Source: a virus (Duplodnaviria; Caudoviricetes). From it: 34,377 nucleotides of DNA. Each line of letters begins with the position of its first letter. Positions within the stretch are counted from its first letter, which is position 1. Under the pieces are notes generated by a model, which worked only from the letters and a program-made list of their open reading frames with translations, did no database searches and was not told the DNA's origin. Location: the IMG/VR virus record IMGVR_UViG_3300037603_000033, positions 1 through 34,377 of that record; one strand, 5' to 3'. A program made the translations under genes and the position numbers. This document shows, piece after piece, positions 1 through 34,377 of this stretch.

Positions 1-2
1 CT

Positions 3-125
3 TTTGACGCGGACACCCGAGCCGAGATTCTCGACCTCATGTCAGACTGGCAAGAGTATGGACCTACTGCACGGATCACGCTCAAGCCGCGCGAATGTGC
101 GCTGCTTCAACTGAACCGTCACTAA
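3..125 (+). CDS. 3' end of a truncated flanking gene, product unknown
   Basis: Open frame from the window edge, FDADTRAEILDLMSDWQEYGPTARITLKPRECALLQLNRH, ending TAA at 123-125; lies outside the putative att site. Confidence 0.4.
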   Translation, partial: FDADTRAEILDLMSDWQEYGPTARITLKPRECALLQLNRH

Positions 126-181
126 ATTGAAATTCACACCGGCATCCCAACAAGGGGGGACAATTTTCATTTCTGATGAAA

Positions 182-198
182 TGGTGCGGTCGAGAGGA
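182..198 (-). other. Putative prophage att core: duplicated 3' end of a tRNA (tRNA-Leu-like)
   Basis: Minus strand reads TCCTCTCGACCGCACCA, a T-arm/acceptor 3' half plus CCA resembling alphaproteobacterial tRNA-Leu that starts GCGGTCG; no full cloverleaf; about 150 bp upstream of a tRNA-targeting-type integrase. Confidence 0.6.
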
Positions 199-312
199 AC
201 CGCGCACCTGTTGCTGTGTGTTGCCAACAATCTCCTTTCAGGCAATGGTGTCAGCGACTTAACGGGAAAATTGTTGCAGGCTGTCGCACACGAAAGCCTG
301 AAATCGCGCCTC

Positions 313-333
313 AATTGTGGGGCTAATTGTGGG
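313..333 (+). promoter_or_regulatory. Candidate integrase arm-type binding sites (direct repeat AATTGTGGG x2)
   Basis: aattgtggg at 313-321 and 325-333 (12-bp period) between the att core and the integrase start; the integrase has an N-terminal arm-binding domain. Confidence 0.5.
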
Positions 334-350
334 ACTGAGAGGGGGCCGGA

Positions 351-1556
351 ATGTCTAGGGCGAGAAACAAGCTGACAGCCATGCAGATCAAGAAGGCCGG
401 TCCCGGCACCTATCAGGACGGCGGCGGGCTGTCTTTGAAGAAAACGGAAACAGCTGGAAAGTGGATCTATCGCTATTCGATTTCCGGCCGCCGTCGCGAC
501 ATGGGCCTCGGAACGCTCGCCGACGTTTCCCTGTCAGAGGCGCGGCAGCAGCGGGACAAATGGCAGGCGGTGCTGGGCAGCGGCAAAGATCCGATTGCCG
601 AGCGGGACCGCCTGCTTGCCGCAGAACTGGCCGAACTCGACCGCCAAGATCCGACGCTGGAAGAGGTGGCGAAAACTGTTTTTGAAGCGCGGAAAGCAGG
701 TCTGCGAGGGGATGGCGAGCGCGGGCGCTGGTTCTCACCGATCCAGCTCTATGTTCTGCCGGAACTCGGCGACCGGCGCATTTCAGAGATCCACCAGAAA
801 GACATTCACAAAGCCTTGTCGAAGGTCTGGCGGTCGAAGCCGCCAACTGCCGAAAAGGCGATCCAGCGACTCGGGATCATCTTTAAGCAGGCCCGGCTGA
901 TGGGGCTGGACGTTGACCCGTTCACCGTCGATGCGGCCAAGCATATGCTTGGAGAGGTCAGGCACAAAACAAAGTCGATAGCGGCAACGCCATGGCAGGA
1001 AATCCCGGGCCTCTACCCGAAATTGGAGGGGCTGGGATCTTCGCGCCTGGCGCTTCGGTTCCTGATCCTTACAGCGGTAAGGGGAATGGGGGTGCGCGGT
1101 GCGCGATTCGATGAAATCGACGGCGATCTCTGGACGGTTCCGGCCGATCGCATCAAGGGCCGCGAGGGGCGCGTCGACGATTTCCGCGTTCCGCTGTCAA
1201 CTGAGGCGATGAAGGTTGTCGAGGAAGCAAAGGCAACGCGGCGATCTGACTACCTGTTCCCAAGCTATCGAAACAGCTGCATTACCGACGTCGCCGTTGC
1301 AAAGGTACTGAACCAGCTCGGCGAACCGGGTCGCCCGCACGGGTTCCGAACCTCGTTCCGGACGTGGGTGCAGGATACAGAGGCCAGCAGCTATGACGTA
1401 GCAGAGACAGCGCTTGGTCACATTCTGGGTAACAAGGTCGAGCGCTCATATGCCCGGTCTGACCTGCTGGACCAGCGCCGGATTCTTATGCAGAGATGGT
1501 CGGATTTTGTCACCGGTACCCAAGCAAAGGTGGTTCCTCTGCGCGGGCACCGCTAG
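351..1556 (+). CDS. int: Tyrosine integrase, P4/IntA-like family
   Basis: N-terminal arm-binding domain (YQDGGGLSL...RRDMGLG); catalytic motifs LTAVR, HGFR, ALGH and Tyr in VERSYARS. Confidence 0.95.
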   Translation: MSRARNKLTAMQIKKAGPGTYQDGGGLSLKKTETAGKWIYRYSISGRRRDMGLGTLADVSLSEARQQRDKWQAVLGSGKDPIAERDRLLAAELAELDRQDPTLEEVAKTVFEARKAGLRGDGERGRWFSPIQLYVLPELGDRRISEIHQKDIHKALSKVWRSKPPTAEKAIQRLGIIFKQARLMGLDVDPFTVDAAKHMLGEVRHKTKSIAATPWQEIPGLYPKLEGLGSSRLALRFLILTAVRGMGVRGARFDEIDGDLWTVPADRIKGREGRVDDFRVPLSTEAMKVVEEAKATRRSDYLFPSYRNSCITDVAVAKVLNQLGEPGRPHGFRTSFRTWVQDTEASSYDVAETALGHILGNKVERSYARSDLLDQRRILMQRWSDFVTGTQAKVVPLRGHR

Positions 1557-2039
1557 ATCTTCAGCGCCATAATCTAAGTATAGCCCGGATTGTTTCAATT
1601 CAGGGCTTTAGCTTTCTCATTTCCCAAAACACAGCGTGAACGCATCAAGGCCCCCGGGAACAGAGGCATTCCAAGCATTCTCTGGAACAGGGTATCATTC
1701 TTTTGTCCGCCAGAAATCGGGGGCAGATGCCTCCAATCGGGGCGCTGACATGCACATGTTATGCACAGAGATTCCCAGATAGGAGCTAAAGCGGCTCTCT
1801 GGTATGGTAGCCAAGATATAGACCCCAACCCGCCGAGCGGAACAAAATACGGAAAGGAATGAGCCGATCCGACCATTCAAACTGCAGTTAGCGTCAACAG
1901 CAAAGTTGCTTTCCAAGGCGTAAATTTTGCGTTGACCATTCGTGTATCGATACCGGAATATGAAAAGGCGCAAGGCTTAACCGACCAAAGCTTCGCCTCG
2001 CGCCCAGATGCAACCACTCCAAAAAAAGGAGCAGTATAT

Positions 2040-2216
2040 ATGAGCAACTATAAACACAGGATCTCCGATCCCGCCATAAAAAATAACAGCATTGAGGCGA
2101 CAGACGGGCGGAGAAGCCTGAAAATAAGCGGCGATGCTCGGTTTATTTGGGGGGTTATCACCATCGCTGCCGCGGCCTTCCTAGTGCTGGCAAACTTGGT
2201 GCTATTCTCTGGATAG
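2040..2216 (+). CDS. Small (58 aa) protein with a C-terminal membrane helix; accessory gene
   Basis: AAAGGAG RBS before ATG 2040; hydrophobic FIWGVITIAAAAFLVLANLVLF; AT-richer segment, opposite strand to the late genes. Confidence 0.6.
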   Translation: MSNYKHRISDPAIKNNSIEATDGRRSLKISGDARFIWGVITIAAAAFLVLANLVLFSG

Positions 2217-3215
2217 GGGCTCAGCCTCGACGCTGGTGCGATAACCGCCGCTGTCGAGGCTGTGCGTTGCCTTGGTGATGAGCCATTCGCCGTCGACATA
2301 GGGCCGGAATCCGGCCGCCCGCAGCTTGGCCTCGGCCATGGCATCCGGATCGCCCGGCATCGACACCGACAGGGACCGCCCAGCGCGCTGCAATCGCTGC
2401 AGCTCGGCCTCGGCCGCCTTTTGTGCCGCTGCCTGGTTTGGAAACCGGCGTTTGATCCGCTGGACAGGCTCGCCCTCGCCCGCGGTGCATTCCACCGGCT
2501 TGCCTTGGCCGAGGTCCTGATAGACGGCGACCACCGAACCGGCCTTCTCCCGGGTACTGTTGCGATAGCGCCAGCGGCTCACCTTCTTCGGCGTCAGCGC
2601 CAGCACCGGCATCGGCTTGCCGGAGGCGGTCAGGCTTTCCCCCCGCTTCGCCATGACCAGTCGGCCATTTCCGGGCTTGGCGATGGCGTCGTGATCGCGC
2701 GCTACGCGGGATAGCAGGTTGATGTCGCTTTCGTCGATCTGATCGATGTGCGGCAGCGCGAGTTCTGCCAGGCTTTCAGAAACCGCATGCTCGAGGCTGT
2801 GCTCTCCCGCGATCTTGGTGACCATGACGCCGATCGTGGTGCCGATGGGCCAGCTGCGCTTTTTCTGGTCGGTAAGTGCCGTCTTGCCACCCGAGGTCTC
2901 GCCGTTCACCGAGGCCACACCGGTGATCGTCATCTGGTCAGGTGGCCCCGCCACCTCGACACTGTCGGCGGTGAACAGCCCCATATACTTCAGCTGCAGA
3001 GGGTAGCCGAGCCAAACGCGGATCTCGGCTCCGGCCTTCGGCTCGGCCAGCTTGGCGAACAGTGTGGTATCGCTGAGCGTGATCTGTACCTGGTCGGACT
3101 GAACACCGGCGGCATCTGTCAACGTCAGGCTGACCAGCCGCGGCGCAAGGGTGCTGCTGATGTCCTTCCCGTCGACCAACACCCGGAAGAATGGCCGGAA
3201 ATCCATCAATCCCAT
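2202..3215 (-). CDS. Phage late control / baseplate hub protein (P2 gpD family)
   Basis: RLVSLTLTDAAGVQSDQVQITL, HIDQIDESDINLLSRVA, DGEWLITKATHSL; follows U and X. Alternative start at 3206 (TGATG overlap). Confidence 0.93.
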   Translation of the reverse strand: MGLMDFRPFFRVLVDGKDISSTLAPRLVSLTLTDAAGVQSDQVQITLSDTTLFAKLAEPKAGAEIRVWLGYPLQLKYMGLFTADSVEVAGPPDQMTITGVASVNGETSGGKTALTDQKKRSWPIGTTIGVMVTKIAGEHSLEHAVSESLAELALPHIDQIDESDINLLSRVARDHDAIAKPGNGRLVMAKRGESLTASGKPMPVLALTPKKVSRWRYRNSTREKAGSVVAVYQDLGQGKPVECTAGEGEPVQRIKRRFPNQAAAQKAAEAELQRLQRAGRSLSVSMPGDPDAMAEAKLRAAGFRPYVDGEWLITKATHSLDSGGYRTSVEAEPLSRE

Positions 3216-3427
3216 AGCCGCACCGCCTCCGCCTCTTTCGGTGCTTCAATCTCCGGCAGCTCGATCCGGGTGCCTATCGGCAGAATCGGCCCCAGGGCCG
3301 CAAGCCCCGGGTTCGCCTGCAGCACGATCTCGAGCGCCCCCGCGACCTGGTTGCCATAGTGGCGCCAGACGATTTCGTCGGCTGTCTCGCCCTCTTTAGA
3401 ACGGTAGAAGACTGCGGAGCCCGCCAT
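3206..3427 (-). CDS. Tail protein X (P2 gpX, LysM-like)
   Basis: YRSKEGETADEIVWRHYG...ANPGLA...LPIGTRIELP...LWD; AGGAG 5 nt before ATG 3427. Confidence 0.92.
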   Translation of the reverse strand: MAGSAVFYRSKEGETADEIVWRHYGNQVAGALEIVLQANPGLAALGPILPIGTRIELPEIEAPKEAEAVRLWD

Positions 3428-3809
3428 CATATCTCCTGATGCTGATTGTGAAGTCCTGCCGCAGCGGCGCGCCCTGCGTGGCAAAGGTACGCTGCCCCTC
3501 GCGGACGCCCTCGATCACCCACACGCCCAGAACCCGGCCCGTGCCCGCCACCAGCGGCAGCGGGAACCCCAGCGATGCGGTCAGGCGCATCTTGTCGACC
3601 TGACCGAGGCCGCCCCGGAAATGCGGATAGATCACCCCTTGCAGCGTGATGGTGTCGGAGCCGAAGCCGGTGAATTGCAGCGCGTCGGCCGCGCCGATCC
3701 GCTCCTGCGCGGCCCAGCGGTATTCTGTCGATCGCTGCAGGGTCTGGTACGCCGCGTTGTCGATGCTGAACTGATAGCTGCCGAGCTGCAGCATTGTGCC
3801 TGTCATCAT
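3396..3809 (-). CDS. Tail protein (P2 gpU family)
   Basis: MLQLGSYQFSIDNAAYQTLQRSTEYRWAAQERIG...LQFTGFGSDTITLQGVIYP; located after the tape measure. Confidence 0.93.
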   Translation of the reverse strand: MMTGTMLQLGSYQFSIDNAAYQTLQRSTEYRWAAQERIGAADALQFTGFGSDTITLQGVIYPHFRGGLGQVDKMRLTASLGFPLPLVAGTGRVLGVWVIEGVREGQRTFATQGAPLRQDFTISIRRYDGGLRSLLPF

Positions 3810-6800
3810 CCGCCCCCGTACTGGCCATAATCATGCGCCTGGTCATAGAGCGCGCCAGCCTGCGCAGCGCGGCCACGGCGCTCCAATTCCTCGGCGATCT
3901 GCACGGCACTCAGATGCTGCGCGTTGATCTGGGCATGGATCACCACCGGGGCAGGTTGCGGCGCCGGTGCTTGGGCTGGCATCGCTGCCGGTGCCATGCG
4001 TTCGGCGGCCAACTGCACTTGCTGCACCACTGGCGCCGCCGCTGTTTCGGCCTTGGCCATCACACTGCGCAGGCCACCACCCAGCGCATCAAGCAACGGT
4101 GCGGCGCGGTCGGACAGCCTCGCCAGCCGCTCGGTCGCATTGGCATGCGCCACGTAGCCGCCCTTCGAGGTCCAGATCGTTTCCGGCCCCTGCTCACCGA
4201 CTTCGCGGAAGCCGCGCCCGATCGTGCCGCCCAGATAGGAGCCAGAGATCTTTTTCGGTACAGCTCGGCCGCTGCGCGGATTGCTTGGGGGCGCTGGTTG
4301 CTCCGCTGAAGCCGCAGTATCCGCAGGTGTGCTGCCGGGCTGCCCCTGCTCTTCCCCATTCCACCAGCTGCGAAGGCCCGAACCGATTCCCTGAACGCCC
4401 TCGACGGCCCCGGCGCCCTTGTCGCGCAGCCAGGACAGCCCGTTCAGAACTGGCTCCAGCTTGCCCATGAGCCAATCAAACTTCTCGCCGAGCCAGTCGA
4501 TCACGGCGCCGACTGGCGTTTTGACTTCATTCCAAGCGACCGAGATCCCGCCGGTCGCGCCCAGCGCCTCGATCACCGGGCCAATGGTGCCGTCATACAC
4601 GCTGCGCAGCGCTGTGCCGATCCCGGTCATCACCGTGTCGATCCCCCCCCGGGCCTGCTCCCACGCCGAGGTGATCGGTTCGGTCACACCGAGCTTGTCG
4701 GTGACCGGCTTGATGACATTGGACCACACCCTCTGAAACACGCCGCCCAGCGCGTCCAGAGAATTCGACAGCACCGACCTTGCGCCATCCCATGCGGTGC
4801 CAAGCCCCGCCGCAGCCCCGTTCAGGTCGCCTCGCCACACGCCACTGACAAAGTCGGCAACCCCGCTGAACGTCGCCTTGACGCCGTCCCAATGGCGTTC
4901 GAACCACGGACCAACCTTTGCCCATGCGCCGGTGATGTGATCAGTGATCCCCAGCTTGTCAGTGACAGGCTTGATGCCGTTGTCCCAAGCGAACCGGAAA
5001 GCGGAGCCGATTCCATCGAGCGCATTGGACAGGACGGCCTTGCCACCCTCCCACGCCGCCGCAAGCCCGGCGGCCGCCGCGTCCATGTCACCGCGCCACG
5101 CACCGCCGACGAACCGACCAAAGCCACCGAACGTCGCTTTGACGCCGTCCCAATGGCGCTTGAACCACGGGCCGACCTTGGCCCAAGCGCCGGTGATGTG
5201 ATCGGTGATCCCCAGCTTATCGGTGATCGGCTTGATGCCTTTGTCCCACGCGAACCGGAACACACCGCCGATGCCGTCGAGAATGGTGGCCAGATAGCCC
5301 TTGGCACCCTTCCACGCAGTCGACAGCCCGTCTGCCGCAGCGTCCCAATCACCGCGCCAGACGCCGCTTACAAAGCCGCCGATCCCCTTGAAAGTCTGTT
5401 TGACATTACCCCAGAGCTTGCCAAACCAAGGGCCGACCTTGTCCCAATGCTTATAGATCAGATACGCAGATCCCGCGATGGCCGCGACGGCAAGGCCGAT
5501 GGGGTTCATCAGCAGTGCCCGGCCGACCGCAACCACGCCGGTTTTCACCAGGGCAAGGCCACCGGAAAGCGCGCCCATTGCCCCGCTCGCTGCAGATGCC
5601 CACGGCACCAGTGCGGCCAAGGACACCCCCAGACGGCCGACAGCGAAGCCAAAGCTCAGCATGCTACCGATGGTGCGGGCGGCGAACAGCCCGCCGATGA
5701 TCATTCCGAAGTTTTCCCAGCCGCCGACCATGGTCGCGACCTTGGAGATCACCCCGCCAATCGTCGACGATACCTTGCCCATGCCCTCAACAACCTGCCC
5801 GATCACCGGCACGGCGGCCTCGAGCTTGCGCGCAGCGGTGTCGGCGAACTTGGCCACGCCCTCGCGGTTCGACACCGCCCAGGCACTGAAGCTCTTCATC
5901 GATCGGGTGACCACCGGCATCAGCTCGGCGCCAATGGTGTTCTTCAACCCCTTGACGGTCAGCTGCGCGTCGAGCTGCGCGTCCGCGAACTTTTCGGCAT
6001 TGCGCGCGGCTTCCTCACTTAGCACGTAGCCGGTGCTCCGGGCATCCTGTCGCAACTGTGTTAGCGCGTCGGATCCTTTGCCCAGCATGTTGACCATGCC
6101 GATGCCCGAACGGCTGAACAGGGCCGCCGCAATGGCCGCGCGTTCGGCTGGCGCCTCGATCCCCTGCAGCTTGTCGGCAATTGCCCCCATGGCGCGCTCT
6201 GGCCCCATGGCAATCAGATCGCTTGCGCTCAGCCCGATCTGGTCCAGCGCCTTTTTCGCGGCACCGGTGCCTTGCGCTGCCTCGCCCAGACGCTTTTGCA
6301 TCGCGGTCAGCGAGCTGTCGAAAGTCTCGGTGGATACGCCGGAGCGCTCGGCCGCATAGCGGAATTCCTGCAGCGCCTCGATGCCGATGCCCAGCTTGCC
6401 CGCAGTCTTTGCAACCTGATCGCCGTAAGAGGCGGTCGAGCTGGCCAGCGCAAAGACACCCACCCCCGCAGCAGCAAGCCCTGCCCCCACTTGGCGGCCA
6501 AGGCGGCCAATGTTGCGGGTCATCCTGCCGAAGGTTTCACCGACGCGGTTGCTGTCGCGCAGGGCGCGCTCCCAGCGCCGTTGCTTGCGTACCAGATCCT
6601 CGAGCGTGCGCTCGAGGTCCTCATATTCCCGGTCCAGCGCTTCGACCGACCGACCCTGTTTGATCAGATCAGCGCGCTGGCGCGACAGCTCTTTCTGCCG
6701 CTTCTTCACATCCTTGATGCTGTCGCCGACGCTATCGAACCCCGAACGGATCAGGCCGATGTTCTTCTTGAACGATTTCCCGAGAACGCCGCCGATTGTG

Positions 6801-6829
6801 ATGGTGGCGTTAAGGCGTTGATTTGCCAT
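3806..6829 (-). CDS. Tail tape measure protein
   Basis: About 1007 aa, Ala/Gly-rich helical, central hydrophobic segments (LLMNPIGLAVAAIAGSAYLIYKHWD), Trp-periodic repeats; start MANQRLNATITIGG at 6829. Confidence 0.95.
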   Translation of the reverse strand: MANQRLNATITIGGVLGKSFKKNIGLIRSGFDSVGDSIKDVKKRQKELSRQRADLIKQGRSVEALDREYEDLERTLEDLVRKQRRWERALRDSNRVGETFGRMTRNIGRLGRQVGAGLAAAGVGVFALASSTASYGDQVAKTAGKLGIGIEALQEFRYAAERSGVSTETFDSSLTAMQKRLGEAAQGTGAAKKALDQIGLSASDLIAMGPERAMGAIADKLQGIEAPAERAAIAAALFSRSGIGMVNMLGKGSDALTQLRQDARSTGYVLSEEAARNAEKFADAQLDAQLTVKGLKNTIGAELMPVVTRSMKSFSAWAVSNREGVAKFADTAARKLEAAVPVIGQVVEGMGKVSSTIGGVISKVATMVGGWENFGMIIGGLFAARTIGSMLSFGFAVGRLGVSLAALVPWASAASGAMGALSGGLALVKTGVVAVGRALLMNPIGLAVAAIAGSAYLIYKHWDKVGPWFGKLWGNVKQTFKGIGGFVSGVWRGDWDAAADGLSTAWKGAKGYLATILDGIGGVFRFAWDKGIKPITDKLGITDHITGAWAKVGPWFKRHWDGVKATFGGFGRFVGGAWRGDMDAAAAGLAAAWEGGKAVLSNALDGIGSAFRFAWDNGIKPVTDKLGITDHITGAWAKVGPWFERHWDGVKATFSGVADFVSGVWRGDLNGAAAGLGTAWDGARSVLSNSLDALGGVFQRVWSNVIKPVTDKLGVTEPITSAWEQARGGIDTVMTGIGTALRSVYDGTIGPVIEALGATGGISVAWNEVKTPVGAVIDWLGEKFDWLMGKLEPVLNGLSWLRDKGAGAVEGVQGIGSGLRSWWNGEEQGQPGSTPADTAASAEQPAPPSNPRSGRAVPKKISGSYLGGTIGRGFREVGEQGPETIWTSKGGYVAHANATERLARLSDRAAPLLDALGGGLRSVMAKAETAAAPVVQQVQLAAERMAPAAMPAQAPAPQPAPVVIHAQINAQHLSAVQIAEELERRGRAAQAGALYDQAHDYGQYGGG
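4664..5446 (-). repeat. Three tandem 261-bp (87-aa) repeats inside the tape measure gene
   Basis: Units W(D/A)KVGPWF...KP(I/V)TDKLG(I/V)T(D/E)(H/P)IT(G/S)A; homologous DNA anchors at 4909, 5170 and 5431, exactly 261 bp apart. Confidence 0.9.
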
Positions 6830-6962
6830 CCAGACCCCCAAGCCACCAGCGGAAGCGGCTGCCGCTCATTTCGGTGATTTCAGCGCATGACCAGCCGGTG
6901 ACGTGCGCCAGAGCAAGAACCCCGGCGCGCGCCGCCTCCGGCGTCAGCCATTCATAAACCCC
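6810..6962 (-). CDS. Frameshift extension of the tail assembly chaperone (P2 gpE+E' / lambda gpGT equivalent)
   Basis: The -1 frame from GGGGTTT (6962-6956) reads VYEWLTPEAARAGVLALAHVTGWSCAEITEMSGSRFRWWLGGLDGKSTP*; the GWS..EI..M....RWW pattern matches the GpE' family; not in the ORF track. Confidence 0.75.
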   Translation of the reverse strand, partial: GVYEWLTPEAARAGVLALAHVTGWSCAEITEMSGSRFRWWLGGLDGKSTP

Positions 6963-7237
6963 AGCGCCTCCTGCAGGCGCGAATAGTCCTTCATCTTGGC
7001 CGACCGGATCGCTGCAGGATCCACACCCGCAAGGTTGGCGATCAGGATCACCTCGGACATGGCGGTGTCGCTCTTGGCGGTCTTCTCCGCCGCGAGCATG
7101 TCATCAACGCAGGGCTCGCGCAGGGTCAGCGACTTTTGCGATGTGCCATCTACGGCGATGCCGCGCAGCAGATCGACGGTCAGCTCGCCGTCAGAGCCTT
7201 CGGTGATGTAGTCCGGCAGTTTGTTCTCTTGGGTCAT
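6944..7237 (-). CDS. Tail assembly chaperone (P2 gpE / Mu gp41 type)
   Basis: LTLREPCVDDMLAA...LIANLAGV...MKDYSRLQEALGF; between tube and tape measure genes. Confidence 0.9.
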   Translation of the reverse strand: MTQENKLPDYITEGSDGELTVDLLRGIAVDGTSQKSLTLREPCVDDMLAAEKTAKSDTAMSEVILIANLAGVDPAAIRSAKMKDYSRLQEALGFMNG

Positions 7238-7246
7238 GGGGACTCC

Positions 7247-7753
7247 TTAGATGCCCAGGGCCGCGCGCTGCTCGGCCAGGCGATCCACCCCGCCGACCAT
7301 GCGCACCATGTTGATGATATCGATCTCGGTGATCACCTGCCCGCCGATGGTTTCCTTGAACGCCTCAAGAGTCATGTTCACGGTGAGCGTGGCAGACTGG
7401 CCCGGCGACCAGGTGCCCCGGTCAGGCTGGATGATCTTGCCGCGCATGTTGTGGATCACCGGCGTGACGGTGCCATCCTCGCTTTCCAGCGCGCCGCGGG
7501 CGGTGACCGGGATCAGCACGCCGGGCGCGATGCCCCAGAGCGCCAGCACGTCTGCGCTGTAGTTGCGCAGAACAAAGCTGGTGGTCATCTTCTCCATGCC
7601 CATATCGATGTCGGTCGGGCCGTCCATGCCGCCAGCACGGTATTCCTCCGCCGCAATCGAAGGGCTGGCCGGGGTATAGTCGCCCAGCTCGCCCGCGAAC
7701 CCGCGGCCATCAACGAACAGGTTGAAGTTCTTCAGGATGTTGCGAATAGCCAT
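7247..7753 (-). CDS. Major tail tube protein (P2 FII family)
   Basis: LKNFNLFVDGRGFAG, EEYRAGGMDGP, EIDIINMVRMVGGVDRLAEQRAALGI. Confidence 0.95.
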   Translation of the reverse strand: MAIRNILKNFNLFVDGRGFAGELGDYTPASPSIAAEEYRAGGMDGPTDIDMGMEKMTTSFVLRNYSADVLALWGIAPGVLIPVTARGALESEDGTVTPVIHNMRGKIIQPDRGTWSPGQSATLTVNMTLEAFKETIGGQVITEIDIINMVRMVGGVDRLAEQRAALGI

Positions 7754-8970
7754 CAGCCCAGCGCCTCCGAGATATATTCATTGGTGAGATGCGAGCGGAA
7801 GGTCACCCGCTCGGCCGGATAGGGCGGCGTGAAGTCGAAGTTGAACCACACCTGCCCGATCTGGATGCTGGCCGGGGTGTTCAGATCCGGATCAGCCCAG
7901 CACTCGCCGCCCAGCAGCGCCCCCTGGGCGATCAGCGTAGCAATGAAGCCGTTCACGCCCTCGACCACATCGTCCATGTAGGTCTTGGTGATCGCGCGAT
8001 CAACGGCCCACATATGGGCACGCTGAATACTTTCGTTCAGCACATCCGCAGTGCGGCGCACGCACAGGAACTGCCATTTCGGGTCCGCTGTCGGCACCCG
8101 GTTGCCCCAGAGGCGGTAGCCGTCCTGGCGGATGATAGTCGCGACGTCATTTTCGTTCAGCAGGTTGGCACGGCTCGACTGATCGCCCAGCTTGAAATCG
8201 ACCGGCCGCGACGTGCCGATGATGCCATAAATCCCCTGATTGGACGGCGACACCCAGAACCCGCGGTCATTGTCGGTGCGGGCGATCACACCCGCCACGC
8301 GGGCTGATGCTGGTTCGTCAACGACATCCCCGGCGCTGTCGAGCACTTTGACCCAGGGATCGACCACATAGATGCGGCCGGAGGTACCCCAGTCGCCTGC
8401 ATAGAGCTGCGCGGCTGCGTCGGTGGTGTTTGGCCCGTCCGCGATGATCACCGCGCCGATGCGATCTGCGATGCCTTCCAGCTCGGCAACTATAGGGTTG
8501 GCTAGGTAGGTGCCGGGGTTGCCGGTATCCTCCGGGCGCTGGTGGGTCCAGCCCGGCGCACAAAGAATGCGCGGAGCATGGCCGACAACGCTCTCGGCGC
8601 CCAGCAGCGCGTGCACGCCCTCAAACTGGCCGGTGCCGGAGTTCACACCGCCGATCACGTTGGCCAGCGTTGCGGCGTCGTCGACGCCCTCATCGACACG
8701 CACCACGATCACCACCGCCCCGATCTGGTCGAAAATGCCGTCGATCGCTCCTGGCAGGGTCCCGCCGCCGCTGCCATCTTCCGTGGTGTCCAGCTTGGAC
8801 GCCTCGACGCGGCTGCCCGCAACCAGAACCGGAGTATTCAGGGGGAAGGCGTTTGCGTCGGCCTGCGGCGCCGTGCCGACAATGCCAATGACGCCGGTGG
8901 AAATGGTGCGGATCGGGCGCGGGCCCGTATCGATCTCGAGCACCTCGACGCCGTGGAGAAAACCAGCCAT
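7753..8970 (-). CDS. Contractile tail sheath protein (P2 FI family)
   Basis: MAGFLHGVEVLEIDTGPRPIRT, GFWVSPSNQ, GYRLWGNR, FLCVRRTAD, DFTPPYPAERVTF; GAGGA RBS before ATG 8970. Confidence 0.96.
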   Translation of the reverse strand: MAGFLHGVEVLEIDTGPRPIRTISTGVIGIVGTAPQADANAFPLNTPVLVAGSRVEASKLDTTEDGSGGGTLPGAIDGIFDQIGAVVIVVRVDEGVDDAATLANVIGGVNSGTGQFEGVHALLGAESVVGHAPRILCAPGWTHQRPEDTGNPGTYLANPIVAELEGIADRIGAVIIADGPNTTDAAAQLYAGDWGTSGRIYVVDPWVKVLDSAGDVVDEPASARVAGVIARTDNDRGFWVSPSNQGIYGIIGTSRPVDFKLGDQSSRANLLNENDVATIIRQDGYRLWGNRVPTADPKWQFLCVRRTADVLNESIQRAHMWAVDRAITKTYMDDVVEGVNGFIATLIAQGALLGGECWADPDLNTPASIQIGQVWFNFDFTPPYPAERVTFRSHLTNEYISEALG

Positions 8971-9027
8971 TTCATCCTCGCTGCTAACTGCATGTTGCAA
9001 CGAGAATGAAAGATAACGGGCGCCGTT

Positions 9028-9044
9028 CCCTCTGGCGGATTTCC
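9028..9044 (-). promoter_or_regulatory. Late-promoter motif copy upstream of the sheath gene
   Basis: GGAAATCCGCCAGAGGG, then 19 nt, then a CATTCT -10-like hexamer; motif recurs upstream of other late genes. Confidence 0.7.
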
Positions 9045-9091
9045 GAACCGCGCCCGGGATCGGCGCCCTGCTCAAATCTTTGGTGTTGGCC

Positions 9092-9493
9092 TTAGAACTG
9101 GGCCACCAGCCCGGCCAGGGAGGTCGGCACCGCAGGCCATGCAGAGGCATCGGTGTAGTCGGCAGCTTCATCCGCGGTCAGCGCTTCCGATGTGGCGCGC
9201 ATATCAGCAACCCACGCCGAAAGATCGCCCGCGACGGCCAGTATCTGGAGTTCTCCCTCGGAGCGGACATTCGCATCCTTGGCCGCGATCAACGCACTGG
9301 CGGTGGCAATGTTGCTTTGCGCTTCTTTGGACACCGATGCATAGATCCGGTTGCGGCACTCATTAGACACGGCGGTCTGCCGCAAAGCAGCAAAGGCAGC
9401 ATCGATCACGCCTGGCGGCACACCTGCTGCGGTAAGCTCATCCGCAGCACAATTGATGAACTTGCGGCCATCGTGGGTAAGTGTCAGTCGCAT
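9092..9493 (-). CDS. Putative tail fibre assembly/chaperone protein
   Basis: Directly downstream of the fibre gene; helical with AVSNECRNRI and C-terminal DYTDASAWP, as in fibre chaperones. Confidence 0.6.
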   Translation of the reverse strand: MRLTLTHDGRKFINCAADELTAAGVPPGVIDAAFAALRQTAVSNECRNRIYASVSKEAQSNIATASALIAAKDANVRSEGELQILAVAGDLSAWVADMRATSEALTADEAADYTDASAWPAVPTSLAGLVAQF

Positions 9494-10284
9494 CAGGGCA
9501 CCTCAGTAATGTTGATCAGGTTTTCGACGATGTTTGCCTGGGTCGCTCCGCCGCCGTAGAAGGTCGCGCCGTTCTCCAGGGTCACCGTGGAGGCCGAGAG
9601 CAAGTAAACTGCAAGCGTTGTCCCACCCAGAACCTGCACCGCATCAACCGTGCAGCTTTCAATGGAACAGGTGCCTGCGCCGCCGATTTTCGCCGACATG
9701 AGAAAGACCCCTGCCGGGCCGGAGATCGCGCAGTTTTTGACACCGAGGGTGATGCCGCCGCCGCCGTCCCGCAAGCCGATGAAATGTGCGCCCGAAGTCC
9801 AATCCTCCGCCGGATCGGCCTTGTCTGCCATCTGGATGTCGACCTCGCGGAACAGAATGGACGGGTTGCCGAGGCCGACGAAGCGGTAGAACGTGTTTTT
9901 CGCGCTCCCGTTCACATAGCTGCTGACCTGCAGAACAGGGTTCAGACCGGCCCCATCCTTGATGAACCGCACTGTGGGCCAGACCATCAGGATTTCATCC
10001 TGCAGGATGACGGTCCGCCCCGCGGGGATGCGGATCTCCACGTCGGCCCCGGCCGGAGCCGCGTCCAGCGCCTCTTTCAGAGTCTGAAAGTCCAGTGCAT
10101 TCGGATCTGAGATTGGAAGGTCAGGATCAACTGTGGCGCGAAACCGCATGGCCCCCGCAATTCCGGCATTAACGCTCGCTGTGAAATCGGCGAGCGCTTG
10201 GTCGATTTCACCGATCTTACCGTCAAAGGCTTCGGCGGCGGCGGTCAACGCTGCTGTGGCAGCCGTAATCGCTTCCATGGACAT
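9493..10284 (-). CDS. Putative distal tail fibre / receptor-binding protein
   Basis: N-terminal coiled coil, then FQTLKEALDAAPAGADVEIRIPAG (typical beta-helix cap) and a beta-rich C-terminus; CAGGAG before ATG 10284 (track start 10293 is TTG). Confidence 0.6.
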   Translation of the reverse strand: MSMEAITAATAALTAAAEAFDGKIGEIDQALADFTASVNAGIAGAMRFRATVDPDLPISDPNALDFQTLKEALDAAPAGADVEIRIPAGRTVILQDEILMVWPTVRFIKDGAGLNPVLQVSSYVNGSAKNTFYRFVGLGNPSILFREVDIQMADKADPAEDWTSGAHFIGLRDGGGGITLGVKNCAISGPAGVFLMSAKIGGAGTCSIESCTVDAVQVLGGTTLAVYLLSASTVTLENGATFYGGGATQANIVENLINITEVP

Positions 10285-10289
10285 GATAT

Positions 10290-10814
10290 TCAAACTCCTG
10301 GGTAGGTTCCGGTATTTTGCTTGAAAGCCTCGCTCATTCTGAAAAGGGCCAAGCGCTGTGATGCTTGCTCAGTCAGATTGGCGATTGCGTAATCGAACAG
10401 TTCGTCATCGGGCGCGTTGACGATCAACACTCCCTCAGCGACACGGGTGAAGCTCAGCACATGATCGACTAGATAGGTGATCGCCCCCGTCTGACGGGCC
10501 TGCACATCATTGCCCGCCCAAATGGCGATTAGGTCGCCGTCGGCATCGAAAAAGCCCATCTCACGCACGTAAAACGCCGGGGTGTCAGGGCCGAACTCGG
10601 CTTTAACGCGCCAGGCATTGCTGCCGACGATGTGGCGGGTCTCGATGGCCTGGCGCGCCATCTCGCGCTGCAGTGCGGTTTGCGAGAAGCTCGGGCCATA
10701 GTTCGCGCCGTTGCCATCGCCCAGCGCGATATGCGTGATCGCGACCTGGGTTCCGGAACCGGCGGCGGCCGTGATTTTCGCCTCGGCAATATCGGTCAGA
10801 AGTGTCGACGGCAT
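10290..10814 (-). CDS. Tail fibre proximal (baseplate-anchoring, DUF3751 / gpH N-terminal) protein
   Basis: LLTDIAEAKITAAAGSGTQVAITHIALGDGNG...FYVREMGFFDADGDLIAI. Confidence 0.88.
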   Translation of the reverse strand: MPSTLLTDIAEAKITAAAGSGTQVAITHIALGDGNGANYGPSFSQTALQREMARQAIETRHIVGSNAWRVKAEFGPDTPAFYVREMGFFDADGDLIAIWAGNDVQARQTGAITYLVDHVLSFTRVAEGVLIVNAPDDELFDYAIANLTEQASQRLALFRMSEAFKQNTGTYPGV

Positions 10815-11548
10815 TAGGCTACTGCCCTCCTTTTCACATCATGGAATTCTTCGCTGATCAGCCTTACCCGAACGCAGGGCGCGATCGCGGTGGCCAACCG
10901 CGCCAGCGTTGACCGCGGGCGCGGATCATGCGTCACCTCGGAAAGCACGGCTGCACGCACGCCCGAACGGAGCTGTGCCCCGGCATTCGTCAGTGCCGGG
11001 CGAAGCTCTGCATTTGTCTCGAGCCGGTGCAGATGCGAAGCGCGCGCACCGCTCCGGATCTCGACACCACCCTCAAAGCGCTCGCCGATACGAAGTTCGA
11101 AGTGGGAGCGCGCTGGCTTCGCAGTCTCAACGATCCGGCCAACCTTTGCCAAAAGAGCCGCGTCGACCTGATACCCAGCGTCAAAGATATCCTCGCCGAA
11201 CGCGTCGATGCGAAAGGTATACGGATCGCCGCCATGCTCGAACCATTCCGACAGATCGGTGCCAAAGCCAATTGCCGCCAGAGCGGTCTCCACGGCTTTG
11301 CGGGTGCCTTTCTTCTGATGCACCTCGAAGCTCCGCAGAATGACTTCCCGCTTGGTCTCTTCCGGCCACTCTGGATTCCAGACATCAACGGAGAAGGCAA
11401 AAGCCAGCCAGGGCAGAAGGTCCGCCGGGCAACTGTCCGGGTCCCATACCGCGCGCAAGAGCACAGCCGGTGCCATAGCCGGGCCCGTGACAGTTTCGAG
11501 CGCGCGCTCTTGCCTGGTCGCGTTATGGGGCAGCAAGCTGTCAGACAC
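10814..11548 (-). CDS. Baseplate/tail protein I (P2 gpI)
   Basis: SLLPHNAT, WDPDSCPADLLPWLAFAFSVDVW, HQKKGT, EWFE, AKPARSH; likely GTG start at 11548. Confidence 0.93.
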   Translation of the reverse strand: MSDSLLPHNATRQERALETVTGPAMAPAVLLRAVWDPDSCPADLLPWLAFAFSVDVWNPEWPEETKREVILRSFEVHQKKGTRKAVETALAAIGFGTDLSEWFEHGGDPYTFRIDAFGEDIFDAGYQVDAALLAKVGRIVETAKPARSHFELRIGERFEGGVEIRSGARASHLHRLETNAELRPALTNAGAQLRSGVRAAVLSEVTHDPRPRSTLARLATAIAPCVRVRLISEEFHDVKRRAVA

Positions 11549-12440
11549 TTGCGCCTCCCACATTCACGGAAATTCCGTTGCAATGGGCTGCTTGTTCGTC
11601 ACCTGCTACGATGTCGGCAACCGGACTGTTCAAGGCGACGTTCTGAACGCCGGGCTGGTGTAGGGCAGCATAGAGGCCGGAAAGCGTCACATCCCGGCCA
11701 AGCCGATGTTGTTGGGCGGCGTAAACCGCAACCGCGTCCTCTGCTGCCTGGCGCACCACCGCGCTATCTGGTCCTGGCAGCACGGTCAGAGTAGCGTCGA
11801 TGGCATAGCTCAGGATCGTCGCGCCCTGCACTGAGACATGGTCTGTCAACGGCCGCACATCGTCGGCATCCAGAACAGAACCGACAGCCGCCAGCAGCTC
11901 TGCACTGGCCGACCCGTCGCCGATGCGCGACAGCACAGTGACCAGCACCTCGCCTGGTGTAGGGCTTTGAACACTGGCATCAGCCACGTCTGGATCCGCG
12001 CCCAGCGCATGAAAGATGTAGGCGCCCACCGGCCCCGCGGTGCTCAGCCCTTCGAAAGCCAGGAACATGCGGCGGCGGAAATCGTCGTCGCTTTCCAGCA
12101 CAGGAGCGATTGGCGGCAAGGCATTTGGAGCGCCGGGATCTATGACCAGCCGCTCGACACCATAGCGCGCGGCGATATGGTCTAAGTCAGCACCGGCGGC
12201 ATAAGCAGGCATCACCGCACGCGCCGCATCGTTCAGCTGCTGAACAGCCAAAGTGCGATAGAAGGCGGCCACCTCAAGGATCTTGAAAGCCGGATCGCTC
12301 TCGACCAGCGCACTAAAGGCCGGATCGCGCGCGCGCAGCTCGGTCAGCATGGCGGCAAGTGTCGCCTCGTAGTCCACTGCCTGAAGAACATCAGGCGCAG
12401 GCAGCAGGGAAAGATCAATTGCTGAGAACCCGCCCGCCAT
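11541..12440 (-). CDS. Baseplate assembly protein J (P2 gpJ)
   Basis: IDLSLLPAPDV, LESDDDFRRR, STAGPVGAYIFHALGAD, DVRPLTDHV. Confidence 0.95.
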   Translation of the reverse strand: MAGGFSAIDLSLLPAPDVLQAVDYEATLAAMLTELRARDPAFSALVESDPAFKILEVAAFYRTLAVQQLNDAARAVMPAYAAGADLDHIAARYGVERLVIDPGAPNALPPIAPVLESDDDFRRRMFLAFEGLSTAGPVGAYIFHALGADPDVADASVQSPTPGEVLVTVLSRIGDGSASAELLAAVGSVLDADDVRPLTDHVSVQGATILSYAIDATLTVLPGPDSAVVRQAAEDAVAVYAAQQHRLGRDVTLSGLYAALHQPGVQNVALNSPVADIVAGDEQAAHCNGISVNVGGASV

Positions 12441-12778
12441 CAGCGCACCTCGAGACCATCAAGCGTGACCGGTTGTCCGGTCGGCAGATACTGCCCTTCG
12501 AGCGAGATAACGATGCCGCCCGGCTCCGGCATCTCTACCGAAACCTGCTCGACCTTCAGCCGTGGCTCCCAGGTCTCGAGCGCCTCATAGGTGGCCGCCA
12601 TCATGTCCAAACGGGTGGCATCATTCATGGGCGCATCAACCAGCCTGTAAAGACGGCTGCCATAGTCCCGGCGCATCACACGGGTGCCGATGGGGGTGGT
12701 CAGGATATCCCGCACCGACTGCCGCAGATGCGACAGGCCGGAGAGTTCTTTTCCTGTGGATGCGTCGATGCCAATCAT
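12440..12778 (-). CDS. Baseplate wedge protein W (gpW / T4 gp25 family)
   Basis: HLRQSVRDILTTPIGTRVMRRDYGSRL...WEPRLKV. Confidence 0.95.
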   Translation of the reverse strand: MIGIDASTGKELSGLSHLRQSVRDILTTPIGTRVMRRDYGSRLYRLVDAPMNDATRLDMMAATYEALETWEPRLKVEQVSVEMPEPGGIVISLEGQYLPTGQPVTLDGLEVR

Positions 12779-12810
12779 GCGGCGATCATGGCCGGGCTGG
12801 CAGCCCCCTG

Positions 12811-12827
12811 CCCTCTGGCGGTTTTCC
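12811..12827 (-). promoter_or_regulatory. Late-promoter motif copy upstream of gpW
   Basis: GGAAAACCGCCAGAGGG, 20 nt, CATGAT, 6 nt, then the gpW ATG (no SD sequence; possibly leaderless). Confidence 0.7.
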
Positions 12828-12902
12828 CTCTTTAGGGGTTCTTCAACTATTAAAGCTCACCAAGCCACGCGGACGCACAAATTTTTCCCGCTTCACTAAA
12901 AA

Positions 12903-13586
12903 TCAGTCAAGCCGCAAAGAACGAATCTCGTCTCCGGTCAACTCTTTGTAAATACGCTTTAACTTGGCCGCAGAGTTCTGCAAGTCAGCAGAAAAATGCC
13001 CGCCAATAAAGTCAAAAGCCTCGCCCTGCCGGATGAGCTCAGAGTAATACCCTTCTCCACCACGCGCTCGTATGCCTTCGATGAGTTCCGAAATGACACG
13101 CTCAACGACAAATACAGCGGCCTGCGCCTCGAGCACATCTTTGAACATTTTCTTGTCTTCGACTGCCACATCGAGCGTGTGCTTCCCGAGCAATTCAACT
13201 CTTGGCATCAATATTTTTGTTCTTGACCAGAGCCCATGCCCTTTCGTTGAAATCTCTAGGGTAAATGCCTTCTCAGCATCTTCCTCAACAAAGATCTCTA
13301 CATCTACGTCGTCAAAGCCTTTTTCAATGTCAGCCAAAACACTTCGAACGTTGCTAATCCCACGGACCACCTCCGACAACTCCCGGGAAATAAGAATCTT
13401 TAAAGCGTGGATTTTCCTTCTCGACGCAGCGCGCCTCCGGCAATACTCAATGGTTTCCTTTGTCACGAAAACCAGTATCGAGACGATGGCCGCTACTGTA
13501 AGTGCACTGCCAACAAGATCCTGAAGACTTAGAAGCCAATCCCGAATCCCCCCAAAAATTGTGTTAATAAGTTCTCGGCCTTTCAC
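12903..13586 (-). CDS. Moron: hypothetical protein with one N-terminal TM helix
   Basis: AT-richer 227-aa ORF interrupting the PAAR-W junction; AGGAGGA RBS before GTG; TM LVGSALTVAAIVSILVFVT followed by basic RRRAASRRK. Confidence 0.85.
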   Translation of the reverse strand: MKGRELINTIFGGIRDWLLSLQDLVGSALTVAAIVSILVFVTKETIEYCRRRAASRRKIHALKILISRELSEVVRGISNVRSVLADIEKGFDDVDVEIFVEEDAEKAFTLEISTKGHGLWSRTKILMPRVELLGKHTLDVAVEDKKMFKDVLEAQAAVFVVERVISELIEGIRARGGEGYYSELIRQGEAFDFIGGHFSADLQNSAAKLKRIYKELTGDEIRSLRLD

Positions 13587-13602
13587 GAAAATTCCTCCTG
13601 CG

Positions 13603-13631
13603 AATATAAAGCAAGCTAGCTGCTATCCCAA
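13603..13631 (-). promoter_or_regulatory. Sigma70-like promoter for the moron
   Basis: TTGGGA-N17-TATATT just upstream of the RBS. Confidence 0.55.
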
Positions 13632-13694
13632 AACCGCCACGAAAGCGATAAACCCACTTGCACCAAACCAAGAAAATACTTTAAAAACATAGCC

Positions 13695-13985
13695 TTAATT
13701 TCCAGAAAATACATCCCCAGAACCGTTACCGACCGACGATCCGCAGTCCACAGGATCGCCGATGCGACCTAATTGTTTACCATTGGCAAAGACCGTTGCG
13801 GAACCAACCGCCAGCGCGCCCCCATGCGGCGGGCACACATTGCAGCCATGCAGCGCCCAGCTGTCACCTTGGCGGTGAACAGGGACTCCGTTCACATACA
13901 CGTTGCCGCTGCCACCCGTCGAAGCACGGGGCGGGAAACAGCCGTGCCCGGTGCAAAGATCGCCTTTTCTGGTGACCGCGGGCAT
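13695..13985 (-). CDS. PAAR-domain spike tip protein
   Basis: MPAVTRKGDLCTGHGCFPP, PVHRQGD, QLGRIGDPVDCGS; Cys/His metal ligands. Confidence 0.93.
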   Translation of the reverse strand: MPAVTRKGDLCTGHGCFPPRASTGGSGNVYVNGVPVHRQGDSWALHGCNVCPPHGGALAVGSATVFANGKQLGRIGDPVDCGSSVGNGSGDVFSGN

Positions 13986-14410
13986 CAGTTCAGATCGATC
14001 CGGGCGCCATTGAGTTTGATGCCCCCGGCGTCGATTGTGATGGTTGAACCGTTGGACGAAATGACGATTGCGCCATCTTTCACGCTGATCGACGAAGCCC
14101 CCAGCTGCAGCCGGTGTTCCGCTCCATCACCGGATGGCGCTGCGTTGCTGGCGCTGAATACCGATCCGACAATCACGCCCTGCGCAGTGTCTCCAGATTC
14201 CGACAACACCACCACCTGCTCGCCAATGGCCACTGGCGCCCAGACTTTGATAGTGGCGGCGCGCTCCGCCAGCCATGGCAGCCAGTTGCTCTCGCTTTCA
14301 CCGCCAAAGCTCACCTTGGCGCGGGCGGCGCCCGCATCCACGGCCGTCACCACGCCAAAGCGAACTATGCCCTCGCGCGCCTGCTCATTGCGTGCCGCTC
14401 CATAGCTCAT
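13985..14410 (-). CDS. Baseplate spike protein V (P2 gpV)
   Basis: IVRFGVVTAVD...SNWLPW...WAPVAIGEQVVVLSESGD, beta-helix C-terminus ending RIDLN. Confidence 0.93.
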   Translation of the reverse strand: MSYGAARNEQAREGIVRFGVVTAVDAGAARAKVSFGGESESNWLPWLAERAATIKVWAPVAIGEQVVVLSESGDTAQGVIVGSVFSASNAAPSGDGAEHRLQLGASSISVKDGAIVISSNGSTITIDAGGIKLNGARIDLN

Positions 14411-14943
14411 GCGCCGCCCCCGTCGATCTCGATGTAATCAGTCTCCTGCCCCGGCCCGATGTCAGGCGAGTAACCGATCATCACCTGTTCAGGCACCACG
14501 CCCTCCCCGGTCCAAAAGCTTTGCCCCAGATCGATCTGCTGATCCCACTCGACCGCCCAGACTACGAACTTATCGAATTCCGGATCAAAGGCATCCGGCC
14601 CGATGTAGGTCACTTGCGCCGGGCTCACGCGCTGACCCCAGCGGTTTTGCTGCACCAGCACCCCCAGTGCCCCGGCCAGTTTGCGGATCTCGCGCTCGAC
14701 TTTCACGGTTCGGAAGTTCATCACCACCCGCGCCACCCATTTCGACACCGCAGGCAGCTGTTCTGTGCCCGGATCGCTGTCCGGGTCGATTTCCATGTCC
14801 ACCAGCTCGATCAGCACCGCGGGCAGCTGCAGGGACTTCCGCGGTGCCTCGTAATCTTCGACGGATGCCAGCGCTGGAAACTGGTCACTGATCCTGGCTT
14901 TGATCGCGTCATGCAGCTGATCCAGGTCGAGATTGTCGGCCAT
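14407..14943 (-). CDS. Tail completion/terminator-like protein
   Basis: Between neck and baseplate genes; LHDAIKARISDQFP...LPAVLIEL...VWAVEWDQQIDLG. Confidence 0.65.
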   Translation of the reverse strand: MADNLDLDQLHDAIKARISDQFPALASVEDYEAPRKSLQLPAVLIELVDMEIDPDSDPGTEQLPAVSKWVARVVMNFRTVKVEREIRKLAGALGVLVQQNRWGQRVSPAQVTYIGPDAFDPEFDKFVVWAVEWDQQIDLGQSFWTGEGVVPEQVMIGYSPDIGPGQETDYIEIDGGGA

Positions 14944-14946
14944 GGC

Positions 14947-15495
14947 TTATCCTTTCCCCACACCGTAGATCGTGCGGGCCCGCACCTCGGCCCGGAAATT
15001 CTTGAAAAACACCTCTTCGATCTCGTCGAACACCTCGTCCTCAATGAGGATCTGCGCCTTGTCCTCGATCGGCATGCGTTCCTCCTTGATGGGATAGGCC
15101 CGCTGCGTCGCCCGGCGCATCACGGTTGGCCGCCCCTTGGAATTTCGCCCGACAAATGCTCCGGGGAAGTCTCGCCCGCCATACCGGGCGCCGCCGCCGG
15201 TGCGCAGAGCTCGGCCCTTGAAGGCAGACACGCGCATGTCATTGAGGCCGAACCACATGCGCACCTCGCCCAGGCTCTTGCCGCGGCTGAACCGGAACCC
15301 CTGCAGGCGCTTGCGCAGCTCTGCCGCCGTGCGCAGCTGCAGCTCGGTGCGCAGCCCCTTGCGGGCGCGGGTCTTCATGGTCTGCGCGGTGCGGCGCAAC
15401 GCGCGGGAATAGGCAAACCGCAGGTCTTTTTCGCTCGCCTCGAACTCATCGGCGATGCGTTTCAATTCCCGCGCATCGAAGTCAAAGGCGAGCAT
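14947..15495 (-). CDS. Neck / minor tail protein (lambda gpZ-like)
   Basis: Very basic; AYSRALRRTA, FPGAFV, VMRRATQRAYPI; start MLAFDFD at 15495. Confidence 0.7.
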   Translation of the reverse strand: MLAFDFDARELKRIADEFEASEKDLRFAYSRALRRTAQTMKTRARKGLRTELQLRTAAELRKRLQGFRFSRGKSLGEVRMWFGLNDMRVSAFKGRALRTGGGARYGGRDFPGAFVGRNSKGRPTVMRRATQRAYPIKEERMPIEDKAQILIEDEVFDEIEEVFFKNFRAEVRARTIYGVGKG

Positions 15496-15499
15496 GGCC

Positions 15500-15811
15500 T
15501 CAGTCCTCGGCCATGCGCAGCACCGCAAAGCCGGTGCCATCCGGCTGCGGCGCGGTCAGTAGGTAATAGATCTTCGCCCCGATCTGCACCTGGTCCTGCT
15601 CTGCCAGATCGGCCACGTCCGACATCTTACAGGTGAGGCGCGGCTCGCTGGCGTCGGCCTCATACTCGCCGAGCTGGGCGTTCAGATGCGGATCGTCGAA
15701 AATGCCCCGGATGGTACGGGAAACGCCCCCCTGCGGCGTGACGCTCGCCTCGATGGCGAAATCATCAAGCTGCAGGAAGGCGTCAGCATCTTCCCAGGAA
15801 GGTGCGGGCAT
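15500..15811 (-). CDS. Head-tail joining protein (lambda FII-like)
   Basis: IRGIFDDP...PRLTC...PQPDGTGFAVLRM; follows the capsid gene. Confidence 0.8.
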   Translation of the reverse strand: MPAPSWEDADAFLQLDDFAIEASVTPQGGVSRTIRGIFDDPHLNAQLGEYEADASEPRLTCKMSDVADLAEQDQVQIGAKIYYLLTAPQPDGTGFAVLRMAED

Positions 15812-16041
15812 CAGCTTGCGCCGCCCTCGCCTTCACCCGACTTGGCTGCCGGTTCTTTCTTGGCGGCCGAAGCCTTGCCCTTGGCCCCGCCCTGCGCTTC
15901 GACTTTGCCGCGCTTCATCAGGCCATGGGCTTCGGTAGCGGTCAGCTCGACGGTATCCTTGGGCTTCTTGATCCCGCCATCCCAGACGAATGCGCTGGTG
16001 ACGGTGAAGGTCTTTTTCTGGGGCTTTTTCTGGTCGCTCAT
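15811..16041 (-). CDS. Small Lys-rich capsid-associated hypothetical protein
   Basis: MSDQKKPQKKTFTVTSAFVWDG...VELTATEAHGLMKRGK; GAGGA RBS; immediately after the capsid gene. Confidence 0.7.
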   Translation of the reverse strand: MSDQKKPQKKTFTVTSAFVWDGGIKKPKDTVELTATEAHGLMKRGKVEAQGGAKGKASAAKKEPAAKSGEGEGGAS

Positions 16042-16109
16042 AGTCTCTTGTCCTCTTCCGGGGGAAAGCGCCCGGGCCACAATCGGCCAGGGCCAAAGAT
16101 CACTGCGGG

Positions 16110-18188
16110 TTAGCTGGCGTCGGTGCCGTAGCAGAGACCTGCCGGGTGGCGCAGAACGTAGTCAGCATCCTGCATGCACACGATGCGCAGGCGGCCGCGG
16201 CGGCTGTGGGTGTAGGGATCGACGGTGATGTCGAGCCCGCCCCACATGCCGACCAGGACGTTGCCGAAATCACCGTGGAAAACGTCGCCATCCTGAATCT
16301 GATTGGTGACCTCGCCGCGATAGCCGTTCACGGTGTTGTCGCTCTCCCAGATCGGCGCCCCGTTGGTACCGGCGAATTTCTGTGTGCTCTTGAAGTGGCC
16401 GCGCATCTTGGCGTTCTGCACATAGGCCATCCGGTTCACATCGGCGTTGGCCGCGGCGATCTGGCTTTCCATCTCGATCACTTCCGCCCAGGTCGGCAGA
16501 ACCGACCCGCCGCCCGAAGCAGCGCCGCCGAAATCAACCACGTTGACGCCATTGGTGTTGGCAATCCCCAGAGGCTGATCGCCGGTGCCCGTGCCATAGA
16601 AGCCCGCAAGGTCCAGCGATGTCGCCAGAGCCAGCGCCAGATCGCTGCGCACCAGCGCCTCGATATCCATGCTGGACTGTTTCAGGGTGCGCCGGGTGAT
16701 TTCCGAATAAGCCGCAACGGTCTTCGGCGAGAACTGGCGCTGCCCGAGGCTCAGCAGATCCTCGGCGGCCTCGTCGTCTTCGCCGATCCAGTAACCGGTA
16801 GCCCCACCTTCCTGGGTCGGAATATCCGGATTGCCCACCAGCCCCATCAGAGGCATCGCAAGCTGCAGCAGGATCGTGCGGTTGCGCAGCATCTGGATGA
16901 AGCTCTGGGTCAGCAGCGGATTTGCGATGGTGTGCCCGCCGGTATCCGCCGCGGTGGCGCCGCCGCTGCCGGTGTTCAGAGGCGCACGCATCAGCACCTC
17001 CATCGGCACCATGATGCCCTGCGCATCGCGGCCCTGCGCATCTGCTGCGGCGTCCGAGGCCTCGAATTCAAAGGCGGCCGCCTCCTGCGCCGACCGGTCG
17101 GACGGGTTGGCCAGGGCACGGATGGCCCGCAAGAAGGAAAACTGCTCTGCCTCGCCATCGGTCAGGCCGATGCCGCCGCGCTCGCTGATCTGGCGGTTCT
17201 CGGTGCTGCGCTGATGCAGGTGATCAAGCAGACGCTCGCGCATCTCCGAAACGCCACGCCGCTCCGAAATCATTTGGTTTGCAAGATCCGGCGCGTTGTA
17301 TTCTCGGCCGAGCTCAGTCAGCTCGCGCACGCGGGTCGCTTCCTGCTCCTGCGCGCGTTGCACGATTGCAGTTTCAGCCTCTCCAGCACGCTCGAGCACC
17401 TCGACCACTTCGACGATCTTGCCGTCTTCGTCCACTTTTGCCCGGACCAGATTGCCCTCGGCGTCGCGGGTGATGATCGTTTTCATCTCACTATCCCTTT
17501 TCTGAGTATCCGCGGGCTGGGTTTCCGCGCCCGTAACTTCTCCCGCAGCTTGCCGCTCTGCGGGGCTGCCGCCCTCTGGCGGAATTTCCAGTTCCCGGCC
17601 CACCCCAACGCTGGGATCCGCGGGAACCGGCACGATCGAGATCTCGTAAGGCTCCCAGCGCGTGACGGTCACCAGGTTCGGCTCCGCCTCGCGGTGTTCC
17701 TCTTCGATCTTCATCACCCGGTAGCCAACCGACACATGCCGCCGGATGCCGTCGATGATGTCCTGAAAGATCTCGTCAGCGCGCGGGCTGCGGCCGAACC
17801 GCACCACCGCCCGGCCGACACCATCAGCATCGATGCGCGCACTTTCCACGACACCGATCTGATCATCCCAATCGTGCCCGACCAGAACCGCGCCACCGTC
17901 GAGCAGGCGGTCGAGCTGGACAGCTTCGGGCTCATGCGACAGCACTTCATCGCCGAACCAGCGCCGCACCGGCATCGTGCTGGAAAACGCCAGCTCAACC
18001 GTGCGCTTTTCCTGATCGATCTCGCGAACCTCACCGGCCCGGCGCAGGCCGCCCTCGGCGCGCGCATTGATCTGTTCCGGCGTGACCCCACGGGTCAGGG
18101 TACGCCCGACCAGATCAGCTGGTGTTCGGATTTCCTTGGTCGGCCCCTTCACCGGTGTTTCCGGCTTCTGGATCGGCTGCTTGGCCAT
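16110..18188 (-). CDS. Fused HK97-type prohead protease + scaffold-like linker + major capsid protein
   Basis: N-terminal RTVELAFSS...LVGHDWDDQIGVVE...VSVGY...EISIVPVPADPSVGVGR (protease); C-terminal HK97 fold (FIQMLRN, WIGED, SPKTVAA, GDFGN, DPYT). Confidence 0.95.
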   Translation of the reverse strand: MAKQPIQKPETPVKGPTKEIRTPADLVGRTLTRGVTPEQINARAEGGLRRAGEVREIDQEKRTVELAFSSTMPVRRWFGDEVLSHEPEAVQLDRLLDGGAVLVGHDWDDQIGVVESARIDADGVGRAVVRFGRSPRADEIFQDIIDGIRRHVSVGYRVMKIEEEHREAEPNLVTVTRWEPYEISIVPVPADPSVGVGRELEIPPEGGSPAERQAAGEVTGAETQPADTQKRDSEMKTIITRDAEGNLVRAKVDEDGKIVEVVEVLERAGEAETAIVQRAQEQEATRVRELTELGREYNAPDLANQMISERRGVSEMRERLLDHLHQRSTENRQISERGGIGLTDGEAEQFSFLRAIRALANPSDRSAQEAAAFEFEASDAAADAQGRDAQGIMVPMEVLMRAPLNTGSGGATAADTGGHTIANPLLTQSFIQMLRNRTILLQLAMPLMGLVGNPDIPTQEGGATGYWIGEDDEAAEDLLSLGQRQFSPKTVAAYSEITRRTLKQSSMDIEALVRSDLALALATSLDLAGFYGTGTGDQPLGIANTNGVNVVDFGGAASGGGSVLPTWAEVIEMESQIAAANADVNRMAYVQNAKMRGHFKSTQKFAGTNGAPIWESDNTVNGYRGEVTNQIQDGDVFHGDFGNVLVGMWGGLDITVDPYTHSRRGRLRIVCMQDADYVLRHPAGLCYGTDAS
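17572..17589 (-). promoter_or_regulatory. Late-promoter motif copy inside the protease-capsid gene
   Basis: GGAAATTCCGCCAGAGGG, 19 nt, CAAGCT; upstream of AAAGGGA and in-frame ATG 17486 (MKTIITRD). Confidence 0.6.
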
Positions 18189-19716
18189 TGCCCTGCCCTC
18201 CTTTGGATTTTGCTGTGATCAACGCCTCGATGACGTTTTCGGGAATCTTGGCCTCCCGCATGGCCGCGATGTCGGCGGCGATTTCGCCGTAAACCTCGCG
18301 CGGATCGCGGCCGCGCTCGCGGATCACCTGGCCGCGGGACTTGAACAAATTGTCGACGGCCTCCGCGTCGGCCTTCACGTCCTTGGCCGGATCGATCCAC
18401 TGCCAGCGCCGCGGCTGGAACCGTACCGCCATGAACTTCGACCGCTTGGCTGCGGGCAGCGGAGATCCGTTGTCCAGGGTGATACGGTTGCTCAAAAGCG
18501 CATGTGCCAGCCACTGCTCATAGACCGGCAGCGCGAAGGCCTCGATCAGGCTTTCCTGCAGTTCCTGCCATTGGTCCCGCTCGCTCAGCACCCCGTGCCG
18601 GATGCTGGACAGGTTCACGCCTTCCAGATCATTCGCCAAATCATTGTAGGCAACCCCGAGCGCAGACGCCGCGCCGCGTAGCATGTGCTTGGAAAACACT
18701 GCCAGCTCGCCATTCGGGTACTGGCTTTCCACCTTTTTCATGCGCGCACCGCCGGGCATCTGATGGTAGATCCCGCTCTCGCTTTCGAATTCGATCTCTT
18801 CGAAGGTTTCGCCTTCCTCGCCATCCTCGATCGCCGGGCCATACCCCTCGTCCCACTCGATCACGCCGACCTTGTTGGCGCCTTCGCGGGCGTTGTTCAG
18901 GGCGCTGCGCTCGAACTCGCCCAGCTGACGCATGCGCAGAAGCGCTGTGGCCATCCAGGGCAAGCCCCGTTTCTGGCCCACAAAATCCTCTTCAAACCAA
19001 TGAATGATTTCATCGGCTGGCACTCGGATGAACGCCCGCCCGGAATAGTGGTAATCCGCCTGCGACGGTTCCAGCGTGGTGAAGTAATAGGCCACAGGGC
19101 GGCCCATTTTGCTGTATTCGATCCCAGCCCGGATGAAGCGCCCGCCGGGCCGCTTTTCCTCGTCGAAATCCACCGGGCACAGAACCGGATCGAGCACCTG
19201 CAGAGCAAAGCCCCAAGGCCCGGCATCGCGCCCATAGACCAGGCGCACCATGAACTCGCCATCGGTGCAAAGACCGTTCACCAGTGTTTTCTGAATTTGG
19301 CGGAAGGTGCGGCGGCCTTTCACGTCGCAGTTGCGGGCCTTGCACCAGTTGAGCCAGGCCGCCTCGATCGCCTTGTTTGCGCCTGCGTCTGGCTTGCCAT
19401 CTCCCTCGGACACCTGCGCTTGCAGCACCAGCCCCTTTTGGCCGATCAGATTGCGGCGCGCGCTCGCCTTGAAAGCCTTGGCATAGCCGTTGTTGGCTGC
19501 CTGCTCGCGCGAACGCGCCACCAGCACCCGCCAATTGCGGCGGATGATCTGATCAGCAGGCATGGGCGTGTTGGTCCAACCGCTGGTCATGCGGTCAGTT
19601 TCAGCCGCGGCAAACATGCGCTGCCCCCGGCGGCGCGGTGCCATCAGCATCGGCGGCGTGCGACGGTCCTGCTGCGCCTCGACCGGCGCTGATCGCTTGA
19701 ACCAGTTTCTGATCAT
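18115..19716 (-). CDS. Portal protein, lambda family
   Basis: LVARSREQAANNGYA, DGEFMVRL, GQKRGLPW, DLEGVNLSSIRHG, WQWIDPAKD. Confidence 0.96.
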   Translation of the reverse strand: MIRNWFKRSAPVEAQQDRRTPPMLMAPRRRGQRMFAAAETDRMTSGWTNTPMPADQIIRRNWRVLVARSREQAANNGYAKAFKASARRNLIGQKGLVLQAQVSEGDGKPDAGANKAIEAAWLNWCKARNCDVKGRRTFRQIQKTLVNGLCTDGEFMVRLVYGRDAGPWGFALQVLDPVLCPVDFDEEKRPGGRFIRAGIEYSKMGRPVAYYFTTLEPSQADYHYSGRAFIRVPADEIIHWFEEDFVGQKRGLPWMATALLRMRQLGEFERSALNNAREGANKVGVIEWDEGYGPAIEDGEEGETFEEIEFESESGIYHQMPGGARMKKVESQYPNGELAVFSKHMLRGAASALGVAYNDLANDLEGVNLSSIRHGVLSERDQWQELQESLIEAFALPVYEQWLAHALLSNRITLDNGSPLPAAKRSKFMAVRFQPRRWQWIDPAKDVKADAEAVDNLFKSRGQVIRERGRDPREVYGEIAADIAAMREAKIPENVIEALITAKSKGGQGNGQAADPEAGNTGEGADQGNPNTS

Positions 19717-20237
19717 CGCATCCGCACCTTGATGACGCTGCCGAAGCCCCGGCGCGCTTTCTTTTTCGCGGCCAGTTCGGCGCGATAGCGGGCGCGCAGC
19801 TGCAGCAGCTCGCTCAGCGGCGTGCGCTGCAATGACCGGTTGTTGATTTGATAGCTCTGCTGATCAATGGTCGCGCGGTTCTCGATCACCGCCTCGATCG
19901 CATCCAGCACCTTCTGAACATGATCCCGGCTATCGAAGTTTTCGCCTTGAGCTAGCAGATCCGGCGCAATGATCAGCTCGCCACGTTCGACCCGGCGCAC
20001 GTCCGAGCCATCCGTCGCCCGGATCTCATAGGCATAGCGCCCAGGCTGCCAAGCCGCTGTGACCGCGGCTGCGGCCTCGAATAGATGGTCGACACCTTCG
20101 GCGCTGCTGGCGAGATCGACAACCGACTTGCCCCGCAGGTGCAGGGTCAGCGACCACTCTGGCGCTGGCAGGCTTGGCAGCTCAACCACTGCGCGGAAGG
20201 TCAGCCCCGCCTCGATTTCCTTTGGAATTCCGCCCAC
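19713..20237 (-). CDS. Head completion / adaptor protein (C-terminus lambda gpW-like)
   Basis: Between terminase and portal; LDAIEAVIENRA...SYQINNRSLQRTPLSELLQLRARY. Confidence 0.75.
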   Translation of the reverse strand: MGGIPKEIEAGLTFRAVVELPSLPAPEWSLTLHLRGKSVVDLASSAEGVDHLFEAAAAVTAAWQPGRYAYEIRATDGSDVRRVERGELIIAPDLLAQGENFDSRDHVQKVLDAIEAVIENRATIDQQSYQINNRSLQRTPLSELLQLRARYRAELAAKKKARRGFGSVIKVRMR

Positions 20238-20250
20238 GTTCTCGCCCTAT

Positions 20251-22197
20251 TCAGTGCCTGCGCCGCCGACGCCGCTTGGCCGCCCAACCGCGCTTTTTCG
20301 CAGGCTCGCCTGTCGGCGCCTCTGGTGCCTCTGGCGGTTTTCCGTTTGGCACCGGATCAGGCTGATCCGCAGGGGTGTCCTCGACCTCCTGGCCCAGCTC
20401 TTCCAAGGCGCGCACCAGGCGGGCAATGTTGGGGTTCAAGATGCGCAGCGCGGCATAGGCGTAGACGCGGCAGTCAAAGGCCTCGTTTCTCGGGCGCACG
20501 TTGTGCCATTCTCGGACGGCGAAGCCTTTCACAAAGCGGGTGCGCAGCGCCTCGGCTGTAAACATGTCGAACCAGGCCGGATCACGCCCAAGCGGAAAGT
20601 GACAATAACCCTTGCCCGGCTCCGAGATCCGCGCGCGCTGCGCCACAACGACCTTTGCCTCGTCCACGCCGATCGGGTGCAGATGCACAGGACGCTCGCC
20701 ACGCTGCCGGATCTTCGTCGGCGCGGTGACGATCGGGCGGCCCCAGCCGCCAACCCCCTTGATCGGAAACACCTTCCGGCCCAGCCGCTTGCGGGCGTAG
20801 TCATAGGCCGCCTGCGTATAGCCGCCGGTTGTGCCGCCGGTATCGAGACAGGCCGCAGAGATCCGCAGCTCGGTTCCCGTTTCATGGGTCCAGATCTCCG
20901 ACAGCAGATCGTCGAGTTCCTGCCAGACATCCGGCAGCAGCGGGTCGCCCCACAAGGTCCGGTAATCGACCGACCAGGACTCCTCGCCCAAGCCCCAGCC
21001 CACCACCTCAACCTCGAGGCGGTCGGTCTGCATGTCGATGCCAGCAGTCAGCACGCCTGCACCCATTGGCACCGGTGCCGCGAACTTTTCCGCCCGCTTC
21101 ATCAGCACCCCAGCCTCGAGTCGGTCGCCTTCCTCTTCCCAAGTCTCGGCAAGCGACACGTTCACAAATGTCTGCAGATCCCCGGCGGCCTTCTTGTCGA
21201 GGAAAGATTGCACGATGTCTTTCAGCCGCCGGAAACAGCTGTAAAGCTCAGACAGATGATAGGAGGCATGCCCACGAAACGGCTTCTTTGCGATCCAGCC
21301 GCCGCCTTCGCGCTCAGCATTTCGGATCGCCGCCACCCGCTCCCCATCATTCCACGCGGTGCCGCATCCTTCCCCCTCGCAAAGGTAGGTCGCCGTCTCT
21401 GGCAGGTGGTCGCCGTTTTCGTCCTTTTCCCAATTCACCTGCGACCATTTCAGGGTTTGCACATGGCCGCAGTGCGGGCAGGCCACATGGAAATGCCGCT
21501 GATCGCCTTCCAGAAACGCTGTCTCGATCCAGCTTGCACCCCTCAGCGTCGGCGTGCTGATTTCCAGCAGCAGACGCTGGTCGCCAAAGGTCGCCGCCCG
21601 CTGCCACAGCAGCCCTACCGGGTGGCCTTCTTGGGTGCGGTCATAGCCATCGGTCTCATCGCAGACGATGAACGGCGCCGACCGGCCGCGCATGGTCTTC
21701 GGCGACCCTGACCAGCTGAACATGAGAAACCCGCCGGGATAGCTCTTCATGCGCTGGTTGTTGACGCCATCCCGCCCGCGCGGCTTGGCGATCAGCTCCT
21801 GCATGTCGGTATTGGCATCGACCAGCGGATTGAATTTGGTTTCAAGCCAGGTGGTCAGGTCGCCCTGGCTCGGTTGCATCATCATTTGCGACACCGGGTC
21901 AAAGGCGATCCGATAGGCCTGCGCCGCCAGCGCCGTTTGTGTCTTGCCCACCTGCGCGCCCCACATCAGGGTGACCCGCTCGCAACGCGGATCCGCGGTC
22001 ATGTCCACCACTTCCCGCTGATAAGGGGCATTGTCGAAACGCAGCGGACCCGGCACGGCATTGCCGACCGGGATCTGAATATTCGCCTCGGCCCATTCCG
22101 AAGGCTTCAGCTTGGGCGGCGGCCGCAGAAAAGCGCGGGCCCGGCGCGATGCGCGAATGATCGCGCGGGCATTGGAGAAATCAGCCCGGGCGTTCAC
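20251..22197 (-). CDS. Terminase large subunit, lambda GpA family
   Basis: APYQRE, Walker A GAQVGKT, Walker B IVCDETD, ISTPT, CPHCG, TAGIDMQ, RNEAFDCRVYA. Confidence 0.97.
   Translation of the reverse strand: MNARADFSNARAIIRASRRARAFLRPPPKLKPSEWAEANIQIPVGNAVPGPLRFDNAPYQREVVDMTADPRCERVTLMWGAQVGKTQTALAAQAYRIAFDPVSQMMMQPSQGDLTTWLETKFNPLVDANTDMQELIAKPRGRDGVNNQRMKSYPGGFLMFSWSGSPKTMRGRSAPFIVCDETDGYDRTQEGHPVGLLWQRAATFGDQRLLLEISTPTLRGASWIETAFLEGDQRHFHVACPHCGHVQTLKWSQVNWEKDENGDHLPETATYLCEGEGCGTAWNDGERVAAIRNAEREGGGWIAKKPFRGHASYHLSELYSCFRRLKDIVQSFLDKKAAGDLQTFVNVSLAETWEEEGDRLEAGVLMKRAEKFAAPVPMGAGVLTAGIDMQTDRLEVEVVGWGLGEESWSVDYRTLWGDPLLPDVWQELDDLLSEIWTHETGTELRISAACLDTGGTTGGYTQAAYDYARKRLGRKVFPIKGVGGWGRPIVTAPTKIRQRGERPVHLHPIGVDEAKVVVAQRARISEPGKGYCHFPLGRDPAWFDMFTAEALRTRFVKGFAVREWHNVRPRNEAFDCRVYAYAALRILNPNIARLVRALEELGQEVEDTPADQPDPVPNGKPPEAPEAPTGEPAKKRGWAAKRRRRRRH
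20328..20343 (-). promoter_or_regulatory. Late-promoter motif copy in the 3' end of terL, upstream of the adaptor/portal genes
   Basis: GGAAAACCGCCAGAGG with a GAGCCT hexamer at the same spacing as the sheath and capsid copies. Confidence 0.6.
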
Positions 22198-22748
22198 TCA
22201 CCTTTCGCCCCCTCATCCTCTTCGACCTCGCCGCCTTCGATGTCTTCCTCGAAGATCAGATCATTGTCGGCCAGCGCGGTCAGCGCCTGGTCAACCTCTT
22301 CCAGCAACACTTCCTTGAAGGCGGTTTCGTCGGTCTCTCCAATCAGGCGCCGGGCGGCCCGGCTCGGCACCACGTTACGCAGGCCTGCCCGCACCTCGCC
22401 GAAAGCCTTCTGCAAGGCGCGCTCGAGCTGCTCGACCGGCACCACCTGTTCCCGGGCCTTGGCGAGATCCAGCTCGGCCTGTTCGGTCTCGGCTGCCAGC
22501 TTGCGCAAGATCAGCTGTTCTTTGGTGGCGCTGGGGCCATGGTCGGCCTGCGCCCGGATGTCATCATCCCGCCAGCTGCGCACCTCGGCGGTGTTGAACT
22601 TCCAGGCCCGTCCGCGCCCGCCGCGCTGCACCACCGGGCAACCCCGGCGCACCCACTCGTCGACGGTCGGCAGCGACACCCCGTTGATTTCCGCAAGCTC
22701 GGCGCGGTTTACTTCCCTGCCCCGTACTTTCTTTTTATTCACAGCCAC
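22194..22748 (-). CDS. Terminase small subunit, lambda Nu1-like
   Basis: Winged HTH VNRAELAEINGVSLPTVDEWVRRGCP...FNTAEVRSW, then a coiled coil; overlaps the terL start. Confidence 0.93.
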   Translation of the reverse strand: MAVNKKKVRGREVNRAELAEINGVSLPTVDEWVRRGCPVVQRGGRGRAWKFNTAEVRSWRDDDIRAQADHGPSATKEQLILRKLAAETEQAELDLAKAREQVVPVEQLERALQKAFGEVRAGLRNVVPSRAARRLIGETDETAFKEVLLEEVDQALTALADNDLIFEEDIEGGEVEEDEGAKGE

Positions 22749-22863
22749 TTGCGCCCATCCTTATAAAAATCGCCCAAACGGGCCGAGACCTCGTAACTTT
22801 ATTTTCTCAGTTGGATTTGTCGTTTCGCGTCAGCAGCTTGCGCGGGCTATATAATAAACAACC

Positions 22864-23307
22864 CTATCCCCCGGCCCCACGCACAAATGATTTTTTGCGC
22901 ATACGCGAACCCACATGGCGTTCCCCCCTGGGAAGGACCCGTGAAAGCACTCGGCGGAGGACAGACGCCGCCGCGCCGCCGATCTGCGCAGGTGTCGGCA
23001 GCAGCCAACCAGCCAGGGCCGCCAGCAGCAGCCAGGGCGGCGGGTCTTCCTGCACGACGATGGTCTGCACACTGTCGCTGCGCACGCTCGTGCGGCCTGC
23101 GCTTTGCTCAATGCTGCGCGCCTGCGGTCTGATGATCCGTTGATCGGAGAACTCGGCCTGCCCCACCGTTTGCGCGTTGGTGCGCCCGGCCTGCACATTC
23201 GCTGCCAAGTTTGGGCTGCCTCCGATAGCGCCCGCCAGTTTCCCGGCCACCGATCCACAGGCCGCCAGAGCTAGACAGAGACAAAGGCCCGGCAGCAAGC
23301 GCATCAT
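22864..23307 (-). CDS. Unimolecular spanin (lipoprotein with C-terminal TM helix)
   Basis: Lipobox LAAC after a hydrophobic signal; polar beta-rich middle; PPPWLLLAALAGWLLPTP TM segment; directly after the endolysin. Confidence 0.75.
   Translation of the reverse strand: MMRLLPGLCLCLALAACGSVAGKLAGAIGGSPNLAANVQAGRTNAQTVGQAEFSDQRIIRPQARSIEQSAGRTSVRSDSVQTIVVQEDPPPWLLLAALAGWLLPTPAQIGGAAASVLRRVLSRVLPRGERHVGSRMRKKSFVRGAGG
22896..22940 (-). other. Putative lambda-like cos site (cosQ + cosN)
   Basis: GGGTCCT (identical to lambda cosQ) at 22940-22934, then 22 nt to a 12-mer GGTTCGCGTATG flanked by quasi-symmetric TGTG/CGCA; about 150 bp upstream of terS. Confidence 0.65.
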
Positions 23308-24035
23308 GCCGCCCGAGCAACCGCTTCAAGGCACATGTTGCGCTCGGACAGCCGCCGGTTTGTAAGCCCCCGCCACACCCTGCCACCAGCCCGATTCCAG
23401 CGCGGAAGTTCATGGCAGGCACCGACCAGGTCGCCCGCATTGGCTTTGCGAACCAGCGTCGAGCGGCAGGCCGCGCCTGCCCCGACATTGTAAGTCCAGG
23501 ACACAAGCGCAATCTTCATGCCGACCGGCACATCGGCGGTCAGGCAGCGATCCAATGCGGCTTCATAGCGCCCGATCTCTTGCGCGAGCATCTGGTCGCA
23601 TTCCGCCTTGGTGTGGCTGTCGCCCGGCTTCACACCCTTGGTCTCGCCGTAGCAGACCGTCCAGACGCCTACCACGTCCTGATAGGCAGAGGTCCGCAAC
23701 CCTTCCCATTGCCCGATAAAGGTGACCGCGGCGGCCAGTGCAACGCCACCAGCGCCCAGGACGCCGACGCTGCGCCGGGACACCGAGCCGCTGTCATCGG
23801 TCCGGAACTCCCTCAGCATGCCGGACAAACCCGCCTGTGCGATTAGCCGCGCTGGGATGGCCAATGCGTTCACCAAGGCAGCCAGCGCGGCAAAGACGAT
23901 GGGATCGATACCCAACAGGCCGGGCGACACCAGCGAAACAAACACCGGCGCGGCCGAGATCAGACACGCCAGCGCGATCAGCCGCACCGACCACGCACCT
24001 GTAAGCGTTTGTTTCCAGTTTTCGATGAGGGTCAT
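23304..24035 (-). CDS. Endolysin (GH24 lysozyme, SAR-like) fused to an N-terminal 2-TM holin-like domain
   Basis: Catalytic E-X8-D-X5-T in WEGLRTSAYQDVVGVWT, CYGET, YNVGAGA, GLTNRR; N-terminal ~70 aa MTLIENWKQ...AWSVRL...ARLIAQ with two hydrophobic helices. Confidence 0.9.
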   Translation of the reverse strand: MTLIENWKQTLTGAWSVRLIALACLISAAPVFVSLVSPGLLGIDPIVFAALAALVNALAIPARLIAQAGLSGMLREFRTDDSGSVSRRSVGVLGAGGVALAAAVTFIGQWEGLRTSAYQDVVGVWTVCYGETKGVKPGDSHTKAECDQMLAQEIGRYEAALDRCLTADVPVGMKIALVSWTYNVGAGAACRSTLVRKANAGDLVGACHELPRWNRAGGRVWRGLTNRRLSERNMCLEAVARAA

Positions 24036-24077
24036 GACAATGCTCTCCTTTCACCCCGCCACCGGGGCTTTGCCCGG

Positions 24078-24326
24078 TCACTTTCGATGAAGGATTTCGC
24101 GGATCTCACCGCGCATCTCGCGCACGTCCTGGCGCACCTCGGCCAGCGCTTCGCGGTCCTCGTCGCGGCGTTCGTCCCGCACCTCGATCTCGCGCTGCAA
24201 AAGCTCGATCTGCTGCTGATTTGTGAAGATGCGGCGCACCAACCAAAGCCCACCGGAGCTTGCAGCCGCCAGTGCTGTGACCGCCAGCCCGGTCGAAGCC
24301 TGTTCAATGCGTTCGATTAGCGTCAT
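24078..24326 (-). CDS. Single-TM coiled-coil protein, putative holin/antiholin
   Basis: GLAVTALAAASSGGLWLV TM plus a charged coiled-coil tail; first gene of the lysis cassette. Confidence 0.6.
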   Translation of the reverse strand: MTLIERIEQASTGLAVTALAAASSGGLWLVRRIFTNQQQIELLQREIEVRDERRDEDREALAEVRQDVREMRGEIREILHRK

Positions 24327-24379
24327 GCGCGCGCCCTTATGCTCGTTTTGAGAACTCTCTTGCGCATAAGTTTTGGTCA

Positions 24380-24396
24380 CCTCTGGCGGTTTTTCC
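24380..24396 (-). promoter_or_regulatory. Late-promoter motif copy upstream of the lysis cassette
   Basis: GGAAAAACCGCCAGAGG about 55 bp upstream of ATG 24326. Confidence 0.7.
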
Positions 24397-24783
24397 GCTG
24401 AAACCGCGGTTGTACCCGCAGTTCTACTCTGGAAGTTCCCGTGCCTCGGTAATCCGACTCAGCATTTCCGCATGTGCCTCCGGTGACAATGTGACCTCGA
24501 ATGTAGGCTTGGGCATCGGAACCACCCCGGCGGCCGATCATTGTTGTCAGGCAGTCTGACCTGCTGCACTTCAATCACCTGCATGGCGCCTACCCCTCGT
24601 TACCTGGATGTGAGGAGACGCCGCAACGGTGGCTCCGGACACAGCCAAGAGCCTAGCCAGAACTATTCGCTGGCGCGCCTACGAGTAGAAGTGCGCAGGT
24701 GGAAGAATTTTTCGTTTGAAAGCCTCTTTCCTTCCACCTATGCTACCACCCAAATCAATACAATAAGATACTGAGGTGAATGA

Positions 24784-25893
24784 ATGGCCGATAGCGATGG
24801 AATGGATAAAGATTTCGTCCATCTGGCAAGGGTGGCACTGTCGGGACGCACTCAAGACGTCCAAACTTACCTGCATCGGATTGCGAAGCGCCGCGATCTG
24901 AATAAGGAATTTTCGGGCGCCTTGATAGAGCTACTTCGTAAAAACCCAACTCGCTCATCTCCCCTGCGCAAGGGCATGGAGAATGCTCTGCCAACCGACA
25001 CGGATTCTCGCTTCCAGCTGTTACGGGTTGAGGAAACACCATTCCTACAAATGGAGCCAGTCTACACAGCGCGGGTCCAGGGCACATTGTCCCGCCTGGT
25101 TGAGGAGCGGCAAAACCTCGGTGCATTGCTGGAAGCCGGACTGGAACCGACACGAACAGTGCTATTCACAGGCCCTCCCGGCGTCGGGAAGACGCTGGGC
25201 GCACGTTGGGTCGCCCGGGAACTTGGCCTCCCACTCATTATCCTCGATCTGTCCGCGGTAATGAGCAGCTATCTCGGACGCACTGGATCAAATTTGAGGC
25301 ATGTGCTGGACTACGCGAAGTCCTTTGATTGTGTTCTTCTGCTTGATGAGCTGGACGCGATCGCAAAACGCCGCGACGATTCCGGAGAGATCGGAGAGCT
25401 TAAGCGCCTAGTCACAGTTTTGCTTCAGCAACTCGACGATTGGCCTTCTTCAGGCCTGCTCATTGCAGCGACCAACCATTCCGATCTACTTGATCCCGCA
25501 GTATGGCGCCGCTTCGAACAACCTGTTGACTTCGCTCTGCCCGAGGAAGCGGGGATACGGGCTTTTCTGGGGGCTCTGTTTGAAGAAGTCGCACCGGATA
25601 TGTCCGCCTGGGTCGACATTCTATCGGTCTCTTTGCTCGGGCGGTCCTATAGTGATATCGAACGAGAAGTCACCCTTGCACGCCGCTCAGCCGCACTAAG
25701 CGGCAAAAATTTGGATCATTACCTTTCTCAGCTCGTCGCGACTGACGAGCACTCGAAACAAGAGCGCATCGAAATCGCAGTCCGGCTGGTCAGAAATGGC
25801 CTAGCAACCCAGCGAAAAGCGCATGAAATCACGGGAGTCGCGCGCGACACGATCCGCACTCATTTAAAAAACGAAGCAGTTTTAGAGGTTTGA
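24784..25893 (+). CDS. ietA: AAA+ ATPase of an IetAS-type ATPase/protease system
   Basis: Walker A GPPGVGKT, SSYLGRTGSNL, Walker B LLLDELD, GELKRLV, AATNH, LDPAVWRRF; C-terminal HTH-like TQRKAHEITGVARDTIR; directly upstream of an S8 peptidase. Confidence 0.88.
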   Translation: MADSDGMDKDFVHLARVALSGRTQDVQTYLHRIAKRRDLNKEFSGALIELLRKNPTRSSPLRKGMENALPTDTDSRFQLLRVEETPFLQMEPVYTARVQGTLSRLVEERQNLGALLEAGLEPTRTVLFTGPPGVGKTLGARWVARELGLPLIILDLSAVMSSYLGRTGSNLRHVLDYAKSFDCVLLLDELDAIAKRRDDSGEIGELKRLVTVLLQQLDDWPSSGLLIAATNHSDLLDPAVWRRFEQPVDFALPEEAGIRAFLGALFEEVAPDMSAWVDILSVSLLGRSYSDIEREVTLARRSAALSGKNLDHYLSQLVATDEHSKQERIEIAVRLVRNGLATQRKAHEITGVARDTIRTHLKNEAVLEV

Positions 25894-25903
25894 ACCGGCA
25901 GCT

Positions 25904-28120
25904 ATGAGCAAGCAAAATTTTCTTTTAGGCCGGGGTGAACGCCTTACAGACGATATCGTCATCAAAGGTGGTGGAGCCCCTAAGGATCCCCCTTACACAT
26001 TCAGCGAGGCTCGCGGCAGGCTTTTGCCAATGGTCAAAGAGGCGTCATCTCGCATTGATGAACTTCCTCAAGCGGCTTGCCCGGGTGATGAGGCAGTCAT
26101 CTCGCTAACGCTAAACCCGGAATACATTGCAAAATCCTACTTTCCACATGAACTCATGCGGGATGTGGGCATTGAAGTGATTGGTAGCCGCCCCAAAAAA
26201 ACAATCCCAGCAAAACGATCACGGGGCAGGGAACCGGAAGCGGCCGTAACGACCGAACTATTCGCAAGAGGCCCCAGATCCGCTATCCGATCATGGAGCC
26301 AACAACTTCCGGATTGGCGCGCGAATAGAGGAAGCGCAAAGGCTCTCGTTTCTATCGAAGAGGTCCTAGCACCAGCTCCGCACGCAAAAATCAAAGGGGC
26401 ACTTCCCCAACAAGGGCGAATGGCGTTGGAAACAGTACTGCATGCGAACGAACTAGAACGAGGCATGCTTAAAGCGTTCGTAGAATACCTTGAAAGCGAA
26501 GAAATCGAAGTGGACCTCGGCCGACGCTTCTTCGCCAAAGGTTTGTGCTTCCTCGAACTTGATGCGCCAGCGGAACGAGCAAATGATATAGCACTCTTTA
26601 CGGGTGTTCGAACTTTGAGGCAAATGCCCGGTTTGAGAATTCTACGGCCGACCATTCGTTCGGCAGGAATTCCAACTACCGACCTGGAACTACCCTCCGA
26701 AGGACCCGTGTCAGAAGATGTCCGGGTGGCGATCTTTGACGGAGGCATTCCGGAGAACCACCCTTTGACCCAATGGGCGATACCCCATGAACTTCCAGGA
26801 ATGCTCCCAGCAACAGCCGATGACCTGTCACACGGCGTTGGTGTGACATCAGCGGCCTTGTTTGGACACATCAACACCAAAGAGCCTTTACCGCGTCCCT
26901 ATGCAAATATCGACCATTACCGAGTTTTGGATGAAGAGCCGGGGCAAAACCCACACGAGCTCTACGAAATCCTTGAAAGGATTGAAGGCGTGCTGTCGAG
27001 CCAGGAGTATGATTTCATCAACCTGAGTCTCGGCCCCTGCCTGCCCATAGAGGACGATGACGTGCACGCTTGGACCGCCGTTCTGGATGACCGCCTGTCA
27101 CGAGTATCGACATTGGCAATGATTGCCGTCGGGAACGATGGGGAGGGGGATTCCATACTAGGCTTGGACCGTGTTCAGGTTCCCTCCGACTGCGTCAACG
27201 CTTTGGCAATCGGCGCCTGCGATTCGCCGGGAAAGGATTGGCAGCGCGCGCCCTACAGCTCAAAGGGACCGGGGCGCAGTCCAGGCCTAGTGAAGCCCGA
27301 TCTGGTCGATTTCGGAGGCGAGTTCAGCCGACCCTTCGTAGTTGTAGCACCCGATGCGACACCCTCGCTCACTACGACTGGAGGCACGTCCTTCGCCACA
27401 CCAAGCGTCTTGCGGTTGGGCACCGGCATTCGCGCCCATTTCGGAAGCAACCTGAACCATCTCGCCATTCGTACTCTCCTTGTGCATACATGCGAGGAAG
27501 GTGACCAGGATCACAAAGAAATCGGTTGGGGGCGTGTTGCGCGCAGCTTGAACGACGTCATCCTTTGTGACGACGACACTTTTCGGGTTGTGTACCAGGG
27601 CGAAATTTCGCCTGCAAAATATATCCGCGCAGCAATCCCTGTTCCGTCAGCGCAGATGAGCGGCATGGTCTCCATCAAGGCCACGCTCTGCTACAAAACC
27701 CAGACAGACCCGCACCACCCCGGAAACTATACCCAAGCCGGGTTGGAAGTGACCTTCCGCCCCAACGACACAAAGTTTTCGCGCGACAAACAGGTACATC
27801 CGGATTCTGACAGCTTCTTTGGATCAACTTTACCGGGCGCGACGGAGGATGAATTAAGACGCGACGCCTGGAAGTGGGAAAACTGCCTTCATGCGGTCAA
27901 ACGTAAACGCGGCAGCTCGCTGATCAACCCTTGCTTCGACATCCACTACAACGCCCGACTTGAAGGACGCAACTTCGCTCCTCCTGAAAACCTGAGCTAC
28001 GCGATGGTAGTTACTGTACAAGCCAAGCGTGTCGCTGACCTCTACGATCAGGTCGTACGTAAGTATGCCACACAAATCGAGCCGCTTCGGCCGATTTTGG
28101 AAGTGCCGATCCGCACCTGA
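25904..28120 (+). CDS. ietS: S8 (subtilisin-like) serine peptidase of an IetAS-type system
   Basis: Triad D (VAIFDGG), H (SHGVGVTS), S (GGTSFATP); INLSLGP, AVGNDG, VKPDLVDFGG; no signal peptide. Confidence 0.88.
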   Translation: MSKQNFLLGRGERLTDDIVIKGGGAPKDPPYTFSEARGRLLPMVKEASSRIDELPQAACPGDEAVISLTLNPEYIAKSYFPHELMRDVGIEVIGSRPKKTIPAKRSRGREPEAAVTTELFARGPRSAIRSWSQQLPDWRANRGSAKALVSIEEVLAPAPHAKIKGALPQQGRMALETVLHANELERGMLKAFVEYLESEEIEVDLGRRFFAKGLCFLELDAPAERANDIALFTGVRTLRQMPGLRILRPTIRSAGIPTTDLELPSEGPVSEDVRVAIFDGGIPENHPLTQWAIPHELPGMLPATADDLSHGVGVTSAALFGHINTKEPLPRPYANIDHYRVLDEEPGQNPHELYEILERIEGVLSSQEYDFINLSLGPCLPIEDDDVHAWTAVLDDRLSRVSTLAMIAVGNDGEGDSILGLDRVQVPSDCVNALAIGACDSPGKDWQRAPYSSKGPGRSPGLVKPDLVDFGGEFSRPFVVVAPDATPSLTTTGGTSFATPSVLRLGTGIRAHFGSNLNHLAIRTLLVHTCEEGDQDHKEIGWGRVARSLNDVILCDDDTFRVVYQGEISPAKYIRAAIPVPSAQMSGMVSIKATLCYKTQTDPHHPGNYTQAGLEVTFRPNDTKFSRDKQVHPDSDSFFGSTLPGATEDELRRDAWKWENCLHAVKRKRGSSLINPCFDIHYNARLEGRNFAPPENLSYAMVVTVQAKRVADLYDQVVRKYATQIEPLRPILEVPIRT

Positions 28121-28135
28121 TGATCTGCGATGCAC

Positions 28136-28169
28136 AAAAAAGCCCCGCTGCCTGGCGGGGCTTTCTGTT
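28136..28169. terminator. Bidirectional intrinsic terminator
   Basis: AAAAAAGCCCCGC-TGCCTG-GCGGGGCTTTCTGTT between the convergent S8 gene and the early operon. Confidence 0.85.
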
Positions 28170-28171
28170 CA

Positions 28172-28396
28172 TCACAGCAGCTTGAGCTCTGCGATCACAG
28201 CTATGTCGCGGCTTCGGGCGCGCCGCCATCTCGTTTCTACTCCTGTGCATTTTTCCGGCGCACTCGGGGCCAGCCGGTAGAAATGCTTCATTTCCCCTTC
28301 CACCTCGACAACGACGCCGCCGAGAAAGGTAGCGCGCGCCCGTGCTTTCCCAGTCTTCTGCCAAAGGGAAACGTATCGGTATCCAAATCCTGGCAT
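28172..28396 (-). CDS. Hypothetical phage protein (74 aa)
   Basis: GGGAGG RBS before ATG 28396; fills the gap between the activator gene and the terminator. Confidence 0.6.
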   Translation of the reverse strand: MPGFGYRYVSLWQKTGKARARATFLGGVVVEVEGEMKHFYRLAPSAPEKCTGVETRWRRARSRDIAVIAELKLL

Positions 28397-28406
28397 TGCG
28401 GCCTCC

Positions 28407-28973
28407 CTACCCCAACCGTTTGCGCCAATAGTCGGCCGCATCCAGCAACGCTTTCGCTGTTTTCTGCTCAATGCCCATTTCCTGCGCGATCTCGCTAAGG
28501 GTCGCCCCTGCATCCCACTGCCGCAGCGCGTGGTCTGCCAGATACGCCTTGCGCAATGCGTGACATGCTGGCAGCTCGAGAATGCAGTTCCCATGGCTGA
28601 AACTCAGGCGGCGGGCAGCATCAAGGCCGATCATCGAAACTATCCGGTGTTCTTCGGCGATCTCGGCAGGAACGTACAACTGCCGCCGCCACCGGCGCTT
28701 GCCCCGCGCGCGTGTGCCCTCCACAAGCCGAACCGCCAGCCCGCGGCCGATCACCTCGGCAATCTCTTCCACACTCTCTGGCAGGCTGACAGTGCGCCCC
28801 CTGCCTTCTGCGAAGTCTGCGAGCGGGTAGCGCACCACATCAGGCAGATCGAGCTGGGCGGCCACCTCTGCCGGGGCGGGGCGTTGCGGCGCTGGGCGCC
28901 CAGCGCGTTGCGACTGATCCAGAAGTCCGCGCAGCATTTTGATTTCTGCTTTCAGATCCTCGACCTTGCCCAT
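28407..28973 (-). CDS. Mor / Mu C-like transcription activator (probable late activator)
   Basis: LPESVEEIAEVIGRGLAVRLV...LYVP...IGLDAARRLSFSHGNCILELP and C-terminal HTH (GATLSEIAQEMGIEQKTAKALL); at the end of the early operon. Confidence 0.75.
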   Translation of the reverse strand: MGKVEDLKAEIKMLRGLLDQSQRAGRPAPQRPAPAEVAAQLDLPDVVRYPLADFAEGRGRTVSLPESVEEIAEVIGRGLAVRLVEGTRARGKRRWRRQLYVPAEIAEEHRIVSMIGLDAARRLSFSHGNCILELPACHALRKAYLADHALRQWDAGATLSEIAQEMGIEQKTAKALLDAADYWRKRLG

Positions 28974-28976
28974 AGG

Positions 28977-29399
28977 TCAGCCCTTCGCCTTTGTGACTAG
29001 GATCTCCATGCCCTGGGCAAGCAAGATGGCACGCTTCAGCTTGAACACGTCGGTTTCATGGCCCTTGCGGTCCTCGATCACCGCGCAGCCAAGCCGCTTG
29101 TCGACATAGGTGAAATCCGCGCGATAAACGCGCTGCTGCTTGCCGCTGTCAGTCATGATGGGGCCATCGCGCCCTTCCAAGGGGATTTCCACTTGTCGAC
29201 GCAAACCGCAAATCTCGCCCGCCGACTGCAGCAGCTGCAGCTCTGCCCAGCGCTGGGCCTCTGTCTTGCTGTCATGGGTGATACCGTCTGCAGTGGTGGT
29301 GCGCTGTGTTCCCCGTACACGGCGCTTGTCCTTCCCCTGTTCGCGATATGTCTCTCTCAGCGCTTCTCGGTACTGCTCTGCCGTCAAACGTTCTGTCAT
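28977..29399 (-). CDS. DUF1064-family PD-(D/E)XK endonuclease
   Basis: DGITHDSKTEAQRWAEL...GEICGLRRQV...YRADFTY...IEDRKG. Confidence 0.85.
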   Translation of the reverse strand: MTERLTAEQYREALRETYREQGKDKRRVRGTQRTTTADGITHDSKTEAQRWAELQLLQSAGEICGLRRQVEIPLEGRDGPIMTDSGKQQRVYRADFTYVDKRLGCAVIEDRKGHETDVFKLKRAILLAQGMEILVTKAKG

Positions 29400-29406
29400 G
29401 GCGTCC

Positions 29407-30441
29407 TCACATGCCCAGCGCTTCTTTGTACATGTCGAGCACTGCCTCTTCCTCGGCGATGTCGTTTTGATCACGCTTGCGCAGTGCGATGATCTTGCGC
29501 ATCACCTTGGTGTCGTATCCCCGCCCTTTGGCTTCAGCCATCACCTCTTTTTGCTGTTCAGCGATGGTCTTTTTCTCTTCATCCAAGCGCTCGAAGCGTT
29601 CGATGAAATGGCGCAGCTCGCTTGCGGTGGCTCGATACGCGGAGCTCGAAGCGCTGTCGAAGTCAGGATCAGCTTTCATCTTGGGCTTCCCGCTCTTCTT
29701 GCGCTGGGCCTCATGCTGCTTCTGCAGCTCTTTGGCGGCAATGTCGTCTGTCGCTGCCGTCAGCATCTGAACGATGGTATCGCGGTCGGCGTCCTCAGGA
29801 ATGGCGGCCTGCAGAGCAATAGCGGCCCGGATGGTCTCAATGGTAGCCACTTCGCGCTTGCCCACGCTGTTCGGTGCAGAGACGATCCCCGCCTCTTCCA
29901 TGCGCTCCACCAGGCGGGCAGCCTTGTTGTAGCCGATGGCAAGTTTGCGCTGGATGAAAGACGTGCTGGCCTTCTGTTCCCTCACCACCACCGCAGCAGC
30001 GCGGAAATAGAGCGCATCGCCTTCGGAATTTAGCTGGCCTTCGGTGGGCGCATCGTCTTGTCCTTGGAAGGCATTCGCGCCGACGCGGACGTGTACCCCC
30101 TCACCAAACGGAATGTGCCCCGGATCGGGTTTCTGAACCGGCTGAACGATTTTCCTGATCATCCCGGTTTTGTCAGAGCTGCGCCGGATCTCTTCCCAGC
30201 GCGCCGCCAGAGCTGCCCAATATGCGTTCACCTCTGCCATGCGGTGCAATTCGCCGCGCAGGCTGGGCACCATGTCGAGCAGCTTTTCGCAACGGCCAAA
30301 ATCGGCTGCGTCGAGCGGATAACTGCCGTCCTGGCTTCCTGCGCCTACTAGATGCGCAGCGATGGCGTGAGCGGACGCCCCGGCGCCCCCTGACTTCACC
30401 CAATCGTTGTAACCTTCTGGTGCCTCGTCGAAATCGAGCAT
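29407..30441 (-). CDS. Multidomain protein: phage N-terminal domain + FtsK gamma domain + GapR (DUF2312) domain
   Basis: aa ~142-198 DALY...KASTSFIQRKLAIGYNKAARLVERMEEAGIVS...GKREV; aa ~272-344 ELRHFIERFERLDEEKK...EAKGRGYDTKVMRKIIALRK...LDMYKEALGM. Confidence 0.9.
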   Translation of the reverse strand: MLDFDEAPEGYNDWVKSGGAGASAHAIAAHLVGAGSQDGSYPLDAADFGRCEKLLDMVPSLRGELHRMAEVNAYWAALAARWEEIRRSSDKTGMIRKIVQPVQKPDPGHIPFGEGVHVRVGANAFQGQDDAPTEGQLNSEGDALYFRAAAVVVREQKASTSFIQRKLAIGYNKAARLVERMEEAGIVSAPNSVGKREVATIETIRAAIALQAAIPEDADRDTIVQMLTAATDDIAAKELQKQHEAQRKKSGKPKMKADPDFDSASSSAYRATASELRHFIERFERLDEEKKTIAEQQKEVMAEAKGRGYDTKVMRKIIALRKRDQNDIAEEEAVLDMYKEALGM

Positions 30442-30442
30442 C

Positions 30443-30736
30443 TTACCGCTTCCTTTCCTGATGGTTTATCAGCTGGCGCCCGGCGAATTTGAGCGCGCTG
30501 GCCATGTCTCCGGCGTGGGGGTGCTGTTGCGGCTTCCGGCTCAACCAGTTTTGCGTTCTGTAGGCTGCCCGGATCTCATCGAGGCTGTTGAACCGCTTGC
30601 GGCTGGGAACCTCCTGGCCGACCAGCCCCTTGCCTGGGGCAATGATGATGCAATCGCCGAGTTCCAGATCGACGGTCACGGTGATCTTGCCGAACGTGGT
30701 GCCATGGGTGTCGGGGTCGAGGTGCGGGCTGGTCAT
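30443..30736 (-). CDS. Hypothetical phage protein (97 aa)
   Basis: ATGA overlap with the initiator stop; ends 1 nt before the next start. Confidence 0.7.
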   Translation of the reverse strand: MTSPHLDPDTHGTTFGKITVTVDLELGDCIIIAPGKGLVGQEVPSRKRFNSLDEIRAAYRTQNWLSRKPQQHPHAGDMASALKFAGRQLINHQERKR

Positions 30737-31641
30737 ACGTTGATCCCCGCCGCCTGGCAGTCGGCTGCCGTGACCAGACCCGCCGCGATACACTCGCCCG
30801 CTTGGCTGGGCTTGATGGTCCGCGCCCAAGGCTTGCGCTCGAGGATCTCTTGGGCCCGCGCTTCCAGCACCTTCTGAGGGTCAACGCTCTCGACCGGCGC
30901 TGTGACGTGCTGGCGCCAACGCTTCTCGTCGATCCAGTTCTCGGAATATTTGATGAACCGCGGTTTGTTTCCCGCCTGCTCGGTGGCATAGGCCCGAGCT
31001 CCCGCCAAAATCTCTTTCGGCTCAGCGCCAGCGCCCAGCGCTTCTTTCAGCGATTCCTCGGTCGCCTCTGGGTCGCCCATCCGGGGATAGGCGCCGACGA
31101 ACTCAGCGAAGAAACCATCAAAATCGAAATCTGATTTGTGCGGGGCGGAAGCCGCGCAAGGTTCTTTTACTGGTTCTCTTACAAAGGTTAGTGTCTCATT
31201 TTGAGACATGGTTTTCGCGTTTTTTGAGACATGGTTTTCGCGTTTTTTGAGACACGGAACCGTGTCGCAATTTGAGACATGGCCGCTAGATTTGTTCTCT
31301 TTTTGCCCCCGATTTTTCCGTGTCTCAGTTTGAGACACGGCATTTTCAATGTGTGGGGGGCGGTCGAAGTTGAGGCCCAAGATATAGAAGGTGGAAAGCG
31401 ACTTGCCGGTGCGCGGATCGATGCGCGGAACACGCCGGATCATTTCCAGTTCTTCGAGAGTGTCGAGGTGACGGTTCACTGTGGCGCGGGACATGTTGCA
31501 GTCCGCGGCCAGGGTGGCCTGATCCGGGTCACACCGGAGAGTGTCTTTGTTGTGCCTGTCTGCCAGCTGGATCAGCACCACCCAGGGGGCGGGCTTCAAA
31601 TGCCGCTGATCCAGTGCCCAGCTAACTGCCTTGTGGCTCAT
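30733..31641 (-). CDS. Phage replication initiator (N-terminal winged HTH)
   Basis: MSHKAVSWA...VLIQLADRHN...PDQATLAADCNMSRATVNRHLDTLEELEMIRR; iteron-coded linker; C-terminal F..F...YP...FIKYSENWIDEKRW. Confidence 0.85.
   Translation of the reverse strand: MSHKAVSWALDQRHLKPAPWVVLIQLADRHNKDTLRCDPDQATLAADCNMSRATVNRHLDTLEELEMIRRVPRIDPRTGKSLSTFYILGLNFDRPPHIENAVSQTETRKNRGQKENKSSGHVSNCDTVPCLKKRENHVSKNAKTMSQNETLTFVREPVKEPCAASAPHKSDFDFDGFFAEFVGAYPRMGDPEATEESLKEALGAGAEPKEILAGARAYATEQAGNKPRFIKYSENWIDEKRWRQHVTAPVESVDPQKVLEARAQEILERKPWARTIKPSQAGECIAAGLVTAADCQAAGINV
31191..31340. repeat. Iteron cluster / probable phage replication origin inside the initiator gene
   Basis: TTGAGACA at 31201, 31224, 31247, 31272, 31330; exact 23-bp tandem repeat 31201-31246; palindromes TGTC(T/G)CA-N3-TGAGACA at 31192, 31263, 31321; AT-rich tract 31161-31190. 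Confidence 0.85.
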
Positions 31642-31847
31642 GCTTGGCTCCTGTTGCTCGATTGCTTACGCCCAGCGCGCTGGGCGGCTCCTGCGGGGCC
31701 TGTGCTGCCCTCGGCGGCCGCTATGCGGGCCGTGACGGCATTCAGGCGTTTCATGTTGCGCGCGGTGCTGCGGTGGCCTCTGCGCGCCTTGTGCGCGTCG
31801 GTGAGCAAGCAAAGGCGCTCAACCTTGGCGACGATCAGCTCGGCCAT
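31638..31847 (-). CDS. Hypothetical phage protein (69 aa)
   Basis: GGGAGGG RBS; stop overlaps the initiator start (ATGA). Confidence 0.6.
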   Translation of the reverse strand: MAELIVAKVERLCLLTDAHKARRGHRSTARNMKRLNAVTARIAAAEGSTGPAGAAQRAGRKQSSNRSQA

Positions 31848-32383
31848 GTTGCCCTCCCATAGAACTCGGTGGGGGCGCTGGCGGGCCGATCAAACAGATG
31901 CCAGGCGACATTGTCCTTGCCGGTCTGGTTGGTGCCCTCGATCCAGCACAGGCGCCCTACGGACACGACCTTGCGAAGACGGGACATGTACGGCCGAGCC
32001 TGGGCTGTGTGGATCCAATCAGCATCGAACAACAGCCAGGTCGGCAGCGCGTCCGAAAACTGGACAATCATCTGATGCAGAATGCTACGCGTCCAAGCAG
32101 GGTTGGTGATGATCGCCTCGGCGCCTGTGCCGCGGATCTCGTCTGGCGTGGCCGTCAAGGCATCAGATCGAAAGATCCATTCATCCTGCGGTCTGATATC
32201 GGTAGCGACAACGCAATGGTGACCCTGGGCCATCAGCTCAAGCGCCATATCTCCGCGGCCTGCGCAAGGCTCCCAGAACTTCACGCGCGGCGGCAGGTGT
32301 CGCAGCAATGGCGGATAGGCCCGCTTGTCGAAGGTCAGGTATGCGTCGTTCTTCCGACGCTGGAAAGAGCTGCGCTTTCCCAT
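31835..32383 (-). CDS. Small orphan SAM-dependent DNA methyltransferase (amino-MTase type)
   Basis: Motif I-like FWEPCAGRGD and motif IV-like IITNPAW; start MGKRSSF at 32383. Confidence 0.8.
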   Translation of the reverse strand: MGKRSSFQRRKNDAYLTFDKRAYPPLLRHLPPRVKFWEPCAGRGDMALELMAQGHHCVVATDIRPQDEWIFRSDALTATPDEIRGTGAEAIITNPAWTRSILHQMIVQFSDALPTWLLFDADWIHTAQARPYMSRLRKVVSVGRLCWIEGTNQTGKDNVAWHLFDRPASAPTEFYGRATWPS

Positions 32384-32577
32384 CAGCCCGCCCTCTGGTG
32401 AATTGTAGGCAGTGACGGGGGAACCCGCCTCTGGCACCTGCCTGCACCCCGGTGGCCGCACTTACCGGATACAAATGACCCAGACAGGGCGCGCCAGGTC
32501 CGGTTGTCAGTGCTGCCTTGTTGTCCCGCTGTCCCGTGATGCCCAGCGGCAGGTTCACCCGGCGCTTGTCCGGTGAT

Positions 32578-32645
32578 GCGCGGCAGGGCATATGCCCCGC
32601 CGCGCGCATTCATCCCGCCCTTGGGAGGAGGACTGGCAGGATGAA
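32578..32645 (-). ncRNA. Candidate structured RNA: cuckoo-type hairpin (CCUCCUCCC loop) plus adjacent GC-rich hairpin
   Basis: UUCAUCCUGCC-agu CCUCCUCCC aag-GGCGGGAUGAA (11-bp stem), then GCGCGGCGGGGC-AUAU-GCCCUGCCGCGC; both stems need G-U pairs that exist only on the minus strand. Confidence 0.55.
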
Positions 32646-32681
32646 AACTATGGCGTCGCATCCATTCGGGACAACCGCCAG

Positions 32682-32709
32682 TAGACAGCATGTTTACCGC
32701 GTCTATAGT
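32682..32709 (+). promoter_or_regulatory. Sigma70-like promoter for the antisense three-gene cassette
   Basis: TAGACA-N16-TATAGT about 60 nt upstream of the AAGGAG RBS. Confidence 0.6.
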
Positions 32710-32785
32710 CTGGTTGCGGGCCGCGCCTCGCACGCGCGACCCGCTACACCCCTTCCTTCGCACACAAGAAAGGAGCGCATCTGAG

Positions 32786-32890
32786 ATGCTTGAAGAAAGA
32801 AGCCTGCCGTCTGCGGCCGGAACCGAAAAACGCGGCTGGGGCCCCGGCCAACCGAAGCCACCAAAAGAAGAAGATTCAGAGGACGACTGA
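32786..32890 (+). CDS. 34-aa peptide with one KRGWGPGQP motif
   Basis: AAAGGAG RBS; MLEERSLPSAAGTEKRGWGPGQPKPPKEEDSEDD; stop 2 nt before the next ATG; motif shared with the 33473 ORF. Confidence 0.7.
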   Translation: MLEERSLPSAAGTEKRGWGPGQPKPPKEEDSEDD

Positions 32891-32892
32891 AA

Positions 32893-33471
32893 ATGGAACA
32901 CGAAGCCCAGAACTTTGAATTCAACGCCCTGCGTAATGCACTCTACCACACCGCCCGACGCAGGACCTTCGAGAGCTGGGCACGGTGGCTCAACTTCTTC
33001 GTGGTCCTTCTGGGCGCCGCGACGATCTCCGACCTGCTCACTCCATACGGAATTCGAACCGTGCATCTGGGTGCCGCAACTGCGGTGATCGGCGCTTTGC
33101 AGTTGACGTTTGATTTCGGCGGACGCGCCCGAGTGCATCAAGTCTTGCAGCGCGACTTCTATAAAGCTCTGGCTGATTTTCAGGCCATTGAGGAACCCGC
33201 CGCCGCGGACATAGCCGCAGCTAAGGCAGCGCTCTCTGTAACAATGGCAGATGAACCGCCGGTGATGCGAGCAATAGATACCAAGGCATATAACGATGCT
33301 CTGGCTGCCATGGGTCACTATCCCAAGGATCAGCGCATGCACATTCCCGTCTGGCACCTGCCTTTGAAGAACTTTTGGAGCTTCGATGGCTGGGACTACC
33401 AAAAGCTCTGTGAGCTCAAACAGAAACGCGCACTGGCTCTCACCCGGCGCTCCCAAAAGGAAAAAAGCTGA
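32893..33471 (+). CDS. Two-TM membrane protein, SLATT-like
   Basis: Helix with YH..RRR, TM1 WLNFFVVLLGAATI, TM2 LGAATAVIGALQLTFDF, then RARVH..L...Y and helical tail with DEPP. Confidence 0.75.
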   Translation: MEHEAQNFEFNALRNALYHTARRRTFESWARWLNFFVVLLGAATISDLLTPYGIRTVHLGAATAVIGALQLTFDFGGRARVHQVLQRDFYKALADFQAIEEPAAADIAAAKAALSVTMADEPPVMRAIDTKAYNDALAAMGHYPKDQRMHIPVWHLPLKNFWSFDGWDYQKLCELKQKRALALTRRSQKEKS

Positions 33472-33472
33472 A

Positions 33473-33727
33473 ATGAACTTCCCGTTTACCCATGCCTCAG
33501 ATGGAGACCTGGAAAAAAAAGGCTGGGGCCCCGGCCAACCACAAAATCCGAAGCCGTCGGACGGCGGGAATCCCAAGACCGCTGCATTGGCTCTTACCGC
33601 TTTGGGCAAGGGGCCAATCAAGGAAGGTTGGGGACCCGCACAACCACAACCCACCACGCCAAGTGACGATGGCAACCCAAAGGTCAATTGCGCGCGCGAC
33701 CACGTCTCGCGCCAAGTGACGGCGTGA
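33473..33727 (+). CDS. 84-aa low-complexity protein with two 21-aa repeats KxGWGPxQPQxxxPSDxGNPK
   Basis: ATG 1 nt after the SLATT-like stop, AAGGA upstream; repeats conserved in amino acids while differing at synonymous sites. Confidence 0.7.
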   Translation: MNFPFTHASDGDLEKKGWGPGQPQNPKPSDGGNPKTAALALTALGKGPIKEGWGPAQPQPTTPSDDGNPKVNCARDHVSRQVTA

Positions 33728-33776
33728 TGGTGGCGCCGCTCGCACCCAGCGCCCTGCCGCTGATCCTGGGGGCCCG

Positions 33777-34100
33777 TCACGCCGCCCGCTCCAACGCCTG
33801 CCCAAAGAACTCAGGCGCGCCGGGGTCGGTAAGCATGACCAGCAGCGCGATATGGCTTGCGGGGGCGGTCACCGCCCCCCACCAGTTCAGCGCGGTCTGA
33901 AAGCTGACATCGCAGAACAGCGCGACCTCGCGCGGGCTGCGGAACCGGGCGCGGAAATAGGCCGACCACAGATCAGGAGCGTTGACCTTCAGCGCATAGG
34001 GGTCAAACTGATTTGACCAAGATTTTTGGCCAGCGCCCGCCGCACTCTGCGGGCATGGCACATCATTGTTCACAATCAAGGTCAAACGGGGGCGGCTCAT
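33777..34100 (-). CDS. CII-like HTH regulator
   Basis: HTH-like SPREVALFCDVSFQTALNWWGAVTAP; directly downstream of the Cro-like gene (ATGA overlap). Confidence 0.65.
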   Translation of the reverse strand: MSRPRLTLIVNNDVPCPQSAAGAGQKSWSNQFDPYALKVNAPDLWSAYFRARFRSPREVALFCDVSFQTALNWWGAVTAPASHIALLVMLTDPGAPEFFGQALERAA

Positions 34101-34333
34101 GCGGCTTCCTTTCCACTAGCGTCGGGATGACCTTTGAAAAGATGCTCAGGGACCTCGATTCCCCTCCTGTCGCAGTATTCGCGAACTGTCCAAAACCAGT
34201 GGGCCGGGAACAGGCCTACACGTTTTGCGCGTGTGACGAGCTGAACCGAAAACCCTGTCTCCTTTTGAAACTGGGCGCGCTCAGCCACTTCGAGGAATTC
34301 AGCAACTGTCTTGGGTTTGTTCTCTTCGCTCAT
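34097..34333 (-). CDS. Cro-like small DNA-binding regulator
   Basis: 78 aa, first gene of the early operon; HTH-like RAQFQKETGFSVQLVTRAKRVGLFPAHWF. Confidence 0.65.
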   Translation of the reverse strand: MSEENKPKTVAEFLEVAERAQFQKETGFSVQLVTRAKRVGLFPAHWFWTVREYCDRRGIEVPEHLFKGHPDASGKEAA

Positions 34334-34343
34334 GCGCACAGTA

Positions 34344-34377
34344 ACTACGCATTCTGTTTAGTTTGTAAATACGCAAA
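34344..34377. promoter_or_regulatory. Lysis/lysogeny switch region: operator-like palindrome and early promoter
   Basis: ACTACGCA-TTC-TGTTTAGT imperfect palindrome at 34344-34362; second ATACGCA half-site at the window edge; minus-strand TTTACA -35-like hexamer. Confidence 0.5.

Follow-up and report, generated by a model that had tools for sequence, protein, structure and literature searches.

The sieB gene of phage P22 lies antisense in the leftward early operon. The sieB/esc/sas system comprises an exclusion gene expressed from the prophage, a cis-antisense RNA that affects translation of this gene, and a further product which bypasses exclusion (PMC12197685; PMC7067206). SLATT proteins are described as ligand-controlled effectors in CBASS, Thoeris and DRT10 (PMC11381338; 10.1101/2024.12.27.630466; 10.64898/2026.04.29.721553; 10.1101/2025.10.16.682844; 10.64898/2025.12.03.692087). 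For DRT10, it has been proposed that a repeat ligand neutralises the oligomeric SLATT protein (10.1101/2025.10.16.682844; 10.64898/2026.04.29.721553). How SLATT effectors are held shut, and how they open, is described there as an open question (10.64898/2026.04.29.721553).

The window analysed here is a whole virus record of 34,377 nucleotides. Its gene content is that of a temperate tailed phage, with annotated integrase, terminase, portal, capsid, contractile-tail and replication initiator genes. Amid its minus-strand early genes sits a plus-strand cassette (Table 1), described in an earlier note as a self-promoted unit, with its own RBS, of three ORFs (34, 192 and 84 aa). All of its coordinates and ORF sizes were confirmed, as were the three occurrences of a repeated motif (one in ORF1, two in ORF3) and the 20 identical bp of copies 1 and 2 (32834-32853 and 33521-33540). 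The promoter-like site is the sole match of its kind in 31500-34377, where 0.5 would be expected. Contig X1, possibly from the same sample, spans the cassette without change, and other contigs matching parts of it held no informative variant.

Table 1. Features of the cassette and of its flanking genes in the window
Feature	Positions	Strand	Basis or remark
Methylase-like early gene	31835-32461	-	Flanks the cassette
Sigma-70-like promoter, TAGACA-16-TATAGT	32682-32709	+	Promoter scan
Antisense hairpin B	32716-32744	-	Fold, covariation, covariance model match
Antisense hairpin A	32745-32779	-	Fold, covariation
ORF1, 34-aa low-complexity peptide	32786-32890	+	Conserved partner gene; one motif (GWGPGQP, 32834-32854)
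SLATT-like 2-TM protein, 192 aa	32893-33471	+	Hydrophobic at residues ~30-54 and ~57-77
ORF3, 84-aa second peptide gene	33473-33727	+	Clade-specific; motif units 33521-33541 and 33626-33646
Two small early ORFs	33777-34339	-	Flank the cassette

Two further features of the window were recorded. An AAA ATPase and S8 peptidase pair (24784-28120, plus strand) matches the PADLOC IetA/IetS models at E 1e-80 and 6e-42, with scores below the NCBIfam equivalog cut-offs, and makes up another cassette, probably anti-phage in function, antisense to the lytic genes. The early operon also encodes a fusion of an FtsK-gamma and a GapR-like DNA-binding domain (29407-30441, minus strand).

By analogy, sieB/esc/sas is the closest described system in logic, as the cassette would likewise combine a prophage exclusion gene, cis-antisense RNA on translation and a second product. 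Esc is a product of the sieB gene itself, whereas here the candidate inhibitor is a separate repeat-motif peptide ORF in another frame. The effector is SLATT-like, and no SieB family was named in the family matches of the window. DRT10 (UG17) shares a SLATT effector, an upstream structured RNA and repeat units; the cassette differs in having no adjacent reverse transcriptase, a repeat that is a peptide, and an RNA that folds from the other strand and is used by further cargo genes as well. Type I CBASS-SLATT, Thoeris type VII (ThsH) and Shaseng share a SLATT 2-TM effector predicted to be a ligand-controlled oligomer, but the cassette has neither the adjacent CD-NTase of CBASS nor the adjacent TIR protein of the other two. 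It thus lacks the defining features of CBASS, DRT10 and Thoeris. CD-NTase, RT and TIR domains were found neither in the 111 window ORFs of at least 100 aa nor in 23 annotated neighbour-cluster representatives, and the window held no signal-making enzyme.

A small, coupled upstream partner gene is also a feature of type II toxin-antitoxin systems, and in type III systems the repeated antitoxin units lie in the ToxI RNA. Unlike both types, the cassette has repeated peptide motifs, a membrane protein as effector and no apparent DNA-binding domain.

The SLATT-like protein and its upstream peptide

The 2-TM protein has 135 homologs at E<=0.001 in a word-index search and 2021 representatives in a profile search. 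Its closest named relatives are from Roseobacter-group bacteria. The SLATT-like fold proposed in the earlier note is supported by two adjacent TM helices and an all-helical AlphaFold2 model (pLDDT 96.8) nearest to annotated SLATT proteins. The top BFVD rows with a named domain were SLATT proteins (probability 1.0, TM 0.51-0.59, E 3e-3 or weaker), and a SLATT_5 cluster of the Atlas reached TM 0.59. The hydropathy peaks are moderate (1.6 and 1.3). Scores of the window protein lie below curated cut-offs (SLATT_4 20.5 bits against 55; SLATT_1 14.8 against 41), and its Pfam search (as P0001) gave no match. Matches among 120 relatives were all weak (SLATT_1 9, SLATT_4 3, 8xMP 31), as were those of PADLOC 2TM models to only a few of 133 relatives. 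A few homologs are named SLATT by UniRef or NCBI. Fold and sequence searches of the PDB gave no clear match and no solved structure.

None of the known defence models matches the window's 2-TM protein. This would suit a role at the membrane that does not kill the cell, for instance in lysogenic conversion or in superinfection exclusion at the step of DNA entry, the peptide then serving as an assembly factor, and so would the exchangeable accessory slot seen when loci L202 and L205 are compared. Characterised SLATT proteins are effectors of defence systems, and a non-lethal role is considered very unlikely.

For the comparison of loci, 110 were fetched and the window added; removal of exact duplicates and of loci with less than 200 nt upstream left 86, in which near-duplicates were retained. 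A motif-bearing peptide ORF ending beside the SLATT start was found in 71 of the 86 by the pattern G[PVITAL][RGA]QP, which was set after inspecting the loci. The association of motif peptide and SLATT gene drawn from the window thus recurs in its homologs, with 1-3 motif copies per peptide ORF. A similar pattern gave 166 matches on the sense strand of the 300 nt upstream, none on the antisense strand and none within the SLATT gene, and the far-flank background was 0.3-0.6 per 10 kb. No conserved co-oriented partner cluster was found across the 86 loci from the 23 annotated representatives; the flanking-ORF clusters comprised phage repressor, CII-like, Ner-like, ParB-like, Mu transposase and integrase genes.

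A looser pattern located a peptide ORF in 73 of the 86 loci, with start codons picked automatically and in some cases wrongly. These peptides have a median of 55 aa and 20% Pro, with a Lys within the last three residues in 67 of the 73 and a hydrophobic segment in none. One, two and three motif copies are present in 22, 27 and 24 loci, 9-27 aa apart. The peptide stop lies -4 to +14 nt from the SLATT start in 71 of the 73. Such tight stop-start coupling and the Pro-rich ends are consistent with ORF1 being a ribosome-stalling leader which tunes SLATT translation in response to EF-P or translation stress, and the motif loosely resembles the RAGP/RAPP arrest motifs. Against this, an arrest peptide has a fixed motif place, whereas the spacing here varies with no fixed distance to the stop, and distal tandem genes retain the motif, as do downstream genes (window and L052), where action as a leader is impossible. 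A stalling role is judged distinctly unlikely.

Among the 143 distinct motif instances, all Gly and Pro codons are in use, as are both boxes of Arg codons (CGN and AGR). ORF1 differs from that of L001 by five synonymous and no non-synonymous changes in 14 codons, and from that of L052 by five and one in 14. The two units of ORF3 have 7 identical, 7 synonymous and 5 non-synonymous codons (pS 0.79, pN 0.19 over 19 codons, in a stretch picked because it aligns). The view that selection acts on the peptide and not on the DNA is borne out by this use of all synonymous codons and predominance of synonymous changes. A DNA or RNA element, namely a minus-strand terminator with incidental peptides, is suggested by the terminator-like appearance of copies 1 and 2 on that strand, copy 2 with a U8 tail. 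The two copies fold no better than shuffles (z +0.28 and +0.89), and copy 3 and the 143 homologous instances conserve residues rather than bases; this reading is already contradicted and is hardly credible.

The motif core had been given as KxGWGP. This did not hold across the family, in which the conserved form is G[PV]RQP and GWGP(G/A)QP is an Arg-less variant of the window's clade. In the six frames of the window GWGP.QP occurs three times, against a mean of 0.01 (maximum 1) in 100 simulated windows, for a pattern chosen after being seen. The window, L001 and L052 form one clade with GWGP[G/S]QP (SH-aLRT 97 in a quick tree). The conserved motif positions are G, R/G, Q and P; as the Trp is confined to the clade, W>A is not the mutant to centre on. 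The type of motif goes with the clade of the SLATT protein, and GPRQP is common to Mu-like and lambda-like phages. The most conserved polar SLATT residues include many basic ones. Residue 97 of the SLATT protein is acidic in 65 of 65 RQP-motif loci and Gln in 12 of 13 window-clade proteins, the three sampled loci of which have an Arg-less upstream motif. This pattern, which rests on one or two clade changes, hints at co-adaptation of SLATT and peptide. A complex prediction with four SLATT copies and ORF1 scored 0.01, speaking neither way on binding.

Motif position -2 is Ser or Gly in 113 of the 143 instances, and -3 is often R, K or N. These positions would suit a pro-activator, from which a foreign phage protease, cutting after [E/Q/I]-[K/R/N]-[S/G]-x, frees G-P-R-Q-P ends that open SLATT, while antisense silencing protects the resident phage. 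EK[R/K]G contexts, which recur in the peptides of distant SLATT relatives, are also in its favour, and silencing at induction creates no tension for an activator and suits it better than an inhibitor. The upstream context is loose, with GPGPRQP and SVGPRQP common, and no protease is linked. The peptide-first order and the extra peptide genes suggest a needed excess, which is inhibitor-like. Activation by cleavage is considered unlikely.

Two motif-bearing ORFs are present in 9 of the 86 loci (7 in tandem upstream, 2 downstream), as counted by manual reading of 12 rows, three of which were judged to be chance. The downstream gene is restricted to the window (ORF3) and L052, in which the downstream copy retains the Arg. 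L001, the closest relative, has none, and a homolog search of ORF3 returned only ORF3 itself. Of the proposed flanking of SLATT by two motif ORFs, the upstream peptide is conserved, and the downstream copy is a clade-specific addition. The conserved partner of SLATT is, on this comparison, the upstream peptide. As the extra peptide genes are unable to act as leaders, they point to action in trans.

Pro/Lys-rich peptides whose motifs differ from this one lie upstream of more distant SLATT relatives, among them those of Burkholderia phages BcepMu and phiE255 and Pseudomonas phage TC7. Such a peptide was read in 8 of 16 newly fetched distant loci, and the automatic picker gave no candidate in 4. 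BcepMu gp19 (L124, about 2300-2995) and phiE255 gp49 (L126, 1817-2522) are distant SLATT members, with the upstream peptide annotated in phiE255 (gp48) and unannotated in BcepMu. The peptide profile matched no longer proteins, and a single-sequence scan of viral sequences gave no match. The DNA pattern of the window motif had two matches in viral contigs, namely the phage of L052 and one chance match. A mixed alignment of peptide and SLATT was dropped as mis-aligned.

Gene structure varies at several loci. Some homolog predictions extend the SLATT frame through the peptide gene. In P0124 (JGI, one contig), a two-motif peptide is fused in-frame to a SLATT with substitutions at conserved sites, through either natural deletion or assembly error; the tail of its AlphaFold2 model has a pLDDT of 52-72. 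Three in-clade loci (L015, L030 and L042) have an open SLATT frame with no motif peptide. In L042 (3909-4549) the leader is joined directly to SLATT, the peptide is gone and the conserved basic N-terminal stretch is altered, with conserved basic residues lost. Repeat-like insertions, several in number, occur in both genes of its sister L045 (3579-4650). The idea that SLATT decays once the peptide is lost was set aside, the signal being weak after leave-one-out; L042 has 8 deviations, equal to the maximum of the peptide-bearing group.

The antisense twin-hairpin leader

Missed in the earlier note, whose overall reading is partly supported, was an antisense twin-hairpin leader (32716-32779) 5′ of the peptide gene. 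On the minus strand, the 80 nt ahead of the peptide start are predicted to form two hairpins side by side. Hairpin A has 14 bp and a 7-nt loop, and its 5′ arm is the complement of the Shine-Dalgarno (SD) sequence AAGGAG (32770-32775). Hairpin B, with 11 bp in the window, 14 bp in most homologs and a loop of 6-7 nt, covers the point at which sense transcription is predicted to begin, at a distance of 3-4 nt from a conserved extended -10. This element (TGnTAnnnT) is enriched immediately before the leader in 58 aligned loci.

The leader alignment contains 49 of the 73 leaders; 24 were excluded for doubtful starts, poor folds or near-duplication, so it represents a selected set. Antisense energy was lower than sense in all 49 (mean z -5.9 for antisense, -3.1 for sense). 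There are 26 pairs in the consensus, with 94% of cells pairing and compensatory changes in 24 of the 26, far above shuffled and slid controls, and by our own tallies its antisense structure holds 218 G.U against 10 A.C cells. A selected fold of the sense strand was rejected, having 9 consensus pairs and 33 A.C against 5 G.U cells. For the window leader, the antisense energy is -44.8 kcal/mol (z -4.8) and the sense energy -26.8 (z -1.5).

The covariance model matches the window leader, a training sequence, at 41.8 bits. It gave E<1e-6 upstream in 65 of the 86 loci, 49 of these being training rows, and weak matches before distant SLATT genes such as those of L081 and L115. A search of 16 distant Pseudomonadota loci found nothing convincing, and in 151 family genomes there were three strong matches, the rest being mostly chance-like.

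FinP, Sar and Sok are stem-loops with loops of 5-7 nt, complementary to a 5′ leader and RBS. In these RNAs G.U on one strand is a mismatch on the other, as in the cassette leader. The cassette leader differs in that an Rfam search gave no match over it and no conserved -10/-35 was seen on the minus strand in the first 60 nt of the peptide ORF. By structure only, an antisense element over the RBS of a leader ORF is shared with type I (hok/sok-like) toxin-antitoxin systems, the toxins of which are under about 60 aa with one TM, as against 192 aa and 2 TM here. A classical terminator was rejected as there is no U-tract. In 44 of 48 informative SLATT loci, from Mu-like as well as lambda-like phages, the cassette is flanked by early genes that run on the other strand. 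Given these opposite-strand genes and no conserved antisense promoter, the twin hairpins most likely form within, or are processed from, the phage early transcript. The leader may instead act in antitermination or in processing, as a signal.

The leader is not specific for the SLATT cassette. Two pattern scans, with patterns derived from SLATT loci, yielded 54 viral loci with duplicates included, and 28 of these score above 35 bits. The 28 leaders precede peptide plus SLATT (14), a peptide on a cut contig (1) and other small genes of unknown family (13). Unrelated small genes of 79-151 aa follow the leader in L157, L162, L168, L169, L172, L179, L187, L189, L190, L202, L129 and L045:5910; they matched no PHROGs or Pfam family and are candidate new prophage accessory or defence genes. 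L202 and L205 have neighbouring genes in common and differ in cargo. In the isolated Pelagibaca phage vB_PeaS-P1 (L230), two leader copies (1196-1277 and 1997-2079) each precede a different hypothetical gene antisense to the early operon. As the leader precedes unrelated accessory genes, it marks an accessory-gene slot antisense in early operons.

Two side observations concern leader-like sequences. The minus strand of the window at 32541-32652 is a structured non-coding stretch with a CCUCCUCCC motif, and has weak matches to Rfam ar14 (E 0.045) and to the twin-hairpin model (E 3e-4). Its plus strand has a strong SD and an ATG at 32641, opening a 47-codon frame that ends just before ORF1. Similar DNA lies upstream in L052 and downstream in L001, and the stretch is possibly the remnant leader of a lost cargo gene. 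At L037 (2792-3601), a leader present in duplicate and a Pro/Lys peptide of another kind, which lacks the RQP motif, are convergent to an unrelated 196-aa predicted membrane protein (phrog_12870), and peptides similar to this one may serve other TM families.

The arrangement in L037 and the short, linear nature of the motif would suit an indirect bait or decoy, in which the peptide targets a host or phage protein and SLATT senses its loss or capture. The motif varies more with the clade of the SLATT protein than with the type of phage, and this explanation is judged quite unlikely.

Proposed mechanism and its meaning

The preferred reading, held tentatively at somewhat short of an even chance, is a lysogen-expressed defence or exclusion cassette in which the repeat-motif peptide holds the SLATT oligomer in check until some factor of a foreign phage takes the peptide away. 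The model is inferred in each of its parts (binding, inhibitory direction, toxicity, expression, trigger, defence and silencing). The cassette would be expressed, and the peptide presumably translated, in the lysogen, where the G-P/V-R-Q-P repeats of the predicted disordered peptide would bind and restrain SLATT. A protease or competitor from the foreign phage would remove the peptide, and freed SLATT, a predicted pore, would damage the membrane and cause abortive infection. At induction of the resident phage, the twin hairpin of its early transcript would pair with the complementary sense leader, covering the SD, and so silence the cassette.

A multivalent peptide which is the only conserved partner, and which sometimes comes from a second gene, fits a ligand acting in trans, and the gene order and added dose favour an inhibitor. 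Against an inhibitor, the peptide itself is basic and the conserved polar SLATT residues include many basic ones, as in nucleotide-sensing SLATTs. Moreover, the three peptide-less loci keep an open SLATT frame, and L042 also keeps its leader. Were the peptide simply to decay, silencing at induction would put the phage at risk, and an antitoxin that is labile and nothing more is hard to reconcile with a cassette which the early transcript of the same phage would silence.

A literature search found no description of the cassette, motif or leader, and supplementary defence-screen tables could hold a member. From sequence, the cassette is an undescribed architecture on a known effector fold, with well-supported conservation and a predicted function. 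More broadly, it is conceivable, at a chance well below one half, that it belongs to a Pseudomonadota-wide, enzyme-free defence in which a repeat peptide with clade-specific motifs replaces the nucleotide or cDNA ligand, and to which alphaproteobacterial prophages add an antisense twin-hairpin switch by which the early transcript of the phage itself shuts off accessory genes.

If the peptide gates SLATT, a predicted anti-phage pore would be under a kind of control that is new, and the cassette, with two genes and a candidate ligand of five residues, would offer the simplest model for the question of SLATT gating. As the peptide genes are tiny and often unannotated, 2-TM genes which apparently stand alone may be two-part systems. 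The leader itself is a search handle, and has led to 13 more loci in the early operons of phages, with accessory genes whose function is unknown.
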